Shown here: piece by piece, positions 1-64,000 of the stretch
Position numbering within the stretch: the first letter of the stretch is position 1
Layout of the letters: every line of letters starts with the position of its first letter
Sequence record: PX393108.1
DNA from: a phage
Length of the DNA: 64,000 nucleotides
Direction: 5' to 3' (one strand)
Notes under the pieces: generated by a model
What the model was told of the DNA's origin: nothing
The model's database searches: none
Seen by the model: only the letters and a program-made list of their open reading frames with translations
Made by a program: the position numbers and the translations under genes

Positions 1-1
1 A

Positions 2-706
2 TTTGACGTATCATATGCTGCTTTTTATACTTCTTCTAAAAGAGCTATTGCATTAGAGCATGTTAAACTAAGTAATAGAAAAAGCACAGATGATTATCAA
101 ACTATTTTAGATGTTGTATTTGACAGTTTAGAAGACGTTGGAGCTACGGGATTTCCTAAAAGAACATACGAAAGCGTTGAGCAATTTATGTCAGCAGTCG
201 GTGGAACTAATAACGAAATTGCGCGTCTACCAACTTCAGCTGCTATAAGTAAACTCTCTGATTATAATTTAATTCCTGGCGATGTTCTTTATCTTAAAGC
301 TCAGTTATATGCCGATGCCGATTTACTCGCGCTTGGAACTACAAATATATCTATCCGTTTTTATAATGCATCGAATGGATATATTTCTTCAACACAAGCT
401 GAGTTTACCGGGCAAGCTGGGTCTTGGGAATTAAAAGAAGATTATGTGGTTGTTCCAGAAAACGCTGTCGGATTTACGATATATGCACAAAGAACAGCAC
501 AAGCTGGTCAAGGTGGCATGAGAAATTTAAGCTTTTCTGAAGTGTCAAGAAATGGAGGTATTTCGAAACCTGCTGAATTTGGCGTCAATGGTATTCGTGT
601 TAATTATATCTGTGAATCTGCTTCACCTCCGGATATAATGGTACTTCCTACGCAAGCATCGTCTAAAACTGGTAAAGTGTTTGGGCAAGAATTTAGAGAA
701 GTTTAA
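2..706 (+). CDS. 35: Long tail fibre hinge/connector protein gp35, C-terminal part; 5' end lies upstream of the window
   Basis: Frame is open from position 2 with no stop; translation (FDVSYAAFYTSSKRAIALEH...GQEFREV) matches my recollection of T4 gp35 C-terminus; followed by 36-37-38-t in canonical order. Confidence 0.85.
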   Translation, partial: FDVSYAAFYTSSKRAIALEHVKLSNRKSTDDYQTILDVVFDSLEDVGATGFPKRTYESVEQFMSAVGGTNNEIARLPTSAAISKLSDYNLIPGDVLYLKAQLYADADLLALGTTNISIRFYNASNGYISSTQAEFTGQAGSWELKEDYVVVPENAVGFTIYAQRTAQAGQGGMRNLSFSEVSRNGGISKPAEFGVNGIRVNYICESASPPDIMVLPTQASSKTGKVFGQEFREV

Positions 707-710
707 ATTG

Positions 711-738
711 AGGGAGCCTTCGGGTTCCCTTTTTCTTT
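711..738 (+). terminator. Stem-loop (GGGAGCC-UUCG-GGUUCCC) followed by U-run; putative rho-independent terminator after gene 35
   Basis: Hairpin with UUCG tetraloop immediately 3' of gene 35 stop, followed by TTTTTCTTT. Confidence 0.5.
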
Positions 739-745
739 ATAAATA
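738..745 (+). promoter_or_regulatory. T4-type late promoter core TATAAATA upstream of gene 36
   Basis: Exact TATAAATA octamer about 24 nt upstream of the gene 36 ATG; T4 late promoters (gp55-dependent) have this consensus. Confidence 0.55.
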
Positions 746-768
746 CTATTAAAATAAAGGGGCATACA

Positions 769-1428
769 ATGGCTGATTTAAAAGTAGGTTCAACAACCGG
801 AGGCTCTGTCATTTGGCATCAAGGAAATTTTCCATTGAATCCAGCCGGTGACGATGTACTCTATAAATCATTTAAAATATATTCAGAATATAATAAACCA
901 CAAGCTGCTGATAACGATTTCGTTTCTAAAGCTAATGGCGGTATTTATCTAAACCGAGTTACCTTTAACAAGGGTATTCAAGTCCCGGGAGCTGGCAATG
1001 GTCTGACCGGGATGTTTGTTGGGCCAGGTGATGGAGCAACTTATGATAATGTTAACCTTGATATAATATCTTGGTATGGTATAGGATTTAAATCATCTCA
1101 AGGAACAGGACCTAGGACAATTGTTTTTAACGTTCGTGACGGTGAAATTTCGGCCCGTGGTAATATAAATTCACAGCGTCAGGTGCGAGCCGAAGCCGCA
1201 GCGCCCATTGCCGCAAATGATCTTACTAGAAAAGACTATGTTGATGGAGCAATAAATACTGTTACGGCAAATGCGAACTCTAGAGTGTTACGATCTGGCG
1301 ACACTATGACGGGTAACTTAACCGCACCAAACTTTTTTTCACAGAATCCTGCATCTCAACCTTCACACGTTCCACGATTTGACCAAATCGTAATTAAGGA
1401 TTCTGTTCAAGATTTCGGCTATTATTAA
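769..1428 (+). CDS. 36: Long tail fibre distal-half proximal subunit gp36
   Basis: 219 aa; sequence MADLKVGSTTGGSVIWHQGNF... matches T4 gp36 (about 221 aa); synteny. Confidence 0.9.
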   Translation: MADLKVGSTTGGSVIWHQGNFPLNPAGDDVLYKSFKIYSEYNKPQAADNDFVSKANGGIYLNRVTFNKGIQVPGAGNGLTGMFVGPGDGATYDNVNLDIISWYGIGFKSSQGTGPRTIVFNVRDGEISARGNINSQRQVRAEAAAPIAANDLTRKDYVDGAINTVTANANSRVLRSGDTMTGNLTAPNFFSQNPASQPSHVPRFDQIVIKDSVQDFGYY

Positions 1429-1436
1429 GAGGACTT

Positions 1437-4400
1437 ATGGCTACTTTAAAACAAATACAATTTAAAAGAAGCAAAACCGCAGGTGCACGTCCTGCTGCTT
1501 CAGTATTAGCCGAAGGTGAATTGGCTATAAACTTAAAAGATAGAACAATTTTTACTAAAGATGATTTAGGAAATATCATTGACTTAAGCATTTCTGCTGG
1601 CGGTAGTATCAGTGGAAATATCACTCAAACTGGCGATTATTTACAAAATGGAACATATAATCTTAATGGAAACCAGTTTGTTTATGCAGGAAAATATATT
1701 GAATTTTTACCTAAAACTGCTGGTAATGGTGCTTGGGCAAACCAACATAAAAATAAAGCTCCTATCTTTACAGATTTAAGTTCAACTACTTCTACTTCAG
1801 AATACCATCCGCTAATTAAGCAGCGTTACAAAGATGGGACTTTTTCTGTTGGTACGTTAGTAAATGAAGGAAGTTTTAAAATTCATTATATTAATGAATC
1901 GGGAACTTCAAAATATTGGACATTTCGTAGAGATGGTGGATTTGTTGTTGATACAGGAAGTTTAACAGTAACAGATGGAAATATTTCTGCTTCTGGTAAT
2001 ATTAATTCGGCTACTGGGATAGTTTCTGCTCCGCGCGTCAATACAAAAAATATTAACCTGAGTTCTAAAACCTTTATACCGAATAATGACACGGGTTATG
2101 ACATTGTTTCTTTACCTACTTGGATTTATAATCCACCAGCAGATGGTTCTGACCGTGATACAAACGGATTGAACTACATGCGTAAAATGCGGGCTTCAAA
2201 TACTTCTAGCATTTTCCATGAAATAGTTGACTGTCGTTCGGGAAAACCACAAGAAATTTCTTGGTGGACCGGCGTAGGACCTTCATCTTTCCAGTGGGCG
2301 TTTGATACCTCTGGACGTATTACCGCAGGTAAATCTATTTCAGTAGGTCTTCCTGATAGTGGTACAAATGGTCGTTATCCTTTAGATTCTGCAATTTCTA
2401 TTGGTATTGCGATTGGCGATAACGATACCGGTATTAAATGGGTCCGCGATGGCGTTTATGACCTGATGGCTAACGGTATTTCATCCGCTACCATTTTGAA
2501 TAATGGTATTAATAGTACTAAAAAATTGATGGTTGGTTATAGTCGAGATTCCGGTTCTACTTGGGATTTCCCAAATAACAACCAAGCAATGTTTACTGCG
2601 CGTACAGATATTGATGGTAATAATAACGGCGATGGTCAGACTCATATTGGTTATAGCAGCAATTCTAAAATGTATCACTATTTCCGTGGCACGGGTCGTA
2701 TGTCTGTTAGCATGGGCGATGGACTTCTTGTTGAGCCAGGTATTTTAGACATTAAAACTGGGTCTAATAGAGTTGCTATTAGAGCAGATGGTACATTTGA
2801 CTCAACCCAACGTATTTCAATGCGTACTGGATTATTTTTATCAGGTGATGATAATACCAATGCTTTGTCATTTAAAGCGCCTACAGGTGTTGACGGGACA
2901 AAAACCATTAACTGGGATGCAGGCACTCGTAATGGTCAGAATAAAAATACTGTAACCATTAAAGCGTGGGGTAACTCATTTAACTCAACTCCAGGTAATA
3001 GAGAAACTGTATTCGAAGTTTCAGATTCACAAGGTTATTATTTCTACGCTCAACGTACTAATCCTGCGTCAGGTCAAACAGTAGGTCCTATTAATTTTAA
3101 ATTTAATGGTACTGTAGAAACTGGACATATTGTCGGGCTCGGAAATATAAGTGCCTCTGGTACAGGTTCTTTTGGTGGCAATGTTACTATGTCTAACGGT
3201 TTGTTTGTCCAAGGTGGTTCTTCTATTACTGGACAAGTTAAAATCGGCGGAACTGTTGATGCATTAAGAATTTGGAATGCTGAATACGGTGCTATTTTCC
3301 GTCGTTCAGAAGCATCTTTGCATATTATCCCGACTCCTAAAGATGCCGGTGAAAGTGGTGGAATAAGTAATCTTCGTCCGCTTAGTATCAGCCTTAATAA
3401 TGGTATGGTACAAATGCGTCATTCTGTCACGTTAGGCGATGACAGCAGAGGTGGCAATATGATTACTGTAGACAACGATAATAAACTTGTTGTTATTACT
3501 AGTCATAGTCGCATTTCTCCTAATTACCGTATGCAGTTAGGTCAGGCTGCGTACATTGATGCAGAATGTACTGATGCTGTTCGCCCTGCTGGTGCAGGTT
3601 CATTCGCTTCACAAAATAATGAAAACGTTCGTGCTCCGTTCTACATGAATATAGATAGAACCGATACAAGCACTTATGTTCCTATTTTGAAGCAACGTTA
3701 TGTCCAAGGTAATGGTTGCTATTCATTAGGAACTTTAATTAATAATGGTAACTTCAGGGTTCATTATCATGGTGGCGGAGATAACGGTTCTTCAGGACCA
3801 CAAACAGCTGATTTTGGATGGGAATTTATTAAAAACGGTGATTTTATTTCACCTCGCGATTTAATAGCAGGCAAAGTCAGATTTGATAGAACTGGTAATA
3901 TTACCGGTGGTTCTGGTAATTTTGCTAACTTAGATACGACTTTAAACCGTAAAGTAACTACCGGCTGGATTAACTATTCTTCTGTGAGTGGTTGGTATAA
4001 ATTGGCAACAGTAACTATGCCTCAAGGTGTAGCTACGGTCCAATTTAAAATAACAGGCGGTTCCGGTTTTAACGTTGGTATTTTCAAACAAGCAACAATT
4101 AATGAAATTGTATTACGCTCGGGTAATAATACACCTAAAGGAATTAATGGTGTTTTATGGCAGCGTGAAACAGATGCTATTAAAGATATTGCGTATATTA
4201 ATACCTCAGGCGATGAGTATGATGTTTATATTAGTTGTGGCACTTATTTAAATAGACTTACCATAGAATATAGCACTTCAGAAAATGCTTCTGTGGTAGT
4301 TCATGGATTATATGGGCCTACGCAATCGCCGGTAGAAGAGCTTCCTGTAGATATTGTTAAAGGTCGTGTTTTTAAACTTCTTAATAATAGCTCAGGCGTT

Positions 4401-5393
4401 TTTGACGCGGGTAGTTCTAATATTTCTACAAATGCAACTTTTGTGGCAAATACTACTATAGGATACCGTCACAAATCTAACGGCGACGAAAGTGGCTCTG
4501 CAGCTGCTCTGTTTTATAATGATGGTACTACGTTCCACATATTATTAACAGATAAAAATACCGATACTGATAAAACTAAAGCCTCGGGTTCTTATAATAG
4601 CTTGAGACCTTTTTCTATCAATATCGCTTCAGGTAAAGTAACTATTTCAAACTCTATGAGCGTTTCTGGGGTATCAGAGTTTTGGAATGGCCTTAACATC
4701 AAAAATAATGGAAGCATTAACTTTGATAAGTCTGGTGCTAACCCGAGAAATATGAGAATATTTCATGCTGGCGATGCTTCTCGCGGTAACCGCATTGAAA
4801 TTGCAGATGAAACTAACTATATTGCTTACTTTGAAAAAACTCCAGGTGGAGCTAACCGCTTTGTAGTAAATAATGCTACTGTAGCTGGTGTTAACCAAAT
4901 GAATTCATTTGGTATTAATATCAATAACGCACTTGGTGGAAATAGTATAGCATTTGGTGATAATGATACTGGAATTAAACAATCCGGTGACGGAATTCTT
5001 GATATCATTACTAACGCCGCACGCCGAATGAGATTCCAATCGGGTGACACTTATTCTGACATGAATATAAATGCACCAAACGTTTATATTCGTTCTGATA
5101 TTCGTTTGAAATCTAATTTCAGACCTATTGAAAATGCTCTTGAAAAGGTTGAACAGCTTGATGGTTTAATCTATGATAAAGCTGACTATATAGGCGGTGA
5201 AATTGTTCAGACTGAAGCGGGTATTGTGGCTCAAACACTGCAAGATGTTTTACCAGAAGCAGTTCGTGAAGTTGAAGATATTAAGGGTAATAAAATACTC
5301 ACTGTTTCTTCTCAATCCCAGATTGCTCTTCTAGTTGAAGCTGTGAAAACACTTTCTGCTCGTGTAAAAGAACTTGAATATAAACTTATGTAA
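1437..5393 (+). CDS. 37: Long tail fibre distal subunit gp37, T2/T6-like (1318 aa) with C-terminal intramolecular-chaperone-like domain
   Basis: Large Gly/Ser/Asn/Thr-rich fibre protein directly after gene 36; length differs from T4 gp37 (1026 aa); last ~110 aa (…IYDKADYIGGEIVQTEAGIVAQTLQDVLPEAVREVEDIKGNKILTVSSQSQIALLVEAVKTLSARVKELEYKLM) resembles the auto-cleaved C-terminal chaperone domain of fibre/endosialidase proteins. Confidence 0.9.
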   Translation: MATLKQIQFKRSKTAGARPAASVLAEGELAINLKDRTIFTKDDLGNIIDLSISAGGSISGNITQTGDYLQNGTYNLNGNQFVYAGKYIEFLPKTAGNGAWANQHKNKAPIFTDLSSTTSTSEYHPLIKQRYKDGTFSVGTLVNEGSFKIHYINESGTSKYWTFRRDGGFVVDTGSLTVTDGNISASGNINSATGIVSAPRVNTKNINLSSKTFIPNNDTGYDIVSLPTWIYNPPADGSDRDTNGLNYMRKMRASNTSSIFHEIVDCRSGKPQEISWWTGVGPSSFQWAFDTSGRITAGKSISVGLPDSGTNGRYPLDSAISIGIAIGDNDTGIKWVRDGVYDLMANGISSATILNNGINSTKKLMVGYSRDSGSTWDFPNNNQAMFTARTDIDGNNNGDGQTHIGYSSNSKMYHYFRGTGRMSVSMGDGLLVEPGILDIKTGSNRVAIRADGTFDSTQRISMRTGLFLSGDDNTNALSFKAPTGVDGTKTINWDAGTRNGQNKNTVTIKAWGNSFNSTPGNRETVFEVSDSQGYYFYAQRTNPASGQTVGPINFKFNGTVETGHIVGLGNISASGTGSFGGNVTMSNGLFVQGGSSITGQVKIGGTVDALRIWNAEYGAIFRRSEASLHIIPTPKDAGESGGISNLRPLSISLNNGMVQMRHSVTLGDDSRGGNMITVDNDNKLVVITSHSRISPNYRMQLGQAAYIDAECTDAVRPAGAGSFASQNNENVRAPFYMNIDRTDTSTYVPILKQRYVQGNGCYSLGTLINNGNFRVHYHGGGDNGSSGPQTADFGWEFIKNGDFISPRDLIAGKVRFDRTGNITGGSGNFANLDTTLNRKVTTGWINYSSVSGWYKLATVTMPQGVATVQFKITGGSGFNVGIFKQATINEIVLRSGNNTPKGINGVLWQRETDAIKDIAYINTSGDEYDVYISCGTYLNRLTIEYSTSENASVVVHGLYGPTQSPVEELPVDIVKGRVFKLLNNSSGVFDAGSSNISTNATFVANTTIGYRHKSNGDESGSAAALFYNDGTTFHILLTDKNTDTDKTKASGSYNSLRPFSINIASGKVTISNSMSVSGVSEFWNGLNIKNNGSINFDKSGANPRNMRIFHAGDASRGNRIEIADETNYIAYFEKTPGGANRFVVNNATVAGVNQMNSFGININNALGGNSIAFGDNDTGIKQSGDGILDIITNAARRMRFQSGDTYSDMNINAPNVYIRSDIRLKSNFRPIENALEKVEQLDGLIYDKADYIGGEIVQTEAGIVAQTLQDVLPEAVREVEDIKGNKILTVSSQSQIALLVEAVKTLSARVKELEYKLM

Positions 5394-5395
5394 AA

Positions 5396-5411
5396 GAGGG
5401 CTTCGGCCCTC
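5396..5411 (+). terminator. GC-rich UUCG-tetraloop hairpin (GAGGGC-UUCG-GCCCUC) after gene 37; weak terminator or RNA-stability element
   Basis: Perfect 6-bp stem with UUCG loop just 3' of the gene 37 stop; no strong U-tract. Confidence 0.35.
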
Positions 5412-5423
5412 TAAGGATTTTTA

Positions 5424-6209
5424 ATGGCAATTGTAGGTGTTCCTGGCTGGATTGGTGAATCTGCCGTGAATGAAACTGGACAACGTTGGATGGATGCTGC
5501 AATGAAAGCAGTTCGTGTTTCAGTTCCCGGTTGGATGAGCTCAATGGCTGGACAATCTAAAGAAGTATATTATAGCATTGGTGCTAGCAATTCTTATAAT
5601 AAAGACACACTAATAAATTGGATAAAAGCCCAAGGAAGTACTCCTGTTGTTATTACAATTACAGGCAATATCGTTTCTTCATCGACAGGTCAACCATGCT
5701 TAGATTTTCCTAGCTCATTAACTAATGCGTACGTGACACTTAATATCAATTCAGGTGTGCATGTTTGGGGTCGTGGAGGGAATGGTGGAAATAACTCTGC
5801 TGGTGGAGCAGGAGGAACTGCAATAAATAACGGAATTGGAACTAGATTACGTATTAACAACAACGGTGTTATCGCAGGAGGCGGTGGCGGCGGTGGCGGC
5901 GGATACTACTCTCCTTTTTCACAAATGAAATTGACTTTTGGCGGTGGCGGCGGTCGTCCATTTGGTGCTGCTGGCGGCTCTGCTAATATGGAACAAGGTG
6001 CTACCGCTGGTACTATTTCTGCACCCGGTAAAGGGTCTGTTAACGGTATCTATAATGGCGGGAATGGTGGTGATGCCGGAGCTGCAGGAGGTAAATGTAA
6101 TATTCGCGGCCAAGGATCAGAATATAACGGCGGCGCAGCAGGTAAAGCTGTTACTGGTAATGCTCCAACTTGGACTAAAGTTGGTACAATATACGGTTCA
6201 AGAGTATAA
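5424..6209 (+). CDS. 38: Receptor-recognising adhesin gp38 (T2-type, glycine-rich motifs)
   Basis: 261 aa with poly-Gly islands (GGGGGGGGGYY, FGGGGGRPFGAAGG) separated by variable segments; position after gene 37 and before t; T2-family gp38 is a tip adhesin of this architecture, unlike the 183-aa T4 gp38 chaperone. Confidence 0.85.
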   Translation: MAIVGVPGWIGESAVNETGQRWMDAAMKAVRVSVPGWMSSMAGQSKEVYYSIGASNSYNKDTLINWIKAQGSTPVVITITGNIVSSSTGQPCLDFPSSLTNAYVTLNINSGVHVWGRGGNGGNNSAGGAGGTAINNGIGTRLRINNNGVIAGGGGGGGGGYYSPFSQMKLTFGGGGGRPFGAAGGSANMEQGATAGTISAPGKGSVNGIYNGGNGGDAGAAGGKCNIRGQGSEYNGGAAGKAVTGNAPTWTKVGTIYGSRV

Positions 6210-6239
6210 TTTGAATAAATATCCTTAAAAGGAGGGTCT

Positions 6240-6896
6240 ATGGCAGCACCTAGAATATCATTTTCGCCCTCTGATATTCTGTTGGGTGTTCTAGATCGCT
6301 TGTTCAAAGATAATGCTACCGGGAAAGTTCTTGCTTCCCGGGTAGCTGTCGTAATTCTTTTGTTTATAATGGCGATTGTTTGGTATAGGGGAGATAGTTT
6401 CTTTGAGTACTATAAGCAATCAAAGTATGAAACATACAGTGAAATTATTGAAAAGGAAAGAAATGCACGCTTTGAATCTGTCGCCCTGGAACAACTCCAG
6501 ATAGTTCATATATCATCTGAGGCAGACTTTAGTGCGGTGTATTCTTTCCGCCCTAAAAACTTAAACTATTTTGTTGATATTATAGCATATGAAGGAAGAC
6601 TACCTTCAACAATAACCGAAAAATCACTTGGAGGATATCCTGTTGATAAAACTATGGATGAATATACCGTTCATTTAAATGGACGTCATTATTATTCCAA
6701 CTCAAAATTTGCTTTTTTACCGACTAAAAAGCCTACTCCCGAAATAAATTACATGTACAGTTGTCCATATTTTAATTTGGATAATATCTATGCTGGAACA
6801 ATAACCATGTACTGGTATAGAAATGATCATATAAGTAATGACCGCCTTGAATCAATATGTTCTCAGGCGGCCAGAATATTAGGAAGGGCTAAATAA
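6240..6896 (+). CDS. t: Holin t
   Basis: 218 aa; N-terminal TM segment (VAVVILLFIMAIVWY) and large periplasmic domain; matches T4 holin T length and sequence as I recall it. Confidence 0.95.
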   Translation: MAAPRISFSPSDILLGVLDRLFKDNATGKVLASRVAVVILLFIMAIVWYRGDSFFEYYKQSKYETYSEIIEKERNARFESVALEQLQIVHISSEADFSAVYSFRPKNLNYFVDIIAYEGRLPSTITEKSLGGYPVDKTMDEYTVHLNGRHYYSNSKFAFLPTKKPTPEINYMYSCPYFNLDNIYAGTITMYWYRNDHISNDRLESICSQAARILGRAK

Positions 6897-7169
6897 TTAT
6901 TTGTTTGTATACATCTCTAGATATCGATATACACCCTCAAAACCCTCGTTGAATTCGTCGATGAGGGTTTTCTTATCTTCTTGGGTTAATTCAGAAACAA
7001 TTTTACGGAATGAATTCTGATTTAATTTTCTACCTTCATGCGTTACTCCAATCTCATTCAGAAATGCAATAAAATTAGCACGATTCTCAACAATATCTTC
7101 TCTGGAAAATTTAATCAAAATGGACGCAACAGTAATAATTTCACGAACTGTATCAATGTTTTTATTCAT
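6897..7169 (-). CDS. asiA: Anti-sigma-70 factor AsiA
   Basis: 90 aa, MNKNIDTVREIITVASILIKFSREDIVENRANFIAFLNEIGV... matches T4 AsiA. Confidence 0.95.
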   Translation of the reverse strand: MNKNIDTVREIITVASILIKFSREDIVENRANFIAFLNEIGVTHEGRKLNQNSFRKIVSELTQEDKKTLIDEFNEGFEGVYRYLEMYTNK

Positions 7170-7181
7170 TAACTATACCAC

Positions 7182-7334
7182 TCAATTAGTTGACTTTATT
7201 ATAATATCATCAGACGCTTGATTTGTAAACTGGTCTGTGTTATTTTCTTCAAAAATTTTTTCTACGAATTCCTTGAACGACTTACGTTCCTGAGCTACAT
7301 TATGCTCGATTACCTTTTCAAGATTATGACTCAT
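7182..7334 (-). CDS. Small hypothetical protein (50 aa), start overlaps arn stop (ATGA)
   Basis: Hand-translated ORF MSHNLEKVIEHNVAQERKSFKEFVEKIFEENNTDQFTNQASDDIIIKSTN in the arn-asiA gap; below the ORF-track size cut-off. Confidence 0.3.
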   Translation of the reverse strand: MSHNLEKVIEHNVAQERKSFKEFVEKIFEENNTDQFTNQASDDIIIKSTN

Positions 7335-7609
7335 TCGAAATAATCTTCAATTTCGTAATCATGGACATAAATCATTATAGTTTTTAATACATCATCAATA
7401 CTTTTTCCTGGAGCTGGAATTACGTAAAAATATCCCGCCTTTGAGTTATCTTTATAAGTTCCAATCAAGAAATCATTATTCTCGAGATGCAGTTCTTCAA
7501 CTAATTCATTAACAATTGAGTGGTATAAATTTGGTAGAAACTTATATAGCTTTTCTAGAATATCAATTTTGATTGTATATTGAACCACAGATTGAGAATC
7601 AATAATCAT
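7331..7609 (-). CDS. arn: Anti-restriction nuclease Arn (McrBC inhibitor)
   Basis: 92 aa, acidic; length and position next to asiA consistent with T4 Arn. Confidence 0.8.
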   Translation of the reverse strand: MIIDSQSVVQYTIKIDILEKLYKFLPNLYHSIVNELVEELHLENNDFLIGTYKDNSKAGYFYVIPAPGKSIDDVLKTIMIYVHDYEIEDYFE

Positions 7610-7692
7610 AGACCTTCCCCTTATGTTTCTGTTTGCGATTAGATTCTTTAAACGCTTTCTTCTTATCCTTATGAACAGAAGCTTTATTAAAA

Positions 7693-7911
7693 TTATGTTT
7701 TGCGACTAAATTGTTCATAGTGCTGAATTACCTCTCTTAAACATTTGCATGTGAATGAAAACTTTTTAGCTACACCACATTCAAATATATGTTCTCTTAA
7801 ATCACGTGTATCAGTATATCCCATCTCAACGATAAAATGCCGTATTAGATTTTTATCTTTATCATTAAGAGAATTAAAATAATCGGATTTTGAATTAATT
7901 TCCCTGGCCAA
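7693..7911 (-). CDS. Hypothetical early protein (72 aa)
   Basis: ORF with tight stop/start coupling to neighbours; no recognisable motif. Confidence 0.5.
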   Translation of the reverse strand: MAREINSKSDYFNSLNDKDKNLIRHFIVEMGYTDTRDLREHIFECGVAKKFSFTCKCLREVIQHYEQFSRKT

Positions 7912-8191
7912 ATTGAATCACCTTCAGTTGACGTTTTAGTTCTTTTATCATCTCTTCGTTCATCGCAATATAAAGATCGCGTAAAGCAGGCTTTAGCATT
8001 CCATTTACTGGAGAACTAAATGGGCATACATAATCTTTTCCTACGAGCTTTTTAGTGAATTCCATATTACAGAACTGAAATGCCGGTTCATTGGCATAAA
8101 TTCCCCATTTGGTTGACATCATTTTATTGGCATATTCTAATGCCTGGATTTGATTCATAATTCCATCAATTTGAAACTTTTTAATATTCAT
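7895..8191 (-). CDS. Hypothetical early protein (98 aa)
   Basis: ORF packed in the same-strand operon between arn and motA. Confidence 0.55.
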   Translation of the reverse strand: MNIKKFQIDGIMNQIQALEYANKMMSTKWGIYANEPAFQFCNMEFTKKLVGKDYVCPFSSPVNGMLKPALRDLYIAMNEEMIKELKRQLKVIQFGQGN

Positions 8192-8652
8192 TAGTAAAGG
8201 TCCTCAGAGTAAAGTTCTTTTTCACTACCACCACGTTCAATACGCACTTGTCCAGCATAAGTTGCAATAATCATTGCTTCTTCACGTGTCCAATAATTAC
8301 TATATTGGTCAATAAACCCTTGGTCATCATCACAAACTTGTTGAGTAACTAATTGAGGTTTAACTGCATCTAAAACTGCTGCCATATCTTTAGAATAATG
8401 ACGAGCACCTGGAATAACAAGAGTTCGTCCATCTTTTAATTTAAAACGGTTGGCTGCGCAAACAATTCGTCGTTGATACTTTTGGTTTTCATCCCAGTAT
8501 GCAGTCTGCCAACAGATTTCAGGAACTTCATCTAAAACATTTTGTTCTGTGTATTCACCACTGTAAGAAGCTAATTTAGCCGCCAAACTTTCTGGAGTCT
8601 CACGTGACAAAGCTTTATCTAACAGAGCTAAACGTTCTTTAAAAGTTTTCAT
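8191..8652 (-). CDS. Hypothetical early protein (153 aa)
   Basis: ORF with 1-nt stop/start overlap to the downstream gene; no motif recognised. Confidence 0.6.
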
Positions 8653-8993
8653 TTAAACCATCCTTTAATACGCTGCCACAAAGTTTTCTGTTGAGCTTTG
8701 TTAACACCAATTGAGCGAATAACTGGTTGAGATTCCTGGAATTCTTTATAATCAGCAAGGTAAATTTCGTAAGCTGCATCCGTAAATGAACTTATCGCTG
8801 CCATGAAGTTTTTACGTACACCGCCAGGAGCTACTCCGTTGGGTAATTCAGAATTTTCACGAATAATTAAATATAACCCAGCTCTAACCTTAACAATAGT
8901 TCCAAGATAAGCTCCATGGTACCAGATATCCCACCCCTCTTGAGTGGGTTCTGCACAACGACGAAGTTCATTGATAATTTCTAACTTGTTCAT
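8649..8993 (-). CDS. Hypothetical early protein (114 aa)
   Basis: ORF overlapping the downstream start by 4 nt (translational coupling). Confidence 0.6.
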
Positions 8994-9003
8994 TATTTAT
9001 TCC

Positions 9004-9639
9004 TCACAGTTCAGATGCTACGGTGATTACTGCTTCAATGTTTTCTGCCGAGCGTTTAATGTCAAGATACACATTACCATTTTTAGCGATTTTACATGAC
9101 ATTCCGATATCAGTAAATTTCTGAATATGATGTTCCATCATTTTGTATCCAAAAATTCGCATATTTCCATTGTTGTTAATTTCAAAATTACGAATTCCGT
9201 GAGTGCGTTTTTCTAAAATAGCGAGATAGTTACTACGATAAGTTTCAACCTTTTTAAGAACAAATCCATTTTCATCTAAAAGTTTTAACATGAAGTCTTT
9301 ATCTTCTTCCATATCAGAAGTAATCTCACGAGCTTTACGAGTTGCTCGTTTTTTCAGTAGTTCCGGAGCATTTTCCTGTGCGTATAAAGTTGCTGCATTT
9401 GAAATAATATCCTGAGCTTCACCAGTAATGATTAATCCATCACCAGATTTCTCCACCAGGCCTTTTTTAATCAATACCCCAATATTACTATTAACTACTG
9501 CATTACCTAAATCTGGATGCACCTCACGAACTTCTGCAGCTGTAATGAAATCTTTCTTAGCAATGGTAATTAAAATCGCAGCAGTTTTTTCATTCAGAAC
9601 ATCGTTAGAAGCTTTGATGATGTAAGTTACTTTAGACAT
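9004..9639 (-). CDS. motA: Middle-transcription activator MotA
   Basis: 211 aa, MSKVTYIIKASNDVLNEKTAAILITIAKKDFITAAEVREVHPDLGN... matches T4 MotA. Confidence 0.95.
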   Translation of the reverse strand: MSKVTYIIKASNDVLNEKTAAILITIAKKDFITAAEVREVHPDLGNAVVNSNIGVLIKKGLVEKSGDGLIITGEAQDIISNAATLYAQENAPELLKKRATRKAREITSDMEEDKDFMLKLLDENGFVLKKVETYRSNYLAILEKRTHGIRNFEINNNGNMRIFGYKMMEHHIQKFTDIGMSCKIAKNGNVYLDIKRSAENIEAVITVASEL

Positions 9640-9674
9640 TTTCTAATCTCCGTAATTCTGTATCAGTAGTTGAT

Positions 9675-9735
9675 AGTTGTATAGTACCACAGTATGCTTT
9701 GGTTGTAAACCGTTTTGTGAAAAAAATTTTGAAAT
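9675..9735 (-). promoter_or_regulatory. T4-type early promoter upstream of motA (-35 TTTACA, 17-nt spacer, -10 TACTAT, A/T-rich UP region)
   Basis: Minus-strand sequence ...CACAAAACGGTTTACAACCAAAGCATACTGTGGTACTATACAACTATCAACTACTGATAC...; member of a repeated element family in this window. Confidence 0.6.
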
Positions 9736-9741
9736 AAAAAA

Positions 9742-9761
9742 GGGAGAGCCTCGGCTCTCCC
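9742..9761 (-). terminator. Rho-independent terminator (GGGAGAG...CTCTCCC hairpin + T-run on minus strand) after gene 52
   Basis: Inverted repeat GGGAGAGCCTCGGCTCTCCC followed on the minus strand by TTTTTTATTTC. Confidence 0.5.
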
Positions 9762-9767
9762 TAAAAT

Positions 9768-9917
9768 TTACTGCATGACTGTGATAACTGTCATGATAAC
9801 ACGTTGAATTCCGAACGCAAGAAGACCTCCTGCTACGGCTGGAACAACACCTAAACCCGCCAGTAAAATGCAACCGGATACTAATGCAGCGCCTGTAATA
9901 CCTATGAATGGACTCAT
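9768..9917 (-). CDS. Small hydrophobic peptide (49 aa), start overlaps gene 52 stop
   Basis: Hand-translated MSPFIGITGAALVSGCILLAGLGVVPAVAGGLLAFGIQRVIMTVITVMQ; ATGA overlap with gene 52 stop; ends just before the terminator hairpin. Confidence 0.35.
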   Translation of the reverse strand: MSPFIGITGAALVSGCILLAGLGVVPAVAGGLLAFGIQRVIMTVITVMQ

Positions 9918-11242
9918 TTGATTTCCTCTAAATCTTTGGTGTATTCTGTAACTACATCAGTAGTTTTCCAATATTCGTTTTCTTCTTTTTTAGCTTTAGC
10001 TTCTTCAGCAAGTTTCTTTGCTTCGTCGGAAGTCATATGAAAAATATTCATTCCGACTAGTTTATCAACATAAGAAGAATACATATCAATTTTAGAAAGT
10101 TCTTCAGTCAGTTCTTTGCGAGTTTTACCCTGTACAACGATTTCACCTGAAATTACTTTCTTAATGAAATGTGCCTTGGCAAAGGCTAAACGAAATGCCG
10201 ATTCAGTTTCTTTGATTTTGTTATCAATTCGTTTTTGGACATAAGTTTTACGAACTTCAACGAAGTCTTTAATTAAATCAACTACGTTATCGTAAACTTG
10301 TAGTTTTCCTTTCTCATTAATAACGGTAATATTCTGGGAACGACGCTCAATCAACCCGAAGTCTTTCATGATTTTTGCATGGCGTTCTTCTTCGTTATCG
10401 CTCAAGGAATATTCTTTACGGAATTTAACTTTGAAGCCAAAACCATGCTCACCGCAAGCATCATCCCACGTAATGAAGCCTTTATCTTCAAGCGGGTCTA
10501 AGATTTTACTCACATAAGTTTCACGATCATACTTATACGGAATCTCAGTGATATTCATTTGAGTTCGTGAGGTAAACTTGTACGTTCCACGAATTTCATA
10601 TTGACCGTCAATTTCAACGACTTCACCGCGAAATTCTGGGAATTCTACCTTCGGTTTAGTTACTTTCTTTCCTTGAAGAGCTTGTAGTACAGCTTTCTTG
10701 ACAGAAGAAACGCTATGAGGAAGAATGTAAGTTGCATAACCAGTTGCAATACCGGAAACACCATTAAGAAGAACGGTAGGAATAATAGGCAAATAGAAAG
10801 CAGGCGGAATGTGTTCTTTATCTTGATGTACCGGAGCATATTCAGTATCTTTATATACGTTATAGAAATTTTTACTTACACGAGCAAAAATATAACGACT
10901 TGCCGCTGCTTTTTGAACAGTACGAGAACCAAAGTTTCCTTGACCATCTAACAAAGGAAAGTTATTATTCCAAGTATTAGCCATCAAAGCCCCCGCATCT
11001 TGCGCAGAGTTTTCGCCATGATGATATCCAAGGTCCGCTACACCGCCTGCAATAGAAGCGAGTTTGTGAAACTTATCTTTATTTCCTCGTGCCAAATCAA
11101 GAGCTCGAGCGATAACAAATCGTTGAACTGGCTTAAATCCATCAATCATATTTGGAATAGCACGATTTTCAACCGTGTACATAGCATAAGCCAGTGCTTC
11201 ATTATCAATGATACTTTTTAAATCGCGATTATTCAGTTGCAT
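9914..11242 (-). CDS. 52: DNA topoisomerase II medium subunit gp52
   Basis: 442 aa; gyrase-A/ParC-like motifs; T4 gp52 length and position. Confidence 0.95.
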   Translation of the reverse strand: MQLNNRDLKSIIDNEALAYAMYTVENRAIPNMIDGFKPVQRFVIARALDLARGNKDKFHKLASIAGGVADLGYHHGENSAQDAGALMANTWNNNFPLLDGQGNFGSRTVQKAAASRYIFARVSKNFYNVYKDTEYAPVHQDKEHIPPAFYLPIIPTVLLNGVSGIATGYATYILPHSVSSVKKAVLQALQGKKVTKPKVEFPEFRGEVVEIDGQYEIRGTYKFTSRTQMNITEIPYKYDRETYVSKILDPLEDKGFITWDDACGEHGFGFKVKFRKEYSLSDNEEERHAKIMKDFGLIERRSQNITVINEKGKLQVYDNVVDLIKDFVEVRKTYVQKRIDNKIKETESAFRLAFAKAHFIKKVISGEIVVQGKTRKELTEELSKIDMYSSYVDKLVGMNIFHMTSDEAKKLAEEAKAKKEENEYWKTTDVVTEYTKDLEEIK

Positions 11243-11246
11243 AAAT

Positions 11247-11387
11247 TTACCATACTAGTGAATGTAGTGCCATAATAACATCAGAAATGAAAAGCACGAC
11301 TTGAATTAATCCGAACATTACTCCATAATATAGTGCTATCAATAAAATAGCAAGGGCTAATAAATAGCCCAAGATTTTCTTAATCAT
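11247..11387 (-). CDS. Small hydrophobic peptide (46 aa) immediately upstream of gene 52
   Basis: Hand-translated MIKKILGYLLALAILLIALYYGVMFGLIQVVLFISDVIMALHSLVW; overlaps the ac stop; single TM helix. Confidence 0.35.
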   Translation of the reverse strand: MIKKILGYLLALAILLIALYYGVMFGLIQVVLFISDVIMALHSLVW

Positions 11388-11538
11388 TAGTAGATAACAA
11401 CACAAATGTTAAATATGCACACATACCCTGAGCTAAAGCTTGTGAAAACACACTGCTAGCATCGATGCAGATAGTTAAAACACATGCTACTATCCAACAA
11501 ATAAATGAAATAACTCCTAATAATTTTGCAATATTCAT
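11380..11538 (-). CDS. ac: Small membrane protein, positional equivalent of T4 ac (acriflavine resistance)
   Basis: Hand-translated 52 aa MNIAKLLGVISFICWIVACVLTICIDASSVFSQALAQGMCAYLTFVLLSTND; lies between stp and 52 as ac does in T4. Confidence 0.5.
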   Translation of the reverse strand: MNIAKLLGVISFICWIVACVLTICIDASSVFSQALAQGMCAYLTFVLLSTND

Positions 11539-11545
11539 ATTTTCC

Positions 11546-11626
11546 TCACTGGCGTCCGAAGACGCCTTTAGTTTTAAGATTGTTACGATAGAACTGCATC
11601 ACGTGTTCGTTATGGAAATTACTCAT
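11546..11626 (-). CDS. stp: Stp peptide (26 aa)
   Basis: Hand translation gives [26 protein letters not shown], identical to the T4 Stp peptide as I recall it; start overlaps the ndd stop (TAATG). Confidence 0.8.
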
Positions 11627-12084
11627 TAGTATGCCTGCAAAACAAATTTAAAGTTATCAGCCAACATACGGTTCATTTCTTCAAGCGTTTGATACTCAGA
11701 ATGATGATTACGAGTAAACGCCAAAGCTAACTGACCTTTTCCAAATCCCGTCGTCAGAGGTTTCATCTTAGAAGCAGGTAAATAAAATACCGTGTATGTA
11801 ACATTGTTATTTGCAATAGTACGCGCAAGCTGAGACCGACGCTGGCGAATATGACTTAGAACTGCACTGAATCCTTGCTTAGAACGCTGATTACCTACAT
11901 AAAATCGTGCAGACACACATGGATTACTAAATAGACGACCATCTAATTTACTTACTAAAAAGTAAAATCCAGGGTTAGACAAAATGTCTTTATGCGGAGT
12001 TCCAAAAACCCATTCACCGCCCTTGATTGTACCAATAACAGTTGCGCCTGCATTATTCAGATCAGTAACAGTCATATATTTCAT
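11626..12084 (-). CDS. ndd: Nucleoid disruption protein Ndd
   Basis: ORF-track 168-aa frame trimmed to internal Met ([18 protein letters not shown]...), giving about 151 aa matching T4 Ndd. Confidence 0.9.
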
Positions 12085-12144
12085 TTTAATTTCCTCTAAA
12101 TTATTTTCTACTCCAAGGCCGCATGAATACACACGGCCGATAAA

Positions 12145-12360
12145 TTAATCGTCGCAGTCGACGCTCAATTCCCAGAACTCTTCTACGGTATAAGTTTCAG
12201 TATCATTTTCAATACAGAAACGTTCATTGCTGTTATTTGCTAAAGTAGCGTTAACTGTCATTTTCTCGCTAGTGCTCTTAAGAGGTGAAATACGAATTAA
12301 CTGATCACCATTATCTAAACAGAAAATTTCACCAACTTTTACATCTTTAAAAATTTTCAT
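12145..12360 (-). CDS. Hypothetical protein (71 aa), ndd.1-like position
   Basis: ORF upstream of ndd on the same strand. Confidence 0.55.
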   Translation of the reverse strand: MKIFKDVKVGEIFCLDNGDQLIRISPLKSTSEKMTVNATLANNSNERFCIENDTETYTVEEFWELSVDCDD

Positions 12361-12475
12361 AATTCACCTCAAGGAGTATAAAATCCAAATGCAGTTGTTG
12401 ACCATCCCATCCAATATGGGAAATTTGCGCCAATATAAAACATAAGAATATAAAACCAACCGCTCAGCAAATTCA

Positions 12476-12673
12476 TCATTTTACACCATTCCAAATTGTT
12501 TCAACCACAGATTTTAAGCCATTTTGGTGAATATCCATTCCGACAACTGCCATCAAATAGATTCCAACTACAACTGAACCTAAGGCGAAAATCAACATGA
12601 AAATGAATAAAGCTGGAAAAATATTATCGAAAAACCATTCAATAAATGTAAAAGCACTACGTTTACGCTTCAT
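12476..12673 (-). CDS. Small membrane protein (about 65 aa)
   Basis: ORF trimmed to MKRKRSAF...; two hydrophobic segments. Confidence 0.45.
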   Translation of the reverse strand: MKRKRSAFTFIEWFFDNIFPALFIFMLIFALGSVVVGIYLMAVVGMDIHQNGLKSVVETIWNGVK

Positions 12674-12680
12674 ATTTTCC

Positions 12681-12794
12681 TCACATAAATCCAAAGTAAG
12701 CGTTTAATACATCAATCATTAAAACGATTGGGAATATACTCAAAACTACTAATATTATAACTACATTCCATATAGCTTTAACAATCTTTTTCAT
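12681..12794 (-). CDS. Small membrane peptide (37 aa)
   Basis: ORF-track frame extends upstream through an early promoter; real start taken as MKKIVKAIWNVVIILVVLSIFPIVLMIDVLNAYFGFM just downstream of that promoter. Confidence 0.4.
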   Translation of the reverse strand: MKKIVKAIWNVVIILVVLSIFPIVLMIDVLNAYFGFM

Positions 12795-12814
12795 TTTCTG
12801 TTCCTCCGTAGTTG

Positions 12815-12870
12815 ATAGGGTAATAATACCACAGAGGAACAGTCTTGTAAACAACTTTTTTAAAAATATT
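12815..12870 (-). promoter_or_regulatory. T4-type early promoter (-35 GTTTACA, -10 TATTAT)
   Basis: Minus strand AAAAAAGTTGTTTACAAGACTGTTCCTCTGTGGTATTATTACC. Confidence 0.55.
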
Positions 12871-13037
12871 CGTAATAAATGTGAATACCAACTACTACCG
12901 CTGAAACTTGTGCAACCCACCACGCACAAGCAATAAGTACAGAATTCAAAATTTTCATAATAACCTCATCACAAAAGTAAATACTAAACAAATCAATGGA
13001 ATACTAATTAACCAAACAAAACACCACCACAATGAAC

Positions 13038-13310
13038 TCATAGTTCAATCTCAGCGATTTTCATTTCATTACTATTAATAGCCGCTTTAAGACTATCTGA
13101 AAGAATTACATTCCAGTGGTCATTCATATGACCATTAACTAAACGTGTAATTTCTTCGGGAGTTGAAAAATAAGGCGTATCAGACTCCCAATGCGATAGT
13201 CCCAAGCGAGTATAAATCATACCTTCATCATCGCTAGAATATTCAACTGACACAAACTCATCAGTTATTTTATGTTTAGCGTAATAAAATTTAAATTTCA
13301 TTTTACTCAA
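13038..13310 (-). CDS. Hypothetical protein (90 aa)
   Basis: ORF with 4-nt overlap to the upstream gene. Confidence 0.55.
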   Translation of the reverse strand: MSKMKFKFYYAKHKITDEFVSVEYSSDDEGMIYTRLGLSHWESDTPYFSTPEEITRLVNGHMNDHWNVILSDSLKAAINSNEMKIAEIEL

Positions 13311-13513
13311 TAATCCGCTAAAAGATCGACGATTGCATCACGAAGACACTTATTCGCAATACGCTTAAGAGCAATTTCAGTTTCTGGAGCATTTTGAATA
13401 ATCATTGAATTCAATTCAGCCTCAGCAAACTGAAGTTCTTTAACTAATTCAGCTTTATATTTTCCTTGCCCTTTCTTAGCTTTTGCTCGTTTTAATTCAG
13501 CTGTAGTAAACAT
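13307..13513 (-). CDS. Hypothetical protein (68 aa)
   Basis: ORF-track frame trimmed to Met after the early promoter (MFTTAELKRAKAKKGQ...). Confidence 0.5.
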   Translation of the reverse strand: MFTTAELKRAKAKKGQGKYKAELVKELQFAEAELNSMIIQNAPETEIALKRIANKCLRDAIVDLLADY

Positions 13514-13544
13514 TTTGTTCTCCAAATCCGTATCAGTTGATAGT

Positions 13545-13595
13545 TGTATAGTACCACAGTCCTTGTGGTATGTAAACCGTTTTGTGAAAATTTTT
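13545..13595 (-). promoter_or_regulatory. T4-type early promoter (-35 TTTACA, -10 TACTAT) with conserved leader
   Basis: Minus strand TTCACAAAACGGTTTACATACCACAAGGACTGTGGTACTATACAACTATCAACTGATACGGATTTGGAGAAC. Confidence 0.55.
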
Positions 13596-14151
13596 AAATG
13601 GAAAGATACCATCCGTTGTAGTTGCTTTTTCTTACAACCTTACGAAGGTCTTCTCTATCACCGATGAACTTCGGAGTGTACTGGATGACACCTGGATGAA
13701 TTTCTTTAGTGTTGAATATAATTATACAGTCAGCGACCTGATGATTCAGAATGGGCCCTAGATTTATTCCAGAACCGTATGGATACTCTCCGCTGCATCC
13801 GGTTGTTACCGAAATCCAGCGTGAGTCAGTTTGGTGTGTTTTGACTTCTACACGAAGCCCGCAATATCTTGGATGCGCCAATACATCCCATGCATATGTA
13901 TACGGGTCATTAACATCCTCTTGGCCTTTGTTAACATACCCGCTCAACCAATCTGCTACAAAAAACTCTGCATACACAGCGATACGGCATCTTTCGATGA
14001 CTTCTGCTTTATCCTGATTAGGATTTTGTTTTAAAGAGTATCTTGCTGTATCAGCAATTTTGACCTTCATTTCACTAGTCAAGTCATTGTTCGATAGGGT
14101 AAATGTCGGAATCTGAAATAGTCTCTGTAAACCCGGATTCGTTTTCTGCAT
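13594..14151 (-). CDS. denB: Endonuclease IV DenB
   Basis: 185 aa; length and position between ndd and rIIB match T4 denB. Confidence 0.85.
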   Translation of the reverse strand: MQKTNPGLQRLFQIPTFTLSNNDLTSEMKVKIADTARYSLKQNPNQDKAEVIERCRIAVYAEFFVADWLSGYVNKGQEDVNDPYTYAWDVLAHPRYCGLRVEVKTHQTDSRWISVTTGCSGEYPYGSGINLGPILNHQVADCIIIFNTKEIHPGVIQYTPKFIGDREDLRKVVRKSNYNGWYLSI

Positions 14152-14214
14152 TGAACTTTCCTTTTACGTCGGAATCACTGATATTCATACAATAAATCAT
14201 AGTTTCCCTTAAAA

Positions 14215-14234
14215 CAAAAGGGCCGAAGCCCTTT
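14215..14234 (-). terminator. GGGC-CGAA-GCCC hairpin flanked by A/T runs; putative terminator after the rIIB-downstream ORF
   Basis: AAAGGGCCGAAGCCCTTT inverted repeat followed on the minus strand by TTTTGTTTT. Confidence 0.5.
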
Positions 14235-14237
14235 ATT

Positions 14238-14432
14238 TTATTTGAACTGTGCAATTCTTTTCTCTAAACAATCCGCGTAAGATTTCATTGAGATGAACTG
14301 CGAAAGCAACAGTTCTTGCTCAACTGCATTAACCGTTGAAAACTTTTCACTTTCTAAAAATTTGCTCAGTGCATTAATTTTGAGCATTAATTGATCGTAT
14401 TCTTCTTTTACTCGTGCTTGATAACCTAACAT
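14238..14432 (-). CDS. Hypothetical protein (64 aa) downstream of rIIB
   Basis: ORF between two stem-loops. Confidence 0.55.
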   Translation of the reverse strand: MLGYQARVKEEYDQLMLKINALSKFLESEKFSTVNAVEQELLLSQFISMKSYADCLEKRIAQFK

Positions 14433-14460
14433 AATTTTCCTTAGTTAAGGGCCGAAGCCC

Positions 14461-15399
14461 TTATTTAAATTGTTCAGTAACGTCTTCAACTACTTCGTAT
14501 TGGCAGGTACGCATTTTAGCATCGTTGTAATCAATCGGAATTGATACTACATCGCGAGGATGTACTTTAACTTTTACAACTCGGCTGGTTGAACTGCCAA
14601 AGTGACGAATATAAGATTTAGAACACACGTGCAGACCGCGAGAACAAGTTTGTGTATCATCGTCATTCACACGAGTACGTGGCATTTTAACTACTTTACC
14701 AGGGCTGTTATCAAAGGTATTTGAGTGACAGTCAAAGTAATTGCTGCGAACTACTTTCCAAGCATAGAAGTAGCCGTCTTCTGTAATTTCAATATCGTTT
14801 GCTACCAAGAAATCAAAGAGTCGAGATACCGCTTTTTGGCTCGGGTTTTCCAACAGATTTTCCAAGAACGGAAAATAAAATTCAAAGTTTTCGCCTTTTT
14901 CCATCGAATCGAGAATACGATCAACTAAACCAGACCGCAATTCAATATTTTGATAGAACAAGCTTCCACCTTCAATTCGAACATCACCGGAAATATATTT
15001 TTCAACAGCGCGCCGAACGTTAATTTTTTGCGCTGCTTCTTCCAATTTATCTGCAACAAGCAGATTAAGAATTTCTTGGAAGTTTGAATGAGTATTAGGA
15101 GTTGCGTTATAAGTTACGCCGTCAACGGTAATTGAAATGAATTTTTTAGATGCATTCCAAATAATGTCAGATTTAGCAACTGGAGCAATAGCTGCATCGC
15201 TCTTAACTGTAACTGTAATGTCACCGCTAATGGTAACTTTGGAACGCTCAGCTTCTTCAGCATTTTTCAAAACACGACGGATTGTGTCAACCGATACACC
15301 TTGCCAATCAGCCAATTCCTGTTGAGTGTAATTACCACTTGAATACAGTTTGACAATTTCAGCTTGTTCGTTTTTGGTCAGGCATTTAATATTGTACAT
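14461..15399 (-). CDS. rIIB: rIIB lysis-inhibition/exclusion protein
   Basis: 312 aa, MYNIKCLTKNEQAEIVKLYSSGNYTQQELADWQGVSVDTIRR...; T4 rIIB length and sequence. Confidence 0.95.
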   Translation of the reverse strand: MYNIKCLTKNEQAEIVKLYSSGNYTQQELADWQGVSVDTIRRVLKNAEEAERSKVTISGDITVTVKSDAAIAPVAKSDIIWNASKKFISITVDGVTYNATPNTHSNFQEILNLLVADKLEEAAQKINVRRAVEKYISGDVRIEGGSLFYQNIELRSGLVDRILDSMEKGENFEFYFPFLENLLENPSQKAVSRLFDFLVANDIEITEDGYFYAWKVVRSNYFDCHSNTFDNSPGKVVKMPRTRVNDDDTQTCSRGLHVCSKSYIRHFGSSTSRVVKVKVHPRDVVSIPIDYNDAKMRTCQYEVVEDVTEQFK

Positions 15400-15410
15400 A
15401 ATTTTCCTTA

Positions 15411-17588
15411 TTAGGCCGCAAGGGCCTTCATAGTTTTAGCGATTTGGGAAACTTCATCATCACTTAAAGAGTTGCGATAACCGATGAAGTCGGAAACAAT
15501 ACGGAATTTCTTGGTAAACTCAGCAACCATTTTATCACTGTTTTTTGAAGCATTATTTGATAGTACATCAAAAAGATTAGTTACTGTCCAGATGTCATGA
15601 CCGATGGTACCTTTTCCACCGTTGAAATATATGCCCTGCAATGAACTAACCATATTACCAAGGCGAGTATATTCTTCAGAAACTTCATCTACACTGAAGT
15701 ACTTCATCATAAAATCTAGTTCAGGATACTTGATAATTTTATCAATATATCGTTTAGCTGAACTTGAATAACCTACATACTTATCATAATCTACAGCATC
15801 AAAAGCATCTACATATAAATCACGTAGAGTTTCAAAAATACATTGACACTGACCGAGTTCTTTTACCTTTTTCTGCAAAAGCGGACGAATAACATAAAAT
15901 TCATTAATGCCAATAAGATTAGCCATACGAGTCAAAATACTCGTAGATGGATGACAAAGCGATGTAGTACCATCCATAGAGAAAATATCAGAACGATGCA
16001 TGTATGCTACGTAACCAGTAATTTCATCTGCTTCTGACGTAAGTGTAAACAATTCCTCTTTTTCCCAGCGCCCGTCTTTAATTTCAAACTTAAACGCAGT
16101 AGCAGCTTTAGGACGAGGAGCTTTACTTTTAACTGCCTTCGGAATATAACTTTTAACTAAAGCTTCAATTTCTGACAAATAATGAATGTTAACTTCATCA
16201 CTTTCAAACATTGCCATAATATCAGGGAGTAAATCAATCTGTGATTCTACTTCCGGATTAATAAACAGAAGCCGCTCATTGTGATGAATATTCAAAGTGT
16301 TATTAAATTCACTATCATCTAACGCGCGTGCTAATCCACGGACAATATTAACACGATTTTTAGTATTATCAATAACAATATTAATTTTTGTCGTATTAAT
16401 ACCAAACAGACGATAGCTTGATGCAACGGCTGAAGTTTCATGACTTTGCTTAATGCGTTTCAGTCGAGGATCAAGATTTACTTCATACACAACCCCTGCA
16501 TTGCATAACTTACTGTCAGGTTCAAACATGCTCTGCATCTTTTTATATGACAGATTTTTAGTCGTGAATTTGACTGAATTGCTAATCATATAATCTCGAG
16601 CAGAATATCCCATCTTCATCAATTCACGGTATGTATGACGAGGAGATGTAGATTCTTTAAATCGTTTTACATCTTCATTGAATGCCTTCTCACTAAGCTC
16701 TTTAACACGCTCAATAATATTTTTACGAGTACGATCATCCAGCGAAAGAGCCTCACGCGATGGAGCAATATCAAGTGAACCCATCGGAAACTTAATATAA
16801 TTCACTTCATTGCGAATGCTTAACCAGTTACGGTCTCTAATAACACCGTCAATAGGATAAACAATACCGCCATAGATAGCATACAATCCACCACGATCTG
16901 GCCAGTATCTTTCTGGATTTACGCCGTAATAATCATCAAAATCCGGAAAATAATCAATTTCACGGTCAAGACCATTAATGATAGCCAAATCTTTGAATGG
17001 TCGCATGATATAAGAAACTTCATAAGCAAAGTTTCTAAAGTCTTTTTCTTCAACTGGAACTACGATTTCAATGCCAGTTTTATCATCTGGACCCATTTCT
17101 TTTACGAATGTAGGTTTAATCTGTGGACCATCACCATCCATGTAAGCTACATAACCACGAATTTCACCTTTATGATATGAAGTAATACTAAATGTATCAG
17201 TATAACTAAACGGAGATTTAGAACCTAAACCAAATCCACCAATGAAATCATTAGATTCAGCCTTAGATGAACTGAAGTATGAATTATACAACCCAGGAGA
17301 ATTATCATCACCTTGAATATCAAAATCGCTCATACCTGGACCAAAATCTCGACAAACAAATCGCGGATCTAATCGTCCTGGAACTTGAATGATAAATTTT
17401 TCAGGATTTCCATTGAGAGCATGAGCATCAATCATGTTGGTAATCAATTCACGGACTACTGCGCGAATCTTGTTTGTATACAAATCAGATGACAGAATTT
17501 TAAATACTTTAAGAGACGCTGTGATGCTAAATGCTTTTGATTTAGAACCATTACCAAGAATTGTTTCTTTTTCAGTGGTGATAATCAT
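15411..17588 (-). CDS. rIIA: rIIA protein
   Basis: 725 aa; ATPase-like motifs; T4 rIIA length and synteny. Confidence 0.95.
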
Positions 17589-17598
17589 AATTTCCTCA

Positions 17599-17802
17599 TT
17601 AATTCATATTGCGTTTAATAACTTCAGCAACTTCTAGTAGTTCATCTTTAGTTGCGGTGTCGGATTGAATTTTATCTCTAATATCCTTAAAGCGGTTTTT
17701 AAACTCTTCGGCTTCTCCCATATCGAAAAAGCGTTGAATGATTCTATATTCTCGATGAACTGCTTTATCAAAAAGTTCTAAATTTACTTTATATGATTTC
17801 AT
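17599..17802 (-). CDS. Small protein rIIA.1-like (67 aa)
   Basis: ORF between the early promoter and rIIA. Confidence 0.6.
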
Positions 17803-17820
17803 TTCAATATCCTCATTTGC

Positions 17821-17860
17821 CCAATTAATTATACCACATCCTTGTGGTAAAGTAAACTAT
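17821..17860 (-). promoter_or_regulatory. T4-type early promoter (-35 GTTTACT, 17 nt, -10 TATAAT) overlapping the gene 39 stop
   Basis: Minus strand GTTTACTTTACCACAAGGATGTGGTATAAT. Confidence 0.6.
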
Positions 17861-19677
17861 TGGCTCATCCATTCTTTACGAAGGTCAGCATTATCTCCCA
17901 TGAGCATTTCAAAAAGCTCTTTCCAGTTCTCAGGAAGTTTAACAACATCATATACTGGGTTTTGAATCATCTCACGATATTCAGATTTTTCCAAAGAGCC
18001 AAGTCCCTTAATATAACGGATGCTATGTTTAGGTAGAGCATCTTTAGCACTCTCATATTCAGCGACTGTATAAAACCATTCTTGTTTTTTACCGACCTGA
18101 GCGATGATTACAGGAGTTTTGACAAAGCGAATTCTTCCTTGTTCAAACAGTTCTGGCCAATTACTAAAAAATCCGAGCAGAGAAGGATAAATGCTTCCTA
18201 GACCATCATGGTCAGCATCGGTCATAATAGCAATATTATGATAATTCAAGTTTTCGGCTTTTTCACCAAGAACTAATCCAGTGATTGCGCAAATATCAAA
18301 CAGTTCTTTGTTTTTAAGCATATCAGCATATGACATACCCCAACTGTTGAGAACTTTACCACGTAATGGATAACCACCATGAAGTTCTTTATCACGAACA
18401 TCAATAAGATACCCAATAGCCGAATCACCCTCAGTCAAGAAAAGAGTAGTGTCAGCATCTTTACCACAAAGATTCGCTTTAATATGTTTATGAACCTTAG
18501 CTTTAGAAGCCTTTTTAGCTGCTTTAGTTTCTGCTGCTTTTTCTGCCGCCAATTTACGAGCCAAAGCAGCTTCAATGATTGGCATTAAAATTGCTTCATT
18601 ATTTAAAATAGCACGTGAAATCTTTTTAGCATCAAGCTGAATATGACTACGAATTTCACCAAATGGAGAAGTCAAACGCTCTTTAGTTTGAGAATCAAAT
18701 CGCATGTTTTTCATATCACGGACAAACATAACGATAGTCAAACATTCTTTAACACGTGCTTTAGTTACATCAATTTTGAACTTACGTTTGATTTGTGGAA
18801 TAAGGTCTTCACAAATATCATCCATAACACAGTCAATGTGATGACCACCATTCTTAGTATGAATGTTATTGACGTATGTTAATTGACGAAAACCATCCGG
18901 TGAACGACCAACCGCAATAGAGCAATTTTCCTGTTCTTGAACGATAGCATGCTCATCATATTGGCGTGCATATTTCTTAAAATTACCTTGAACCTTTTTG
19001 CCATTAAAGGTAAATTGAATATCAGGATAAACTACTGCAAGTGTCTGGAGACGATCTAGTGTAATGTCAAGATAAACTTGAGATAGCTCATTAGTTTCAA
19101 ATGACATAAAATCAGGAATGAAAGTAACGCGAGTTCCTTTCCATTTTCCAGGAATAGTTTCCCATGATTTATTTTCCATGCCGTTTGAACAACGAACTAC
19201 AATATTATTTTGACCGTCGCCAGTTTCACCGACAAACATCACAGAAAAAATGTTAGTTAAACTAGAGCCAACACCGTTCATACCGCCAGTGACGCGTTCT
19301 TTGTCATCGCCGAAGTTACCACCTGCTTTTGGAATAGTCCAGGCAGCAACAGGACCAGGAATTTCTTCACCGGTAGGTGTTTTAACCATCGCCTGTGGAA
19401 TACCACGACCGTTATCTTCAACTGTTACTTGATTGTTTTTGATAGTAACATTAATTTTATTCGCGAATTTAAACTTAGTACGAATACCTTCATCTACTGA
19501 GTTATCGATAATTTCATCAATAAGCTTAACAAGACCAGGTACATACTGAACACTTTCCCATTTACCAAACAGAAAGCGCTCATGCATTTCATTAGCAGAA
19601 GAGCCAATATACATGCCGCTACGCTTTTTGATATGTTCAATATCGCTCAGAATTTTAATTTCATTCTTAATCATCAC
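17857..19677 (-). CDS. 39: DNA topoisomerase II large (ATPase) subunit gp39, uninterrupted
   Basis: 606 aa GyrB-like protein; contains in one reading frame what T4 splits into genes 39 and 60. Confidence 0.95.
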   Translation of the reverse strand: MMIKNEIKILSDIEHIKKRSGMYIGSSANEMHERFLFGKWESVQYVPGLVKLIDEIIDNSVDEGIRTKFKFANKINVTIKNNQVTVEDNGRGIPQAMVKTPTGEEIPGPVAAWTIPKAGGNFGDDKERVTGGMNGVGSSLTNIFSVMFVGETGDGQNNIVVRCSNGMENKSWETIPGKWKGTRVTFIPDFMSFETNELSQVYLDITLDRLQTLAVVYPDIQFTFNGKKVQGNFKKYARQYDEHAIVQEQENCSIAVGRSPDGFRQLTYVNNIHTKNGGHHIDCVMDDICEDLIPQIKRKFKIDVTKARVKECLTIVMFVRDMKNMRFDSQTKERLTSPFGEIRSHIQLDAKKISRAILNNEAILMPIIEAALARKLAAEKAAETKAAKKASKAKVHKHIKANLCGKDADTTLFLTEGDSAIGYLIDVRDKELHGGYPLRGKVLNSWGMSYADMLKNKELFDICAITGLVLGEKAENLNYHNIAIMTDADHDGLGSIYPSLLGFFSNWPELFEQGRIRFVKTPVIIAQVGKKQEWFYTVAEYESAKDALPKHSIRYIKGLGSLEKSEYREMIQNPVYDVVKLPENWKELFEMLMGDNADLRKEWMSQ

Positions 19678-19727
19678 TTATCCTCGTTTGGTTTCGGAAA
19701 TATTATACTCCAGTAATCATAAAGCTA

Positions 19728-19745
19728 AAGGCCCGAAGGCCTTTT
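19728..19745 (-). terminator. GGCC-CGAA-GGCC hairpin flanked by A/T runs
   Basis: AAAGGCCCGAAGGCCTTTT immediately 3' of the lipoprotein gene stop; could act bidirectionally. Confidence 0.35.
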
Positions 19746-20004
19746 ATTTAAAGCGGATAGTCGAATCCTTGAAGAATAGACCAGAACATACGGTTCCTTC
19801 TACTTTCTGCCCGGTAGGTCCAATAGCACGAAATCCAGTATGTTGGAAATCATTTTCAGAGCAACCGAACCAATTATATCCAGTGATTTCAATATTAGTA
19901 AAACCACTTGAAGACAAAACTTTGGTTGCATTATCAGCATCAGTACATCCTACTAAAGATACTGCTAATACTAATGCCGCGATAGAACGATTAACATATT
20001 TCAT
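19744..20004 (-). CDS. Putative lipoprotein (about 86 aa)
   Basis: N-terminus MKYVNRSIAALVLAVSLVGC has signal peptide plus lipobox (LVGC); start trimmed to the second Met. Confidence 0.5.
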   Translation of the reverse strand: MKYVNRSIAALVLAVSLVGCTDADNATKVLSSSGFTNIEITGYNWFGCSENDFQHTGFRAIGPTGQKVEGTVCSGLFFKDSTIRFK

Positions 20005-20008
20005 AATT

Positions 20009-20386
20009 TCACTCAAATTTAATGGCTTGAAGGAGACTAATAATTCTCAAGCGACTTCTTTCATCTTTAACTGTAAAAGAAAGAGGGTCACCAGATTTCA
20101 TAGTGATGGTGCATCCAAAATCAAAATCTTCTGTAACTTCTTCGAATAGGTCAAACTCTTCATCATAAATTAGAACATTACTCTGAAAACTGTGAAGAAT
20201 TTTTCCATCATTTCCAGATGCTGTACTAATCATTGTAACATTATGGCCTTTCATATCTTCAACGGTAAATTCGCTTGTAGATATTACGGCATTAATAGAA
20301 CCATTCCTATAAATAGAAGAAAGCAGATATTTCTTTTCTTCACCTTCGCGAACACGATATTTCTTACCAATTTTAAACATAATCAC
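20009..20386 (-). CDS. Hypothetical protein (125 aa)
   Basis: ORF in same-strand array. Confidence 0.6.
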   Translation of the reverse strand: MIMFKIGKKYRVREGEEKKYLLSSIYRNGSINAVISTSEFTVEDMKGHNVTMISTASGNDGKILHSFQSNVLIYDEEFDLFEEVTEDFDFGCTITMKSGDPLSFTVKDERSRLRIISLLQAIKFE

Positions 20387-20559
20387 CCTTTAAGTAAGTC
20401 GTAAAATCCACCATTCACATGCTTAGGAGCAGAAGGCCGACGAGTAGACAAACGATGACATTTAGGGCAAACATCATTTTCTCGTTCAGAAATCTTTTTA
20501 ATTTTTTCATATTCATGCCCGCAATCTTCGGATTGGCATTTATAATCATACATTGGCAT
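20383..20559 (-). CDS. Small zinc-ribbon protein (58 aa), FmdB-like CxxC...CPKC
   Basis: Hand-translated MPMYDYKCQSEDCGHEYEKIKKISERENDVCPKCHRLSTRRPSAPKHVNGGFYDLLKG; below ORF-track cut-off. Confidence 0.45.
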   Translation of the reverse strand: MPMYDYKCQSEDCGHEYEKIKKISERENDVCPKCHRLSTRRPSAPKHVNGGFYDLLKG

Positions 20560-20561
20560 AA

Positions 20562-20855
20562 TTATTCCTTAAAATGTGCTTTCAACATCTGATACAAGGA
20601 CCACGCATGTTCATTATTTTCAATAGTAACTTTCATTACCGGGAATTCTGTGAAATCTTCTATCTGTTCTTGCTCTTCAGAAGCTTGGTATGGATTTTCC
20701 ACTTCATCAAAGAACTCAGCTTCGTTAGTAGAGAGCCAGATAAAGTTTTCGTCAAGGATATCAGCGCCGGCACAACGTTTGAGTACACCTGTGGATGTCA
20801 CAATTTTAGTAGGACGACTGAGATGGTCAACATCTAAAATTTTAAAAGGTTCCAT
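20562..20855 (-). CDS. Hypothetical acidic protein (97 aa)
   Basis: ORF; acidic composition. Confidence 0.55.
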
Positions 20856-20965
20856 ACCTAAACGTCGTGCGTAGATTCCGTTATCAGTATGGTCTTTAAT
20901 AAAAGCTTCTTAAGCTTGTTTATTTTTAAATTGATACCATTTATTAACTTCAAATCTAATAGCCA

Positions 20966-21181
20966 TTAATAAATTTCCTTCCAGTAAGTTGTACCGTCTT
21001 CAGTGATTTCACGGAATACACCATAAATCGGTTGTTTATCACCAACCTTTTCATACACATAAACTGAAGTCAAGTGAGTAAACTTAACGGTATGTTCTTT
21101 TTGAACTACTACCAAATCTGGATCAAATAATACATCTTCAAATTCGTCATTAGTGCAATTCTGAACAATTTTACGTTTCAT
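20966..21181 (-). CDS. Hypothetical protein (71 aa); size and position compatible with T4 cef
   Basis: Positional inference only. Confidence 0.45.
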   Translation of the reverse strand: MKRKIVQNCTNDEFEDVLFDPDLVVVQKEHTVKFTHLTSVYVYEKVGDKQPIYGVFREITEDGTTYWKEIY

Positions 21182-21194
21182 TACAATATCCTCA

Positions 21195-21476
21195 TTAATT
21201 AAACAGTGGAGCGATGCGTTTCAGAAGAGTAGCAGCACCTTTGGCAAATTTTACATCATGAAAAACAGTTTCTTCTTCCGTTACAACACGAACTTTAATG
21301 TTTTCACAATCCCAATTTTTACGAACAATCTTCAAAAGCTGCAGTAAATCTTTACATTCAGCAATATCGATAACACATCCACGAGAATCTTCCATTATCG
21401 CACGATAACCATAAGCCATACCATAATCGTTGAAAGATTGTTCGATGATAATTAAGTTTTCCATTTTATTCTCCAA
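21195..21476 (-). CDS. Hypothetical protein (93 aa)
   Basis: ORF preceded by conserved early leader. Confidence 0.55.
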   Translation of the reverse strand: MENKMENLIIIEQSFNDYGMAYGYRAIMEDSRGCVIDIAECKDLLQLLKIVRKNWDCENIKVRVVTEEETVFHDVKFAKGAATLLKRIAPLFN

Positions 21477-21561
21477 GTTGTTTTCTGTATCAGTAGTTGA
21501 TATTGATATAATACCATAATCAACTACTGATGTATATAGTTTTATGAAAAAAATTTAAACT

Positions 21562-22059
21562 TTATGCACAGCGAGCTTTGCTATAATGTTTAATCCAACT
21601 TTCAGGAATGACTTTGTATGTTCCTAAAAATACCGCGTTGTACAGCTTAACACCATCTTCTACCCACTGATCGGTAATGTACGCGCACATAGCACGAGTA
21701 CGGCGTTTTTGAACAACCCCTTCCTCATCTTCAGTAAATTCGAATTCATAAGGAGCAACGAACTTAATAGCTTGACCGAGTTTCCACTTAAAGTCTACAC
21801 CTACATGTGAAGTATCAATCGTTTCAATTCCTTTAGCAGGAACAGCTTTCAAAAACGCAGACTCAAGAAATTTCGCACGAACATAGCCAAACTGAGGTTT
21901 AGACTTTCCATCTTTAGGAATGATACGCACTTTTACTTCAGAATCTTCATCTTTAACGCCATGTTTAAGCTGAATGCTTACAATTTCGACCAATTTTCCT
22001 GCTGCTTTAGAGCGGGATTTATCAGATACACGAGCTAATTCACCAATATTAATAATCAT
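21562..22059 (-). CDS. MotB-like protein (165 aa), paralogue of the adjacent ORF
   Basis: Size and position match T4 motB (about 162 aa); C-terminal ~60 aa (…ITDQWVEDGVKLYNAVFLGTYKVIPESW…) is shared with the ORF at 22133-22567. Confidence 0.55.
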   Translation of the reverse strand: MIINIGELARVSDKSRSKAAGKLVEIVSIQLKHGVKDEDSEVKVRIIPKDGKSKPQFGYVRAKFLESAFLKAVPAKGIETIDTSHVGVDFKWKLGQAIKFVAPYEFEFTEDEEGVVQKRRTRAMCAYITDQWVEDGVKLYNAVFLGTYKVIPESWIKHYSKARCA

Positions 22060-22094
22060 AGTTATTTCTCACTTGTTAAAAAGATTTTATACTC

Positions 22095-22140
22095 CGCGGG
22101 ACCATTATACTCTGGTCCCAAGAGTTTGTAAACTAGCTTA
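22095..22140 (-). promoter_or_regulatory. T4-type early promoter (-35 GTTTACA, 17 nt, -10 TATAAT)
   Basis: Minus strand GTTTACAAACTCTTGGGACCAGAGTATAAT overlapping the stop of the upstream paralogue. Confidence 0.55.
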
Positions 22141-22567
22141 CACGAACATTAATCACTGCGCTGCGAGGAACGACAGAATACTCTCCAGCATGAACTACAT
22201 TAAGAAGTTCAACGCCATCTTCAATCCACTGGTCAGTTACCCAACCGCCAATCGGATTCGCGAATGGACGACGAATATAAACTGCCTTACACAACAAATC
22301 AGTCGGGTCTTCAGGTTTTTCAATTTCTGTCAATAGATTAAAATCTTCTTCATAGATGATGAATGATGATACCCTTCCATAATAGTTTCTAATTTCCATG
22401 TACACTGTACCAATGAGAATTCCGCTATTAACACTAATAACAGTAAAAGGATATCCGCCAGTTGTACCAAGAAGTTCCCAAAACTTGCTATCAGTCGTAT
22501 TCGACATTGTCTGAAAATCAATTTCAGACGGTTTTTTCATTTGATACGTAGTATTAATTTTAATCAT
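22133..22567 (-). CDS. Hypothetical protein (144 aa), paralogue of the MotB-like ORF
   Basis: Shares C-terminal motif …VTDQWIEDGVELLNVVHAGEYSVVPRS… with 21562-22059. Confidence 0.55.
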   Translation of the reverse strand: MIKINTTYQMKKPSEIDFQTMSNTTDSKFWELLGTTGGYPFTVISVNSGILIGTVYMEIRNYYGRVSSFIIYEEDFNLLTEIEKPEDPTDLLCKAVYIRRPFANPIGGWVTDQWIEDGVELLNVVHAGEYSVVPRSAVINVRVS

Positions 22568-22577
22568 AATTTTCTCT

Positions 22578-23081
22578 TTAGTCTAAGGTAATAAAGCCTT
22601 TTAATTCAGCATGCGATTTGCGGAACATTACTTGGTGCCCGCCAATGATAACTTCATCTTCAGGAACTTCGTATACAGCAAGATAAAATCCTTTAGAAGC
22701 TAATTCTTCACGCTCTTCTCGTGTGAACCATCTCATCATATCATATTCACTAGCGAAAGCAAAATGATAAAGAGCTATAAACCATCCTGGAATATAGTGA
22801 TCTACGCCTACATATTCCTCTTTCTCAAATTTAGTATTAATTGCTATATTAGCATTTTTAACTAATAATTTGTCTTCGCGCGGAAGAGGAATTCTTTTGT
22901 TATCATTACTATGATGTGTAAAATTAGGTCTATCATAACCTACGTGTAATAACCACTCTTCGCTCCATGAATCTATTATACTCCTGTATGGCGTTATTTG
23001 AACACAAAGATTTCGACGTATTGTTATAGCATCTTCACAATTAAGAATACTAAACGATGATTCAACACGATAAATTTTCAT
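22578..23081 (-). CDS. Hypothetical protein (167 aa)
   Basis: ORF downstream of an early promoter. Confidence 0.6.
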   Translation of the reverse strand: MKIYRVESSFSILNCEDAITIRRNLCVQITPYRSIIDSWSEEWLLHVGYDRPNFTHHSNDNKRIPLPREDKLLVKNANIAINTKFEKEEYVGVDHYIPGWFIALYHFAFASEYDMMRWFTREEREELASKGFYLAVYEVPEDEVIIGGHQVMFRKSHAELKGFITLD

Positions 23082-23099
23082 TTTATTATCCTCAGTAGC

Positions 23100-23145
23100 T
23101 ATGGTGTTATAATACCATAACTAACCGAGGAAGTAAACAACTTTT
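23100..23145 (-). promoter_or_regulatory. T4-type early promoter (-35 GTTTACT, -10 TATTAT)
   Basis: Minus strand AAAAAGTTGTTTACTTCCTCGGTTAGTTATGGTATTAT. Confidence 0.55.
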
Positions 23146-23828
23146 TATCGTTTTGTTGGAAGGGATAGAGGATCGCAATCTTCCTCTGACGGAGCATCTT
23201 CAAGACCCATAGCATATCGCAAAGCATACTTCATCATCAGGATGTCTTTCGCACAGTCATGAATAGAATCATGTGCAACGAATCCATCTAAAGTTCCCTT
23301 TGGAAGAGGACATGTGGTCATATCACGAACAAGCAAAAGTGCTTCAATTCTAGTACGAATATCACGTTGATTCCAGAATTTACATGGTTCTAACTTAAAT
23401 GTATCAAGCTCATTCTCAGAAACGCCATTAAGACGTTGAATATCGCGAATGAGATCGACTAAAATTGGAAAATCAAACGACATTCCACGGCACCAGCCTT
23501 GAGATTTCCAAGGATCGATGTTATGTGCATTGATGTAATCATTAAATTTTGCAATACCATCGATAGTGCTTACATCTTCATCTGATGGCGCAATATTTTT
23601 TCGAGCTTCAGGAGACTGATTTTTCCACCATTCGATGGTGCTTTTAGTAAAAAGACGATGTCCTTTTTGGCTTTTTAAATCAAACTTGATTTTAATGCCG
23701 CGTGAAACTAATTCATCAAATGTTTCAACTACTTCTGGATTAGGGTCAAAGGCAATAACAGCTAAGTCAATAACAGCTGCCTTTTCACCGCTTCCCATTG
23801 TTTCAAAATCTATAATAAAATCAAACAT
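23145..23828 (-). CDS. dexA: Exonuclease A DexA
   Basis: 227 aa; DEDD-type 3'-5' exonuclease motifs (FETMG…, H-D); T4 DexA length. Confidence 0.85.
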   Translation of the reverse strand: MFDFIIDFETMGSGEKAAVIDLAVIAFDPNPEVVETFDELVSRGIKIKFDLKSQKGHRLFTKSTIEWWKNQSPEARKNIAPSDEDVSTIDGIAKFNDYINAHNIDPWKSQGWCRGMSFDFPILVDLIRDIQRLNGVSENELDTFKLEPCKFWNQRDIRTRIEALLLVRDMTTCPLPKGTLDGFVAHDSIHDCAKDILMMKYALRYAMGLEDAPSEEDCDPLSLPTKR

Positions 23829-24103
23829 TAAATTTTCCTCGCTAAATCGCGAATTTGACCTACAGTATAATCTTGGATATAAACTTTATTAATGGGCTCA
23901 TCAATAAATTTTGCCATAGATTCAATATCTTTTTGTATCTCTTCAAGACTGTATACTATCTTTAAAGCTTTTTCGCGAATAGTAACATTATCAGGTCCTG
24001 AATTTTCTTGAATGACAGCTTTAACATTTGTCATAAGAGATTTAAACTGTTGCAAACTTAATTCAATCATTAATAACCGCCTTATAAAGATGGCTAATTT
24101 CAC
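23828..24103 (-). CDS. Hypothetical protein (91 aa)
   Basis: ORF. Confidence 0.5.
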   Translation of the reverse strand: MKLAIFIRRLLMIELSLQQFKSLMTNVKAVIQENSGPDNVTIREKALKIVYSLEEIQKDIESMAKFIDEPINKVYIQDYTVGQIRDLARKI

Positions 24104-24323
24104 CTAAAACATAATCACTGATTGTAACAGTTTTCACTTCACCGCAAAAGAATTCTAACGCAATCAAATCTCGTTCAATTTCTTCCAATTGAAGCATTAA
24201 CTTGCCTGATTCAATTTTCACGTTTTTGCGATTTTTACTATAAGCTATTTCATAAATTTCGCTCACTTTATCTTGGAGCAGATAAAACTGGTCTTTGGTT
24301 ATTTCCACGAATAGCTTCCTCAA
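24063..24323 (-). CDS. Hypothetical protein (86 aa)
   Basis: ORF. Confidence 0.5.
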   Translation of the reverse strand: MRKLFVEITKDQFYLLQDKVSEIYEIAYSKNRKNVKIESGKLMLQLEEIERDLIALEFFCGEVKTVTISDYVLGEISHLYKAVIND

Positions 24324-24329
24324 ATTTAA

Positions 24330-25649
24330 TCATACATAAAACACATCATAACGACCACGTGTTACACCAACATAAAGAAGCTGCTGAGCCAATTCAGCGT
24401 CTGCATAATGAATACAAGGCGTATAGATGAAAGCACGGTCTACAGACATACCCTGTGCTTTATGGAATGTTGATGCAGGAAGTGCTTTCACTTTACTAAA
24501 CTGTGATTTAGCATCCCAAAAATCACTCCACGGAGCTTTTCCACCTTTATTCCAATTTTTATAAGTTTCTGCCGTTTTACCTAAAAATAAGTTAAACTTA
24601 TACAGCTCTTCATCAGATGAAATTATTTTAATCTTTTCACGATAATATTCATCATCGCCGTAAGTTTCTACTGTTAAATCCCAATGACGAATTAGATATT
24701 CTCCAGAAACACCACGAGCTTTAACAAATGTTGATGTATACTCTGCTTCTATAATACGAACTAATTGTCCGTTATTAAAAATAATTTCTGACACAGGCTT
24801 TCCATCAATTTTATATGTTTTAATTAATGGTTCCTGCATTACAATAATTTCACCGACAATAAAATCTTTATCAGTTTCAAAAATCTTTTTGCGAATAATG
24901 CTGTTTAACTTGTCAACAGATTTATTCGTAAATGCCATTACACGATTTTCAAACAAATCATCCAGTGATTTTACGATTGAAAAATAATTTACCATAAAAT
25001 CGCGTAAAGCGGTATCACCAGTAAATCCACGTACTCCATGTCCGTCAACAATTTTATCATAAATCCACTTACCATTACGAACATCAGTAGCTACATCAAT
25101 AATAGGAGCATTACTACGTTTAACTTCAGTGAGTTCACACTGATAAAAATCTTTGTGTGTAAAGAATGGACTGATATAAGCAGTGTTTTCTCCTGGGTCA
25201 ACAGGTCTAATTTGCTTATTATCGCCTATTCCAATTATAGTACACCACGGCGGGATAGTTGAAAGCAGAATTTTAAATAGCTTTCTATCATACATTGATA
25301 CTTCATCGCAGATTAATACCCTGCATTTAGCTAAATCCGGTACTTCTTTTTGTTCAAAAAGAACGTTTTCTTCATATGTTACCGGGTTAATTTTGAGAAT
25401 ACTGTGAATAGTACTCGCTTCTTTCCCTGACAGTTTTGAAAGAATCTTTTTAGCTGCATGAGTAGGAGCTGCTAAAATAATGCCAGTTTCGCCCGTAGAT
25501 ATTAAGGCTTCAATGATGAACTTGGTAAGAGTAGTCTTACCAGTACCAGCAGGTCCATTAATAGTTACATGATGTTTCTTTTCTTTAATAGCCCTCATAA
25601 CGATGTTAAAGGCATTTTTCTGGCCTTCGGTCAAATCATCAAATGTCAT
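24330..25649 (-). CDS. dda: DNA helicase Dda (SF1B)
   Basis: 439 aa; Walker A GPAGTGKTT; matches T4 Dda. Confidence 0.95.
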   Translation of the reverse strand: MTFDDLTEGQKNAFNIVMRAIKEKKHHVTINGPAGTGKTTLTKFIIEALISTGETGIILAAPTHAAKKILSKLSGKEASTIHSILKINPVTYEENVLFEQKEVPDLAKCRVLICDEVSMYDRKLFKILLSTIPPWCTIIGIGDNKQIRPVDPGENTAYISPFFTHKDFYQCELTEVKRSNAPIIDVATDVRNGKWIYDKIVDGHGVRGFTGDTALRDFMVNYFSIVKSLDDLFENRVMAFTNKSVDKLNSIIRKKIFETDKDFIVGEIIVMQEPLIKTYKIDGKPVSEIIFNNGQLVRIIEAEYTSTFVKARGVSGEYLIRHWDLTVETYGDDEYYREKIKIISSDEELYKFNLFLGKTAETYKNWNKGGKAPWSDFWDAKSQFSKVKALPASTFHKAQGMSVDRAFIYTPCIHYADAELAQQLLYVGVTRGRYDVFYV

Positions 25650-25957
25650 CGTAAATTCCCTGCAATTGGTATACTAACAATACGCCCAGTATCTAAAATT
25701 CGCCGATATAATCTTTGTGTGTCTACATCAGGCTTAACATGTTTAACTTCTATTTTATTAAACCAAAACTTGCGTGGAGTCTCAACTAATCTCGGAATTC
25801 CCATACCTAAAGCTAGTCGATACTGCTCTTTAAGAGTTGTAAAAACTTTATCGGCAATCTCCCTTTCAAAAAATACAGCAGGACGATGTTCATCAAGAGG
25901 AACAGGCACCGCAAATCCATCTTTATCTCTATACACTATCGCATATACATAAAACAT
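25646..25957 (-). CDS. Hypothetical protein (103 aa), dda.1-like position
   Basis: ORF with 4-nt overlap to dda. Confidence 0.6.
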   Translation of the reverse strand: MFYVYAIVYRDKDGFAVPVPLDEHRPAVFFEREIADKVFTTLKEQYRLALGMGIPRLVETPRKFWFNKIEVKHVKPDVDTQRLYRRILDTGRIVSIPIAGNLR

Positions 25958-25958
25958 A

Positions 25959-26705
25959 TTATCCTCGGATAAGTTTAAAAATTGAACAATTTAGCGGGTA
26001 TCCTCTTTTCAGTTTAAGTTTATCAATAAAAGACAAGTTTTGATACCGCTCTACACCTTGAATAATTTTATCACACATATCATATTGCATTTCTGCTTCT
26101 GACAACTTTTTCACAGTTTTCCAATCAGAGCCTTTAAGAAGAACGTTCAATTTAACAACTTCAGCGCCTTCTGCTATACGAGAACCATCAATACGAGCTT
26201 TGAGTGCTATAATCGTTAGCTTAACGTCAGAAGTTTGTTTTGATTTAGAAAGCTGAGAAATGTGCTCAATTCGGTTTTCACGTTTTTTCTGTATAGCTTT
26301 AATTTGATTATAAGTCTTTTTGATTTTAGCCCATTTCTTTTCATCTAAATTTAGTTTATGAACTTTTTTCGCAGATGAACGACCAATTCGCAAAGCAAAT
26401 AAATCACGCTTTTCAATCAACTCTTCTAAAGTATAATCAGAACGAAATGTATTGTACTTTTTCTTTACTGCAATAACATTCCCTTTAATGTATCCAACGT
26501 TATTATCAAAACGTTCTAATGATAATTTCTCTCCTTCAATACGATTATCAAAAGGTTCTCCTGAGTAAGCGCAAACTTTCTGATCTAAAATGTTCTTAAT
26601 GTAATTGAAGTCTAAGTTAAAATCTTTAGAACGTCTTTTAGCTGATGCCTGAGTATGCTCTAGACGACGTGTAATTTTACGAATTTGATTTTTAGACAGT
26701 TTCAT
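25959..26705 (-). CDS. Srd-like early protein (248 aa) with a degenerate HNH-like motif
   Basis: Size and position between dda and modA match T4 srd; segment CAYSGEPF…ERFDNNVGYIKGNVIAVKKKYN resembles an HNH core lacking the catalytic His. Confidence 0.5.
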   Translation of the reverse strand: MKLSKNQIRKITRRLEHTQASAKRRSKDFNLDFNYIKNILDQKVCAYSGEPFDNRIEGEKLSLERFDNNVGYIKGNVIAVKKKYNTFRSDYTLEELIEKRDLFALRIGRSSAKKVHKLNLDEKKWAKIKKTYNQIKAIQKKRENRIEHISQLSKSKQTSDVKLTIIALKARIDGSRIAEGAEVVKLNVLLKGSDWKTVKKLSEAEMQYDMCDKIIQGVERYQNLSFIDKLKLKRGYPLNCSIFKLIRG

Positions 26706-26714
26706 ATTTTTCTC

Positions 26715-26765
26715 ACGGACGGGTTAACTACTTATACTATAACATTTTTACTTCAGCTTGTAAAC
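26715..26765 (-). promoter_or_regulatory. T4-type early promoter (-35 GTTTACA, 17 nt, -10 TATAGT)
   Basis: Minus strand GTTTACAAGCTGAAGTAAAAATGTTATAGT. Confidence 0.55.
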
Positions 26766-26821
26766 AACTTTATGAAAAATGCTTTAAAACTTTCATGGTA
26801 TAATGAATCTAAGTCCTTCCA

Positions 26822-27424
26822 TTATAGATTAAATCCTTCAAAATCAAGAGTATAGATAGTGTATGTTGAATACTTTTTATACTCGTATCTATCCGCAATT
26901 CTAAATACACTTCCAGCTGGTATCATTACTTCTTGTTCATCTGAAACTAATTCCATATTACGATAACGATGGCTATCCGGAAATTTAAAACTCGGACTAT
27001 ATTCTTTACAACGTAGAGCTTTTATAGCATACTCCTGAAAATTAAATACCATAGGAGCTTTGAATTCAAAAATAACTTGCGTGTTGTATTCTAATCCAGA
27101 AGCAAAATGCAGAGCTATATTTTTATCATATGAAGCTGATACTACTTTATCGAATGTAATAATATCAATTCCTTGATTTAACACCTGTTTAGTCTCAACT
27201 GGAACACCTCTCCAAAGAGGTTTATCGTTTGGAACCAAACGAGATTTGATTATTTCATTTAACCAAGAATGATCGTCTGGCTTATTAGTAATACAATGAA
27301 TTAAAAGTTCAATTTCTGATAAATTAAATCCTTCAGAAAGTAATTCTTCGCGAATAGAAGCACGCACAGATGCATCCATTGATTTGATTTTAAAATCTTT
27401 TAATTGCATTGCTGAATATTTCAT
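26822..27424 (-). CDS. modA: ADP-ribosyltransferase ModA
   Basis: 200 aa; tandem with a 211-aa paralogue; T4 modA/modB arrangement after srd. Confidence 0.8.
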   Translation of the reverse strand: MKYSAMQLKDFKIKSMDASVRASIREELLSEGFNLSEIELLIHCITNKPDDHSWLNEIIKSRLVPNDKPLWRGVPVETKQVLNQGIDIITFDKVVSASYDKNIALHFASGLEYNTQVIFEFKAPMVFNFQEYAIKALRCKEYSPSFKFPDSHRYRNMELVSDEQEVMIPAGSVFRIADRYEYKKYSTYTIYTLDFEGFNL

Positions 27425-28056
27425 TCAACTACCTCAATATCATACACTTTAAATGTTCCAAATGAATCGTGTAATTTTTCTTTTGAAATAGAAGTTATTT
27501 TATACTTTCCAATTGGAATCATCCATTCTTGTTCACGCACAATCATCATTAAGTTATCAGTACGTTCTGAATCTAATCCATCAGTATCTTCATATGTATA
27601 CTTAAACTCAGTATTAGGAGAAGAAAGTATAATATCGCTGATATGGTCAGAGTAATTAAAAGCTTTATCAGTTTTTAAGCGAAGTACTATTTCAGTGAAA
27701 TATTCAGCATAAGAAAAAGAACACGCTGTATGCAAACTAGTAGTAAATGAATCTACTCTGTTCGTTGAAAACACTTCTCCGACTTGTAAATCTTTAATGA
27801 GTTCTTTTGTCGATTTTGATATACCACGATATAACTGATAAGGTGATTCAGTTAAATGCTTTTTAATGATTTTATTCAACTGCCGATGAAGAGCTTCATT
27901 CTTTTTGGCTTCCATACATTGCCAAAGAACTGACTGTTCAAAGTCAGTAAATTTTTCACAGACCTTTTTATACATATCATATTGAAAATCGACACTTTCA
28001 GCTTTTATAGATAACTGTTCAACATCTGCGAGATTAATAATCATGATAGCCTCCAT
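27421..28056 (-). CDS. modB: ADP-ribosyltransferase ModB
   Basis: 211 aa; 4-nt overlap with modA. Confidence 0.8.
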   Translation of the reverse strand: MEAIMIINLADVEQLSIKAESVDFQYDMYKKVCEKFTDFEQSVLWQCMEAKKNEALHRQLNKIIKKHLTESPYQLYRGISKSTKELIKDLQVGEVFSTNRVDSFTTSLHTACSFSYAEYFTEIVLRLKTDKAFNYSDHISDIILSSPNTEFKYTYEDTDGLDSERTDNLMMIVREQEWMIPIGKYKITSISKEKLHDSFGTFKVYDIEVVE

Positions 28057-28064
28057 ATACTTCA

Positions 28065-28105
28065 GAAGCTATCATATCATTGTTAGGAAGGAAAGTAAAC
28101 AACTT
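28065..28105 (-). promoter_or_regulatory. T4-type early promoter (-35 GTTTACT, 17 nt, -10 TATGAT)
   Basis: Minus strand GTTTACTTTCCTTCCTAACAATGATATGAT. Confidence 0.5.
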
Positions 28106-28111
28106 TTTGAA

Positions 28112-28294
28112 TTATTTTGCCCAGGGAGCCCAGGGCGGAGGGTCAAGATGGTATGAAGCTAGTTCTTCTAGAAGAGCATCTGGGGCTTCAATTCCATAAT
28201 TCTGTAATACTATACGGTACTCTTTCTTATAATCACTAGAATCATTCTGGATATTCGTAGAATGATTATCTTCTAACATCTCAAATAAATCCAT
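28112..28294 (-). CDS. Hypothetical acidic protein (60 aa)
   Basis: ORF. Confidence 0.45.
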   Translation of the reverse strand: MDLFEMLEDNHSTNIQNDSSDYKKEYRIVLQNYGIEAPDALLEELASYHLDPPPWAPWAK

Positions 28295-28302
28295 ATTAAT
28301 TC

Positions 28303-28773
28303 CTAGCGATAAAAACCAAATTGACGATTAGCTTCAATAATCTTTCTTTCTTCTTCGGACATTCTCCAGCGTAGTCCAACATCAAAATGAGCCCAGACCA
28401 TCTTAACGAATGCATTTATATCTTTAATATCTTCAATAATGAATGTTTTACTTTTAGAAGGTTGACTCGCTAATTTAACTTTATCGTCTTCAAACAGGTC
28501 AAAAAGACCATATTCATGAGCTCTTTTATAGCCTTTAATAGTTAAAGCTTCAGAAGAAGAAAATGGTGAATCAGTATTCTGCAAAATATCTTCAGTATGC
28601 TTTATAATTAGAATAACATTTTCTGGATATTTTCTTTCTTTTATATCTTTAATTAAAATATCCGGATTTTCTGCTAAAGGAATAATTAATGAGCACTTTT
28701 TATCAAGTGTATTTACTGATTTACCTTCTTTAGACATAAATTCTATTGAATAATGTTTTGCTACTTCAATCAT
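28303..28773 (-). CDS. Hypothetical protein (156 aa); position compatible with T4 mrh
   Basis: Positional inference. Confidence 0.5.
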
Positions 28774-28926
28774 GTGATTTCCTCTTGCCTACTAATGGGC
28801 CGTCAGGAATTTTGTTTTCCTGGATATATTTCTCATTTTCTTCCATCATTTTACTGCCAATTTTAAGAAGCAAATCCAATGCTTCATTTGCTTTAGCCTT
28901 GGCCTCTTCTAGCGTCATATCTCTGT

Positions 28927-29130
28927 TCACGATTTATCCCCATAGATGTCTCTCATCAATTTAAGCGCTGAGCGTTCTAATTTCTTTTCTTTCTCAACGC
29001 TAATCATTGATTTCATCCATTCTTCTGATTCGTTCTGCATTTCTTTATTTGCTTGTTCAACCCAACCATCATCAATGTACATTGAGTTTGGTCTATTGAA
29101 CCATTCAAACATTTTCTTCAGAACTTTCAT
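28927..29130 (-). CDS. Hypothetical protein (67 aa)
   Basis: ORF. Confidence 0.45.
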
Positions 29131-29623
29131 TTGTTTTACCTAAAACAACAGTAGGAGCATCATCAAATTCATGAATTTTTAGCAAATTTGGATGTAAACT
29201 ATTCCACACAGAAGAAATAAAGTATGATAAAGCATCTTCACTCACAATTATAAATTTATTTCCTTTATCTATTTTCCAACTATATAGTGAATCGTACGAA
29301 TAAAAAGATAAAGGATTATCATTATATTGTTCTGCGCTAACATTAATGTATTCGGATTTAGTAAATGCTTCAATTGCTCTAAATGGAATATTTGGTACAG
29401 TTTCAATGATACCAATCTTTTTAAGCTTTATTTCAGCATCTTCTGGAACTGGCATTGAAACGAAATTTTCTACGAGATACATTGGGTCACAATAACCCTT
29501 ATCAATCATTACTGCTACGGTAATTGGAACGTCTTTAGCAAACGACATGCTATTACTGCTAATATACATTTCAAACAAAATCGCTTCCATAATTTTCCTC
29601 AATCGCAAGATGTAGATGAACAA
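29105..29623 (-). CDS. Hypothetical protein (172 aa)
   Basis: ORF. Confidence 0.6.
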
Positions 29624-29940
29624 CTAGAATCACAAGAACTTCCACACGAATCGCCCGTCCATACATGAACAGGAACATTAGTGTCATATGAATCAGAACT
29701 AGACTGTGTATTCTGTGTATTAGATGATGTAGTAGGTGTTGACCAGCGCCAAGGATTTTTATAATATTCTTGGGCTTCTTCATAAGTCATAGTAACTGCT
29801 TCTACTGTTCCATCTCCCATATAAACATATTCAACTACAGTTAAAGGAAGGTAGTCATTTGAAATAGGAACTACACCTTCTCCGGGAGTCGTAGAGAAAA
29901 AATCCGTAAAGAAGCTTTTAAACCAATTAAAGATAAACAT
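29599..29940 (-). CDS. Hypothetical protein (113 aa) with Ser/Cys/Asp-rich C-terminal tail
   Basis: C-terminus …[20 protein letters not shown]. Confidence 0.5.
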
Positions 29941-30146
29941 TACAAAAAGCCTCTCTTGAATTCGACTTGCTTCTCGCCATAATCATATCGAATCTCTGAA
30001 TTAAATTCGACAGAACCATCTGCGTACATCATAAATGAATGCACAACAACTTCTGTAGACCATGGCTGTAGTTCATATTTCTTCATTACATGCCGTGAAA
30101 TGATAATATCTAAATCTTCATTTGGTTTAATCCAGCGATTTAACAT
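29940..30146 (-). CDS. Hypothetical protein (68 aa)
   Basis: ORF. Confidence 0.5.
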   Translation of the reverse strand: MLNRWIKPNEDLDIIISRHVMKKYELQPWSTEVVVHSFMMYADGSVEFNSEIRYDYGEKQVEFKRGFL

Positions 30147-30210
30147 AGTGCTCTCCTCTATAAGATAATTCTATTATACCATACTCATTTTAGAAAGTAA
30201 ACCGGTAAAA

Positions 30211-30238
30211 TGAAAAAAGGACTCCCGGAGGAGTCCTT
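30211..30238 (-). terminator. Rho-independent terminator after soc (GGACUCC-UCCG-GGAGUCC + U-run)
   Basis: Inverted repeat GGACTCCCGGAGGAGTCC followed on the minus strand by TTTTTTCATTTT. Confidence 0.6.
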
Positions 30239-30242
30239 GAAA

Positions 30243-30488
30243 TTATTCACCAGTTACTTTCCACAAATCTTCGTTTGCAGTAATCCATTCAGTACGTTGA
30301 TTTTCTTCATATACTGTAGAATATGCTGCTTTTTCTGAAGGGAATGTCTGGTAATGAGAGCCAGAAATTTTGTGAACGTCAGAATAAAGAGGGAAAGCTA
30401 CAGAAATTTCCTTTCCTTCAATTTTCTTATTTCCATCTAATTTCTGCTCAAACGTTTTGATATTAACATAACCGCGAGTACTAGCCAT
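30243..30488 (-). CDS. soc: Small outer capsid protein Soc
   Basis: 81 aa, MASTRGYVNIKTFEQKLDGNKKIEGKEISVAFPLYSDVHKISG… matches T4 Soc. Confidence 0.95.
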   Translation of the reverse strand: MASTRGYVNIKTFEQKLDGNKKIEGKEISVAFPLYSDVHKISGSHYQTFPSEKAAYSTVYEENQRTEWITANEDLWKVTGE

Positions 30489-30504
30489 GTAATTCTCCTT
30501 TTAT

Positions 30505-30714
30505 TTAAATTACATGATTATTTATAATAAATTCTCGTGGAACGCTAAAATATCCAATTTTAGTTAATATAACAACATCACCGTTAATAACTACCGGAGA
30601 ATAATCGTCTGGAGCATTAAACTTCCAATGAGCTCTAATATTATATCCATCAGAACCAAATGCTCGACTAGCCGGTCTCCCGGCTTTTTGCCATGCATAA
30701 AAATCAAATTTCAT
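30505..30714 (-). CDS. Hypothetical protein (69 aa)
   Basis: ORF. Confidence 0.5.
   Translation of the reverse strand: MKFDFYAWQKAGRPASRAFGSDGYNIRAHWKFNAPDDYSPVVINGDVVILTKIGYFSVPREFIINNHVI
30519..30526 (-). promoter_or_regulatory. Late promoter TATAAATA upstream of soc
   Basis: Minus-strand TATAAATA about 30 nt upstream of the soc ATG. Confidence 0.5.
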
Positions 30715-30911
30715 TTTGAATGCTCTATAATTAATTTTAAGGCTTCTTCATGCACCTTACCTAATTGTATATGTCCAGTTTTAATTGTGTAAGCTTTGTG
30801 GAGCTGATTAGATAAGAGCTCACATACGAGCTCCTTGTCATAATTTTTAAATAGCTGGTCAATACGTTTCTTGTGGGCTTTCTTAAGCTGGCGTTTATTT
30901 AAACGAGCCAT
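30711..30911 (-). CDS. Hypothetical basic protein (66 aa)
   Basis: ORF with 4-nt overlap. Confidence 0.5.
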   Translation of the reverse strand: MARLNKRQLKKAHKKRIDQLFKNYDKELVCELLSNQLHKAYTIKTGHIQLGKVHEEALKLIIEHSK

Positions 30912-31429
30912 TAATAACCTCGGTCTTGACGAGCGAAGTTTTCAGCATTTTTCAGATAATAAAGTTTAAAGATTTCTTCAGCAGTAAGGCCGAGACCTTG
31001 GAACATGTTCAGAACGAAATGAAGAATATCAATCATTTCGAATTTAATTTCCAACTGGTCTTGAGGAGACAAATCAGTAATTAGAGTTTCACGACGTTCA
31101 CCATGCTGCGACTTCCAAGGCTTCCATACAGCAGATGCATCTTTTTCACCATTGCTCATACCACCAAGAGAAGTCAGAAGTTCACGGAATTCATCATCAA
31201 TGTAATCTTTCTGATTACGCAGCCAATCGACAACTTCGCCTGCAGTAGCCAAATCATCAGGATGACGGTTATATTCAGGTTTATCTTTAGCTAAACGAAC
31301 CTGCAAAGATTTCTGCATATCAAGCATAACTTGCAGTGGGTCTTTTTCGTCACCGAGAATATCCCAGTATTCATTTTGAGCTTTATCAGCGCCTTCGATC
31401 AGTTGCGAACATTCATTAAAGTAAGCCAT
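30911..31429 (-). CDS. 56: dCTP/dCDP pyrophosphatase gp56
   Basis: ORF-track frame trimmed to MAYFNECSQLIEGADKAQ… (172 aa); MazG-like; T4 gp56 is 171 aa. Confidence 0.9.
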   Translation of the reverse strand: MAYFNECSQLIEGADKAQNEYWDILGDEKDPLQVMLDMQKSLQVRLAKDKPEYNRHPDDLATAGEVVDWLRNQKDYIDDEFRELLTSLGGMSNGEKDASAVWKPWKSQHGERRETLITDLSPQDQLEIKFEMIDILHFVLNMFQGLGLTAEEIFKLYYLKNAENFARQDRGY

Positions 31430-31500
31430 TATTTTTCCTTTCAATTCATGGGTTAGTAGATTAATTATACAATAAATATATAAAGCAATAAGGAGGACAT

Positions 31501-31701
31501 ATGGTACAAAAATTAATGGCACTTGTTAATGCCATAAAAGGTAATAAAAAACGTATAGCTTTTACTATTTCTGCTATGGTAGGAATTTTACTTTGGAATT
31601 TTGTTTTATCACCAATTGCTATTGCTCATGGTGTTAATATTCCAGTAATTACTCTTGATACATTCGTAGATTTAGCATTTGCTTTAGTTGGGTTAATTTA
31701 A
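31501..31701 (+). CDS. Small membrane protein (66 aa) on the opposite strand in the 56-61 gap
   Basis: Strong Shine-Dalgarno AAGGAGG 6 nt before the ATG; two hydrophobic helices. Confidence 0.45.
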   Translation: MVQKLMALVNAIKGNKKRIAFTISAMVGILLWNFVLSPIAIAHGVNIPVITLDTFVDLAFALVGLI

Positions 31702-32726
31702 ATCTTAGCATATTTAGATAGCCGCATTTTAGCCATCAACCCCTGGGCAATATTATTTTTCATATATTCCATAATTTGTTCAGGGGTTGCACCTTCCTTT
31801 CTAATCATATCATTAACATCTTTTGATTTCCAGGGAGATTTGTCCCAAAACATAACCCTTTCTCCTGCATCAACTAATTTAGTCATTCGTTTAATAGTGT
31901 CAGGATGACGAGGTTCATTATCTAAAACCCACACACGTCTATCTTTAAATGGAACAATTTCTAGGTCTAATTGACCACCTGTAATAGCTATACCATTTTC
32001 AATAAAAAGTGAATCTATAGGTCCTTCTAGAACATATACATCACCATCTTTAACTCGTTCAACGCCATAGATTTTTGTTGCTTCAGGATAAGCTTTGATG
32101 GTGATATATTTTTGAGGAGCATCTTTCTTTAATGCACGTCCTTGAAAAGACTCAGCTTTTCCATTAGCATTATAAATTGGAATAACAAGACGAGGCTCAG
32201 GTATTTCCTTTTTATATGTTCCCGGTGCTATGCTATTAACTAATTTAGGCCATTCGGTTGTAAACCAAAGATATTTCCATTTATCCTTTGGAATACAACG
32301 AGCTTTTACATATTTTATAATTGGATGGTCTTCCGCCAGTTTATCTAATCTAATGCATGACGGAAGAGATTTAATTATTTTCTTCTCAGGTTGTTTAGGA
32401 AGTTCTTTAGGTTTTTCTACTGGACGACTTTTACCTTTTTCTTTTCTTATTTCAAAGATATACTCACGATATAAATCAGGTTCAAACTCCTTTAAATATA
32501 TTCCGATTGGTGCATGATAGTTGCAATTATAACAATGAATATTTCCTTCATTATTATCGCCATAATACCATCCACGGGCTTTATTTTGGTCGGTTTTTGA
32601 ATCTCCACAAACAGGGCATCTAAACCGCAATTTAAAAGTTGAACTATTATTTACTTGTGTGAATTTAGGTAAATGAGCTAATGCACGGTATGCAAACTCA
32701 TTATCAATCCAAGGTATTGATGACAT
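31698..32726 (-). CDS. 61: DNA primase gp61
   Basis: 342 aa; zinc-ribbon CPVCGDSK…CYNC and TOPRIM-like region; matches T4 gp61. Confidence 0.95.
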   Translation of the reverse strand: MSSIPWIDNEFAYRALAHLPKFTQVNNSSTFKLRFRCPVCGDSKTDQNKARGWYYGDNNEGNIHCYNCNYHAPIGIYLKEFEPDLYREYIFEIRKEKGKSRPVEKPKELPKQPEKKIIKSLPSCIRLDKLAEDHPIIKYVKARCIPKDKWKYLWFTTEWPKLVNSIAPGTYKKEIPEPRLVIPIYNANGKAESFQGRALKKDAPQKYITIKAYPEATKIYGVERVKDGDVYVLEGPIDSLFIENGIAITGGQLDLEIVPFKDRRVWVLDNEPRHPDTIKRMTKLVDAGERVMFWDKSPWKSKDVNDMIRKEGATPEQIMEYMKNNIAQGLMAKMRLSKYAKI

Positions 32727-32894
32727 TTTTACTCTTCTTTTTCTTTAGATTCCTCTTTTTTCTTTTTAGGAATCTGTTCAGGACCTTTATTTACTACAGC
32801 ACCTGACGTTGTTCCAGTAGAGATATTTTCAGGATTACCACCCGAATCTCCAGCTACCATATCTTCTTTAATAAATTCTTTATATGTTTTCATA

Positions 32895-33251
32895 TTAACC
32901 TCTATTCATAAAAGCATTAAAAATTTGGTCATCAATCGATGGAATAGCAACCTTTTCGGCATCATTTAGCAAATCATTAATTTCATCAGATAGCATAACG
33001 CATGTACCTTTATTTCCTGTAATTGTTACTGCGCAATTACGAACGTTTTCTTTATCAAATTTTAGGTTAATATTTTCGTAGTGAAAATCCTTTAATGCCG
33101 AATATATCTTTAAAATGAAATTGTCTTTTACTACAATAAACCCAACTTCACTATTAAAACGTGGTTCATGGAAACTGTAATAAACCTTTTCATCTATAAA
33201 ATCGTATGAAATTTTTTCCATTTTTAAATATGAAAATTCAGAACTATACAT
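32895..33251 (-). CDS. Hypothetical protein (118 aa), 61.1-like position
   Basis: ORF. Confidence 0.55.
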   Translation of the reverse strand: MYSSEFSYLKMEKISYDFIDEKVYYSFHEPRFNSEVGFIVVKDNFILKIYSALKDFHYENINLKFDKENVRNCAVTITGNKGTCVMLSDEINDLLNDAEKVAIPSIDDQIFNAFMNRG

Positions 33252-33263
33252 ACTAACCTCTAA

Positions 33264-33557
33264 TTACTCACCTACCACTTCAGCGATGATATTTTTATTA
33301 TTGAAGTTTTTATCACAATACAGAACGTAATTATACTGCATTACACCACCAGACTTAAGCTGTTTTTGCACTTCAGCTTTCATTTCAGGACGATCACGCT
33401 CAACGATATTCATAATATCCGCTTCAATTTGAGTTTCAACTTCAGTCTGATCTGCAGTCATAGACCATTCACACAAATCTTTGTCATAACCCGCCATAGC
33501 AGGCTGAGCAGCGCAAGAAGATAAAGCAAAAATTGCAGCAAAGATAAATTTTTTCAT
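33264..33557 (-). CDS. sp: Periplasmic protein Spackle (superinfection exclusion, lysozyme inhibitor)
   Basis: 97 aa with cleavable signal peptide MKKFIFAAIFALSSCAAQPAMA; size and position between 61 and dmd match T4 sp. Confidence 0.7.
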   Translation of the reverse strand: MKKFIFAAIFALSSCAAQPAMAGYDKDLCEWSMTADQTEVETQIEADIMNIVERDRPEMKAEVQKQLKSGGVMQYNYVLYCDKNFNNKNIIAEVVGE

Positions 33558-33660
33558 GATAATCTCCTCAGTAGTTTATGTTTATAGTATCTCAATTTTC
33601 AACAAAAGTAAACACTAGTAGAAGCAAACAGACAAATTGCAATAATTGGTGATTTCAGTT

Positions 33661-33855
33661 TCATTCTTCTCCTCCTTCATGTTGATGAACATATTCTTTT
33701 TCAAGTCTAGAGCACAAGTTTTCATATTCAACTAATAAAAATGAATCAAGTGCGTTATTTCTATGCTGACACCGTTCTTGTAAAGAATCCATCTCTGAAC
33801 GTTGTTCTTGTGTTAATAATTGATAACCTGATACTTTAGACATTTTGTTCTCCAT
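33661..33855 (-). CDS. Hypothetical protein (64 aa)
   Basis: ORF downstream of an early promoter. Confidence 0.5.
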   Translation of the reverse strand: MENKMSKVSGYQLLTQEQRSEMDSLQERCQHRNNALDSFLLVEYENLCSRLEKEYVHQHEGGEE

Positions 33856-33864
33856 TTACTCGTT

Positions 33865-33910
33865 TGTTTTGATAGGTCTATAATAACATGTTTAAAACAA
33901 AAGTAAACTA
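33865..33910 (-). promoter_or_regulatory. T4-type early promoter (-35 GTTTACT, -10 TATTAT)
   Basis: Minus strand GTTTACTTTTGTTTTAAACATGTTATTAT. Confidence 0.5.
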
Positions 33911-34162
33911 TTTTATTTCCTCAAGTTCGTTAATCAATAAAAGTTCTCTGGCGCTAAAAACAAAGAAAAATGTGTTCCCATCAACCAGAGCATGACCGCT
34001 AATAGAACACCCTCTGCGGAATTTAGAAACTTCACAATCTAGAACTGTAAAGGGTTTTAATCCTATGACTTTAGCTGTGCGTCTATTCAGTTCACAACCA
34101 CTCGCGAATTTTTCCAAATCTTCTTCTGATTTAAACTGATATTCTCTATTAACTAGCATCAT
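33908..34162 (-). CDS. Hypothetical protein (84 aa)
   Basis: ORF downstream of an early promoter. Confidence 0.5.
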   Translation of the reverse strand: MMLVNREYQFKSEEDLEKFASGCELNRRTAKVIGLKPFTVLDCEVSKFRRGCSISGHALVDGNTFFFVFSARELLLINELEEIK

Positions 34163-34189
34163 TTTCTTTTCTCCGCGATTAGCTGATAG

Positions 34190-34230
34190 AATTACTATAA
34201 CACAACTCTATCAGCTTGTAAACTACTATT
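34190..34230 (-). promoter_or_regulatory. T4-type early promoter (-35 GTTTACA, 17 nt, -10 TATAGT)
   Basis: Minus strand GTTTACAAGCTGATAGAGTTGTGTTATAGT. Confidence 0.55.
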
Positions 34231-34483
34231 TTAAAACTTCTGTATAATCACATGTTACAAACTGTTTCTCTAACTTGACGATTTTACGAAAGTATCTTTT
34301 GCATTGGCGAATCTGCCGCTTTGTAGGGCGCACAGCAAACTTAATAAATTCCACTCGACCAAATGGAGGGCTTTCTTCTGCTGGAATATCTAATACCAAT
34401 TCCCACGTATCTGCGATAAGTGCTTTGAATTGAGTATTTTTCCTGACGTTATACGGAGTAGGTTTAAATAAAACAATATGCAT
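34226..34483 (-). CDS. Basic protein (about 85 aa) in the position of T4 61.4 (tifA-like)
   Basis: ORF trimmed to the Met immediately after the dmd stop; lies directly downstream of dmd as 61.4 does in T4. Confidence 0.45.
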   Translation of the reverse strand: MHIVLFKPTPYNVRKNTQFKALIADTWELVLDIPAEESPPFGRVEFIKFAVRPTKRQIRQCKRYFRKIVKLEKQFVTCDYTEVLK

Positions 34484-34484
34484 A

Positions 34485-34667
34485 TTATCCTCGGCAATCC
34501 ACTTCGCATACTTTCTTGTCATCAATGAAAGCTTTAACTAGCGCTTTATTAACTTCAGCATATTGAGTAGTAGCCCATTGAACGTCATCTTTCATCATTG
34601 TGATTTCTTTAGTAAACATGCTTTCATTCTTAAACCACCCCATAAAAACTACCTTTACCAATTCCAT
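34485..34667 (-). CDS. dmd: Dmd, antitoxin against host RnlA/LsoA
   Basis: 60 aa, MELVKVVFMGWFKNESMFTKEITMMKDDVQWATTQYAEVNKALVKAFIDDKKVCEVDCRG; matches T4 Dmd in size and sequence as I recall it. Confidence 0.8.
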   Translation of the reverse strand: MELVKVVFMGWFKNESMFTKEITMMKDDVQWATTQYAEVNKALVKAFIDDKKVCEVDCRG

Positions 34668-34694
34668 AAAAATCTCCTCATTTAACCAACAAGA

Positions 34695-34735
34695 CTACTA
34701 TACCATAGTCTTGTCGGCTTGTAAACTAAAATTTT
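34695..34735 (-). promoter_or_regulatory. T4-type early promoter for dmd (-35 GTTTACA, 17 nt, -10 TATAGT), overlapping the gene 41 stop
   Basis: Minus strand GTTTACAAGCCGACAAGACTATGGTATAGT. Confidence 0.55.
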
Positions 34736-36153
34736 AATTCATTTGCCAAAGCATCTAACTGAGCTCGAGCGGATTCGTTTCTTTGATAGCGATTCTGTTC
34801 AGCCTGAATCTGCTGTGAACCTGCTACTTCGTTCACTTCAGTTGGAGTAGAATCTTGTTCAATTTCTACCCATTTCTGATTTCCTTTTTGAACACCCATC
34901 AAAAACTTATTCCATTTATTCTTATCACCGTATCGTGATTTGATTTGCTTAATGAGTTGTTGTTCAGCAGCTGCTAACTCCTCGGTTTCAATGACCGCAA
35001 GCATAAAATCGGCTGTTGCTGGAAGACCGGCAGATTCTGCAATATCGCTCATGTTAACATCAGAAGAATCCCAAGCTTGTTTACCAACCTGTGCTGCAGT
35101 CCAAAGAACAGTTTCGGTTTCAACAGCCAGAGCACGCAATTCCTCTGCGATAGCTTTAACAGTTGTGTAACTATTTTCTGAATAAACTCTGATGCGACAA
35201 GATTTACAAATACCTAGATAGTCAACAATAATGATTGTTGGAACAAAATTCTTCTTGAGCTTTAATTCGTTTAAAAGCGATCGAAATGTATTAGCGTCTG
35301 CTCCACCAGTAGGATACTGTTTAACGATTAAACGTCCAAGAGTAGATTTCTCACGCCATTTTTCCATTTTTCCTTTATATTCAGCGTAAGAAATATGCCC
35401 ATCATCAATGTCATCAAGAGAAACGTCAAGCATATTAGCATCAATACGTTTAGCACAGACTTCTTCTGCCATTTCCATGGAAATGTAAAGAACATTGTGT
35501 CCGAGCTGCAAATAATCTGCTGCCAATGAACACAATCCTAATGACTTACCAACGTTAACACCAGCCATTAAAACGTTCAGTGTTCCAGTCTCAGCTCCGC
35601 CTTTAGTAATTTTATTTAGAATTTTGAGTTTAAATGGAACCTTACGAGCTTTATTCATATAAGATAGCCAACGTGCTTCGTAGTCATCCATCCAATCATG
35701 ACCAACGTAGCTATCAAATGAAATTGATAATGCTTGGCGCATGATGTCAGGAATAGCACCTACATCTGGCATTTTCTTATTTCGTTTTTCCGGAGGAAGC
35801 TCAGCATTAGTTTGAATTTCAATTATTTTAGATGTGGCGTTAAACATCGCCCTTTGCTGAACATATTTTTCTGTTTCTTTTACTAACCAGCTATGGTCTT
35901 CCGGAGAATCGGCCAGTTTTGAAATAAGTGTTTTTACACCAGAATATTCTGTTTCAGTAAATGAACTATTTTCTAATGCAACATTTAACGCATTAATAGA
36001 TGGAACGCTATGGTATTCATTAACATGAGATTTAATTAATTTGAATGTATTTTTAGCTGGACCACTTTCAAAATATTCTGAATCCATATATGGCCAAACT
36101 TTTGAAAAATAAGCTTGATCAAATATGAGATGAGAAAGAATAATTTCTACCAC
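34726..36153 (-). CDS. 41: Replicative DNA helicase gp41 (DnaB family)
   Basis: 475 aa; Walker A GVNVGKS; matches T4 gp41. Confidence 0.95.
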   Translation of the reverse strand: MVEIILSHLIFDQAYFSKVWPYMDSEYFESGPAKNTFKLIKSHVNEYHSVPSINALNVALENSSFTETEYSGVKTLISKLADSPEDHSWLVKETEKYVQQRAMFNATSKIIEIQTNAELPPEKRNKKMPDVGAIPDIMRQALSISFDSYVGHDWMDDYEARWLSYMNKARKVPFKLKILNKITKGGAETGTLNVLMAGVNVGKSLGLCSLAADYLQLGHNVLYISMEMAEEVCAKRIDANMLDVSLDDIDDGHISYAEYKGKMEKWREKSTLGRLIVKQYPTGGADANTFRSLLNELKLKKNFVPTIIIVDYLGICKSCRIRVYSENSYTTVKAIAEELRALAVETETVLWTAAQVGKQAWDSSDVNMSDIAESAGLPATADFMLAVIETEELAAAEQQLIKQIKSRYGDKNKWNKFLMGVQKGNQKWVEIEQDSTPTEVNEVAGSQQIQAEQNRYQRNESARAQLDALANELKF

Positions 36154-36162
36154 ACTTACTCC

Positions 36163-36525
36163 TTAAAAGAATTTAAATTTTTTCTTTGACCTTTTATTAA
36201 ATGCATCTTGTAGTTGCATTGTAATACATTTTTCTACATGAGGAGCTAACTCAGCTTTTCTTTCTTGGTCAAGAACAGCAAAGTCCATTACGACTTTTCC
36301 ATCAACCCAATCTAATTTTGTCACATACACAATGTGTGTAGAACCGTCTTCTAGTTTAATGACAATCTCCTGGATAACATTTTCCATGGCAGATTTAATT
36401 ATCTTAAGAGATTCATTAAAAAGACGTTCTTTTCTTTCTTCTTCCCCCTCCGAAGAGGGGGATTCATCGATAATTTCTAGATCTAAATCTAAATCATCTT
36501 TATTCATTAAATTCTTCCATATCAC
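36163..36525 (-). CDS. 40: gp40-like protein
   Basis: Small ORF between 41 and uvsX; start uncertain (overlaps uvsX 3' end). Confidence 0.55.
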   Translation of the reverse strand: MIWKNLMNKDDLDLDLEIIDESPSSEGEEERKERLFNESLKIIKSAMENVIQEIVIKLEDGSTHIVYVTKLDWVDGKVVMDFAVLDQERKAELAPHVEKCITMQLQDAFNKRSKKKFKFF

Positions 36526-37681
36526 TTAACTGATCTAGGTCAGTTTCTAAATCAGCTGCTGATTTACTTTTACTTTCTGGAGATTTAAATTTTTCAACCT
36601 TTGAGTTAATCAATTCATCAACTTCAGCTTCAACAATTTCATTACTATCAATAGCACCTAACTGATAAGCGCGTTTAATAGCATCTCGGAATGGTTGATG
36701 CTTAAATAAAGGACCCCAGAATGTAGTACAGTTGGTATCTTTTGCGCGCCAAGATTTTTCTTCGCGAATCATCTCGCCGGTTTCTTCATCAAGAAATTCA
36801 CGAGCATACCAGCCATTTTTAGGTTTTACTACAAATCCTAATTCAAGAGCCATATCTAACAATCCAGAATAAGGATCGATGCCACCGTCAAATTTAACAT
36901 CAATAAAGAATTTACTTTTTTCTTTAACTGTACGAGATTTTTCTACATTTAGAACAAATTGATACCCCTGAAGATCAGAACCATCTTTAATCTGGCGCTT
37001 ACCGATAATGAATACAGTATCAGCCGAATACATTACGCCTGTACCACCTGTCATCACGGTTTTACTAAACATTTCAATTGTTTCAATTGTATGGTTAACC
37101 GCAACGCACGGAATGTTTTTAATACTAAAATAAGGAGTAACAATACGGAATAATGACTTCAGTGATTTAGCACGAGTCATATCTGCCACAGATTTTTCAT
37201 TCAAGGCATCTTCCGTTTCTTTCTTAGAAGCCATATTACCGATTGAGTCGATGAATACAATAACTTTTTCACCGCGCTCAATAGCTTCAAGCTGATTCAC
37301 CATATCAATTTTCAGTTGTTCAACTGACTGGATTGGTGTATGAATTACACGTTCCGGGTCAACTCCCATGGATCGCAAATAAGCTGGAGTAATACCAAAT
37401 TCGCTATCATAGAATAAACAAACCGCATCAGGATATTTGTTCAAATACGCCGCAACCATAGTCAAAGACATATTTGATTTAAAGTGTTTAGAAGGACCTG
37501 CAAAAATGGTTAAACCAGACTGCATACCACCATCAATCGCGCCGGAAATAGCGATATTGAGCATTGGAATTTTTGTACGGATTACATCCTTTTCATTAAA
37601 GAATTTAGATGTAGTCAGTTCAGCAGTCATTTTAGAAGTGGAAGCTTTAATCAAACGGGATTTTAAATCTGCAATAGACAT
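36500..37681 (-). CDS. uvsX: Recombinase UvsX (RecA-like)
   Basis: 393 aa; Walker A GPSKHFKS; matches T4 UvsX. Confidence 0.95.
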   Translation of the reverse strand: MSIADLKSRLIKASTSKMTAELTTSKFFNEKDVIRTKIPMLNIAISGAIDGGMQSGLTIFAGPSKHFKSNMSLTMVAAYLNKYPDAVCLFYDSEFGITPAYLRSMGVDPERVIHTPIQSVEQLKIDMVNQLEAIERGEKVIVFIDSIGNMASKKETEDALNEKSVADMTRAKSLKSLFRIVTPYFSIKNIPCVAVNHTIETIEMFSKTVMTGGTGVMYSADTVFIIGKRQIKDGSDLQGYQFVLNVEKSRTVKEKSKFFIDVKFDGGIDPYSGLLDMALELGFVVKPKNGWYAREFLDEETGEMIREEKSWRAKDTNCTTFWGPLFKHQPFRDAIKRAYQLGAIDSNEIVEAEVDELINSKVEKFKSPESKSKSAADLETDLDQLSDMEEFNE

Positions 37682-37758
37682 TCATTTTTTCCATAGGCAT
37701 CATTATATTTTCCTCACTGGTTAAAGATAGAGTAATTATAACACAATAAATTTAGGCA

Positions 37759-38601
37759 TTAATCAACTGCTATTGGATGAATAGCATTAAACTTATGAAA
37801 CGCTTCTGATTTTTCTTTGCGCGAAACACACATGCGAAGAACCTTTAATGGCTCGTCTTCTTCACCTAATGATTTTCGTTTTTCAATATTAGAAGTTTTC
37901 CAACGAGCTTGCTCTGGAAACTCTCTATTGATTTGCTCAAGAGCTCTATTATGTTTTGAATTACTACGAATTGAACTACATCCGCCTGGAGCTTGTGCTT
38001 TTCCAGATACAACCAGATATTTGAACAAGGCCAAATGCGGATAACCTTGATTAATTAAATTGAGAAATGCATACATATCTTCGCATAAATCAATTTTTCC
38101 ATACCCAATTTGTTCTGTTGTAAGTTTTCCAAGGTCATACCATGTATTCGTGAATCCATATGAATTTTCACGATAATTACCCCAAGATGAAGTAATTTTA
38201 AAAATAGGTAGACGAGCATGACCGTGATAATACCCGCAATCCATGGCATCTTCAACGTATTGAATCAATTCATAGAACTGTTCACGAGTTAACTGATTAA
38301 TTTTATCTACGCAGCGACGATCATCTTTCTTTCGCATTGAACTCATACGAATAGTAGTATCATCGTCAATCATCCAAATTCGTTGACCTGCATACATATC
38401 AGTAATTGCTTTACGAGTACCAGCAATTCCGTTAACATCATCAGGAATAGTTATAATTTTAGCTCTAGACCCGTAAGCGTCATAATAAGCTTTTTCTTCG
38501 TGTTCACGTACTACAATATGAGGTTCATAATCAGATGGAAACATATCAAGGGCAGAAACTGCCCCTACGCGTTGATAGCTTGGAATTACGAATTGAATCA
38601 T
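37759..38601 (-). CDS. Glycosyltransferase at the beta-gt locus, probably beta-glucosyl-HMC-alpha-glucosyltransferase (T2/T6 type)
   Basis: About 280 aa with DxD-like motif (WMIDDDTT); occupies the uvsX-42 interval where T4 has the 351-aa beta-gt; start trimmed to Met overlapping the gene 42 stop (ATGA). Confidence 0.55.
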   Translation of the reverse strand: MIQFVIPSYQRVGAVSALDMFPSDYEPHIVVREHEEKAYYDAYGSRAKIITIPDDVNGIAGTRKAITDMYAGQRIWMIDDDTTIRMSSMRKKDDRRCVDKINQLTREQFYELIQYVEDAMDCGYYHGHARLPIFKITSSWGNYRENSYGFTNTWYDLGKLTTEQIGYGKIDLCEDMYAFLNLINQGYPHLALFKYLVVSGKAQAPGGCSSIRSNSKHNRALEQINREFPEQARWKTSNIEKRKSLGEEDEPLKVLRMCVSRKEKSEAFHKFNAIHPIAVD

Positions 38602-39338
38602 TTCCACTCACCGTTATAATCTTTTTTCGCAATATGGGTTTCGCCAGTTTTCCACCAATGGTCAACCAAATAAAAATGACGGGAATACACATGAAGGCTC
38701 CCGACATTCCATATAATGGAACCTGCTTTATACTGACGAGTTGAATCACCTGCATTCAAATCAGATACTAATTTATCTAGTACGTATTTTTGCCATGCAT
38801 AATCATTACGGAATCCGAAGACCACGTCATTTGAACGCATGTTAACCACTGCATTAATTTTCTTATCACGAATCAGGTACTGTACTGTATTAGTACACAT
38901 GAAATCTGACATGCCATCTTTATTGTAGTCAAATTGCATGGATGGACGAGTATAAATCATGATACCACGTCGAGAATCAGGATTTTGACCAAGTTCAGCT
39001 AAACACATATCATACTGGGCATAGTTATCTTCTGACCAGATGGCCCAACCATAATTCGAGTTAATTTCGCCTTTAGAAGATGCTACCTGCTGCCAAATCT
39101 TTGGTGTTTCACCTGGAATATCTTTAACAAACAGACTTTGAGACTTATACCATTCAAGTTCACGCTGAATGTATTCATCATTAAGAGCGCCAAAAATAAA
39201 AGGTTCATCTGCTACAAATGATGCACCAATAATTTCAATAGTTTTAACACCGGTTTTATCAATTACGAAATCTTTTTCCTTTAATGCAATTCCCAAATGA
39301 AGACGGATTTCTTCAACTGTCATAGAATCATTAATCAT
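38598..39338 (-). CDS. 42: dCMP hydroxymethylase gp42
   Basis: 246 aa; thymidylate-synthase-like fold; near-identical to T4 gp42 as I recall it. Confidence 0.95.
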   Translation of the reverse strand: MINDSMTVEEIRLHLGIALKEKDFVIDKTGVKTIEIIGASFVADEPFIFGALNDEYIQRELEWYKSQSLFVKDIPGETPKIWQQVASSKGEINSNYGWAIWSEDNYAQYDMCLAELGQNPDSRRGIMIYTRPSMQFDYNKDGMSDFMCTNTVQYLIRDKKINAVVNMRSNDVVFGFRNDYAWQKYVLDKLVSDLNAGDSTRQYKAGSIIWNVGSLHVYSRHFYLVDHWWKTGETHIAKKDYNGEWK

Positions 39339-39491
39339 TTAAACCTCAATTGATACATTCATATTTAACTTGTAACAGTAATAAACTCCACCCTATAATA
39401 AGCGTTGGAATCATACAAGGAACTGCTACGCTATAGTATATACTTATTATAATCATCAAGATTAAAAGCAATACTGCTAAAATTTTGCTTT

Positions 39492-39743
39492 TCATTCCTT
39501 CTCTCTGATGATAATTACTTGATTTTGCTGTACAGATTTTTTAGTTTCACCCGCAATTGACCAAATAAAGGTAATAAACCAACCAATAATTGACCAGTTA
39601 AACAGTAAAGATGTGAAAAAGATTCCTACTGTCGATTTTGACCCACGCATCAAGGCGATGAACCATGGAAGCATGTATATAATAATAGCCAACATGCCTG
39701 AAACTAAAACCATAAAAATTGAACCTGCTACTAAAGTTTCCAT
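39492..39743 (-). CDS. imm: Immunity protein Imm (superinfection exclusion), inner-membrane
   Basis: 83 aa with two hydrophobic helices; T4 imm size and position beside gene 43. Confidence 0.8.
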   Translation of the reverse strand: METLVAGSIFMVLVSGMLAIIIYMLPWFIALMRGSKSTVGIFFTSLLFNWSIIGWFITFIWSIAGETKKSVQQNQVIIIREKE

Positions 39744-39750
39744 ATTTTCC

Positions 39751-40131
39751 TCACTTAGTCAAATTTTTTACACATGAATTATAAGAATTCACTACATACT
39801 CCATCGGAGCATTTTTACCTGTACGCCATTGGTAATTATTAGCCCAATTAGCCCAAAGCTCAGCGCAGTAGTTTTCAATTTTTTCTTCACGCGTAATTAC
39901 ATCTGAATTACGATATGCTTGCGCAGATTCATCTGGACGAATAGCTTCGTCAAAATTCGCCTGCATCTGTTCTACTGTCTGTTTTGGAGCCTCTTTATAG
40001 CACTTGACGTTAGGATTATAAAATTTGCTTGAACAGTTTACAATTTTTCCTACATCAGATTGATTTACTACCGGTCCTTGAGCTACACAGCCAGTAAGAC
40101 CTAATGCAATAACCAAAATAGCGATTTTCAT
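39751..40131 (-). CDS. Putative lipoprotein (126 aa)
   Basis: N-terminus MKIAILVIALGLTGC (signal peptide + lipobox LTGC); several Cys. Confidence 0.55.
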   Translation of the reverse strand: MKIAILVIALGLTGCVAQGPVVNQSDVGKIVNCSSKFYNPNVKCYKEAPKQTVEQMQANFDEAIRPDESAQAYRNSDVITREEKIENYCAELWANWANNYQWRTGKNAPMEYVVNSYNSCVKNLTK

Positions 40132-40141
40132 AACAATTTCC

Positions 40142-40378
40142 TCAAATACAAGTAGTAATTACTCCAGTAGTGCTTACACAGGTATTACCTAATTGAACAC
40201 CCAACGTTCCATTAGTATTCATATGAAGATTATCATCAATTTTTGTTGATACTTTACCATTCATGTGAATAATAGTATTAGATTCAATCACATTCTGAGT
40301 GTCATTTTCAATATCAATAAATGGAACAGCTGCTAATGCAACTAAACACACTGCTAAACAACCATAAACAATTTTCAT
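40142..40378 (-). CDS. Small secreted protein (about 78 aa)
   Basis: ORF-track frame runs upstream through the early promoter; real start taken at MKIVYGCLAVCLVALAAV (signal peptide); exact start coordinate uncertain by 1-2 nt. Confidence 0.45.
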   Translation of the reverse strand: MKIVYGCLAVCLVALAAVPFIDIENDTQNVIESNTIIHMNGKVSTKIDDNLHMNTNGTLGVQLGNTCVSTTGVITTCI

Positions 40379-40399
40379 TTTATTCTCCAAATCCGTATC

Positions 40400-40450
40400 A
40401 GTTGATAGTTGTATAGTACCATGGAAGAACAGGGATGTAAATAGTTTTGT
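40400..40450 (-). promoter_or_regulatory. T4-type early promoter (-35 TTTACA, 17 nt, -10 TACTAT) with conserved leader
   Basis: Minus strand CACAAAACTATTTACATCCCTGTTCTTCCATGGTACTATACAACTATCAACTGATACGGATTTGGAG. Confidence 0.55.
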
Positions 40451-40524
40451 GAAAAAATTTTTAATGAATTTAAAGGACCTAGAATCATCTATTTTTCCTA
40501 AGTATAGATTTATATTACTTGTAT

Positions 40525-40546
40525 GAAAAAGGGACCCGGAGGTCCC
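40525..40546 (-). terminator. Rho-independent terminator after gene 43 (GGGACC-UCCG-GGUCCC + U-run)
   Basis: GGGACCCGGAGGTCCC followed on the minus strand by TTTTTCATAC. Confidence 0.6.
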
Positions 40547-40559
40547 TAGATTTATTCTA

Positions 40560-43256
40560 TCAGCCAAACAGGAAGTCTAACGAAGCTTTTTCTTCATAGT
40601 CCATACCCGCCGATTCACACATACCCGCAAGCGGTTTAACAAACGATTTTTGGAACAAAGTTGAGTAGTCAATCCAAGATAGTACATCAGAACGAATTTC
40701 TTTTGGAAGTTCCGTACCCGATGGCCAAGCAATGCACTTGTCACCAAATGGATTTCCCTCACGTAACGGAAGAACCATTACCTTATTTCCATCCAAAATT
40801 GGAGCTACACCTAAACCGCTAACAGCTCGACGATAAGTTAGCACCCCACGAATATGGAACGGGCATTTAAACCCTGGCCAACCTTTATCGTCATATTTCG
40901 CTATATCGTTCGCGGTTTTTACTTCAGCAATAACTTTATAGTCAAGTTGACGGTATTCTTTCTCAAAGTTCTTATAGTATTCTTGGACAGACTCTTCGCC
41001 TTCCTGAAGAATACGACGAATACTTTCTTCGAGAGCTTCTTGTACTGCTTTTGGCGTTGAACTCTGCTGAGTTTCCATACCCATGATTTTTAGATGTGGT
41101 TCAGCAAATCGCTTATCTTCCATATCATAAACGTTCAGAGCATAACGTTTTTTCGCTTTCCAAAATCCACCAACACCCTTTGAACCAAGTGGAGGGCAAG
41201 AAATAGCTTCACGGTCCATATGCATCAGATGCTCGCGGTTATTCATATAATCACATAACTCACGATATGCAACATCAATCATAGGTTCCATCTTTTTCTT
41301 ACCAAACTGATTCATGAATTCAACTAAATCATTTTGTTCTTTAAAGCGGTCAAGACCTACTTTTTCAATTACTTTATCTACACAAACATATACCGAATCA
41401 GTATCACCCGCGGCGATGAAATCTTCACCATCAGTTCCACATACTTTATTCAGATATTCATTAATTTTACGAGCAATCCACTGAATACCAACTTGACCAA
41501 AAATTGTGATAGCAGTAGCATTTCGCAAATCATAGTAACGGAAATGAATATTACCAAGAGCACCATAAAGACTGTTAATAAGAATTTTACGGTTCAGCTG
41601 ATTTGTGTTAGCAAGTGTAGCTGCTTTTTCACATTCTTCGATCAGACTATTAAGAACAGATTCGGTGTAATTCGATAATTCGTTTAAGAAATCATCACTG
41701 AACTTAACATATCGTTCAACTTCTGGTTTAGTTGAACAAGACCCTGCACCTTTCATAATAATCTTTTTAATAGCTTCGGCATTCATTTCTTCAGCGAACA
41801 TTTTCTTTTTCCAATCTTTACGCTGGAAAAATACTTTAGCGATTTCCTTTGGAATGATACCTTCTTGGTGCTTATCATACATCCATCCATTCGGAGAGCA
41901 AGAATATTCATCACTTGGCTTAGGAGCTGTTCCTGCGATATATTCATGAATTGGATGAACTTTAAATTGTCCACGAATAGTCTCAGGACTAATGTTAACC
42001 TGACGAATAATGCTAGGATACAGAGACGTCAAGTCAAAACTCATAATGTATCGACGAGCAATCGGTTTAGGTTCAAATACAAATGCACCTGGAAAACTCT
42101 GTTTAACGTGCGAACCTTGTTGAGGAATAACCTTATGTTCACCTTTCAGTGAGTTAAAAATAATAGCGTCCCAAGTTTTAATAGGACTCATTACACCAGA
42201 AAAAGGCATTTTAGCGTAATAAGACATACTTAAAACTAGATCGATAAACCCACGAATTTTATCAATTGCTTGAACTGATTCTACGTCAATGATGTTATAA
42301 CTAATGTATCGTTGATGATTAGTCTCACGAAGTTTATTAATAGGACCATCGTACGGCAATTTACCTTTTTTGGTTTCGTGCTGAGCAACTGATTCCAAAG
42401 AGAATGATGGCAAATTAGTAAATGCGAATTTCTTGTATAAATCTAAATAATCAAGAATAGATACGCCATCAATAGAATAAATTTCTTTGCTACCGTACAT
42501 ATTTTGAATTAGTTTAGATTTTACTCGACCGATTGGGGAGAAGCGTTTCATACTGCGTTCACCGAGAACCATTTTAACGCGATTCATGATATACGGAACG
42601 TCAAATCCCTCAATATTCCAACCGGTAAAAATAGCAGGTCGTTTCTGTTCCCAGAGATTAATATATTCCATGAGCATATCACGCTCATTATCGAATGGCA
42701 TATAAATTACTCGGTCAAGAATTTCTTGAGGAACTTCATCACCACCTTCACAGTCAAGCTTAGCAGCTAACTTTGCATCCCATTTTGATACTGAACCGTA
42801 CATTGAATTCAACAAATCAAAGACGTAAAAACGGTCGTCAATTGAATCATAATGAGTGATAGCATCAATTTCATATTCTGCTTTCATTGGGTCAGGAAAT
42901 TTATCACCAGTAACCTCAATGTCACAGTTAGCTACACGAACAAATTTTCGGTCATAAACAATTTCTGAACCATATGTATCACTGATATAAGCGAGTTTAA
43001 AATCGTTCATACCGAGAGCTTCGAGACCGATGTCTTCCATTCGTTTCATCCAATCTCGTGCATCTTTCATTGATGGAAATTTTTGAGGAGCGCAATTTTT
43101 ACCGTAAATGTCTTTGTACTTTGACTCTTCCTTACAATGCCTAAACATAGTCGGAAGATATTCTACTTCACGAGTACGTTCCTTTCCGTTTTCATCAATA
43201 TAACGCTCAACAATATTATTTCCGACTGTTTCGATAGAGATATAAAATTCTTTCAT
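40560..43256 (-). CDS. 43: DNA polymerase gp43 (family B)
   Basis: 898 aa; exonuclease and polymerase motifs (…YGDTDS…); matches T4 gp43 length. Confidence 0.97.
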   Translation of the reverse strand: MKEFYISIETVGNNIVERYIDENGKERTREVEYLPTMFRHCKEESKYKDIYGKNCAPQKFPSMKDARDWMKRMEDIGLEALGMNDFKLAYISDTYGSEIVYDRKFVRVANCDIEVTGDKFPDPMKAEYEIDAITHYDSIDDRFYVFDLLNSMYGSVSKWDAKLAAKLDCEGGDEVPQEILDRVIYMPFDNERDMLMEYINLWEQKRPAIFTGWNIEGFDVPYIMNRVKMVLGERSMKRFSPIGRVKSKLIQNMYGSKEIYSIDGVSILDYLDLYKKFAFTNLPSFSLESVAQHETKKGKLPYDGPINKLRETNHQRYISYNIIDVESVQAIDKIRGFIDLVLSMSYYAKMPFSGVMSPIKTWDAIIFNSLKGEHKVIPQQGSHVKQSFPGAFVFEPKPIARRYIMSFDLTSLYPSIIRQVNISPETIRGQFKVHPIHEYIAGTAPKPSDEYSCSPNGWMYDKHQEGIIPKEIAKVFFQRKDWKKKMFAEEMNAEAIKKIIMKGAGSCSTKPEVERYVKFSDDFLNELSNYTESVLNSLIEECEKAATLANTNQLNRKILINSLYGALGNIHFRYYDLRNATAITIFGQVGIQWIARKINEYLNKVCGTDGEDFIAAGDTDSVYVCVDKVIEKVGLDRFKEQNDLVEFMNQFGKKKMEPMIDVAYRELCDYMNNREHLMHMDREAISCPPLGSKGVGGFWKAKKRYALNVYDMEDKRFAEPHLKIMGMETQQSSTPKAVQEALEESIRRILQEGEESVQEYYKNFEKEYRQLDYKVIAEVKTANDIAKYDDKGWPGFKCPFHIRGVLTYRRAVSGLGVAPILDGNKVMVLPLREGNPFGDKCIAWPSGTELPKEIRSDVLSWIDYSTLFQKSFVKPLAGMCESAGMDYEEKASLDFLFG

Positions 43257-43334
43257 AGATATTCCTTAGTTTATAGCCCGAGTTATTAGGCTCTTGATAT
43301 ATTATACTCCAAATAAGGGGCCGAAGCCCCTTGC

Positions 43335-43556
43335 TTAAATTAATACCATTTGTCGGTGAAAAATTGTCAATCCATCTGCATTAATTGACTTAACCACTGC
43401 GGTAAAGTGTTTTTGTTCTGGGTGAACTAATTTTTGAAATTCTACCTGAAATTTTAGTTGGAGATTTTCTGGTAAATCAAAAAGTGTTTCTGTTGCAGAA
43501 AGATTATATTTTTCTTTAAGAGACGCCATGTATTCTTGCGGGGTTATAGCAGTCAT
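43335..43556 (-). CDS. Hypothetical protein (73 aa) between regA and gene 43
   Basis: ORF trimmed to the Met right after the regA stop; ends in a GGGGC-CGAA-GCCCC hairpin. Confidence 0.45.
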   Translation of the reverse strand: MTAITPQEYMASLKEKYNLSATETLFDLPENLQLKFQVEFQKLVHPEQKHFTAVVKSINADGLTIFHRQMVLI

Positions 43557-43557
43557 A

Positions 43558-43926
43558 TTAATTACCAATCGTATATTTAGGAACGAGTTTCCATTCATGT
43601 TTTTGTTTAAAAGAAATAACTCGGAAGTTATTGGTTAAATCTTTCATAAAAGTTCTTTGACCAGGAACGATTTCAATCAGTCCCCAATCTTCTAACAACC
43701 ATGCAATCGAATCACGACGAACTTCATCTTCTTCTGTCATTTCAACCTGACGGCCATCCATACGAAGCATTTCTTTAAAATGAACGATATAGTATAGTCC
43801 TTTTTTCTGAAGAATGTGGCAGGACTGATACAGAACTTTATCTTTATTATTAGCAATTCCCATGCGAGTCAAAGTTTCTTTTACTTTCAGAAAATCTTCA
43901 GGTTTTTTAAGAGTAATTTCAATCAT
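43558..43926 (-). CDS. regA: Translational repressor RegA
   Basis: 122 aa, MIEITLKKPEDFLKVKETLTRMGIANNKDKVLYQSCHILQKKGLYYIVHFKEM…; matches T4 RegA. Confidence 0.95.
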   Translation of the reverse strand: MIEITLKKPEDFLKVKETLTRMGIANNKDKVLYQSCHILQKKGLYYIVHFKEMLRMDGRQVEMTEEDEVRRDSIAWLLEDWGLIEIVPGQRTFMKDLTNNFRVISFKQKHEWKLVPKYTIGN

Positions 43927-43927
43927 T

Positions 43928-44491
43928 TTACCATTCCAATGCTAGTTTTTTGAGTTGTTTCTGTTCTTTTACGTTCTTAGTCACTTCTTTCAAAAAATCA
44001 TCCGTGACTAAACCTTTTAGTTCTTTTAATACTAAAGGAAGTTTTCCATTTTTAGTAAGAATTGATTTATAGTTAATTGCATCATTTGTATTAACTTGAT
44101 ACCGCTTAGCAAGTAACTTAATAATCAATACTTCGGTAGAATCTTCAACCAGTTTTGCCCATTTACCATATCTTTTACCCCGAGGAACAGCAGCCATCAG
44201 ATAATTAAAATGGGCTTCATCGCTTAAACCTGATCCAATTAAATTCATAGCATATACAGCTGGCATGCACTCAGGAAATTGTGATAATGCATTCTCAACC
44301 ATGTATTTTGAATAATCTTTTTGAGCAATAGAGCATTTAGTTTTATTATTAATAGCTCCAATTATTTCAAAAAATTCATTTTCAGCTTTTTCCTTAAAAG
44401 AATCAGCAGCAGATTGGACAGCTGTCCAATCTTTTGAATACCAAGCAACTTGATGCTCGTTTAATTGAATATCATCTTCAAATAAGCTCAT
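43928..44491 (-). CDS. 62: Clamp-loader subunit gp62
   Basis: 187 aa; position between regA and 44. Confidence 0.9.
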
Positions 44492-44492
44492 A

Positions 44493-45467
44493 TCACTTCC
44501 ACTGCATTTCGCATGCCAATTGAATGAAAAGATATGCTAAATGTAATTCCGTATTAGCCGCAATTCCATGATACTGGTTATTTTCACCAACAATTTCATA
44601 CATACGAATAATACTTTGCGGAGTTACGCGTGTATAAATTTCTTCGGCAAGTTTACCAACGAACCACGAATAATCAGCTGCATATTTTGGTGCTAAAGCT
44701 CTGAGCTGTTTAACATCTTTATTTTTGAGAGACTCAAGAACATCATCAATAGCACCACGATCGTTAGTAACCAGTGATAAAATACCAGCATCCAAAACAC
44801 CTTTAGACGAATAACTATCGAGCTCGCCAATAGTTTTACGAAAATCAGGAAAATTCTTTTTAACCAAAGCTGCTACAACTTTCATATCAGCTATAGCAAT
44901 TCCTTCATGCTTACAGATTTCAGTCAATCGACGAATCATCTGCTTCATCATTTCAATTTTATCTTCATCGGTTGGTTGACCGAACGTAATAACTCGGCAG
45001 CGTGACTGAAGCGGTTTAATAATACCATCAATATTGTTAGCAGTAATAATAATACTACAGTTTGAACTATAAGCTTCCATAAAGGAACGAAGATGTCGCT
45101 GAGACTCTGCTAGCCCTGAGCGGTCAAATTCATCAATAACAATTACTTTTTGACGACCATCAAATGAAGCTGCACTAGCAAAATTAGTCAAAGGACCACG
45201 AACGAAATCAATTTTACAATCTGACCCATTCACAAACATCATATCAGCATTTACATCATGACACAATGCTTTCGCTACGGTTGTTTTACCTGTTCCTGGA
45301 GAAGGAGAATGAAGAATAATATGTGGAATTTTACCTTTACTTGTAATAGATTTAAAGGTTTCTTTATCAAAGGCGGGAAGAATACATTCATCGATAGTAG
45401 ATGGACGATATTTCTGTTCAAGAATGTGTTCTTTTTCATTTACAGTAATCATAATTTCCTCATTCAA
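44493..45467 (-). CDS. 44: Clamp-loader ATPase subunit gp44 (AAA+)
   Basis: 324 aa; Walker [11 protein letters not shown]. Confidence 0.95.
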
Positions 45468-45485
45468 GTTTTAGTGTAAATTATA

Positions 45486-45502
45486 AAGGGCCGAAGCCCT
45501 CT
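45486..45502 (-). promoter_or_regulatory. GGGC-CGAA-GCCC hairpin in the 45-44 intergenic region (RNA structure; processing or translational control)
   Basis: AAGGGCCGAAGCCCT directly 3' of the gene 45 stop and 5' of the gene 44 RBS; no U-tract. Confidence 0.4.
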
Positions 45503-45503
45503 A

Positions 45504-46190
45504 TTAAAAATCGTGGGTAGAATCAGCTTCAAGAGCTACTACATAATTCGCGTGTTCACCTTCAAATTTAGCAGCGCCTTGTTTACCTTTTGCCCAGAGC
45601 AGAAGTTTATAATTTCCTGGTTGCATTTTCATATTTGCCATATTGATAATGAAATTAAATGTATTTTCACCATCATAATCACCAAGAGTCAAAGAATATT
45701 TAACACGGGTCAAAGCAGAATCTTCTACTTTATTAAAACCGTTAATTACGATTTTACCTTCTTTTACTGTGATAGCAATTGTATCAATTTGCAGACCACG
45801 AGATACACGCAACAACTGTTGAAGGTCTTCAGCTTTAATTTCAGTAACAACAGATGCTACCGGGAATGGAATTGGTTTATTAGGAGCAACTACTGTACTC
45901 GGATCGGCTGCTGGCCAAAAAATTGTTGAACGGGCATCAGCAATTTTAATATTACCATCTTCTGACTGGGAAATTTCTGCATCATCATTAACGAGAGACA
46001 GAATACCAAGAAAACCGTTCAAATCGTAAATCGCTACATCAAAATCAATAGTGTCAGAAATATTTGCTTCTGCATAAGTTGTACCATTAACCGCGCGAGT
46101 CATAATAAATTGACCAGATTTAAGCATAATACCAGAGTTAATAGTAGCGAAATTTTTGAGCAGAGCAGTAGTATCTTTAGACAGTTTCAT
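45504..46190 (-). CDS. 45: Sliding clamp gp45
   Basis: 228 aa; matches T4 gp45 length and position. Confidence 0.95.
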   Translation of the reverse strand: MKLSKDTTALLKNFATINSGIMLKSGQFIMTRAVNGTTYAEANISDTIDFDVAIYDLNGFLGILSLVNDDAEISQSEDGNIKIADARSTIFWPAADPSTVVAPNKPIPFPVASVVTEIKAEDLQQLLRVSRGLQIDTIAITVKEGKIVINGFNKVEDSALTRVKYSLTLGDYDGENTFNFIINMANMKMQPGNYKLLLWAKGKQGAAKFEGEHANYVVALEADSTHDF

Positions 46191-46219
46191 GTAATTTCCT
46201 TCAATTCAAATGAGATTTA

Positions 46220-46248
46220 ATTTTATAACTAATTTAATAAAGCAATTA
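46220..46248 (-). promoter_or_regulatory. Putative MotA-dependent middle promoter for gene 45 (MotA box ATTGCTTTA about 12 nt upstream of -10 TATAAA)
   Basis: Minus strand ATTGCTTTATTAAATTAGTTATAAAAT; geometry fits the T4 middle-promoter consensus. Confidence 0.4.
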
Positions 46249-46635
46249 ACGATTAAAATCAGCAGCAATTGTTTCCGCAACAATTTGAGCAGCAACAATT
46301 AGACGTTCATCTGCATTACCACAATAACCATCTTCAAGGCGTTCACCACATGAAGTCATAATAAATTTAGCACCAGCATTTAGAGATTCTGCCGTATGTT
46401 TGCGCATCAGTTCAATCCATTTATCACTCACTTCACGATCGATAGCTTCATAATACGCATGACGAGCAGGTGCAGATTTAATTTTGCTCTGAATAACTTC
46501 CATTGCGTTATCAGAAAGAGACAAAACCCATGCTCGACGAATTTTATTTTGGTTTTGTGGATTTGAATCAGAACGCACGTGTTTTGGCTGAATATCTTTT
46601 ACATCAACAGTATAATTCACAGTAATTTTAGTCAT
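46246..46635 (-). CDS. rpbA: RNA polymerase-binding protein RpbA
   Basis: 129 aa; position between 45 and 46. Confidence 0.75.
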
Positions 46636-46644
46636 AATACACCT

Positions 46645-46833
46645 TTAGTCATAATAATCAGTAACAGTCCAAGCTTCATTTCTGTTGGACATTATTTTCG
46701 TATATTCTGATTTAAATGCATTCTTAAGCATAGATTCAGTAACTATATGCTCTTCATTAGAAAAATTATTTCTCAGAATATATCGTTTTATTTCAGGAAT
46801 AGTTAATAGATGCTGTCCAGTTGAATATTCCAT
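46645..46833 (-). CDS. Hypothetical protein (62 aa)
   Basis: ORF. Confidence 0.5.
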   Translation of the reverse strand: MEYSTGQHLLTIPEIKRYILRNNFSNEEHIVTESMLKNAFKSEYTKIMSNRNEAWTVTDYYD

Positions 46834-46888
46834 GTTTTTCCTCCATAGAGATTATACTCTAATAAATTAAAGCATAATCTCTTATAAA

Positions 46889-48571
46889 TTAAACCATTAC
46901 AGTAAATCGACCAACTTTCTTCATTTGAAGATGCTGACCATATGCTTGTGGGTCATGGTCTCTATGCGAAATAACAAAAACATTAGTATTTTTTAAACTA
47001 TCTAAAATAGTTGAAATAGCTTTTACGCCTTCAACATCAGTTGCTGAATCAAAAACTTCATCAAGAATTAGTGTGTTTATTTTAACACCTGAAACTTTTT
47101 CAGCAATATCACGCCAAGTAAATAAAAGAGCAATATCAATTCGTGCTTTTTCGCCTTGACTAAATGAAGCATAACTAAAATCTTCACGACCACGGGATTT
47201 AATTGTCTCATTAAATTCTTCATCTAATGTAAACACATAATCCGCTTCCATTATTTTAAGATAATGGTTAATCTGCTTATTAAATAATGGAATGTACTTT
47301 TTAATAATAGCACCTTTAATACCAGAATCTTTGAGCATATCAGTCAAAATTCCTCTGTGGTATTTTTCCATTACTAAATTAGTTTTTGTCTTAACAATTT
47401 TATCAAGTTCTTCTTGAAGCAGTGCTATTTCATCAGCATGGTCAATAAACTCAGATGATGCTTTTTCTATAGCTGCTTTAACTTTTTTAGCTTTATCTAC
47501 AGTCGTGATTAGAGATTGCTTTTTATTGCGAATATCATTTGCCAACGTCTGCTGGGTTTTAATATTATCTCGGTATTCATCAACAAGAACTTTTAAATTA
47601 TCACGATGTGTTGAAAGCTGTTCAAATGAATGCGTGCATTCAGAAACTTTATCTTTAATTTTAGAAACAACTTTATCACCGGAACTTAATTGTGACAAAC
47701 AGGTTGGACATAATCCACCTTCGTGATACATATTAATAACTTTATTATACGAGTCAATTTTTGATTTAATTAAAAATGCTTCTTGACCGATTTTATTAAA
47801 TGCATCAGTCGGGTCTTCATCCAAAACAATATTAACTAATCTTTCATTAGCTTCTTCTATTTCCGATTTTAGCGTTCTAGCTTCTTTTGCTAAATCATCA
47901 TACATATTCTGCAGACGAGTAAGATTATCACCAGTTAATTTTTTCTGGCGTTCAACGTTATCATTATATATTTTAATTTGCTGGATAATACTATCTTTTT
48001 TAACATCAAGCACTTGGTTTTGTGAATTTAATTCACGTATTAGTGCTTTATTAAGCTTATCCATTTCAGCTAATGTTCCTACCTCGAGCAGGTCTTCCAC
48101 AAGCTTTCTTCGCGCAGGGGTCGACAAACCCATGAAAGGGGTATACCCTGCTGTACCAAGGACAACAATCTGCTTGAAACTGGCATATGACATTCCGATA
48201 AGCTGTTCAAATTCTGCTTGGAAATCTTTACTGCTGGCAGATTCATTAAGACGTGTACCGTTAACGGTGATTTCGAAAACGTTTGGTTTTTGTCCTCTTT
48301 TGATATAGTACTTTTTCTCATCATATTCCATCCACAATTCAACTAAAAGTTCTTTCTTATTTGTGCTGTTTATTAATTGACCTTTCTTTACATCACGAAA
48401 TGGCTTGCCAAAAAGCCCAAATGTGATGGCTTCTAACATAGTAGACTTACCACCGCCATTTCGTCCAGTAATAAGAGTTTTTTGAACCTTATCTAGTTGA
48501 ATGTCAATAGGATTTCCACCTACTGACATTATATTTTGATACCTAACTCGGTTTAGTTTAAAATTCTTCAC
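46889..48571 (-). CDS. 46: Recombination endonuclease subunit gp46 (Rad50/SbcC-like ATPase)
   Basis: 560 aa; Walker A GRNGGGKST, long coiled coil, CxxC hook, Walker B LILDEVFD. Confidence 0.95.
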   Translation of the reverse strand: MKNFKLNRVRYQNIMSVGGNPIDIQLDKVQKTLITGRNGGGKSTMLEAITFGLFGKPFRDVKKGQLINSTNKKELLVELWMEYDEKKYYIKRGQKPNVFEITVNGTRLNESASSKDFQAEFEQLIGMSYASFKQIVVLGTAGYTPFMGLSTPARRKLVEDLLEVGTLAEMDKLNKALIRELNSQNQVLDVKKDSIIQQIKIYNDNVERQKKLTGDNLTRLQNMYDDLAKEARTLKSEIEEANERLVNIVLDEDPTDAFNKIGQEAFLIKSKIDSYNKVINMYHEGGLCPTCLSQLSSGDKVVSKIKDKVSECTHSFEQLSTHRDNLKVLVDEYRDNIKTQQTLANDIRNKKQSLITTVDKAKKVKAAIEKASSEFIDHADEIALLQEELDKIVKTKTNLVMEKYHRGILTDMLKDSGIKGAIIKKYIPLFNKQINHYLKIMEADYVFTLDEEFNETIKSRGREDFSYASFSQGEKARIDIALLFTWRDIAEKVSGVKINTLILDEVFDSATDVEGVKAISTILDSLKNTNVFVISHRDHDPQAYGQHLQMKKVGRFTVMV

Positions 48572-48831
48572 AAAAGATTCCTTTTAATGTATCTTTTAGA
48601 CCATTCTATCATATCATCATAATCTAAAAAGTATTCATCAAATTCAGCCATGCAAACAACACCTTGTGCTGCTTTTGATGTGATATAAATTATTCCAACA
48701 TATCTAGAATCTTCTTCGGTGTAATCAATATTTGCTATGAATTCATCGTTAATGTCAAATGTCGAAAACTTCACAGTATGCATCCTTAATACAAGATACA
48801 GCCATATCTTGTAATGATTTAGGTGTGTCAT
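48568..48831 (-). CDS. Hypothetical protein (87 aa)
   Basis: ORF. Confidence 0.5.
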   Translation of the reverse strand: MTHLNHYKIWLYLVLRMHTVKFSTFDINDEFIANIDYTEEDSRYVGIIYITSKAAQGVVCMAEFDEYFLDYDDMIEWSKRYIKRNLL

Positions 48832-49018
48832 TATCTAAAATGTTGAAGTTAAAAGATACAGCCCAGTCAGTGCAGACCGTGACCTTTTTAATACAATTAT
48901 CTTCAACCTCTAGCGGTTCAAACCAATATTCAATAATTTCTTTATGCCCAATATCATCTTTTACTTCGCATTCAAAATGCTGACTCATCATAGCATTTTT
49001 AAATTCATCAAAAGTCAT
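48755..49018 (-). CDS. Hypothetical protein (87 aa)
   Basis: ORF; overlaps the downstream ORF in another frame, start uncertain. Confidence 0.45.
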   Translation of the reverse strand: MTFDEFKNAMMSQHFECEVKDDIGHKEIIEYWFEPLEVEDNCIKKVTVCTDWAVSFNFNILDNDTPKSLQDMAVSCIKDAYCEVFDI

Positions 49019-50034
49019 TGTGTTGCCTCTACATATAACTGATTTGCATATTGAATAAGTGCTTCGCGGTCAGAATCAGTGATGTCTGGAATTGCATTAA
49101 TGTATTCTTCCATCAGCGTCTGAAGAGATTGAACTTCAACTTCTTCACTATCATCTGACTCAACAGAGTTATCAATCTTTGACACAACTCGTAATGAATG
49201 CACAACTTTTTCTAGTTCAGATTCGAACTTCGTCAGATTTTTGTCTACCTCAGTTACTATAACACGTACTGATAGATTTGTAAAATCTTTATAGTCAATT
49301 TTTCCCTTAAATGGATATTGAATTCGACGATGCCAGGTAGTGTTGTTTGGAATAAATTCCATTCGTTCTGTTTCTGTATCAAACATCCAGAACCCGCGAG
49401 GGTCATTCTCGTCACCTGCAGTTAGTGTCCATGGTGTCCCAATATATCTGACGTTAGCAGCCTCAGAGATAGTATGGAAGTGACCAGACCACACTTCTTT
49501 ATAAGTCTTAAGGAAATCAGGTTCAAGACCGTGAGATTTCATTCCTTTATAAAAATAAAATCCATTCAGCTCCCAGTGACCGACACAAAAAGAAGCAGAT
49601 GAAGTTTTGATGTGTTCAAGAATTTCACCAGTATTTTCTTCACACATCCAAGGAATTAAATCAATCAAACATCCGTCAAAATCTACAGTAGTAGGCTTAT
49701 CATATACTTTAACATTAGGATATTTAGCCAAAAGCTCAGTAGAAGCATTTGGAGTTAAAGTATTTTTAAAGTGCATATCATGGTTTCCTACAACAGTATG
49801 CAGGGTAATACCAGCATCATCAAGCATTTGAACTATTTCACGGGCGAACTCCATAGTTTTATGCGTGATTGCTTTTCGCACATCAAAAATATCACCGTAT
49901 TGAATCCATGTAGTAATTCCATTTTTCTTAGAATATTCTATTGCTTGTTTAATTCCATCCAACTGAATAGATTGAACCCACTCATCATCGGCTTTAACAC
50001 CTAAATGCCAATCACCTAAATTTAAAATTTTCAT
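49015..50034 (-). CDS. 47: Recombination nuclease subunit gp47 (Mre11/SbcD-like)
   Basis: 339 aa; phosphoesterase motifs (DWH…GNHD…GHWH). Confidence 0.95.
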   Translation of the reverse strand: MKILNLGDWHLGVKADDEWVQSIQLDGIKQAIEYSKKNGITTWIQYGDIFDVRKAITHKTMEFAREIVQMLDDAGITLHTVVGNHDMHFKNTLTPNASTELLAKYPNVKVYDKPTTVDFDGCLIDLIPWMCEENTGEILEHIKTSSASFCVGHWELNGFYFYKGMKSHGLEPDFLKTYKEVWSGHFHTISEAANVRYIGTPWTLTAGDENDPRGFWMFDTETERMEFIPNNTTWHRRIQYPFKGKIDYKDFTNLSVRVIVTEVDKNLTKFESELEKVVHSLRVVSKIDNSVESDDSEEVEVQSLQTLMEEYINAIPDITDSDREALIQYANQLYVEATQ

Positions 50035-50171
50035 ATATCAAGAACCGTCATTGAAATGCAAAATAAAATTATTGAAATAAATCCATCTGGAGTGCTAAAG
50101 AACCCAATCCAGCATGCTCTAGTGAATAGATAAAATGCGAGAAAAAGTATCACATATCCAAGAAATATCAT
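50031..50171 (-). CDS. Small hydrophobic peptide (46 aa) upstream of gene 47
   Basis: Hand-translated MIFLGYVILFLAFYLFTRACWIGFFSTPDGFISIILFCISMTVLDI; ATGA overlap with the gene 47 start. Confidence 0.3.
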   Translation of the reverse strand: MIFLGYVILFLAFYLFTRACWIGFFSTPDGFISIILFCISMTVLDI

Positions 50172-50210
50172 TATATCAAACTCCGTATAAAGCTAAAGGG
50201 CCGAAGCCCT

Positions 50211-51413
50211 TTATTTTGTAATAATGTCAAACTGCTCTTTAAAGCAGAAGCTTGAATCTTGATGCTGATACAAAAATTCATAAGCTTTTTCACGTTCACG
50301 GTCATAAAGAGCTCGGTCAGATGACAGTTCTTTAATACGTTCAAATGTTGATTCCATGTCATTTTCATCAAACCAAACGATACCGCTATCATGAGAAATT
50401 AACGGAGTATTATCAACACGGAATTTTAAATTTTCGCCAGTAGATTTCCAAAATACTGGAATTGTTCCACATGCACCAAGCTCGAGATGAGTATATTCTA
50501 AAGAACGTTGTAGATATTTTTTATCTAATTTACTCAGCTGATAACCAAATCCGGATTTACTCATGCGTTCAAGCATTTCGCTATTTACATAACGGTCGAG
50601 AATTTGCGTTGGCAAATTAGGAGCAATTTTAATTTGGTCTACTTGATGAAGACGATAATACTCGTATGGAATTCCTTTTTCTTTAATAGGAATGAACGCT
50701 GGAGAACGTTCCAGACCTTCCATAATAGTACTTAGTCCTGCAGGTTTAAGATGTTTTTCGTGAAAATCAAACATCTGATAAAAACCTTTCCATGTAGTCG
50801 TACGACCAATCCAACGGTTGATATTCATGTTAATTTCAGAAACATCTTTCCAGTAGGTTGATCGAACCTTCGCAATATCCATAGGAGGCTGAAAGTTATA
50901 TACGGTCGGTGCTTCTTCAATATCATCAAACAAAGAAACTGTTTCTGGATACCATTCTTTCATCAAAACTTTATTAAAGTCACCATTGTCAGAATGACTA
51001 AAAATAACATCAGCTCGACGAACAGTTTCTTCTAATCCCAAATTTCGGCGCAAAGAAAGAGAAGAATGGTCATGTTGATAAACTACAACACGAACCGAAG
51101 GTTTAATGTTATCAATAATTTTTTTATAGTTATTAATTGTGTCTTCTTCAACTGAAGTAGCAGGAACTGAATTGATAATTAGAATATCACAATCATTTAC
51201 CAGCTTAAGTGTTTTATCGTATTCTTTTGCCAATAAAACCGGAATTGAAAATGACTTATAATCATGTGCGCAATTACGAGTAAATGATTTATCTTTAGCA
51301 TAAACCAAAGTTACTTCATGACCATTTTTAATAAACCAATCACGTTGCTCAAGAGAAAATTTAGTTACACCACAACCTTCAAGACCTCGAGCCATAAAAA
51401 TACATACTTTCAT
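50211..51413 (-). CDS. agt: DNA alpha-glucosyltransferase
   Basis: 400 aa; position between 47 and 55; T4 a-gt length. Confidence 0.85.
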   Translation of the reverse strand: MKVCIFMARGLEGCGVTKFSLEQRDWFIKNGHEVTLVYAKDKSFTRNCAHDYKSFSIPVLLAKEYDKTLKLVNDCDILIINSVPATSVEEDTINNYKKIIDNIKPSVRVVVYQHDHSSLSLRRNLGLEETVRRADVIFSHSDNGDFNKVLMKEWYPETVSLFDDIEEAPTVYNFQPPMDIAKVRSTYWKDVSEINMNINRWIGRTTTWKGFYQMFDFHEKHLKPAGLSTIMEGLERSPAFIPIKEKGIPYEYYRLHQVDQIKIAPNLPTQILDRYVNSEMLERMSKSGFGYQLSKLDKKYLQRSLEYTHLELGACGTIPVFWKSTGENLKFRVDNTPLISHDSGIVWFDENDMESTFERIKELSSDRALYDREREKAYEFLYQHQDSSFCFKEQFDIITK

Positions 51414-51429
51414 TTAATATCCTCATTGT

Positions 51430-51481
51430 TTTGGTTTATTTTACCAAAAATTTATAAAGCAATATAGGAGCCGAAGCTCCT
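51430..51481 (-). promoter_or_regulatory. Hairpin (GGAGC-CGAA-GCUCC) followed by MotA-box-like ATTGCTTTA and A/T-rich -10; putative middle promoter for agt
   Basis: Minus strand GGAGCTTCGGCTCCTATATTGCTTTATAAATTTTTGGTAAAAT. Confidence 0.35.
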
Positions 51482-51656
51482 ATCCGCATAATACACCGTA
51501 CAGAGGCTCATTAGAGCTTCTAAATTTTATACGCTTATATGTTATAGTTCCTTCTGCTTTAGCTTTATCATGAGACTCTTTAAAGCGCCTCATCATTTCT
51601 ACTTTAGAGGAACGAATTTTATTATAATCTATTTCAGAAGTCTGGGTGTTCATCTT

Positions 51657-51863
51657 TCACAGTTGCCACCATTTTTTGACTTGATAGGAATCAACCCACA
51701 CTTTCATATTAGGGTCTGCTCTTACAATAGGAGGATTAACTTCTTTAATTGAACTATCATGGTATTCTTTTTCAGAAATTTTCACGCAAAGATGACCATT
51801 CAAAGATTCAGTAAATCCTGCATTAATTTTAAGACGCTTGAATTTTACGTGTGTAAGCATCAA
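51657..51863 (-). CDS. Hypothetical protein (68 aa)
   Basis: ORF. Confidence 0.4.
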   Translation of the reverse strand: MMLTHVKFKRLKINAGFTESLNGHLCVKISEKEYHDSSIKEVNPPIVRADPNMKVWVDSYQVKKWWQL

Positions 51864-52146
51864 TCATATCCTCAATCTGCGATCTAGTAGTCTTCCAAAG
51901 AATACTAATGAGTTCATCGTTATATGGCTGTTTTAGAATATCCCGACTTTTCTTGATAGCATATTCGTATTGAGCAAAATTATTGTTTTCAGCTGCAATC
52001 TGAGCGTGTTTATAAAGACGGTTCAGTTCGCGTTTGTTTTTAGACAATAACTTATTTGCTTTTCTTTCTGCTTCAAGACGGTTCTTTTCTTCAATAGAAG
52101 AAATAAGCTTTTCCACTTCATCATTAATTTCGGGTTTATCAGTCAT
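51829..52146 (-). CDS. Hypothetical coiled-coil protein (105 aa)
   Basis: ORF. Confidence 0.5.
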   Translation of the reverse strand: MTDKPEINDEVEKLISSIEEKNRLEAERKANKLLSKNKRELNRLYKHAQIAAENNNFAQYEYAIKKSRDILKQPYNDELISILWKTTRSQIEDMIDAYTRKIQAS

Positions 52147-52147
52147 A

Positions 52148-52366
52148 TTATTTCTCTAATATAAAATAAAAATCATCATCTGTTAAATGATACCGATAGT
52201 TTAATTCTACACCATTAGATTTAAAAGCGGTATCATACGGATTTTCTGGATCAATATCAATGTCAAGAGCTAAAACTTCCCTGAGATACATTTTAAGTAA
52301 ATAGGGAATAGCTTCAACTTCAGGTATTTCTTCCAAGAATCCGGAGAGGTTAATCGTTAGCCTCAT
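52148..52366 (-). CDS. Hypothetical protein (72 aa)
   Basis: ORF. Confidence 0.5.
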
Positions 52367-52907
52367 ATAAAAAATCCAAACTAGGAGAATCGTCTACAAC
52401 ACTTTTCTTTTCAGCCCCCGGTGTTCTATAGGTTGATTCTTCGTAATGCGTCATTTTATCGTAGATGTCTTGAATAAAAGTTTCATCTACTAACGCAACC
52501 ATATCGTCGTCACGACTGTCATAGACATTGTGAACGAAGTAACTATATTTCTTTGCAACTTCCTTACGTTCTTTTTTAATACGTTGGACGAATGCATTAA
52601 AACAAGCTTGAGTTATATATGCATGTGGGTTTTTATATTTCGTTTCATCAAAATTATGAAGCCCCTTAATAGAAGCTTCTATACCATCTGCAATCATTTC
52701 TTGTTTCCAAGATTGGGTGTATCCTGAAAAGTTGAAACGTTTAGATAAGCCTTCTGCGATAAGCATAATGGCTAATCCGATAGTATCATTCTGACGAACT
52801 ACTTTATTTGGGTCTTTATTATTTGCTAATTCTGTTTTCCAATCAATAATAGCCTGTAAAAGCTCTTTATTGTTTACGTAATTATATTTAGGCTTAGTTT
52901 CTGACAT
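52350..52907 (-). CDS. 55: Late-transcription sigma factor gp55
   Basis: [24 protein letters not shown]… about 185 aa; matches T4 gp55. Confidence 0.95.
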
Positions 52908-52985
52908 TTTCACCTCTTAGCTCAATTCATAGATCTATTATATCATAATATTTGAAGATCTATCTTAAAGCATAGAGGATATCAG

Positions 52986-53255
52986 TTATCTAATTAAACA
53001 GTATGCTTGGAACACTTTCTCCATCATCTTTTTAAATTCATGAATATCTATGTAATGACTAGTTAAATCAGCATGATATAAAAAGTCTAAAAACTTTTCA
53101 TGTGTGCTAACATATTCGCTTTCATTTAATTCAGAAACATGGCTTTCCCAATATCCAACACCAGTCTTATTTGGGAAAAATGAAATTTTCATGTATTGGT
53201 CAACATAGAAAATTCCATAATTTTCAATAGTAATAGAAATATTAATAAATTTCAT
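52986..53255 (-). CDS. Hypothetical protein (89 aa)
   Basis: ORF. Confidence 0.5.
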   Translation of the reverse strand: MKFINISITIENYGIFYVDQYMKISFFPNKTGVGYWESHVSELNESEYVSTHEKFLDFLYHADLTSHYIDIHEFKKMMEKVFQAYCLIR

Positions 53256-53473
53256 ACATTCATCAACTTAGCCGCTTCAAGAGCTGCATCTAGTGAATCA
53301 AACTGGTCAACGTATTCAATCAATTCGCCATAATTAGCGTATAACCACCATTGGCTAAATTCATACTCAAGGATGAATCCATTTCCTTCAATTTGAGTTA
53401 AACCAATGCCATTTGTATTTACTTCATATCCAGCAAGACGTAAATCGTTAATAAGAGCTTCGTTCATATTCAT
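53252..53473 (-). CDS. Hypothetical protein (73 aa)
   Basis: ORF with 4-nt overlap. Confidence 0.5.
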   Translation of the reverse strand: MNMNEALINDLRLAGYEVNTNGIGLTQIEGNGFILEYEFSQWWLYANYGELIEYVDQFDSLDAALEAAKLMNV

Positions 53474-53796
53474 ACCTTAGCAATTTTCAGGTCAGCAAAT
53501 TTTTTCTTGCGTTGATTTTTCATACGACGAATAGTTTTATCAGAAATTTCGTGCTTTTGATAAGCTTTAGATTCTACACCAAAAGCTTTAACATCAAATT
53601 CTGACAAGATATATTGAACCAACAATTCACGGACAGTATTGCGCCCAATTTTCTGATCATTCTGTTTCATCGTCTGATGAAGCTCTTTTTCCCATTTATC
53701 CAAAATTTGAGGAGTTACAATATCGCCTTTTTCTAGCAAAGAAACTACTTTATCATATGCATAAGAATTGATGGCGTTTTTAATTTGAATAGTCAT
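53470..53796 (-). CDS. Hypothetical protein (108 aa)
   Basis: ORF with 4-nt overlap. Confidence 0.55.
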   Translation of the reverse strand: MTIQIKNAINSYAYDKVVSLLEKGDIVTPQILDKWEKELHQTMKQNDQKIGRNTVRELLVQYILSEFDVKAFGVESKAYQKHEISDKTIRRMKNQRKKKFADLKIAKV

Positions 53797-53829
53797 ACAT
53801 TATCCTCAATTGCATTAAAATTTTATTAT

Positions 53830-53851
53830 CCAAAAAGGGCCGAAGCCCTTA
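53830..53851 (-). terminator. GGGC-CGAA-GCCC hairpin followed by U-run on the minus strand
   Basis: AAGGGCCGAAGCCCTT then TTTTTGGATAAT. Confidence 0.45.
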
Positions 53852-54049
53852 GCTAAACTGTTTGGCACCCTTCCAGCCTTCGTACATCATTGCAGCTGAT
53901 ATTAATATTGCTCCTGCGCATTTTGAATATTTGTGATTCCAAAACCAGTTCAGAAAAACTTCGTCATCAATACCCTGGGCTATCATATTTTCAAAGAACT
54001 GGCGACGAGCTTCAGCAATTCGTTGCGATAATTTAGATTCAGGATTCAT
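53849..54049 (-). CDS. Hypothetical protein (66 aa)
   Basis: ORF. Confidence 0.5.
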   Translation of the reverse strand: MNPESKLSQRIAEARRQFFENMIAQGIDDEVFLNWFWNHKYSKCAGAILISAAMMYEGWKGAKQFS

Positions 54050-54265
54050 TTAAATTTTCCAGTTACCGTTTTCATCAATGAATTTAATCCAGTCATTTAC
54101 TGACCACTTGGTCGTATCGCCTTTTGGAGCAATATTTAAAGTGTATAATCCTTGTTTAAAAAGCATGCGTTTGATATTCATATTTTCCTCAGCTGTAACG
54201 ATAGCACTCGTTTGATTTACGCTTAGCAACTCGTTGAGAAGTATTGTAATCAAAATCATCGTCAA
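54050..54265 (-). CDS. Hypothetical protein (up to 71 aa; likely starts at an internal Met giving about 43 aa)
   Basis: ORF overlapping the upstream gene. Confidence 0.35.
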   Translation of the reverse strand: MTMILITILLNELLSVNQTSAIVTAEENMNIKRMLFKQGLYTLNIAPKGDTTKWSVNDWIKFIDENGNWKI

Positions 54266-54482
54266 TGTAAACTGATTTTTTCAACTTTCTTACTTCACCG
54301 CGTAATTGACGATTTAACTCATCTTTAACTTCTGAATCAATGCCTTTCATTCTACGCCATTTATCAGAGCGAAAAATGTTTTCAACCATATCTTTATGAC
54401 TTACACCATCAGGAGCTTTACGCTTTCCGAAATAGTCATAATCACGTACTTTTAAATCTTTACGACGATACGTTTTACCCAT
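54189..54482 (-). CDS. Hypothetical basic protein (about 97 aa)
   Basis: ORF trimmed to MGKTYRRKDLKVRDYDYFGKRK…. Confidence 0.5.
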   Translation of the reverse strand: MGKTYRRKDLKVRDYDYFGKRKAPDGVSHKDMVENIFRSDKWRRMKGIDSEVKDELNRQLRGEVRKLKKSVYIDDDFDYNTSQRVAKRKSNECYRYS

Positions 54483-54657
54483 GGAGTTTAATTTCCTTAG
54501 CAACTGAACTAAATACAGCACGATCACAAATCATCTGTTTATGTAACTTGAGTATAAGATAATAAACTTCAAAACCGTTTACATAAGTAACACGAACAAC
54601 ATTACCATTAATAAAATAATATTGTCCCTTTTTAATTTCTTTATCAACCAAAACCAT
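54475..54657 (-). CDS. Hypothetical protein (60 aa)
   Basis: ORF downstream of an early promoter. Confidence 0.5.
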   Translation of the reverse strand: MVLVDKEIKKGQYYFINGNVVRVTYVNGFEVYYLILKLHKQMICDRAVFSSVAKEIKLHG

Positions 54658-54684
54658 ATCAAATCCTCAAAGGCAATTCATATG

Positions 54685-54725
54685 TTAATAATACCACAGT
54701 TTAAACTTCTTGTAAACAACTTTGT
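54685..54725 (-). promoter_or_regulatory. T4-type early promoter (-35 GTTTACA, 17 nt, -10 TATTAT)
   Basis: Minus strand GTTTACAAGAAGTTTAAACTGTGGTATTAT. Confidence 0.55.
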
Positions 54726-54795
54726 GAAAATTATTTTAGGGAATGATAAGAAGGGAACGATAGCTTAGAATGGTAATATACAGAATGTGAGAAAG

Positions 54796-54814
54796 AAAGG
54801 CCCAGAGGGCCTGT
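54796..54814 (-). terminator. AGGCCC-AGA-GGGCCU hairpin after nrdH
   Basis: Inverted repeat followed on the minus strand by TTCTTTCTC. Confidence 0.4.
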
Positions 54815-54815
54815 C

Positions 54816-55124
54816 TTAGTCTTCTATGATATCTCTATCATATCCAAGTGAAATGAGAGTTTCTTTGAAGTGTTTAATGTTCTTTTGTCTAGAATCATTG
54901 ATGAAAATGACTGGATAACGAATGTTAAGAGATGTGAATCCAGCGCGTTTAGCAAGAGATACAATCAGTGGACGATCATACTCAATCTTACCATTATTTG
55001 TAAGAACTTTATAGAAAGTAAAAGGAGCATTGAGCTCCTTTAGAAGTTTTGTAACTGATTGACATCCAGGACAACGACCTACTTCATCTGGAATTCCATA
55101 GACTTCAATCTTGTTTTGTTTCAC
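54816..55124 (-). CDS. nrdH: Glutaredoxin-like protein NrdH
   Basis: 102 aa with CPGC redox motif; adjacent to nrdG/nrdD. Confidence 0.7.
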   Translation of the reverse strand: MKQNKIEVYGIPDEVGRCPGCQSVTKLLKELNAPFTFYKVLTNNGKIEYDRPLIVSLAKRAGFTSLNIRYPVIFINDSRQKNIKHFKETLISLGYDRDIIED

Positions 55125-55126
55125 AA

Positions 55127-55363
55127 CTATTCCTTACTAAGAGCAGCATTCAGCTTATTAGTAATTTTATCCAGACGCTCATTGAACTCACTAGAAGATA
55201 GTCCTTTTTCTGGAGAAATCAAACTAATCACGAAAAATATAGCAATAAAAGGAATAAGGAAAATAGCTCCAACTGCCATAAACAAAAAGAATGTTACGGT
55301 TGTAAGAAAATCAGCTAAACCTTTACGAAATTTATACATATTTACCCTTAATTGATTAACCAA
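55127..55363 (-). CDS. Small membrane protein (78 aa)
   Basis: Long hydrophobic segment FFLFMAVGAIFLIPFIAIFFVISLI. Confidence 0.5.
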   Translation of the reverse strand: MVNQLRVNMYKFRKGLADFLTTVTFFLFMAVGAIFLIPFIAIFFVISLISPEKGLSSSEFNERLDKITNKLNAALSKE

Positions 55364-55453
55364 GCATTGATAAGCACTAAACTATATTGCGAATAAAATT
55401 CTGGACCAAAATGAAAAATCATATCATTTATAGTGTCCATAATATAATTCAAT

Positions 55454-55924
55454 TTAATCATGTTTCCACACCCCATCGGTATTTGACCAAAGTCGCTGAT
55501 TATCTGAACCTCGCCACAGCTTTTTGGTCGGAAGATTTTTCTCATACTTCCCATCAATAATAACATCAACATATTTAAGCATTTCTAGTTGTTTAATATC
55601 TTCAAACTTATATCCTGTCCACAACCAAATGCTTTTATTCGGATAAAGATTTTTTACTGTTTGAACAATGCAATGAACAACATCTCGGTTATCAGGATAA
55701 AGAGGGTCTCCTCCAGTTATAGTTAATCCTTCTATATAATCATTATTCAAACATTCAATTAATTGTTCTAGTGTTTCACCAGTGAATGGAACGCCATTTC
55801 TAGCATTCCACGTTGATTTATTATAACACCCTTCGCATTTATGCAAACAACCTGTAACGAAAAGAACGACCCTGCATCCAGGGCCATTCACAAAATCACA
55901 GGGATAAAATCTATCGTAATTCAT
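55454..55924 (-). CDS. nrdG: Anaerobic ribonucleotide reductase activating protein NrdG (radical SAM)
   Basis: 156 aa; CxxxCxxC motif (CLHKCEGCYNK). Confidence 0.9.
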   Translation of the reverse strand: MNYDRFYPCDFVNGPGCRVVLFVTGCLHKCEGCYNKSTWNARNGVPFTGETLEQLIECLNNDYIEGLTITGGDPLYPDNRDVVHCIVQTVKNLYPNKSIWLWTGYKFEDIKQLEMLKYVDVIIDGKYEKNLPTKKLWRGSDNQRLWSNTDGVWKHD

Positions 55925-57738
55925 TGGTGTTTAACCCTATGCATGATTTCTTTATTTTTGCCGAGATTAAATCCGCGTTCATTCGGATTTCCCAAATAAC
56001 CACAAGTTCTTCTTATTGTGTTCATCTTTTTAGGATCAGTTTCTCCACAAATAGAACAAACAAATCCGTTTTCAGTAGGAGTCATTTCATGGGTACTTCC
56101 ACACGTAAAACATTTATCTACTGGCATGTTAACGCCAAAATAATCTAAATGTTGCGCAGCATAATCCCATACAGCCTCAAGACCTTTTAGGTTATTTTTC
56201 ATATCAGGAAGTTCAACATAAGAAATGTGACCACCTGTCGCAATGAAATGATATGGTGCTTCACGAGAAATCTTTTCAAACGGAGTGATATTTTCTTCTA
56301 CTGAAACATGGAAACTGTTAGTGTACCAGCCTTTATCAGTAACATCTTTTACACTTCCATATTTTTCGGTATCAAGTTTACAGAAGCGATAGCACAGGTT
56401 TTCAGCAGGTGTAGAATACAAGCTAAAAGCAAAACCAGTTCTTTCAGTCCACTGCTTAAGACGAGCATTCATTTTAGTTAAAATTTCCTGTCCAATATCA
56501 CGACCGACAAGAATATTCAATTCGTGAATACCAATGTATCCTAAGGACACTGAACTTCTACCGTTTTTAAATAACTCAATTATATCGTCATCAGGTTTAA
56601 GACGAACCCCGAATGCACCTTCTTGGTAAAGAATAGGAGCAACAGTAGCTTTAACTCCTTTTAAGGAACTAATTCTACACATCAATGCTTCAAAACATAA
56701 ATCCATTCTCTCATTGAACAATTCGGCAAATTTCTGTTCATTGAACTGTGTTCCAATATAAGAATCTAGTGCAATGCGAGGAAGATTCAGTGTTACAACA
56801 CCAAGATTATTACGTCCATCAAGAATTTCATTACCAGTCGAATCTTTCCATACACCCAAGAAACTACGACAACCCATTGGAGAAACAGGAATAGATGAAC
56901 CGGTGATAGCTTTATTGTTCTTAGCCGAAATGATGTCAGGATACATTCTTTTACTTGCACATTCTAGAGCAAGCTGCTTAATATCATAGTTCGGATCGTC
57001 TTTATAAAGATTAACACCTTCTTCAACGAACATAACAAGCTTAGGGAAAATAGGAGTTATCCCATCACGACCAAGGCCTTTAATACGATTTTTCAGAATT
57101 GCTTTCTGAATCATTCGTTCAGTCCAGTCAGTTCCCGTACCAAATGTAATTGTTACAAAAGGCGTTTGTCCGTTTGAACTAAAGAGAGTATTTACTTCGT
57201 ATTCATAAGCTTGGAATGCATCGTATACATCTTTTTCTGTTTTAGATTGGGCATAATTCAACGCATCAGCGATTTGCCATTTTTCTGCGTCCTCAATATG
57301 TTTTGCATAGGTGCGTTTAACATAAGGAGAAAGTACTTTGTCTACATTCGCAAAAGTCGTTCCACCATATTGATGGGAAGCAACCTGTGCAGTAATTTGC
57401 GCCATAATTGCAGTAGCAACACCGATTGATTTAGGAGTTTCAATCTGTGCATTACCGAGCTTAAATCCGTTCTCAAGCATTCCTTTTAAATCTACTAAAC
57501 AGCAATTAGTAAATGGAAGAGCAGGGGAATAATCAATATCATGGAAATGAATAATTCCGCTTTCATGCGCTTTCATAATAAAAGACGGGACCATATTTTT
57601 GGCAATGTGTTTAGACACAATACCAGCCATAAGGTCCCGTTGAGTTGGAAAAACACGAGAATCTTTATTAGCATTCTCGTTTAAAAGGTCTTTATTAGTT
57701 TTATGAATCAATCCTTCAATTTCTTTTTCAATTGTCAT
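55921..57738 (-). CDS. nrdD: Anaerobic ribonucleoside-triphosphate reductase NrdD, intron-less
   Basis: 605 aa; C-terminal zinc ribbon and glycyl-radical motif (RRTCGYLG); continuous reading frame. Confidence 0.95.
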   Translation of the reverse strand: MTIEKEIEGLIHKTNKDLLNENANKDSRVFPTQRDLMAGIVSKHIAKNMVPSFIMKAHESGIIHFHDIDYSPALPFTNCCLVDLKGMLENGFKLGNAQIETPKSIGVATAIMAQITAQVASHQYGGTTFANVDKVLSPYVKRTYAKHIEDAEKWQIADALNYAQSKTEKDVYDAFQAYEYEVNTLFSSNGQTPFVTITFGTGTDWTERMIQKAILKNRIKGLGRDGITPIFPKLVMFVEEGVNLYKDDPNYDIKQLALECASKRMYPDIISAKNNKAITGSSIPVSPMGCRSFLGVWKDSTGNEILDGRNNLGVVTLNLPRIALDSYIGTQFNEQKFAELFNERMDLCFEALMCRISSLKGVKATVAPILYQEGAFGVRLKPDDDIIELFKNGRSSVSLGYIGIHELNILVGRDIGQEILTKMNARLKQWTERTGFAFSLYSTPAENLCYRFCKLDTEKYGSVKDVTDKGWYTNSFHVSVEENITPFEKISREAPYHFIATGGHISYVELPDMKNNLKGLEAVWDYAAQHLDYFGVNMPVDKCFTCGSTHEMTPTENGFVCSICGETDPKKMNTIRRTCGYLGNPNERGFNLGKNKEIMHRVKHQ

Positions 57739-58208
57739 TTTAAACTCTTTCTAAGCTGCTTCTTAAATGAAGCTATTAATTGTGTTTTAGTGTCAGATTC
57801 ATTATATTCAAATCCTCTTTGAAGCATCTCAGCCATCATTTCCTCTTTTCCTAAACGAGAAAATTCCTTTGATTTATCTCCAACGAAGTTAGGGTGAATA
57901 TTATTTTGGGTGTAATCGGATTTTAAATAAGTAAGTAAATTTTCTAACCATTCAAGATAATCAACACCTTGTCCCTTTAAGCCAGAACGATTAAATTTAT
58001 GCTTCATTTGACCTTCCGCAGCATTGCAGAGATTACAGAGCAATCCACGTACCTTTCCTGCTTTTGGTCCATTTAATTCATGGTCATGGTCAAGGTGATT
58101 AGCTTGAACATCAGGATTTAGTTCTCGTTGGCAAATTAAGCATTTACCGTTTTGTGCATTATAAAATTTTTGTTTTTCTTCTTTGTATAATTTGCCAGTC
58201 AATAACAT
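57735..58208 (-). CDS. 49: Endonuclease VII (Holliday-junction resolvase) gp49
   Basis: 157 aa; zinc-binding Cys cluster and HNH-like core; matches T4 gp49. Confidence 0.9.
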   Translation of the reverse strand: MLLTGKLYKEEKQKFYNAQNGKCLICQRELNPDVQANHLDHDHELNGPKAGKVRGLLCNLCNAAEGQMKHKFNRSGLKGQGVDYLEWLENLLTYLKSDYTQNNIHPNFVGDKSKEFSRLGKEEMMAEMLQRGFEYNESDTKTQLIASFKKQLRKSLK

Positions 58209-58239
58209 AATAAAACCCTTACCTTAAATAGATAAGGGT

Positions 58240-58416
58240 ATTTATTATTTTCAAGTATTGTAAAACATTCGATGCAATCGCTTATATTGTCGAATCATCT
58301 TTTTAGTAGGACGAGAATAAGTTCCTATACAAGTGGTCATATTAGGGTCAGTAGGACTTCCTTTAATAAAAAGTTTCCAAACCTTACCACCATTTAACTT
58401 TTCAGTATAAATTAAT
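58240..58416 (-). CDS. Small hypothetical protein (58 aa)
   Basis: Hand-translated ORF MKTELIYTEKLNGGKVWKLFIKGSPTDPNMTTCIGTYSRPTKKMIRQYKRLHRMFYNT. Confidence 0.3.
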
Positions 58417-58426
58417 TCGGTTTTCA

Positions 58427-58873
58427 TTAAAACGCTCGGTCAGAAAAAGAAATTTGAGTTTCAAGCCATTCAATATATTCTGCCGCAGCTTGCATCAGGT
58501 TACCTTCATAACCATCGTTATTTTCTTGTGCAGCTAATTTAGCTAATGCATATGAAATGCGTTCACCTTGAAAAGCGGCTTTAGGTTTATGAATAACTTG
58601 ATCAACTCGTTCTACGACCTCTTCAATTTCGCCATTTTCTGCGGATTCAGTATTCCACAAGCACCAATACGTAATTGGCTTATCATAGATGTTAATAATC
58701 TTTCCATCAGAAAGTTCAATTTCAATAATTCCAGTATCAGGTTCTATATCATCTTCGCATTCTTTTGCGAGTTCACGAACTTTAAAGACAGTACCTGCAC
58801 TAAGTTCTGGCCAATAATTACATAGCCCTTTATCAGCACGATTAATTCTAAACCACTTATCTACTGTAATCAT
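58427..58873 (-). CDS. Hypothetical protein (about 148 aa); position compatible with T4 pin
   Basis: Positional inference only; start trimmed to the second Met. Confidence 0.45.
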   Translation of the reverse strand: MITVDKWFRINRADKGLCNYWPELSAGTVFKVRELAKECEDDIEPDTGIIEIELSDGKIINIYDKPITYWCLWNTESAENGEIEEVVERVDQVIHKPKAAFQGERISYALAKLAAQENNDGYEGNLMQAAAEYIEWLETQISFSDRAF

Positions 58874-58996
58874 GTCCCATCTCCATATCAATTAAGTCAT
58901 TTATCGTTGGTTCATTATATACTGTTTCTTCATCAGTGTAAACCGGTTCTTCCGGTTCTGGCTCTACTGTTTCCCATCTAGCCGCCCACCAAGGTT

Positions 58997-59317
58997 TTAT
59001 AGCGTAATCCATTCTCGTACTGTCTGAGTTACTACACGTTCACGGGGCTCGACTAGTTCAACAGTCGGAACTGCATAATACCAGTCAGAATGGTAAGAAC
59101 CTGAGCGAGATTCATTTACAGACACATGAACGTTATGTTTTGGACTAAAATAAACACACTGACGATATTGGCATTTGCCATCTTGTACCCAATCTTCTAT
59201 TTCGACAGGTTTAAGATAATCCGAAAAATCGAAATCATAATTTTCTGAAAATGCATCATGGTCTTCGATGATTTCACTCAGAACTGCATCAACATCTAAT
59301 TTATTTTCAATATTCAT
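58997..59317 (-). CDS. Hypothetical acidic protein (106 aa)
   Basis: ORF. Confidence 0.5.
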   Translation of the reverse strand: MNIENKLDVDAVLSEIIEDHDAFSENYDFDFSDYLKPVEIEDWVQDGKCQYRQCVYFSPKHNVHVSVNESRSGSYHSDWYYAVPTVELVEPRERVVTQTVREWITL

Positions 59318-59328
59318 TTTTCACCACT

Positions 59329-59538
59329 TTAATTTCGCAATTTATTAAGTTCTTCATAATCAATCCAGGATTCTAGTCCTGATGGCAAATCAGATTCAAT
59401 TTCCCAAAGAAGCTCTTCAATTTTCTGAAGACGATCTAATTCTTCGGCTGGAATAGTAACCATTGACGGAGTTCTTGATACACTAATATCGTAAATCATA
59501 TTTACCCCAGTTTGACCATGCAATCGCCGTATTTCCAT
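59329..59538 (-). CDS. Hypothetical protein (69 aa)
   Basis: ORF. Confidence 0.45.
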   Translation of the reverse strand: MEIRRLHGQTGVNMIYDISVSRTPSMVTIPAEELDRLQKIEELLWEIESDLPSGLESWIDYEELNKLRN

Positions 59539-59717
59539 TTAGAAATAGACTTTTCACCGTTAGAATAATAAACTTCGAGTTTAGCACGATTATTTTTAAT
59601 TTGAATAACCTTTGCTGTCATCAAAGTTCCATACCCGTAATAAACTGCAACCTCATCACCTACATATACCGCGCTTCCGCGGTAGTCATGGATATAATCA
59701 GTTCCTTCGAGCATCAT
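59502..59717 (-). CDS. Hypothetical protein (71 aa)
   Basis: ORF with 4-nt overlap to nrdC. Confidence 0.5.
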   Translation of the reverse strand: MMLEGTDYIHDYRGSAVYVGDEVAVYYGYGTLMTAKVIQIKNNRAKLEVYYSNGEKSISKWKYGDCMVKLG

Positions 59718-59977
59718 TTAAAGTATTCCCGCAATTGGTCAAATCCACCAATATGACTTCCATCAGGAGCAAATACTTGCGGCATTGTCAAACCAATTTG
59801 AGTATCACGACCTAGTTTCGTCAGAAGCTCAGCGATTTTCTCATCATCAAAAACACCTTTTTCCGGCATAATATTGATAAATTCAAACGGCTGTTTCTTC
59901 ACAGTCAAAAGACGTTTTGCATTATCGCAATACACACATTTGTGGATGTTGCTATCATAACCATATACTTTAAACAT
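59714..59977 (-). CDS. nrdC: Glutaredoxin/thioredoxin NrdC
   Basis: 87 aa with CVYC active site; matches T4 NrdC. Confidence 0.9.
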   Translation of the reverse strand: MFKVYGYDSNIHKCVYCDNAKRLLTVKKQPFEFINIMPEKGVFDDEKIAELLTKLGRDTQIGLTMPQVFAPDGSHIGGFDQLREYFK

Positions 59978-59978
59978 A

Positions 59979-60221
59979 TTATTCCTTAATTCCTAGTACT
60001 TGTTTAAAAGTCTCGTCGTAATCAAGACTTTGACCCGTTTGTTCTTTATGTTTGTATATAATATCACTTACTTCTGATAGCATATTTTTATATGAACGAG
60101 TTAAAGCAGATTTAAGCACGCTGTATCTATCAGGAAATTTACCGTGTTCATTATAATACGCTATTGCTAATTCACGGACTGCCTTTTCAGCAATCTCCAT
60201 ATATTCTTTACGCTTGGTCAT
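59979..60221 (-). CDS. Hypothetical protein (80 aa)
   Basis: ORF. Confidence 0.5.
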
Positions 60222-60525
60222 TTTCTTCTCGGTTAAATCGGTGTTTACAATGACGACATTTATAACGAAGATTACTAGTCTGCCAATGAATTAATTGAAC
60301 CTGTTCAGTACCACATTTTGGACAGTTCGGAACATTCTTAGAAACCCTTTCGCGGCGTTCAACCATAACCATAATGGCATCCCAGGCTGGAGGTTTAAAA
60401 TCTAAATCATCACAACCATGAATCTTTCCACGCATTTCCAGATCGTCTTCTTCACCAGCCATAATAATTTTAATTAGACTGGAATTACTTGAAGCTGCAA
60501 TATCTTCTAATAGACGCTTTTTCAT
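60208..60525 (-). CDS. Zinc-ribbon protein (105 aa)
   Basis: CPKCG…CRHCKHRF C4 motif. Confidence 0.55.
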
Positions 60526-61451
60526 TTCAATACCTCAATAGCATTACGTAAACCATTTGCTTTTGCATTAAGAGCTTTTAACAATTTAGTGTGTTCGGCA
60601 ATTTGGGCTTCAACTTCAATCAAACGAGCATTGAGATATTCGCGTTCTTCGCTCAAGCTATCAACCTTTTCTACTTTAGGTTCTTTTACAACTGGCTTAT
60701 ATGTATTAGGGTTCTTCAGTTTAATTAGAATACGTGAACTGTATAACATTGAACCATTATTTTCGATTTCGTCATACATTTCTACTACGTCCATGATTTT
60801 TAACATCATGCGGAGTTTATAAGATAACGAACGAATAGTTTTGTTGTGCTTATTAATTTCTCTAGCTGTCATGGTGCCGAGATTACGTGAGTAATAATAA
60901 GGAACCTGGATATTAATTAATACTGATGAACCACCTGGCTTGTGTGTTACTTCATCAGCAATAACCCAGTCCTTAACATGAACTGTATTTGTACGGTCAT
61001 CGCCCGCGGTAAATAGTTTACGAGCATGCTTAAAAAGCATATTCACTTGGTCATTGAATTGACAAGCAAATTTATCAGCAAATTTAGTTTCAGGAATGGT
61101 AGATAACCAATCAGCCAAATGGGTCTTTTTAACATCGTTAACAATAGTAAATTCAACCAAATCAGTTATAGATGTCTCAGATTTAATAAAGCTCGGCTTC
61201 ATAAAGTTTTTAATGTTATCGCGAGCTACAGTAGAAGATAACATACGAGAACGTTTAAACCATTGAAGCAAATTGCCCAACGAATGAGAATAAGCGTTCT
61301 GTGTATCTTTACAGATATGATTTTCCTGGCCAACATACTGAAGGAAATCACGAAGAATATTATTGATTACTGCTCTATGTCCTATCTGATAATTACGATG
61401 TTTAGTAATAAGACTGTCAAAATAATCAATATAATGTTTACGAGTTTTCAT
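60522..61451 (-). CDS. Hypothetical protein (309 aa) with C-terminal coiled coil; member of a 3-gene paralogous family
   Basis: N-terminus MKTRKHYIDYF… and heptad-rich tail resemble the two upstream ORFs. Confidence 0.6.
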   Translation of the reverse strand: MKTRKHYIDYFDSLITKHRNYQIGHRAVINNILRDFLQYVGQENHICKDTQNAYSHSLGNLLQWFKRSRMLSSTVARDNIKNFMKPSFIKSETSITDLVEFTIVNDVKKTHLADWLSTIPETKFADKFACQFNDQVNMLFKHARKLFTAGDDRTNTVHVKDWVIADEVTHKPGGSSVLINIQVPYYYSRNLGTMTAREINKHNKTIRSLSYKLRMMLKIMDVVEMYDEIENNGSMLYSSRILIKLKNPNTYKPVVKEPKVEKVDSLSEEREYLNARLIEVEAQIAEHTKLLKALNAKANGLRNAIEVLK

Positions 61452-61503
61452 GTTCTTCTCACTTGGTTAATGATTTATACTCCGAGCCATCCTTGGCTTT
61501 AAA

Positions 61504-62505
61504 TTACTTAATTAACTGTAAAGCTTGTTCCAAACGATCAAGGCGATTAACAGATTCTTCCCAAATCCTTTTAGCCTTCTCATATTCTTTCTGCGCTTTA
61601 TTAGAAATTTCTAGAACTTCTTTATAAGCTTTTTCTAGCGCAATAACTTCTGGACGAATTTCTACCGGTTCAGGCGAATCATCAAGATTATCCATTAGTT
61701 CCTCAAGTGTAGTTTCTTCTTTAGGAGTATTCACAATTTCATCACATTTTTGTTGGTAAATTTCTTTATCAGTCGGTGAGTACGTACGTTTCACTTCACG
61801 AAGGCTAATTATAATTTTATATCCTTCCCAACCACACATATTTTTGAAAGGATATGTATGAATACTTTTTACGGTTTCCATACAGCCCAAAGCCGCCTCT
61901 AATTGATAAGTTATAGTGCTAGCAATTGAGAAAAATTTATTAATATTCTTTTGGTTAGCGTTTGGTGTAAAAAATCCATAATTCACAAAAATAGCTACTT
62001 TATTTTTATCAAGCTCATATTCTTTTACGATAATCATATCAGAAGCCAAAGGATGAATTTGACGATAATCGCCATAACATAATTTAGAAGCTGATTTTAG
62101 AATCTGTCCTTTGAAAAGCCTGAAATTACTAATCCAACGACGAGTAAAAATATTCTCAGGGTCTTCTTTATTATTAAGATGATAAGAATTAACATCACCG
62201 AACCAATTATATCCTACTACATCTTTAGTTCGTTTAATTTCTTTCCCAAATTTACCAAGAATATCTCTGTTGACTAAGTATGAAAGAAGACGAGACCCTT
62301 TAAAGGTTTTCTTAATGTCATCTTTATCTGTACGACTAGAAATTTCACGAACTTCGTGAATAAATCTGCTGGAAGAAACAATGCTTACATCAATATTATT
62401 GAGCCATTGATTGATAATAGAAAGAACACTATTCTGACTAGACATAGGTTTAACTTTATCATCAATAACGCTATTGAATGATTTGATATATTCGTTACGA
62501 GTCAT
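61504..62505 (-). CDS. Hypothetical protein (about 333 aa) with C-terminal coiled coil; paralogous family
   Basis: ORF-track start lies inside an early promoter; trimmed to MTRNEYIKSF…. Confidence 0.6.
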   Translation of the reverse strand: MTRNEYIKSFNSVIDDKVKPMSSQNSVLSIINQWLNNIDVSIVSSSRFIHEVREISSRTDKDDIKKTFKGSRLLSYLVNRDILGKFGKEIKRTKDVVGYNWFGDVNSYHLNNKEDPENIFTRRWISNFRLFKGQILKSASKLCYGDYRQIHPLASDMIIVKEYELDKNKVAIFVNYGFFTPNANQKNINKFFSIASTITYQLEAALGCMETVKSIHTYPFKNMCGWEGYKIIISLREVKRTYSPTDKEIYQQKCDEIVNTPKEETTLEELMDNLDDSPEPVEIRPEVIALEKAYKEVLEISNKAQKEYEKAKRIWEESVNRLDRLEQALQLIK

Positions 62506-62529
62506 ATTAATCTCCTCAATAGAAAGTAA

Positions 62530-62565
62530 GAACATTATACCACATCCTTGTGGCAAAGTAAACTA
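62530..62565 (-). promoter_or_regulatory. T4-type early promoter (-35 GTTTACT, 17 nt, -10 TATAAT)
   Basis: Minus strand GTTTACTTTGCCACAAGGATGTGGTATAAT, the same core as the promoter at 17821-17860. Confidence 0.6.
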
Positions 62566-63591
62566 GTTTAGTGCATTTAGTGCATTGTTCAGTTTAGAAC
62601 GTTGCTTCGTAAGATTTTTGACTTTTTCTTGAGCTTTTTCTAGCATCTTTTCAGCTTCTAGCACTTCATTAGTTGCTTTAACGAGTTCATCATCTACTGC
62701 CTTGATAGACTTCTCAATCGCATCCGCGTGCCATTTTTCAACAGGTTTAAGACTCGGATTTTCAACAGGAAGAAAATTCACTTTATTGAATTTCCATGCA
62801 TCCTTATTACCTGAACTATACATCCAAAATTTAGGATCGTTTGATGAGTAATTGGATAAATTTAAATTTAAGTTATCTTGCACTTCTTGCTTTTTCTCTT
62901 GCGTGACTTCGTCCTTTCTCAAAAAATCGTATTTAAATGAAACGATCATATCAAGTTCATATGTTGTTGTGTCTAATTTAAATCGTTCGAAATGCTGTGA
63001 AATCTTAGACTGAACAGCAGCAACAACGTCCATATACTTAAATGCTTCTGTCAACTGTGATTTAAGGCATTCGCAAATTGAAAGAGAATTTTTTGTATTA
63101 GGTTTAAAGCTAATTCGTGCAGTTCTGTTATTTTCTTTTAATGGTCTTACTTCCATCTGAAGAGTATAACCATCAAATTTCAGATTCTTTAAGTTAATAT
63201 CAGAACCTTTTAATCGACTCGCAGTTGATAAAATTTGCTTTAATTGTCTACGGAACAGAGCAATAAATCTCCATTCAATACGATAATGATTTGGATTGAA
63301 AAATCCAGATGATAAATCGACCTTACTTTGACCAACGCCTTGAACAAATAGAGGATTTTTATAATCGATAGTTTTACAGAAATCGGTGAGCTGCTCACGA
63401 GCCGTCATTTGTGTAATATAACCCGCTTTACTAAAATTACGCACCCATTCACTGCTATTCGTATACTTAAAGTGATGAATAACACGATTAACTTTATCAG
63501 GGTCTAAATTATTTTCACACAAAAATGTCATAACATCACGAGTATAACTGGCATTACGAACCATATCTTCAATTTGAGAACGAGTTTTCAT
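62563..63591 (-). CDS. Hypothetical protein (342 aa) with C-terminal coiled coil; paralogous family
   Basis: N-terminus MKTRSQIEDMVRN…; tail …EVLEAEKMLEKAQEKVKNLTKQRSKLNNALNALN. Confidence 0.6.
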   Translation of the reverse strand: MKTRSQIEDMVRNASYTRDVMTFLCENNLDPDKVNRVIHHFKYTNSSEWVRNFSKAGYITQMTAREQLTDFCKTIDYKNPLFVQGVGQSKVDLSSGFFNPNHYRIEWRFIALFRRQLKQILSTASRLKGSDINLKNLKFDGYTLQMEVRPLKENNRTARISFKPNTKNSLSICECLKSQLTEAFKYMDVVAAVQSKISQHFERFKLDTTTYELDMIVSFKYDFLRKDEVTQEKKQEVQDNLNLNLSNYSSNDPKFWMYSSGNKDAWKFNKVNFLPVENPSLKPVEKWHADAIEKSIKAVDDELVKATNEVLEAEKMLEKAQEKVKNLTKQRSKLNNALNALN

Positions 63592-63599
63592 GGTATTCC

Positions 63600-64000
63600 T
63601 TAAGATTTAAGTAAATCAACAATTTTAATTAACTTTTCACGCTCAGATTTAGCTTTACTACTCAATCCAGATAGTCTGAAAATTTCATCGTCATATTGTT
63701 GAATAGAAATATTCAGCTCTTCAATCTGCTTATTAAAATAATCAATTTGTTCAGAATGTTTTTCGTTACTACGAACTGGTACAGGTTTTGTAGGCAATTT
63801 AGTTGAACTGGATTCATCCGGGCGATAAATTAAAATACAACTTGAACCAATAGGGCATTTTGCACCAGATGAATATTCTAATGTTCCAGCTTCTTTTAAA
63901 ACTTCAAAAGCTAAACAGAGATGATGCCCCATATTAACATAATCTGTAGAGTGAGCTCTGATATAATAATCATCTCCACGAATACTAAATTTAAAGCATT
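63600..64000 (-). CDS. Hypothetical protein, 3' portion; frame stays open to the window edge, so the start lies beyond position 64000
   Basis: No in-frame stop upstream of the first ATG through the end of the window; coiled-coil-like C-terminus. Confidence 0.5.
   Translation of the reverse strand, partial: CFKFSIRGDDYYIRAHSTDYVNMGHHLCLAFEVLKEAGTLEYSSGAKCPIGSSCILIYRPDESSSTKLPTKPVPVRSNEKHSEQIDYFNKQIEELNISIQQYDDEIFRLSGLSSKAKSEREKLIKIVDLLKS

Follow-up and report, generated by a model that had tools for sequence, protein, structure and literature searches.

A Tequatrovirus distal tail-fibre module of the T2/T6/S16 adhesin type, with a predicted self-cleaving gp37 and a Tsx-type gp38

The 64,000-nucleotide stretch of phage DNA analysed here (record PX393108.1; below, the window) carries genes 37 and 38 near its start. 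Together these genes very probably encode a Tequatrovirus module for host recognition at the distal end of the long tail fibre, one of the T2/T6/S16 "adhesin" type with a self-cleaving chaperone on gp37 and a Tsx-type gp38. The architecture of this module, described for T-even phages (PMC6851490, PMC3157838), is already known, and it is both common and well characterised. In the proposed assembly, gp37 (1318 aa) would trimerise with the aid of its own C-terminal chaperone (residues 1220-1318), which would then remove itself by Ser1220/Lys1225 autoproteolysis between R1219 and S1220 and so expose a hydrophobic tip on the trimer. A single gp38 would dock on that tip via an N-terminal three-helix domain (W9, W22, W37), giving a predicted 3:1 assembly of gp37 and gp38. 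At the extreme end of the fibre, gp38 would form a polyglycine-II sandwich whose five variable loops touch the receptor.

Layout of the locus

The backbone of the window is that of a Tequatrovirus, 94-97.5% identical to known phages over a 24.7-kb segment (megablast). Gene order is 35-36-37-38-t, genes 37 and 38 being flanked by gene 36 and the holin gene t. A preliminary description, made from the letters of the window, had placed the two reading frames of the module where they are found, at the sizes listed here, and had quoted the T4 reference sizes correctly (gp37, 1026 aa; gp38, 183 aa). The features of the locus are as follows:

738..745, + strand: T4-type late promoter box TATAAATA, ahead of gene 36
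769..1428, + strand: gp36, hinge/distal connector of the long tail fibre, 219 aa (Pfam Phage_T4_gp36, E 2.6e-33; PHROG 1425, E 1.5e-68)
1437-5393, + strand: gp37 gene, an open reading frame of 1318 aa
1437..5093, + strand: predicted mature gp37, residues 1-1219, comprising the distal half-fibre shaft and the gp38 docking tip (PHROG 1699, 6f45_A, predicted cleavage site)
3250..4650, + strand: KFS-EC3-type recombinant patch in gene 37, about residues 605-1071 (100-nt identity windows)
5094..5393, + strand: C-terminal intramolecular chaperone / Peptidase S74 domain, residues 1220-1318 (99 aa), plus stop codon (PF13884)
5395..5412, + strand: UUCG-tetraloop hairpin, lying after the stop codon of gene 37 and before the ribosome-binding site of gene 38 (7-pair stem, 5 of the pairs G-C)
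5424-6209, + strand: gp38 gene, an open reading frame of 261 aa
5424..5558, + strand: gp38 N-terminal attachment domain, residues 1-45, T2-type (Gp38_N; W9, W22, W37)
5559..5768, + strand: gp38 residues 46-115, N-terminal part of the central beta-helix (Pfam GP38; beta strands in the model, pLDDT 91-98)
5769..6152, + strand: gp38 receptor-binding region, residues 116-243 (column entropy, 90 homologues)
6153..6209, + strand: gp38 conserved C-terminal end, residues 244-261, plus stop codon (low entropy)

The late promoter box at 738-745 is one of three exact TATAAATA matches in the window and the sole one in its first 20 kb. It lies directly 3' of the gp35 stop codon and of a hairpin with a T-run (710-731). 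On the strength of established T4 biology, from which the promoter role of the box is taken, genes 36-37-38 are probably driven from it as a single unit, possibly together with t. The hairpin at 5395-5412 has a minimum free energy of -13.4 kcal/mol, and the homologous site in phage NR1 carries a terminator annotation. A part for this hairpin in setting the gp37:gp38 ratio was considered and is not claimed, its stability departing only slightly from expectation (z = -1.85). Across the whole 64,000-nt window, neither an Rfam nor a tRNA scan gave a hit.

The C-terminal chaperone domain of gp37

Over its entire length (residues 1-1318), gp37 matches the PHROG 1699 family, "long tail fiber protein distal subunit", at 1072 bits. 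The trimeric beta-helix tip of gp37 from Salmonella phage S16 (PDB 6f45_A) can be aligned with residues 1162-1219, and the last 99 of the 1318 residues of this distal subunit make up the S74 domain. The chaperone-like character of the C-terminus, which the preliminary description had proposed to check by a profile search, is confirmed by such a search: Pfam Peptidase_S74 (PF13884) matches residues 1220-1277 across the full profile (positions 1-58 of 58) with an E-value of 9.8e-14 and 51.8 bits, as judged against a curated gathering cut-off of 22 bits. An NCBIfam scan of gp37 and gp38, using a library aimed at bacterial and archaeal annotation, returned no families.

At the N-terminal border of the S74 domain lies the cleavage motif NVYIR^SDIRLK, which contains the Ser1220/Lys1225 dyad. 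The S, D, R, and K of the SDxRxK pattern are invariant in the window, T2, T6, S16, dhaeg, Bas39, and KFS-EC3, and in the chaperone core the G, A, Q, L, and P likewise do not vary among the window, T2, T6, S16, and further phages. A profile built on C-terminal gp37 sequences also reaches other solved domains of S74 type, namely the MYRF autoprocessing domain (7dc3; E 7.6e-9), a tail fibre structure (8jov; E 1e-7), and the 3gud structure of the GA-1 neck appendage chaperone (E 0.008), the chain of which starts at the homologous SDERHK. In S16, gp37 is autocleaved at DLNVS^SDRRIKK, and cleavage exposes the docking surface (PMC7917993). By analogy, the gp37 of the window is predicted to cleave itself between R1219 and S1220 and to release the chaperone domain. 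Because the 99-aa domain is 76-100% identical among Tequatrovirus and Dhakavirus alleles while their shafts are far more divergent, it appears to be under purifying selection.

The gp37 of T2 (AP018813), the prototype of the adhesin architecture, is of similar length (1341 aa) and has an identical cleavage motif, NVYIR^SDIRLK, within a chaperone that is 80-94% identical. That of T6 (MH550421) also ends in an S74 chaperone, with the motif YIR^SDSRLK; however, the protein is just 994 aa long, and identity to the window does not exceed 46% in its tip and chaperone. The S16 tip complex (PDB 6f45) serves as the structural reference, its domain plan being alike in both gp37 and gp38; S16 gp37 is shorter (749 aa) and its chaperone has 112 aa; both this chaperone and the tip can be aligned with the corresponding parts of the window's gp37, cleavage motif included. 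T4 (NC_000866) has the same gene positions, and the first 50 residues of gp37 are 94% identical, yet its gp37 (1026 aa) has neither an SDxRxK motif nor an S74 domain and binds the receptor with a tip of its own, while its gp38 (183 aa) is an unrelated chaperone.

The gp38 adhesin and its predicted receptor

Over its full length, the gp38 of the window can be aligned with the adhesins of T2, T6, and S16. Residues 47-261 match the Pfam GP38 adhesin family (PF05268) with an E-value of 2e-71 (240.8 bits), residues 1-42 match Gp38_N (PF21721; E 7.2e-18, 64.8 bits), and the protein falls in the PHROG 2056 family, "host specificity" (E 1.6e-104). For gp37 and gp38 alike, Pfam matches of this strength reflect homology and are no product of chance. 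At the sequence level, residues 8-259 match S16 gp38 (6f45_D) with an E-value of 4.7e-49. The AlphaFold model of gp38 (pLDDT 93.5, pTM 0.87) resembles the same chain in a Foldseek search of the PDB (E 1.3e-21, TM 0.79/0.83) and also the gp38 of PP01 (9v85; E 2e-19, TM 0.73/0.85); apart from these two adhesins, the search with this model returned nothing below E = 4.

W9, W22, and W37 of the attachment domain are invariant in the gp38 alignment that includes T2, T6, and S16, and W9 and W22 are conserved in at least 90% of 90 homologues. Short helices occur at residues 10-18, 23-29, and 38-41 of the model, and three gp38 tryptophans on N-terminal helices are known to plug into the gp37 trimer (PMC6851490). 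At the other end of the protein, P248, W250, G254, I256, Y257, and G258 are conserved. A locus search of IMG/VR with the N-terminal 110 aa found three loci.

Glycine makes up 23% of gp38 overall and 33% of residues 110-261, with runs at G152-G160 and G173-G177. Conserved Gly-rich motifs occupy residues 116-122, 127-131, 152-159, 173-177, 213-223, and 236-240, glycine columns being counted as conserved when present in at least 80% of 90 homologues; these columns fall between the variable segments. Five such segments are defined by column entropy: residues 124-126 (nt 5793-5801), 160-172 (nt 5901-5939), 184-194 (nt 5973-6005), 204-212 (nt 6033-6059), and 224-235 (nt 6093-6128). Column entropy over the 90 homologues thus bears out the preliminary description, in which glycine motifs were noted to alternate with variable segments.

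The closest gp38 proteins, 98.9-99.2% identical overall, belong to Bas39 (Escherichia phage FriedrichMiescher, MZ501066), slur02/04, teqsoen, JK38, and vB_Eco_NR1, a group with the same gene order as the window. Relative to Bas39 there are three substitutions (K28R, S86Q, and Q90V), all outside the specificity region, and residues 116-261 are 100% identical. In the BASEL collection, the primary receptor of Bas39 is Tsx (PMC8594841, supplementary file 5). T6, the classical Tsx-binding adhesin, likewise has a gp38 of 261 aa with the same layout of Gly motifs and variable segments; its N-terminal half is divergent (67% identity in residues 1-45, 33% in residues 46-115), whereas the three longer variable segments (residues 161-172, 186-211, and 224-235) are 83%, 77%, and 83% identical. 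The variable segments are also nearly identical to those of phage FL23, whose infection depends on Tsx (PMC12032242). According to Trojet et al., nearly all Tsx-binding gp38 adhesins have one common set of variable segments (PMC3157838). T2, which uses FadL, shows the opposite pattern: its gp38 attachment domain is 96% identical to that of the window, but the three longer variable segments are merely 0-25% identical, and its receptor specificity is therefore taken to differ. By sequence, gp38 is a chimera of a known type that joins an attachment domain like that of T2 to a specificity domain like that of T6. The gp38 of S16, which binds Salmonella OmpC, is about 50% identical (47% pairwise), with variable segments unrelated to those of the window (0-23% identity). 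Tsx, the nucleoside channel of E. coli, is most probably the primary receptor, given that gp38 has the loops of Bas39 unaltered and that these closely resemble the loops of T6 and FL23. The idea that the segments between the glycine motifs set the receptor is retained from the preliminary description, and its open list of candidates (OmpA, OmpC, FadL, Tsx) is narrowed to a predicted Tsx.

Other readings of the module differ in how much they would change. Database labels on gp38 homologues ("distal long tail fiber assembly catalyst" or "tail assembly protein"), transferred from T4 nomenclature, would suit a T4-style assembly chaperone that is absent from the virion and leaves receptor binding to gp37. 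This is scarcely credible: gp38 has no similarity to T4 gp38 (BLASTP best 11 bits, E = 21) and is strongly similar in both sequence and fold to the solved tip adhesins of S16 and PP01, while gp37 is without the T4 receptor-binding needle, having 0-6% identity to T4 past residue 1100 and an S74 chaperone instead. The assignment of gp38 to the adhesin type rather than the T4 chaperone type in the preliminary description is upheld by this result and by the alignment with T2, T6, and S16; both observations that could have told against that description, a gp37 C-terminus unlike any chaperone and a T4-like gp38, came out the other way. It is likewise very improbable that the S74-like domain is a decayed remnant, neither cleaved nor needed, with gp37 persisting at full length. 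Such a reading draws on the fact that cleavage is deduced here from homology, but it has to contend with an end-to-end Pfam match well over the cut-off, with the invariance of the Ser and Lys of SDxRxK and of the chaperone core residues, and with the high identity of the 99-aa domain despite far more divergent shafts.

The receptor leaves somewhat more room. It is unlikely, though clearly less so than either of these readings, that a module of the same architecture does not use Tsx alone as its primary receptor and instead recognises OmpA, OmpC, OmpF, FadL, or LPS, or a dual set such as the Tsx and OmpA of phage PST. Trojet et al. found that a handful of substitutions in variable segments of T6 type (HVS2 and HVS3) can widen specificity to OmpA and Yersinia, as in PST, and that factors beyond the variable segments may contribute to specificity (PMC3157838); in addition, the gp37 shaft is unlike that of Bas39 (32-66% identity over much of its length). 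Set against these points are the identity of gp38 residues 116-261 with those of Bas39, which is Tsx-dependent on K-12, the low identity of the three longer segments to the FadL and OmpC adhesins of T2 and S16 (just 0-25%), and the nearly identical variable segments of the Tsx-dependent FL23. The PST-type caveat is weak here because the specificity domain is unchanged relative to Bas39. No result of the analysis runs counter to the preferred reading of the module, a Tsx-type adhesin on a self-cleaving gp37.

The mosaic shaft and its implications

The shaft of gp37 is a new shuffle of known segments of REP1/slur07 type and KFS-EC3 type. The best full-length match is the gp37 of REP1 (OQ174500), with 86% amino acid identity; the gp37 of Bas39 has 1260 aa, and for most of the shaft its identity is just 32-66%. 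From nt 3269 to 4668, identity to KFS-EC3 (MZ065353) is 94-100% in 100-nt windows, and megablast gives 98.1% for nt 3330-4050. Within this patch, identity to REP1, slur07, and NR1 drops to 20-54% (nt 3369-3868) and is close again from about nt 4170; in the gp37 of these three phages, some 50 residues are lacking or replaced around residues 650-800. Residues 701-800, inside the patch, are also 92-98% identical to T4 gp37 at the protein level. The flanks of the patch (nt 1437-3250 and 4650-5400) are of REP1/slur07 type, with 92-100% identity when the better of the two is taken for each 100-nt block. In the preceding gene, the central part of gp36 (nt 869-1270) is 96-98% T2-type. Throughout genes 36-38, some known phage reaches 92% identity or more in each 100-nt block. 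None of REP1, slur07, and KFS-EC3 carries the segment combination of the window, and the exact gp37 sequence is absent from a collection of 15 billion proteins.

It is improbable, if slightly less so than the decay of the S74 domain, that this shaft, with its KFS-EC3-type patch of roughly 470 residues and T4-like stretches, is more than a passive spacer and that, joined to a tip of T2 type and a Tsx adhesin of T6 type, it may alter fibre length, flexibility, or secondary contact with LPS or O-antigen. If the shaft did act in this way, host range would differ from that of other phages sharing the same gp38. Lutz et al. describe phages that share an identical Gp38 but differ in genome and in infection pattern (PMC12032242, Fig. 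3 legend).

The practical value of these findings lies in annotation and host-range prediction. The module can confidently be annotated as a distal fibre gp37 with a self-cleaving chaperone and a gp38 adhesin of Tsx type. The Tsx assignment predicts that tsx loss-of-function mutants of E. coli would resist the phage, and exchange of the five mapped variable segments would be expected to retarget it. The locus is another case of mosaicism in the evolution of T-even tail-fibre genes, a phenomenon already well known.

Layout of the distal tail-fibre locus

The window has a Tequatrovirus backbone whose DNA is 94-97.5% identical to slur02, ECO07P1, JoYop and other phages. The distal long tail fibre is encoded near its left end by genes 37 and 38, for which the preliminary description gave the exact coordinates and sizes.

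Features of the tail-fibre locus
2-706, + strand: gene 35, C-terminal 234 codons, open from nt 2 and running off the window's left end
710-731, + strand: hairpin with T-run
738-745, + strand: T4 late-promoter box TATAAATA
769-1428, + strand: gene 36, 219 aa
1437-5393, + strand: gp37 ORF, 1318 aa
5395-5412, + strand: UUCG hairpin, 18 nt
5424-6209, + strand: gp38 ORF, 261 aa
6240-6896, + strand: holin gene t

The first hairpin (GAGGGAGCC-TTCG-GGTTCCCTT) has a UUCG tetraloop and lies directly 3' of the gene 35 stop codon; the late-promoter box follows directly, 24 nt upstream of gene 36. The other UUCG-tetraloop hairpin, AGAGGGC-TTCG-GCCCTCT, has a minimum free energy of -13.4 kcal/mol (z = -1.85) and separates the stop codon of gene 37 from the Shine-Dalgarno sequence of gene 38; the homologous site in phage NR1 carries a terminator annotation. 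The late tail-fibre/holin transcript probably terminates at a strong hairpin of 14 bp with a T-rich tail (6939-6971, +), which lies about 40 nt downstream of t, within the convergent asiA coding sequence (6897-7169, - strand). Scans of the whole window (1-64000) gave no tRNA gene and, at the gathering threshold, no Rfam family. Elsewhere, a 606-aa ORF (17857-19677, - strand) occupies the place of a DNA topoisomerase II large subunit in matching phage records, one of which names that gene 'gp60plus39'. In T4, genes 39 and 60 are split, with translational bypass; from its position and the neighboring-record labels, this ORF would be a fused form.

The gp37 chaperone and the gp38 adhesin

Over its full length, gp37 matches PHROG 1699 ('long tail fiber protein distal subunit', 1072 bits). 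The entire Pfam Peptidase_S74 profile ('chaperone of endosialidase') aligns with residues 1220-1277 (E 9.8e-14; 51.8 bits versus a cut-off of 22). Seven gp37 C-termini, combined into one profile, also retrieve solved members of the family: 7dc3, the MYRF autoprocessing domain (E 7.6e-9); 8jov, a tail fibre (E 1e-7); and 3gud, the neck appendage chaperone of GA-1 (E 0.008), whose chain begins at SDERHK, aligned with SDIRLK of gp37. Residues 1162-1219, just before the chaperone, align with the trimeric gp37 tip of Salmonella phage S16 (crystal structure 6f45_A). The proposed intramolecular chaperone-like C-terminus is therefore borne out by profile search.

The domain starts at S1220-D-I-R-L-K1225, immediately preceded by NVYIR. 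Equivalent junctions are NVYIR^SDIRLK in T2 (99-aa domain), VYIR^SDSRLK in T6 (113 aa) and LNVS^SDRRIK in S16 (112 aa), whereas T4 gp37 is without an SDxRxK-type motif. The S16 chaperone undergoes autocleavage at DLNVS^SDRRIKK following trimerisation, exposing the gp38 docking surface (PMC7917993). By alignment, the gp37 cut is predicted between R1219 and S1220, and would set free a 99-aa peptide from a 1219-aa mature protein. Two copies of GDNDTGIK are present in gp37, near residues 337 (window ~2440-2470) and 1174 (~4950-4980). The second copy sits in the S16-like, gp38-docking tip domain; the first suggests internal duplication of a tip beta-helix unit inside the shaft.

Pfam assigns gp38 residues 1-42 to Gp38_N (E 7e-18) and 47-261 to the GP38 adhesin family (E 2e-71). 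Residues 8-259 align with the S16 adhesin (6f45_D, E 4.7e-49); a further alignment is to 9v85, the receptor-binding domain of PP01 gp38 (E 1e-32). There is no similarity to the 183-aa gp38 of T4 (E = 21), so the protein is adhesin-type rather than T4 chaperone-type, as first proposed. An AlphaFold model from 90 homologues (mean pLDDT 93.5, pTM 0.87) has as its only significant PDB neighbours S16 gp38 (TM 0.79/0.83) and PP01 gp38 (TM 0.73/0.85), the next lying at E = 4.8. The three tryptophans by which S16 gp38 plugs into the gp37 trimer (PMC6851490) correspond to W9, W22 and W37.

By column entropy in the alignment of the 90 homologues, the variable segments are residues 124-126, 160-172, 184-194, 204-212 and 224-235. 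They alternate, as the preliminary description held, with glycine motifs kept in at least 80% of homologues (116-122, 127-131, 152-159, 173-177, 213-223 and 236-240). An arrangement of this kind, glycine-rich motifs interspersed with hypervariable segments, is published (PMC3157838), and it agrees with the S16 polyglycine sandwich and its five distal loops (PMC6851490).

Receptor prediction

The exact gp38 sequence is already present in a public collection, and the protein is 98.9-99.2% identical to gp38 of many sequenced phages. From that of Bas39 (Escherichia phage FriedrichMiescher) it departs only by K28R, S86Q and Q90V, with residues 116-261 identical. In the BASEL collection, the primary receptor of Bas39 is Tsx and its terminal receptor the deep LPS core (PMC8594841, supplementary file 5). 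The variable segments of the Tsx-dependent phage FL23 are also nearly identical.

Identity to window gp38 in the three longer variable segments (161-172, 186-211, 224-235) and the attachment domain (residues 1-45)
T6 gp38 (Tsx): variable segments 77-83%; attachment domain 67%
T2 gp38 (FadL): variable segments 0-25%; attachment domain 96%
S16 gp38 (OmpC): variable segments 8-23%; attachment domain 47%

By these identities, gp38 is a chimera of a known kind, with a T2-type attachment domain and a T6-type specificity domain. The former agrees with the T2-type gp37 tip and chaperone: the counterpart of residues 1201-1318 is 80-94% identical in T2 and 33-46% in T6. Tsx is the best receptor prediction, as judged from close homologues. 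A few substitutions can broaden the specificity of T6-like adhesins (PMC3157838), a caveat tempered by the absence of any substitution in the specificity domain relative to Bas39.

Mosaic structure and standing of the module

REP1 has the gp37 closest to this one over its full length among 50,697 phage records, at only 86% identity; a 15-billion-sequence collection does not contain the exact protein. Sliding-window comparison in 100-nt blocks resolves the following segments.

Segments of genes 37 and 38
1437-3250, + strand: gene 37, REP1/slur07-type, 92-100% (better of the two per 100-nt block)
3269-4668, + strand: gene 37 patch, KFS-EC3-type, 94-100%
4650-5400, + strand: gene 37 end, REP1-type again
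5424-6209, + strand: gene 38, NR1/KFS-EC3/Bas39-type

Within the KFS-EC3-type patch, T4 gp37 is 92-98% identical to residues 701-800. Gene 36 is also mosaic: its central 400 nt (869-1270) are 96-98% identical to T2 and only 55-87% identical to REP1, KFS-EC3, JoYop and T4, which match its ends at 98-100%. No 100-nt block from gene 36 to gene 38 falls below 92% identity to the closest of eight known phages. This segment-wise mosaic of known types explains both the full-length match of only 86% and the lack of an exact copy; the gp37 allele is new solely as a combination of known segments.

The preliminary observation is thus confirmed and its interpretation supported. Autocleavage of gp37, a 3:1 gp37:gp38 assembly and Tsx dependence would follow by analogy with close homologues. 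The module's architecture is the common type among T-even phages and has been characterised for its genetics, structure and receptor use; the authors of the S16 structure regard T4 as the less common representative (PMC6851490). Segment shuffling is the normal evolutionary mode at the tail-fibre locus.

Follow-up and report, generated by a model that had tools for sequence, protein, structure and literature searches.

We found that the micro-ORFs around stp, ac, and ndd in the window, the 64,000-nucleotide stretch of phage DNA analyzed here (PX393108.1), are, with a probability of about 0.85, genuine coding genes under purifying selection, each in its own frame. On the same reading, the block is the classical nonessential region that separates gene 52 from denB in T4-like phages, here one of the genus Tequatrovirus. 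It is a dense run of accessory genes, nine micro-genes among them, that is transcribed early, and its micro-ORFs are orthologues of the annotated T4 genes 52.1, ac, stp, ndd.2, ndd.2a (with the spurious ndd.3), ndd.4, ndd.5, and ndd.6. Since these micro-genes have long been annotated in T4, the finding is an ordinary one. The block adds no novel element, and its worth is confirmatory and curatorial: codon-level support identifies eight of the nine tiny annotated T4 ORFs here as real genes and the ninth, ndd.3, as a ghost.

Gene order and identity with T4

The order on the minus strand was 52, 52.1, ac, stp, ndd, ndd.1, ndd.2, ndd.2a, ndd.4, ndd.5, ndd.6, two extra ORFs, and denB, with the following features.

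11247..11387, minus strand: gene 52.1, 46 aa, hydrophobic; Pfam DUF7396 (PF24129), phrog_3595
11380..11538, minus strand: ac, 52-aa membrane peptide; phrog_2501, E = 3.7e-25
11546..11626, minus strand: stp, 26 aa, hydrophilic and basic; Pfam PF08133 Nuclease_act, phrog_6763
11551..11566, minus strand: hairpin GGCGUC-UUCG-GACGCC in the last stp codons, immediately 5' of the ac Shine-Dalgarno (GAGGAAAAUAUG)
11626..12084, minus strand: ndd, nucleoid disruption protein, 152 aa; context gene, not a micro-peptide
12145..12360, minus strand: ndd.1, 71 aa, acidic, soluble; context gene
12369..12479, minus strand: ndd.2, 36 aa (35 from the second ATG), uncharged; phrog_4135
12476..12673, minus strand: full-length ndd.2a, 65 aa; Pfam DUF7248 (PF23906), phrog_2401
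12681..12794, minus strand: ndd.4, 37-aa transmembrane peptide; phrog_3098, E 3.1e-21 over full length
12823..12851, minus strand: promoter-like site of sigma-70/T4-early type (TTTACA, 17 nt, TG-TATTAT), a consensus match only
12860..12958, minus strand: ndd.5, 32-aa transmembrane peptide; phrog_5011, E 3.6e-26 over full length
12955..13041, minus strand: ndd.6, 28-aa transmembrane peptide; phrog_8851, E 4.8e-16 over full length
13038-13301, minus strand: extra soluble ORF absent from T4, 87 aa; phrog_2390, RB69ORF270c family
13307-13513, minus strand: extra soluble ORF absent from T4, 68 aa; phrog_4535

The block was the same as positions 165209-166996 of the T4 genome (NC_000866) in order, strand, and spacing; the coupling signals were also the same, and the micro-genes shared 92-100% amino-acid identity. 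In contrast to T4, the window has two additional ORFs between ndd.6 and denB. Moreover, the T4 reference carries ndd.3 and a 40-aa ndd.2a where the window has one intact 65-aa ndd.2a, and this split is a 1-nt deletion present in the original reference records only. The annotated T4 ndd.4 has an N-terminal extension that is absent from the window; the true length is 37 aa, behind a GGAGG Shine-Dalgarno (SD) sequence.

Every micro-ORF matched a PHROG family (E 1e-16 to 1e-30). Three of the peptides were found in the local Pfam copy, and the scores were well above the cut-offs for Nuclease_act (Stp, 75.3 bits, cut-off 25), DUF7396 (52.1, 78.4 bits, cut-off 27), and DUF7248 (Ndd.2a, residues 6-63, 71.9 bits, cut-off 27). 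The first-pass annotation, made from the letters alone, had called such micro-proteins usually unannotated, which is not the case here: all of them are in the NC_000866 annotation and in PHROG, and three are in Pfam. Automated annotation of relatives was patchy and often loses stp, ndd.6, and 52.1, which were called in 3, 2, and 5 of 10 GenBank Tequatrovirus records, respectively. Four of the five intervals first given for further peptides were exact. The fifth, about 12944-13030, was 11 nt off and in a wrong frame that has a stop, the true ORF being ndd.6, and ndd.2 had been overlooked.

When Ac, 52.1, and ndd.2a were searched against 5.8 billion proteins, T-even phage proteins alone were returned, with no bacterial or other-phage relatives; some of the matches lay on phage-sized contigs labelled E. 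coli or Shigella. There was no Rfam match at E <= 1 in 10800-14300, and a literature search by gene name (ndd.2a, ndd.4, and similar) retrieved only papers on neurodevelopmental disorders.

Conservation of the reading frames

Related loci were collected with the Ndd query alone (5) and by gp52 alignment (47). The micro-ORFs were intact in 11-19 relatives, and their within-genus dN/dS, except for ndd.4, was 0.03-0.33, while alternative frames contained stops or had ratios of about 1 or higher, with a scattering of low exceptions. These occurred, for example, in the antisense frame sharing third positions, and such frames mostly contained stops as well. Several micro-genes had orthologues of equal length, with an SD sequence, in four other Tevenvirinae genera. 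Family HMMs applied to 69 loci detected 52.1 in 52, ndd.4 in 48, ndd.6 in 38, and ndd.2a in 33. Conservation at the amino-acid level had been named beforehand as a check on these frames, and the low ratios and intact cross-genus frames bear it out.

Gene 52.1 has the characters of its family: 44-46 aa, hydrophobic, Trp-terminated, and directly upstream of topoisomerase gene 52, which begins 4 nt downstream. Wherever it was found it occupied the same position, and its frame was intact in 19 of the 19 loci with a DNA match. The pooled ratio was 0.33 within the genus and 0.11-0.18 across genera. Amino-acid identity in Dhaka-, Gapriver-, and Mosigvirus (74-89%) was about that of gp52 (70-93%), whereas Ndd reached only 58-62%.

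The Ac-like 52-aa membrane peptide proposed at first was confirmed by its position, its phrog_2501 match, and 96% identity to T4 Ac, from which it differs by one additional Thr. The window ac is a T4-type allele, the Thr being a common insertion just before the stop. The peptide shows the family features (about 50 aa, between stp and 52.1, two hydrophobic segments, a conserved polar loop, and Gly38), its alignment has the conserved motif CW..T..E.SV.SQA.AQG, its database homologues carry PF26944, and the pooled within-genus dN/dS was 0.03. Stp also agrees with the first description: its 26 residues are 100% identical to T4 Stp, the anticodon nuclease activator of PF08133, including the activity-bearing N-terminal 18 residues that are conserved in this family of 25-29-aa peptides. 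Its dN/dS was 0.14 within the genus and 0-0.16 across genera. Stp is also the sole micro-peptide here with direct evidence of translation.

The N-terminus of Ndd.2a reads MKRKR, about residues 10-49 form a hydrophobic span, and the C-terminal GLKSVVETIWNG motif is conserved; the peptide agrees with its family (about 50-70 aa, single-pass, C-terminal GLKSVV..IWNG invariant), and the pooled within-genus ratio was 0.08. Ndd.4, Ndd.5, and Ndd.6 were syntenic between ndd.1 and denB, as was Ndd.2, which matched phrog_4135 over its full length (E 1.7e-24). In Tequatrovirus, ndd.4 had only 4 variable sites, none of them at third positions, which is too little variation for its dN/dS of 1.3 to be informative. 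The cross-genus comparison was therefore used, giving 0.10-0.40 with orthologues of 36-39 aa in Dhaka-, Gapriver-, and Karamvirus.

It is very improbable that some of the shortest ORFs (ndd.5, ndd.6, and ndd.2) are not genes but stretches left open by chance in DNA conserved for a regulatory or leader role. An open frame of 28-36 codons has a chance probability of 6-11% at this base composition, as many as 52 ORFs of 20 aa or more occur in the same 3.5 kb, ndd.5 was confined to Tequatrovirus loci, and the cross-genus ratios of ndd.6 were noisy (0.19-1.4, against 0.26 within the genus). Against this, variation was dominated by third positions both in ndd.5 (1, 1, and 9 variable sites by codon position; dN/dS 0.07) and in ndd.2 (3, 3, and 13; 0.14), and ndd.6 kept its length (28-29 aa) and motif (SSK.WC.IW..SIP.IC) in four other lineages at 40-54% identity, with orthologues in RB69, Dhaka-, and Gaprivervirus. 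The minus strand, moreover, had 10 ATG-ORFs of at least 28 aa and the plus strand 4, against 3.5 +/- 1.7 in shuffled sequences, only 2 of 1000 of which reached 10; coding density was 92%. A lone 28-codon ORF is not significant by length (P about 0.11), and the conservation evidence is therefore decisive.

Translational coupling and expression

The coupled stop/start codons noticed in the first pass are real. ATGA overlaps join the adjacent extra ORF (orfA) to ndd.6, ndd.6 to ndd.5, and ndd.2a to ndd.2, so that ndd.6 has one at each end; the ndd/stp junction is TAATG, and ac overlaps 52.1 by 8 nt. At ndd.4/ndd.2a, stp/ac, and ndd.2/ndd.1 there are gaps of 7-8 nt with GAGG overlapping the stop codon. 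Each micro-ORF has either an SD sequence upstream or coupling to its neighbor. The promoter-like site lies within the 65-nt gap upstream of ndd.4. In T4, RNA-seq places the mRNAs of these genes in the early class, and shotgun proteomics detected 0 of 9 peptides; a literature search found no ribosome-profiling study of T4 infection. In a CRISPRi-ART knock-down in a lab host, every one of these genes was scored "Not Fit", with no fitness cost.

Such an arrangement could also mean that translation itself is what matters, the micro-ORFs being coupling spacers that carry ribosomes along an early polycistronic mRNA, prevent Rho polarity or nuclease attack, and let ribosomes reach the downstream ndd, ac, and gene 52, with the peptides inert. 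Coupling is very tight across the block, the starts of 52.1, stp, and ndd.6 have no good SD sequence, and the silent single-gene knock-downs and undetected peptides agree with this explanation. So does the RNA hairpin within the 3' end of stp, which was retained in Tequatro-, Dhaka-, and Gaprivervirus loci and missing only in fHoEco02. Nevertheless, we consider inert spacers improbable: the amino acids are conserved beyond what open frames need, and specific polar motifs do not vary from one genus to another (GLK...WNG in ndd.2a, SIP.IC in ndd.6, LFISDVIM...W in 52.1, and T..E.SV.SQA.AQG in Ac). Specific phenotypes, moreover, result from point mutations in ac and stp (bioRxiv 10.1101/2025.06.30.662393; PMC3014915).

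Membrane peptides and host functions

The first-pass annotation had grouped the peptides it listed, Stp included, as hydrophobic. This was right for most of them: six were membrane-grade hydrophobic, with Kyte-Doolittle maxima of 2.2-3.05 in a 19-residue window. Ndd.2, rich in aromatic residues (12 of 36), fell under the transmembrane cut-off. Stp is hydrophilic (GRAVY -1.03), and, being soluble and basic, it stands outside the hydrophobic group. AF2 monomer models gave long single helices (52.1, one helix over residues 2-45, pLDDT 97; Ndd.2a, helices 5-17 and 19-64), and these models do not decide topology or between a hairpin and a single span.

Database labels place ndd.2, ndd.2a, ndd.5, and ndd.6 in the outer membrane or periplasm. 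We rejected these labels, which would call for a mature domain able to reach the periplasm or outer membrane, behind a cleavable signal peptide or a lipobox; the 28-36-aa peptides are nearly all one hydrophobic segment, and therefore no mature domain is left. As modeled, Ndd.2a combines a basic N-terminus with a single span and some 20 aa of C-terminal tail, and fits a predicted N-in inner-membrane anchor and not a soluble periplasmic protein. In Ndd.5, residues 8-11 (LIAC) resemble a lipobox, but the peptide is unlikely to be a lipoprotein, since a presequence of only 10 aa is probably too short.

AcrZ, which has 49 aa and partners AcrB, exemplifies the small regulators of the bacterial inner membrane. 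The phage peptides resemble these regulators in size and in having one or two hydrophobic helices, and the likeness is a functional analogy only: AcrZ-type regulators are bacterial, while the window peptides are phage-encoded and restricted to early infection. For Ac, the resemblance lies in the drug-accumulation phenotype, on which others based their AcrAB-TolC proposal. T4 Ac sensitizes cells to acriflavine and causes acridine accumulation in them, and a variant with the Thr insertion (as in PP01) is still sensitizing; a block of AcrAB-TolC was put forward as a proposal (bioRxiv 10.1101/2025.06.30.662393). The genetic reports are in conflict, since sa deletions, which remove ac, were called acridine-sensitive (PMC6071114), whereas delta-ac was resistant (bioRxiv 10.1101/2025.06.30.662393). 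Stp inhibits type Ic restriction (EcoprrI and EcoR124I) and thereby triggers the PrrC anticodon nuclease (PMC3014915). The early suggestion that the micro-proteins modulate membrane transporters or defence sensors fits the published work on two peptides, Stp (PMC3014915) and Ac (bioRxiv 10.1101/2025.06.30.662393). Finally, sa-delta-9, a deletion of exactly this block, lost the T4 stimulation of phospholipid synthesis, and its phage yield was halved (PMC6071114).

We tentatively propose, at somewhat less than even odds, that, during the first minutes of infection, the hydrophobic peptides become inserted in the inner membrane of the host, where they would target its membrane machines in a stoichiometric manner. 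The target of Ac would be an AcrB-type efflux pump, and that of at least one other peptide phospholipid synthesis or envelope-linked defence. Acting on such machines, the peptides would therefore be conditionally useful host-range or takeover factors.

The hydrophobic peptides might instead, like Stp, serve mainly in anti-defence or superinfection exclusion and not in modulating host transport or lipid metabolism. Their targets would then be abortive-infection systems of the membrane or the DNA of incoming phages, as with T4 Imm, Sp, and rII. Their neighbors in the accessory block (stp, denB, and rIIB), their dispensability in lab strains, and a variation in gene content between genera that is typical of arms-race loci are all consistent with such a role. 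We regard it as rather unlikely, considering that the Ac phenotype is of the transport type and that of the block deletion concerns lipids, and that the sole PADLOC match, of ndd.4 to KwaA, was at chance level (E 0.0085). This match was to a membrane segment of KwaA and was rejected.

Returning to action on host membrane machines, it seems doubtful, although conceivable, that at least one of 52.1, Ndd.2a/DUF7248, Ndd.4, and Ndd.6 is a specific effector of a particular host inner-membrane machine. Such an effector might be the factor behind the T4 stimulation of phosphatidylglycerol synthesis that sa-delta-9 lost. Another possible form is 52.1 as a membrane partner of the topoisomerase subunit gp52, to which it is translationally adjacent.

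Gene content of the 52-denB block

The block from gene 52 to denB (window 9914-14151, minus strand) follows the gene order of phage T4, and the T4 annotation (NC_000866) already includes each of its small genes. The feature is real but not new: it is the T4 micro-gene cluster, although the first-pass annotation had called such micro-proteins usually unannotated. The window itself is not T4. Its best database phages were 97.4% identical across this block and 94-95% across 24 kb, and all close matches belonged to Tequatrovirus. Unlike the window, T4 lacks both soluble ORFs between ndd.6 and denB, whose presence varies among relatives.

Genes of the block, with dN/dS (pooled Nei-Gojobori, annotated frame, within Tequatrovirus) and invariant motif
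9914-11242, minus: gene 52, 442 aa
11247-11387, minus: 52.1, 46 aa; dN/dS 0.33; LFISDVIM...W
11380-11538, minus: ac, 52 aa; 0.03; CW..T..E.SV.SQA.AQG
11546-11626, minus: stp, 26 aa; 0.14
11626-12084, minus: ndd; 0.10 (comparison gene)
12145-12360, minus: ndd.1; 0.10 (comparison gene)
12369-12479, minus: ndd.2, 36 aa; 0.14; G.N.PYW.G
12476-12673, minus: 65-aa ORF (DUF7248, full-length ndd.2a); 0.08; GLKSVV..IWNG
12681-12794, minus: ndd.4, 37 aa; KAIWN...FP...D
12860-12958, minus: ndd.5, 32 aa; 0.07
12955-13041, minus: ndd.6, 28 aa; 0.26; SSK.WC.IW..SIP.IC
13038-13301, minus: soluble ORF (orfA), 87 aa; phrog_2390, RB69ORF270c family
13307-13513, minus: soluble ORF, 68 aa; phrog_4535
13594-14151, minus: denB

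The earlier observation was mostly accurate. Four of the five intervals it had assigned to further peptides were exact ORFs; the fifth (12944-13030) lay 11 nt off and contained a stop, the true gene being ndd.6 at 12955-13041. It missed ndd.2, and it rightly took Stp to be identical to the T4 peptide. The stop/start coupling it described was also found: ATGA overlaps joined orfA/ndd.6, ndd.6/ndd.5 and ndd.2a/ndd.2, TAATG joined ndd/stp, ac and 52.1 overlapped by 8 nt, and other junctions had gaps of 7-8 nt with GAGG spanning the stop of the upstream gene. A GGCCG...CGGCC hairpin sits in the 60 nt that separate ndd.1 from ndd (12085-12144, minus), and the 3' end of ndd.1 has a terminator-like stem (12150-12163, minus).

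Amino-acid constraint on the micro-ORFs

By length, the shortest ORFs are unremarkable singly (P ~0.11 for a 28-codon open frame at this base composition; 3.5 kb hold 52 ORFs of 20 aa or more). As a set they are remarkable: the minus strand carried 10 ATG-ORFs of 28 aa or longer, compared with 4 on the plus strand and 3.5 +/- 1.7 in shuffles, and coding density was 92%. We collected 68 related loci: ten annotated Tequatrovirus records (T4 among them), 52 loci from IMG/VR, and the other-genus phages IME08 and CLB_P2 (Dhakavirus), P896 (Gaprivervirus), RB69 (Mosigvirus), CC31 (Karamvirus) and RB49 (Krischvirus). Within Tequatrovirus, each micro-ORF was intact in 11-19 loci, and dN/dS was 0.03-0.33; ndd.4 had four variable sites only, too few to inform the ratio. 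The five alternative frames mostly contained stops or gave dN/dS near or above 1; the few low values, most consistent in the antisense frame with shared third positions, came mostly from stop-bearing frames too.

Across genera, orthologues kept their length and Shine-Dalgarno sequence, with synonymous sites saturated. The gene 52.1 remained at 46 aa (74-89% identity, dN/dS 0.11-0.18) and was still recognisable in CC31; ndd.4 had 36-39 aa (dN/dS 0.10-0.40), ndd.6 28-29 aa (dN/dS noisy) and stp 25-26 aa, and the P896 member of the 65-aa family had 68 aa. An iterated HMM search of all 69 loci matched 52.1 (52 loci), ndd.4 (48), ndd.6 (38), the 65-aa family (33), ndd.2 (30), ac and stp (29 each) and ndd.5 (21, all within Tequatrovirus). 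In the alignments, hydrophobic cores were flanked by invariant polar or aromatic motifs. A lack of amino-acid conservation of the frames in relatives had been named beforehand as possible refutation; since frames and motifs are clearly conserved at the amino-acid level, that objection fails. The micro-ORFs might also be pure coupling spacers or chance ORFs, but both readings are disfavoured because the constraint acts on amino acids.

The position of 52.1 was constant, directly upstream of and abutting gene 52 (loci L016-L068 and window 11247-11387). Its cross-genus conservation is about that of gp52 (70-93% over the N-terminal 200 aa) and far above that of Ndd (58-62%). Among distant loci in which no homology to 52.1 was detectable, most had small transmembrane ORFs in the same place.

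In T4, ndd.3 and a 40-aa ndd.2a result from a single G missing after ATGAA in the 65-aa ORF (T4 locus 4433-4629 versus window 12476-12673). At 99% identity or more, only 4 of 467 matching records had this version, three of them, among the matches listed, being the original T4 reference entries X75802, AF158101 and NC_000866. Re-sequenced T4 stocks (HM137666, KJ477684, KJ477685, OZ209023, OZ209057) carry the extra base, as do all other relatives among the matches listed, with the ORF intact. The real gene here is the 65-aa DUF7248 protein; because these stocks retain the ORF, ndd.3, a PHROG singleton in a published table (PMC11879866 supplement), is probably a ghost gene. The conserved ndd.4 start is an MKK codon with a GGAGG Shine-Dalgarno sequence, giving 37 aa (window 12681-12809; T4 locus 4637-4765); the MEEQK extension of the annotated T4 start (MEEQKM..., 42 aa) is unconserved. 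Micro-genes can fuse: Shigella phage Sf25 encodes a chimera in which the ndd.4 N-terminus runs in frame into the ndd.2a C-terminus, and a 2-nt indel in loci L003 and L024 lengthens ndd.6 to 83 aa.

Membrane character and possible role

The peptides had been described as hydrophobic, which held for 52.1, ac, the 65-aa protein, ndd.4, ndd.5 and ndd.6 (Kyte-Doolittle 19-residue maxima 2.2-3.05), not for ndd.2 (peak 1.17; no charged residues, 12 of 36 aromatic) or the basic, hydrophilic Stp. AlphaFold2 predicted a single helix for 52.1 (residues 2-45, pLDDT 97) and helices 5-17 and 19-64 for the 65-aa protein (pLDDT 80.5), as monomers, which leave topology beyond reach; under the positive-inside rule, the basic N-termini (MKRKR, MKK) would favour an N-in orientation. 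Neither of the labels given in databases, 'outer membrane protein' and 'periplasmic protein', is supported, because the hydrophobic segment leaves no mature domain.

The analysis establishes identity, coding status and hydrophobic character. We infer that the peptides would insert into the inner membrane minutes after infection and there bind host membrane machines, on the basis of the phenotype of Ac, the effect of a block deletion on lipids and the persistence of transmembrane micro-ORFs, one to three of which occupy the interval from ndd to gene 52 in most Tevenvirinae-type loci examined, even where sequence similarity is gone. The deletion sa-delta-9 removes exactly 52.1 to denB and yields about 50% of wild type; the boost that T4 otherwise gives to phospholipid synthesis, with its phosphatidylglycerol rise, is lost (PMC6071114). 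In T4 time-course omics, 52.1, ac, stp, ndd.2, ndd.2a, ndd.3, ndd.4, ndd.5 and ndd.6 were early transcripts whose proteins were undetected, while Ndd and Ndd.1 were detected (PMC9697503 Table S2). CRISPRi-ART knock-downs scored every block gene 'Not Fit' and gene 52 'Fit' (PMC11879866 supplement).

Ac and Stp

The suggestion that such peptides modulate transporters or defence sensors agrees with published work for two members only, Stp and Ac (PMC3014915; bioRxiv 10.1101/2025.06.30.662393), and that the micro-peptides are anti-defence factors is a live alternative to the binding of membrane machines. Stp inhibits type Ic restriction enzymes, leading to PrrC activation; its N-terminal 18 residues are critical and its last 8 codons dispensable (PMC3014915). 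The latter fits a GGCGUC-UUCG-GACGCC hairpin in the stp 3' end (GVFGR codons; 11551-11566, minus), immediately ahead of the ac Shine-Dalgarno sequence; the hairpin is kept across three genera and lost only in fHoEco02, where the Stp C-terminus differs too.

The window Ac is 96% identical to that of T4, with one added Thr three codons ahead of the stop, a common and phenotypically silent variant (bioRxiv 10.1101/2025.06.30.662393). According to the same preprint, E. coli expressing Ac becomes more sensitive to acriflavine and to ampicillin, ac deletion makes T4 acriflavine-resistant, and Ac is proposed to block AcrAB-TolC. The sa deletions, which remove ac, were described as acridine-sensitive (PMC6071114), the opposite of the clean deletion; if both reports are true, another block gene might counteract acridine uptake. 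Two ac allelic types exist, T4-type and RB51-type (~42% identical), and they stand side by side in tandem in ADUt, PST and phiC600P9 (L008 1181-1505, L009, L010); loci L014 and L015 also bear on the two types.

What the first reader, a model, noticed from the sequence alone, without database searches (positions are those of the whole stretch)
21562..22567. Tandem paralogues sharing a C-terminal domain (MotB-like pair)
Two adjacent early genes (165 and 144 aa) share a conserved C-terminal module (…DQW[VI]EDGV[KE]L…V…G.Y.V[IV]P.S…) but have different N-terminal halves, and each has its own early promoter. This suggests a duplicated effector scaffold with diversified targeting domains. The 165-aa member matches T4 MotB (a DNA-binding modifier of transcription) by size and position.
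Basis: partly seen in the sequence, partly recalled or inferred. Interest (0 to 1): 0.5.

Follow-up and report, generated by a model that had tools for sequence, protein, structure and literature searches.

The report
Known T4 motB / motB.1 paralogue pair
The two adjacent genes are the T4-type early genes motB and motB.1; their shared C-terminal domain and unrelated N-terminal domains are real, but this was already published in 2021, so the finding is correct and ordinary.

Summary
Two minus-strand ORFs (21562-22059, 165 aa; 22133-22567, 144 aa) share a C-terminal module. BLASTP gives 16/39 identical, E 3e-10. Smith-Waterman scores 98 against 28±4.5 for shuffles (0 of 2000 reach it). Family profiles align at E 2e-14 over about 51 columns. 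The N-terminal halves are unrelated.

The window is a Tequatrovirus. The 165-aa protein is MotB (Pfam PF17613, E 2e-99; 91% identical to T4 MotB). The 144-aa protein is MotB.1 (114/115 identical to T4 MotB.1).

Son et al. 2021 (PMC7827196) already reported that MotB and MotB.1 share a CTD, differ in their NTDs and probably arose by duplication. Kim et al. 2025 (PMC12152347) assigned the MotB.1 NTD to an LSm-like family. Novelty: already known.

- **Correction:** only motB has an adjacent early-type promoter. motB.1 starts 10 nt after the motB.2 stop and is probably co-transcribed with it.
- **Refinements:** models suggest MotB is a tandem of SH3-like barrels. MotB is basic (pI 9.2) and MotB.1 acidic (pI 4.7). 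The CTD occurs in only 34 protein clusters worldwide, some with swapped N-terminal domains.
- **By-product:** the 119-aa T4 reference MotB.1 results from one extra base in NC_000866.4. Every other T4 record listed in that search (13) lacks the base, and the two checked encode 143 aa with the full CTD.

The parts
21562..22059 (-). motB coding sequence (165 aa plus stop)
   Evidence: ORF. Pfam PF17613 motB, 330.4 bits, E 2.2e-99, covering residues 1-163. phrog_1671, E 5e-76. 91% identical to T4 MotB.
21859..22059 (-). MotB N-terminal domain, residues 1-67: basic KOW/SH3-like small beta-barrel
21793..21858 (-). MotB inter-domain linker, residues 68-89, predicted disordered
   Evidence: pLDDT is below 50 for residues 69-83. 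This region varies in length and carries insertions across homologues.
21562..21792 (-). MotB C-terminal domain, residues 90-165 plus stop: the module shared with MotB.1
   Evidence: hhalign aligns MotB 93-159 with MotB.1 91-142, E 2.3e-14. AF2 pLDDT is 84-94, with five strands and a short helix between the fourth and fifth.
21598..21714 (-). Best-conserved core of the shared module in MotB (residues 116-154)
   Evidence: BLASTP high-scoring segment. It contains the 32-nt direct DNA repeat 21644-21675 / 22206-22237, 78% identical.
22133..22567 (-). motB.1 coding sequence (144 aa plus stop)
   Evidence: ORF. 114/115 identical to T4 MotB.1. phrog_2333, E 8e-69. Pfam motB matches residues 103-138 at 32.9 bits, above the curated cut-off of 25. 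Identical to the phage JoYop protein cm3_120.
22316..22567 (-). MotB.1 N-terminal domain, residues 1-84: acidic LSm-like/SH3-like barrel of the GoF/Frd.2 type
22136..22315 (-). MotB.1 C-terminal domain, residues 85-144: the module shared with MotB
   Evidence: hhalign. Nearly invariant across the MotB.1-like family. AF2 pLDDT is 65-74, below 50 for the last 15 residues.
22160..22276 (-). Best-conserved core of the shared module in MotB.1 (residues 98-136)
   Evidence: BLASTP high-scoring segment.
22104..22132 (-). Early-type sigma-70 promoter of motB (GTTTACA, 17 nt, TATAAT), overlapping the motB.1 stop codon
   Evidence: 11 of 12 consensus matches. Sequence read. Identical in T4.
22091..22125 (-). 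Stem-loop that holds the motB -10 hexamer in its loop; on the upstream transcript it lies just after motB.1
   Evidence: RNA fold -20.2 kcal/mol, z = -3.2 against shuffles.
23109..23137 (-). Early-type promoter upstream of motB.2, the probable promoter for a motB.2-motB.1 transcript
   Evidence: GTTTACT, 17 nt, TATTAT with an upstream TG. Only 10 nt separate the motB.2 stop from the motB.1 start.
22578..23081 (-). motB.2 (167 aa), the upstream cistron of motB.1
   Evidence: ORF. phrog_1106, E 4e-54. Same position as T4 motB.2.

Best explanation
**Shown.** These are the Tequatrovirus early genes motB (165 aa) and motB.1 (144 aa). They sit in the conserved order dexA - motB.2 - motB.1 - motB - (cef). 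Each protein has two domains joined by a flexible linker. The C-terminal domains of about 55-70 residues are homologous. Their conserved core is G[WY][VI]TDQW[VI]EDGV[KE]L[YL]N.V..G.[YF].V[VI]P[ER]S. The N-terminal domains are unrelated in sequence.
- The MotB NTD is a basic KOW-like barrel.
- The MotB.1 NTD is an acidic LSm/SH3-like barrel of the GoF/Frd.2 type.
- The pair is an old duplication. DNA identity survives only in a 32-nt core, at 78%.
- N-terminal domains have since been exchanged. Relatives carry one to three LSm-like repeats, or a KOW-type NTD on a MotB.1-type CTD.

**From the literature.** MotB is a very abundant early protein. It binds DNA tightly and non-specifically, co-purifies with H-NS and StpA, alters H-NS footprints, de-represses H-NS-silenced host genes, is toxic to E. 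coli, and doubles burst size. MotB.1 is dispensable in the laboratory and has no known function.

**Inferred.** In MotB the basic KOW domain supplies most of the non-specific DNA affinity. The shared C-terminal barrel is a common interaction module, binding a nucleoid partner or itself, rather than the generic DNA-binding surface. On this view MotB.1 brings a different N-terminal barrel, possibly RNA-binding, to the same place. motB is transcribed from its own strong early promoter. motB.1 is transcribed as the second cistron of a motB.2-motB.1 early unit.
For: - **Identity:** Pfam and PHROG matches; 91% and 99% identity to the T4 proteins; same gene order as T4 and JoYop; 214 phage records cover at least 80% of the 2.1-kb region.
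- **Homology of the CTDs:**
- **Modularity:** MotB.1-like proteins of 144, 166, 180 and 250 aa with one to three NTD repeats. Hybrids with a KOW-type NTD and a MotB.1-type CTD.
- **Charge:** MotB pI 9.2 with NTD 9.75. MotB.1 pI 4.7. The shared core has pI 6.2 in MotB and 4.2 in MotB.1.
- **Promoters:**
- **Published biology:** PMC6070864, PMC7827196, PMC12152347, and the bioRxiv summary of MotB abundance and nucleoid compaction.
Against: - No domain dissection of MotB or MotB.1 has been published, so assigning DNA binding to the NTD and partner binding to the CTD rests only on charge and conservation.
- Son et al. 2021 predicted an OB-fold nucleic-acid-binding CTD by HHpred.
- The fold assignment for the CTD is indirect. 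The models could not be cut into domains, the Foldseek E-values are weak (2e-3 to 3e-2), and the MotB.1 CTD is modelled with only moderate confidence.
- Transcription of motB.1 from the motB.2 promoter is inferred from spacing and consensus scans, not from mapped transcript ends.
Confidence: 0.8

Rival explanations
1. The shared C-terminal domain is an OB-fold (cold-shock-like) nucleic-acid-binding domain. It gives both MotB and MotB.1 their nucleic-acid affinity, and the N-terminal domains only modulate it. This is the reading of Son et al. 2021.
Against: - The AF2 model of the MotB CTD has five strands with a short helix between the fourth and fifth. It has no helix between the third and fourth, which is the SH3-like pattern rather than the OB pattern.
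- Foldseek aligns the whole protein to tandem Tudor/KOW-type proteins.
- The shared core is neutral in MotB (pI 6.2) and acidic in MotB.1 (pI 4.2). Its invariant polar residues are D, Q and E, which are unusual for a generic DNA-binding face.
- The EF-P matches can be explained by its KOW-like domain I aligning with the MotB.1 NTD.
Confidence: 0.25
2. The shared C-terminal domain is a homo- or hetero-oligomerisation module. Acidic MotB.1 pairs with basic MotB through it and tunes MotB's DNA coating, acting as a partner or antagonist encoded next door.
For: - The two genes are adjacent and both early, and 41 genomes carry both.
- The net charges are opposite.
- The MotB.1 CTD is modelled poorly as a monomer, with pLDDT 65-74 and a tail below 50. 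This would fit folding on binding.
- MotB.1 ran as both monomer and dimer on non-reducing gels.
Against: - No interaction data exist.
- The dimer seen by Kim et al. was of the 119-aa form, which lacks most of the core. It appeared only without reducing agent, so a disulfide is the simpler explanation.
- Their AlphaFold3 homomultimer models had low confidence.
- Deleting motB.1 does not change burst size, whereas knocking down motB halves it.
Confidence: 0.15
3. The similarity is a chance or compositional match, or a very recent local gene conversion, and has no functional meaning.
For: The pairwise match is short, at 39 residues.
Against: - None of 2000 shuffles reaches the score, and z = 15.
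- Profile-profile comparison gives E 2.3e-14.
- Each family conserves the core almost invariantly across dozens of diverged phages.
- The DNA is only 78% identical over 32 nt and much lower elsewhere, so the event is not recent.
Confidence: 0.01

Closest known systems
Phage T4 MotB (modifier of transcription B; Pfam PF17613; NP_049626)
   Same: The 165-aa protein is its orthologue. It is 91% identical, matches the Pfam model over its full length, sits in the same genomic position, and has the same early promoter.
   Different: It is three residues longer because of a small insertion in the beta-hairpin region of the CTD (EEGVVQKRR against GRVVY). In this phage an extra 93-aa ORF separates motB from cef.
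Phage T4 MotB.1 (NP_049627 in the reference, 119 aa; ADJ39729 and QPI17238 in re-sequenced T4, 143 aa)
   Same: The 144-aa protein is its orthologue. It is 114/115 identical over the part present in the reference protein, and 137 of 143 compared positions match the 143-aa form.
   Different: The last seven residues differ (INVRVS against VAILN). The reference 119-aa entry is cut inside the shared core by a one-base insertion, so it hides most of the homology to MotB. T4 MotB against reference MotB.1 gives only E 0.004, compared with 3e-10 here.
[quoted passage not shown] 2025, PMC12152347)
   Same: The MotB.1 NTD is modelled with high confidence as a small bent beta-barrel. Its structural neighbours include FeoA and the IdeR SH3 domain, as those authors reported. 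The window holds two further members.
Tandem Tudor / tandem KOW / SAWADEE / Agenet proteins (for example 53BP1, UHRF1 TTD, Spt5 KOW6-KOW7)
   Same: Overall architecture: two SH3-like small beta-barrels in tandem. Foldseek aligns 153-177 columns of MotB to them with probability up to 1.0.
   Different: Sequence identity is only 9-14%, E-values are weak (2e-3 or worse), and rmsd is large because the domain orientation differs. This is a structural analogy, not a family assignment.
Other phage proteins that act on H-NS (T7 gp5.5 and the Pseudomonas phage protein of PMC8501957, both listed; T4 Arn from my own knowledge)
   Same: They are early phage proteins linked to relief of H-NS-mediated silencing, the role proposed for MotB.
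   Different: No sequence relation was found. MotB binds DNA itself, and a direct contact with H-NS has not been shown.

Membership tests
MotB family (Pfam PF17613, phrog_1671) | Full-length match to the family profile above the curated cut-off | tested here: met
   165-aa protein: 330.4 bits against a cut-off of 25, residues 1-163 on profile positions 1-160 of 162. phrog_1671, E 5e-76.
MotB family (Pfam PF17613, phrog_1671) | N-terminal KOW-like domain plus the conserved C-terminal domain | tested here: met
MotB family (Pfam PF17613, phrog_1671) | Position between motB.1 and cef in the dda-39 early region, with its own early promoter | tested here: met
   Gene order compared with T4 and JoYop. 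The promoter at 22132..22104 is identical to the T4 sequence.
MotB family (Pfam PF17613, phrog_1671) | Tight non-specific DNA binding, toxicity to E. coli, co-purification with H-NS | not testable with these tools
   Known only for T4 MotB. Inferred here from 91% identity.
MotB.1 family (phrog_2333; Son et al. category 2) | MotB-type C-terminal domain (partial PF17613 match) joined to a non-KOW N-terminal domain | tested here: met
   144-aa protein: Pfam motB 32.9 bits (cut-off 25), on residues 103-138 only. phrog_2333, E 8e-69. The N halves are unrelated.
MotB.1 family (phrog_2333; Son et al. category 2) | Orthology to T4 motB.1, immediately upstream of motB | tested here: met
   114/115 identical. 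Same position.
LSm-like fold family GoF / MotB.1 / Frd.2 (Kim et al. 2025) | N-terminal five-stranded bent antiparallel beta-sheet (SH3/LSm-like), structurally close to FeoA and Hfq | tested here: inconclusive
LSm-like fold family GoF / MotB.1 / Frd.2 (Kim et al. 2025) | Detectable sequence-profile link between the MotB.1 NTD and GoF-type proteins | tested here: met
   The MotB.1-family NTD profile hits window ORF 20012-20386 at E 2e-7. hhalign gives 94% and E 8e-8. That ORF matches phrog_622 (E 4e-28) and the goF phrog_13003 (E 2e-7). MotB.1 itself hits phrog_622 at E 6e-4.
OB-fold (cold-shock-like) nucleic-acid-binding domains, proposed for the CTD by Son et al. 2021 | Five-stranded barrel with a helix between strands 3 and 4, and structural matches to OB proteins | tested here: inconclusive
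   The DSSP assignment on the model shows the short helix between strands 4 and 5 instead. Whole-protein Foldseek matches are to tandem Tudor/KOW proteins. The CTD could not be searched on its own, and the CTD profile has no sequence relative in the PDB.

The most novel reading that the evidence does not exclude
The shared C-terminal barrel is neither a DNA-binding nor a purely structural domain. It is a dedicated targeting module that docks onto one host nucleoid component, such as H-NS/StpA filaments, or onto the other paralogue. T4-like phages combine it with interchangeable nucleic-acid-binding barrels: KOW, or one to three LSm-like repeats. MotB.1 would then be a second, so far missed, nucleoid or RNA effector. 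It was missed because the published functional tests used the 119-aa reference form, which lacks this module.
Probability: 0.2. Interest if true: 0.5.

Novelty: already known. Interest (0 to 1): 0.12.

Why it matters
The finding adds nothing to what Son et al. 2021 reported, so it matters little.

Two by-products have practical value for people working on T4 early genes.

1. **The reference MotB.1 is cut short.** The NC_000866.4 / AF158101.6 entry is truncated inside the shared domain by one extra base. Every other T4 record listed in the search lacks that base. The only functional study of MotB.1 synthesised the gene from that reference, so its negative results may not apply to the native 143-aa protein.
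2. **The shared domain may not bind DNA.** MotB and MotB.1 carry opposite charges, and the CTD looks SH3-like rather than OB-like. Both points suggest the shared domain is not simply 'the DNA-binding domain'. This can be tested with a few truncation constructs.

Tried and rejected
- **Chance similarity:** rejected by shuffles and by profile comparison.
- **Recent duplication or gene conversion:** rejected, because DNA similarity is limited to a 32-nt, 78% identical stretch.
- **A further copy of the CTD in the 64-kb window:** none found. Six-frame ORFs searched with both CTD profiles gave only the two genes.
- **Solved structures by sequence:** none for MotB, MotB.1 or the CTD profile.
- **Anti-defence or defence annotation (PADLOC):** no hits.
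- **AlphaFold database fold search:** the library was not available.
- **Fold of the CTD alone:** could not be isolated. The CTD fold therefore rests on the DSSP pattern and on whole-protein Foldseek matches.
- **Prior report of the one-base discrepancy in T4 motB.1:** Rihtman et al. 2016 report 55 short indels against AF158101. Their supplementary tables, as held, did not let me find this position.
- **Long repeat proteins in the representative search** (P0256-P0263, 4-7 stretches each): of the two read, P0256 (a probable tail-fibre-like protein) repeats 'LSGYATEQWVLDKNYITG' and P0263 is a different internal repeat. I treat the group as spurious matches to the GW.TDQW motif.

Full report

Yes. 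The region holds two minus-strand ORFs, 21562-22059 (165 aa) and 22133-22567 (144 aa). BLASTP between them gives one significant segment: residues 116-154 against 98-136, 16/39 identical, 25/39 positive, E 3e-10.

A Smith-Waterman score of 98 compares with 28.0±4.6 for 2000 shuffles (maximum 54, z about 15, none reach it). The N-terminal halves score 21, below their shuffle mean of 24.5.

I aligned 38 homologues of the first protein and 31 of the second. Profile-profile comparison of the two alignments gives probability 98.3% and E 2.3e-14. It extends the homologous region to MotB 93-159 and MotB.1 91-142.

**2. What are the genes?**

The window is a Tequatrovirus. The 2.1-kb region is 97% identical to phage JoYop. 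578 phage records match it, and 214 of them cover at least 80% of it.

The gene order matches T4: dda, dexA.2, dexA.1, dexA, motB.2, motB.1, motB, cef.
- The 165-aa protein is MotB: Pfam PF17613 at 330 bits, E 2e-99, and 91% identical to T4 MotB.
- The 144-aa protein is MotB.1: 114/115 identical to the T4 entry, and phrog_2333 at E 8e-69.
- Pfam's motB model also matches residues 103-138 of MotB.1 at 32.9 bits, above its cut-off of 25. Curated resources therefore already link the two proteins.

**3. Is it known?**

Yes. Son et al. [quoted passage not shown] Kim et al. 2025 (PMC12152347) assign the MotB.1 NTD to an LSm-like fold family with GoF and Frd.2.

Published biology of MotB:
- It is an abundant early protein that binds DNA tightly and non-specifically.
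- It co-purifies with H-NS and StpA, changes H-NS footprints, and up-regulates H-NS-repressed host genes.
- It is toxic to E. coli and doubles burst size.

MotB.1 is dispensable in the laboratory and has no known function.

**4. Anatomy**

*MotB.* The AF2 model has mean pLDDT 78.7. It shows an N-terminal beta-barrel (strands between residues 8 and 67), a disordered linker (69-83), and a confident C-terminal beta domain (pLDDT 84-94). The C-terminal strands are 97-112, 115-134, 137-144, 147-152 and 156-159, with a short helix between the last two.

Together with the helix position, this suggests both MotB domains are SH3-like small barrels. That differs from the OB-fold proposed for the CTD by HHpred in Son et al. 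I could not search the CTD alone, so this point stays open.

**5. Family-wide picture**

The core GW[VI]TDQW[VI]EDG[VI]ELLNVVH.G.[FY][ST]V.PR[ST] is almost invariant in MotB.1-like proteins. The matching G[YFW][IV][ST]D[QR]W[VI]E.G.KLYN.VF stretch is almost invariant in MotB.

MotB.1-like proteins come in lengths of 144, 166, about 180 and about 250 aa, with one to three copies of the N-terminal barrel.

A profile of the CTD alone, searched against 1.84 billion representative proteins, found only 34 clusters. These include hybrids with a MotB-type KOW NTD and a MotB.1-type CTD, such as P0243, P0246-P0248, P0250, P0252 and P0254. The module has therefore been shuffled among N-terminal barrels within T4-like phages. 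It is not detectable elsewhere, and it has no sequence relative in the PDB.

At the DNA level the two copies in the window share only a 32-nt stretch at 78% identity. The duplication is old and is maintained by selection on the protein.

**6. Promoters**

motB has a near-consensus early-type promoter, GTTTACA-17-TATAAT, at 22132..22104. It overlaps the motB.1 stop codon and is identical in T4.

motB.1 starts 10 nt after the motB.2 stop. The only consensus match nearby (22585..22557) ends inside the motB.1 coding sequence. The nearest plausible promoter is GTTTACT-17-TATTAT at 23137..23109, upstream of motB.2. motB.2 and motB.1 are probably one early transcription unit. This is an inference, since no transcript ends were available.

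**7. Most likely mechanism**

*Shown:* two two-domain proteins share a C-terminal module and differ in their N-terminal barrels.

*Inferred:* MotB is basic (pI 9.2, NTD 9.75). MotB.1 is acidic (pI 4.7). The shared core is neutral in MotB (pI 6.2) and acidic in MotB.1 (pI 4.2). Its invariant polar residues are D, Q and E.

This argues that the generic DNA affinity of MotB lies mainly in the KOW domain and basic residues. The shared barrel would then serve a common interaction, either with a nucleoid partner or with itself or its paralogue.

The rivals cannot be excluded with these tools. They are an OB-type DNA-binding CTD, and a MotB-MotB.1 heterodimerisation module.

**8. By-product: the T4 reference MotB.1 is frameshifted**

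The T4 reference protein (119 aa) diverges from the window protein right after TDQWI. DNA alignment shows one extra base in the reference: GGATTGGAAGA against GGATTGAAGA, at NC_000866.4 7304-7305.

In a 71-nt search, only AF158101.6 and NC_000866.4 carry the extra base. All 13 other T4-type records listed lack it: T4T, RB55, RB59, KJ477684-6, MT984581, MZ375356, OL964735, OL964745, OZ209023, OZ209057 and OZ035787.

T4T and MT984581 annotate a 143-aa MotB.1. Removing one base from the reference reproduces exactly that protein. The same sequence is seen on 256 contigs in the protein collection.

With the reference form, T4 MotB against MotB.1 gives only E 0.004.

Kim et al. 2025 had motB.1 synthesised from NC_000866.4 and describe a 13.8-kDa monomer. 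They therefore tested the form that lacks the shared core. Neither paper mentions a frameshift or truncation.

**9. Verdict**

The finding is already in the literature, so its interest is low.

The most novel reading still open is that the shared barrel is a dedicated targeting or docking module, and that native full-length MotB.1 has an activity missed so far.

Noticed in passing
L001 2305-2306 (NC_000866.4 7304-7305); corresponds to window 22218-22225 (GGATTGAA on the minus strand): The T4 reference genome (AF158101.6 / NC_000866.4) has one extra base in motB.1. It frameshifts the protein after TDQWI and gives the annotated 119-aa '13.8 kDa' MotB.1. All 13 other T4-type records listed lack the base, and the two checked (T4T, MT984581) encode 143 aa with the full MotB-type C-terminal domain. 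The published MotB.1 constructs (Kim et al. 2025) were synthesised from the reference sequence.
   Followed up: yes
window 20910-20912 (minus strand), within the goF homologue (ATG at 20964-20966; remaining ORF 20562-20855): The goF homologue carries an ochre codon at codon 19: CAA in phage JoYop, TAA here. Only a 97-aa ORF remains, starting at an internal ATG and matching phrog_622 positions 42-132. This phage may therefore lack an intact GoF or make an N-terminally truncated one.
   Followed up: partly
window 20012-20386 (minus strand): A 125-aa ORF absent from T4 at this spot is a further GoF / MotB.1-NTD-type (LSm-like) protein. It matches phrog_622 at E 4e-28 and the goF phrog_13003 at E 2e-7. 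The MotB.1-family NTD profile hits it at E 2e-7, and hhalign gives 94%. The N-terminal barrel of MotB.1 therefore has at least three copies in this window.
   Followed up: partly
window 22091-22125 and 21489-21531 (minus strand): Both intergenic regions flanking motB contain a strong stem-loop whose loop or inner part holds the -10 hexamer of an early-type promoter. Fold energies are -20.2 kcal/mol for both, with z = -3.2 and -5.0 against shuffles. On the upstream transcript each hairpin would sit at the 3' end of the preceding gene. They may act both as terminator or RNA-stability elements and as promoters.
   Followed up: partly
window 21195-21476 (minus strand): A 93-aa ORF lies between motB and cef that T4 lacks (phrog_3720, E 1e-46, unknown function). 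It is also present in JoYop. It is preceded by its own promoter-like site at 21536..21508.
   Followed up: no
related proteins P0014, P0020, P0025, P0028, P0029, P0031-P0064, P0246-P0254: Many MotB.1-like and hybrid proteins carry a short conserved linker motif of the form [IF]D.D[VIL]..(M/T)Y..P[VI]KP, for example IDFDVVSTYVCPVKPLEIKE, DMDLVSMYVTPVEKI and DTDVASMYLTP. It lies before or between the barrels. In the 166-aa MotB.1 forms it is a 22-aa insertion that the window's 144-aa protein lacks. It may be a short linear interaction motif.
   Followed up: no
related protein P0255 (43 aa), and the 29-aa RB69 peptide mentioned by Son et al.: P0255 joins the first 13 residues of MotB.2 (MKIYRVESSFSIL) directly to the end of the MotB.1 C-terminal domain. 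This looks like a deletion product spanning motB.2 and motB.1. The orphan 29-aa RB69 'CTD core' peptide may likewise be a frameshift or deletion remnant rather than a gene.
   Followed up: no

Follow-up and report, generated by a model that had tools for sequence, protein, structure and literature searches.

In T4, all early and middle transcripts run counterclockwise, which corresponds to the minus strand in the orientation used here, and late transcripts alone use either strand (PMC2988020). A described counterpart of the present locus is the T4 56-dam-61 region (NC_000866 16270-18963; X01416), in which dam (16846-17625) and gene 61 (17935-18963) are separated by a 310-bp gap that carries no annotation. 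The order in T2 is 56-dam-T2_31-ORF-61, and the small ORF beside gene 61 bears the label 'similar to RB69ORF029w; RB32030w' in that phage. Orthologues are RB69ORF029w, RB32ORF030w, and VR7ORF033w, and the gene is already catalogued, under the name 'hypothetical protein', for T2 (MH751506) as well as in hundreds of Tequatrovirus and Mosigvirus records.

The window analyzed here, a stretch of 64,000 nucleotides from phage sequence record PX393108.1, is a segment of a T-even (Tequatrovirus) genome. Over the 1.85-kb stretch at 30900-32750, identity is 99.4% to Escherichia virus KFS-EC3 and 97% or more to many phages of the RB32 type (e.g., HY01, ime09, vB_SsoM_113). Within it, genes 56 and 61 are separated by a gap of 268 nt (31430-31697) that is filled by a plus-strand ORF of 66 codons (Table 1). 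A spacer of 71 nt lies between gene 56 and the ORF, which is arranged tail-to-tail with gene 61 in such a way that the two stop codons share 4 nt, and the ORF list of the window contains no minus-strand ORF covering 31501-31701. When plus-strand ORFs of at least 30 aa were surveyed in the minus-strand block at 6897-64000, this was the sole frame that has both a Shine-Dalgarno (SD) sequence and an ATG and lies mostly outside minus-strand ORFs. A first-pass annotation had described a plus-strand ORF with a strong AAGGAGG ribosome-binding site between genes 56 and 61, had called it the only convincing plus-strand ORF of the minus-strand block and a convergent gene for a small membrane protein, and had put the interval at about 270 bp; the sequence, the PHROG matches, the ORF survey, and the conserved tail-to-tail arrangement with gene 61 agree with a convergent gene of this kind for a small hydrophobic protein. 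The biggest gap of the early block, 469 nt at 54658-55126 that lack a minus-strand ATG-initiated ORF of at least 50 aa, contains plus-strand ORFs that are short and unconvincing. Between soc and gene 56 (30505-30911, minus strand) lie two small ORFs of 69 and 66 aa that are soc.1/soc.2-like, as in T2 and RB32-like phages.

Table 1. Features of the 56-61 interval and exact ATAAATA sites in the 64,000-nt window.
Feature	Coordinates	Strand	Basis or remarks
Gene 56 (dCTPase/dUTPase)	30911-31429	-	phrog_173, E 1.5e-46; annotation of relatives
Putative extended -10 element TGTATAAT	31464-31471	-	read from the sequence; spaced by 11 nt from the MotA-box-like element; shares base 31471, the first of the late motif
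Putative late promoter AATAAATA	31471-31478	+	assigned by motif; A(-13) variant of T4 TATAAATA; ends 22 nt before the ATG
MotA-box-like element TTGCTTTA	31481-31488	-	read from the sequence; flanked by the putative late promoter and the ORF's SD
Shine-Dalgarno AAGGAGG	31490-31496	+	4 nt 5' of the ORF ATG
66-codon ORF	31501-31701	+	ATG 31501, TAA 31699-31701; phrog_2024 match
Terminator-like hairpin and T-run	31516-31535	-	at ORF codons 6-12; ~160 nt downstream of gene 61
Gene 61 (DNA primase)	31698-32726	-	phrog_47, E 7.6e-107; annotation of relatives
ATAAATA sites	739, 1252, 5823, 6215, 11360, 20309, 31472	+	exact match
ATAAATA sites	942, 8994, 30519, 58239	-	exact match

The ORF in T4 and the dam cassette

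Comparison with T4 reveals orthologous genes 56 and 61 and the same small ORF, which is 94% identical to that of the window and occupies NC_000866 17738-17938 (plus strand) in the gap between dam and gene 61. None of three T4 records (NC_000866.4, AF158101.6, and X01416 from 1984) contains a CDS for it; in NC_000866.4 and AF158101.6 a conserved gene is thus missing from the curated T4 reference annotation, and RNA-seq, proteomics, and knock-down screens that rely on this annotation would therefore not report on the gene. The value of the present locus for genome cartography is small, as the ORF has already been deposited and dam is missing from the majority of T4-like coliphages in the database. 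A mild interest remains in that the T4 reference omits a conserved gene, which is probably late and, in the window, is the only plus-strand gene of an early block of ~57 kb. The two regions differ at two further points: T4 has segF, whereas the window has the soc.1/soc.2-like ORFs in its place, like T2, and T4 has the dam cassette, whereas the window does not. The ORF follows directly after the gene 56 promoter region in the window, but after dam or T2_31 in T4 and T2.

The absence of dam from the window, claimed in the first-pass annotation, is borne out, as a tblastn search of the window with T4 Dam found no homologue (best E 5.5). The same search found no homologue in the complete genome of Shigella phage SH-1 either (best E 0.95). 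This close relative is collinear with the window, with 96-98% identity over ~6100-64000 (the tail-fibre region at 1-6100 being lower in identity or unaligned). However, the idea that the ORF is present "instead of" dam is wrong, because T4 carries both genes, as does T2. Likewise, the short 56-61 interval does not mark this phage in particular. The same dam-less order, 56-ORF-61, is found in RB32-like Tequatroviruses, in RB69 and mar005P1 (Mosigvirus), in VR7/Gaprivervirus, and in two metagenomic lineages, and T4-type Dam (at least 90% identity) is present in only 182 records, compared with ~503 Tequatrovirus-type records with the ORF. Among these phages, a short interval without dam is the common condition. 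The gene 69 that had been expected in the T4 interval is an obsolete 1984 reading of present-day 56 and segF (X01416 annotation).

The 71-nt spacer of the window aligns through its first ~60 nt to the T4 56-dam spacer and through its last ~30 nt to the end of the T4 dam-ORF spacer. Since the ends of the spacer match two T4 spacers, the difference between the phages can be described as a clean cassette, consisting of the 780-bp dam gene and a 112-nt upstream region. The cassette, dam together with its own promoter region, is present in T4/T2-type genomes and absent here, and this difference is a matter separate from the ORF. Recombination at repeated early-promoter cassettes (PeSLs; PMC2839356, PMC4122927) is a known route by which cassettes of this sort may move. 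In T2, an extra gene for a hypothetical protein of 181 aa, T2_31 (MH751506 15998-16543), lies in the dam-ORF interval, and the slot between gene 56 and the ORF therefore holds varying cargo depending on the phage. In RPN226, an RB32-like phage, an HNH endonuclease is encoded at some point in the stretch that matches 30900-32750.

Conservation and distribution of the reading frame

The product of the ORF matches phrog_2024 (E 5.4e-31), a family of unknown function, with residues 2-66 aligned to positions 1-65 of the 65-position profile. At E<=1e-3, 33 database clusters match. By tblastn, the ORF is present in 693 of 50,697 phage records, and 687 of these matches cover at least 80% of its length; ~503 records have at least 89% identity (Tequatrovirus), and ~190 have 48-54% identity (Mosigvirus and Gaprivervirus). 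RB69ORF029w, RB32ORF030w, and VR7ORF033w are the same gene as the ORF of the window and resemble it in length, position, and orientation beside gene 61, with identities to the window product of 89-100% for Tequatrovirus copies versus 48-54% for those of Mosigvirus and Gaprivervirus. Two divergent metagenomic lineages (68% and 52% identity) keep the order 56-ORF-61, and IMG/VR contributed only seven further loci. When 1.8 billion representative proteins were searched with a profile, no distant relatives were found, the seven hits being six family members or fragments and one spurious repeat protein. RB43 (Pseudotevenvirus) has no counterpart of the ORF and carries an HNH endonuclease gene between 56 and 61. 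Because the wide profile search adds nothing and RB43 has no counterpart, the family appears to be confined to a few genera of Tevenvirinae.

Gene order is constant across this range. Every locus examined has either 56-ORF-61 or 56-dam-(T2_31)-ORF-61, and among the matches listed, nearly all annotated records have a primase annotated at the ORF match. The ORF always adjoins gene 61, and variable cargo sits on the gene 56 side. The stop codons of the ORF and gene 61 overlap by 4 or 14 nt, or are only 9 nt apart, in most lineages, and in VR7 the end of the ORF lies 207 nt from gene 61. This gap in VR7 (HM563683) contains a diverged tandem copy of the small gene, beginning MGTLFYQIWKLTSKKDKKLIMGFLALDIFLWNLLVVPIAATQGVHLPQV, which is open (~2702-2900 of the extracted locus) and meets no stop until it runs antisense into gene 61. 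At the same position in TH40, the tandem copy is broken by stop codons and a deletion, and the copy in these two phages looks like a decaying duplicate.

Pairwise comparisons show that, in no fewer than four or five lineages, the reading frame is maintained and purifying selection acts on it. By the Nei-Gojobori method, dN/dS ranges from 0.10-0.40 for pairs within Tequatrovirus to 0.10-0.52 for pairs from different genera, in which synonymous change has reached saturation (pS 0.53-0.78), and it is 0.59 for VR7 versus TH40; overall, the values are mostly 0.1-0.3, rise to 0.6 in Gaprivervirus pairs, and are below 1 in every computable pair. At ~50% identity, the length of the ORF is still 65-66 aa, and a series of motifs is kept (AIKGxxK, WNF, P38, HG, L/F-D/E-T/S-x-V-D, and a C-terminal (A)L.GL(I/V)). 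An SD sequence (AAGGAGG or AAGGAGA) precedes the ORF in all eight lineages compared. The terminator-like hairpin on the minus strand was considered as the cause of the conservation at the 5' end of the ORF and was rejected; it occurs in Tequatrovirus copies only and so is unable to explain it.

These observations bear on whether the ORF is a gene at all. Minus-strand promoter elements and the terminator-like hairpin are present in the region, and the curated T4 annotation does without the ORF, as would be expected of a chance frame in a spacer that is conserved for promoters, for the gene 61 terminator, or for origin elements. Such a frame, however, would not account for dN/dS values below 1 at saturated dS, for a frame intact in 687 of 693 records, or for a length and motifs that persist near 50% identity; moreover, the hairpin is specific to Tequatrovirus, and the promoter elements lie upstream of the ORF with none inside it. 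Because of the selection data, a non-coding origin is effectively excluded, and the ORF is almost certainly a real gene.

Late promoter motif and the putative control region shared with gene 56

Late genes of T4 are expected to have a TATAAATA-type element at -13 to -6 with no -35 element, and an element of this type precedes the ORF, from which transcription would start near 31484. Its first base is A, and A for T at -13 is the commonest variant among T4 late sites (9 of the 50 listed; PMC2988020). The core of the motif, ATAAATA, is ~3.5-fold under-represented in the window (11 sites observed versus 38 ± 6 expected from shuffles), a depletion consistent with selection against stray late promoters. 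Five of the 11 sites are located 18-30 nt 5' of an ATG that opens an ORF. These five promoter-like sites precede a 219-aa plus-strand ORF by the tail-fibre genes, holin gene t, soc, a 157-aa ORF that is taken to be gene 49 from its size and position, and the 66-codon ORF; the variants are AATAAATA for t and the 157-aa ORF and TATAAATA for soc. An SD sequence is visible by eye at four of the five, with none obvious before gene 49. The 66-codon ORF thus resembles T4 late genes with A(-13) promoters (t and gene 49, as seen in the window), which have AATAAATA 18-30 nt before the ATG and, in the case of t, an SD sequence in between. The plus-strand sites at 11360 and 20309 have no obvious ORF after them and could start antisense late RNAs.

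The motif is also conserved between phages. An nATAAATA sequence occurs 16-22 nt 5' of the ATG in seven of the eight lineages, amid surrounding sequence that is otherwise unrelated, with A as the first base in the window, RB69, and SRR8048117, G in T4 and T2, and C in VR7 and TH40. Against a late promoter, no lineage has T at -13, and G (T4/T2) and C (VR7) are rarer variants. The motif is GATAAATA in T4 (NC_000866 ~17,7xx), and the eighth lineage, a metagenomic one (L021), has TATTAATA in place of an exact ATAAATA. In T4 and T2, the motif is found in the ORF-proximal spacer (which in T4 is the dam-proximal one), and the 56-proximal spacer, the homologue of the window's own, does not contain it, whereas in the window it lies inside the promoter spacer of gene 56. 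Because its place relative to the minus-strand promoter elements varies, and because T4 and T2 keep the ORF-proximal copy, the late motif belongs with the ORF. The possibility that ATAAATA is a mere A/T-rich flank of the minus-strand MotA box was rejected, given that the offset differs by lineage: relative to the MotA box and -10 element, the motif is in the spacer in the window, overlaps the box in VR7, and is upstream of the box in RB69, and it is kept in T4 and T2 though no MotA-box-like element adjoins it there.

The assignment of a late promoter to the ORF of the window is based on motif and comparative evidence, and it is likely that the ORF is transcribed late from a gp55-type promoter. 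On the other side, a published prediction of late promoters in RB69 has no site at this ORF. Literature searched by the names of the ORF contained no transcript, ribosome-profiling, or proteomic evidence for it, and literature on T4 ribosome profiling and unannotated ORFs, and on late antisense start sites, yielded nothing relevant.

The 71-bp spacer also appears, from its motifs, to retain the middle promoter of gene 56, which would be the counterpart of the T4 oriA primer promoter. The T4 counterparts of its MotA box and -10 element are annotated in X01416 and NC_000866. The first-pass annotation placed oriA in this interval of T4 and took the convergent gene to stand here instead, but the middle promoter counterpart of gene 56 appears, by motif, to be kept. 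Within 33 bp (31464-31496), the minus-strand elements of the putative middle promoter are interleaved with the late motif and SD sequence of the plus strand. With what appears to be a late gene packed in beside that middle promoter, the spacer offers a compact example, open to testing, of divergent promoters that overlap and of convergent transcription.

Predicted membrane topology and candidate roles

An AlphaFold2 model from an 11-sequence alignment (mean pLDDT 78) contains helices at residues 2-14, 16-42, and 52-65 and a loop at 43-51, and Kyte-Doolittle means over 19 residues peak at 2.0 (residues 23-41) and 1.9 (residues 48-66). Residues 19-42 form a clear transmembrane (TM) segment, and the C-terminal helix in the model (52-65) has only 14 residues. 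For RB69ORF029w, one TM segment was predicted (21-41) and SignalP was negative (PMC1524935 Additional file 2). Of the two TM helices proposed in the first-pass annotation, the one at 19-42 is thus upheld, while the second is called into question by the shortness of the C-terminal helix and by the single TM segment of the published RB69 prediction. The basic N-terminal helix has the cluster KGNKKR ahead of the first TM segment, which by the positive-inside rule suggests that the product is oriented with its N-terminus in the cytoplasm. Positions 53 and 57 carry an acidic pair that hardly varies. The protein thus has one firm TM helix, and its hydrophobic C-terminal helix may either form a hairpin with it or lie at the periplasmic face.

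Searches for related proteins found no match in Pfam (E<=10) or NCBIfam (E<=1), holin families included, no match at E<=1 in the PADLOC catalogue of defence and counter-defence genes for three family members, and no match in the PDB with Foldseek (best E 6.3). Foldseek against BFVD returned the family itself and two weak matches (E 0.5-0.6, 25-28% identity), both to proteins of 63 aa, A0A6B9Y0M4 (Enterobacter phage vB_EclM_CIP9) and A0A873WJ41, at least one of which is from another T4-like phage; these could be distant relatives or simply share a common helical-hairpin shape. None of the family, defence-catalogue, or structure searches points to a function. Class II holins and pinholins (S21), T4 Imm, and T7 gp17.5 are comparable in being small phage proteins with one or two hydrophobic helices, but no sequence or profile similarity to the ORF product was found in the Pfam and NCBIfam scans, and their charge is distributed differently. 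T4 Imm is, in addition, an early gene.

The available evidence suggests that the ORF is probably a real protein-coding gene, with a late promoter of its own, for a small membrane protein. At late times, RNA polymerase with gp55, gp33, and gp45 would start near the position given above and produce an mRNA with a short leader. No terminator-like site was found on the plus strand up to position 33000, so that this transcript would run on, antisense, into the 3' portion of gene 61. The product would then insert with its KGNKKR N-terminus in the cytoplasm and residues ~19-42 across the inner membrane, and the conserved acidic and hydrophobic C-terminal helix (LDTFVDLAFALVGLI) would either return into the membrane as a hairpin or rest on the periplasmic face, a place from which it could form oligomers or contact a partner. 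A late accessory function in the envelope or in the timing of lysis is a guess, and any specific biochemical role for the product is doubtful at best.

A more definite role in lysis would follow if the product were a holin-, pinholin-, or antiholin-like protein that accumulates late in the inner membrane and affects the timing of permeabilisation or lysis inhibition. The product is small and has two hydrophobic segments, the variant and spacing of its late promoter resemble those of holin gene t in the same window, and one member of the family is named 'Holin' in UniRef. That label has no visible experimental basis, however, and the other named members examined are called 'hypothetical protein' or 'uncharacterized protein'; the profile searches that returned nothing covered holin families, the charge of the product is N-terminal, as opposed to the charged C-terminal tail typical of holins, and a C-terminal helix of just 14 residues also argues against such a protein. 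In addition, T4 already has the holin T and the antiholins RI and RIII. The genes t, e, rI, and rIII and the spanins already explain the lysis genetics of T4, so that a role in lysis is not required of the ORF product, and a holin-like identity is considered unlikely. It is less probable still that the product is the precursor of a secreted peptide, in which residues 1-42 would act as a signal peptide that is cut after A-x-A (AIA|HG), freeing a 24-residue peptide (HGVNIPVITLDTFVDLAFALVGLI) into the periplasm or onto the outer leaflet. Such a precursor would show a basic n-region followed by a hydrophobic core and by A-I-A, A-L-A, or A-V-A ahead of the conserved HG, as is seen in the Tequatrovirus, VR7, and P0030 lineages. 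However, signal peptides that are cleaved usually have a core shorter than the ~24 hydrophobic residues found here, the motif is L-V-A in Mosigvirus, position -1 is E or T in two Tequatrovirus variants, and the negative SignalP result for the RB69 protein argues in the same direction.

Selection might instead act mainly on the plus-strand RNA, with the ORF secondary: a late transcript could pair with the 3' end of the gene 61 message, or convergent transcription could interfere with it, which would help to shut off the expression of early replication genes. The tail-to-tail arrangement with gene 61 in every lineage, with stop codons that overlap or are 9 nt apart in most, is in keeping with this reading, as is the fact that some sites in T4 are known to be transcribed from either strand, each at its own time (PMC2988020). 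The failure to find a terminator-like site on the plus strand within 31700-33000 points the same way. On the other hand, purifying selection acts at the amino-acid level while synonymous sites are saturated, which indicates that the protein itself is selected, and a strong SD sequence is conserved. The VR7 ORF ends well short of gene 61, so an overlap between the two is not required. A primarily antisense function is for these reasons improbable, although antisense and protein roles are compatible and not mutually exclusive.

On the boldest reading, T4, the best-studied phage of all, would contain an overlooked late-promoter gene, conserved in Tevenvirinae and missing from the T4 reference annotation, for a small membrane protein that genuinely contributes to the late stage of infection. 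It might act, for example, in the timing or inhibition of lysis, in keeping the envelope intact, or in the assembly of heads at the membrane, and the convergent transcript of the gene may also silence the primase message. Taken as a whole, this reading is rather doubtful.
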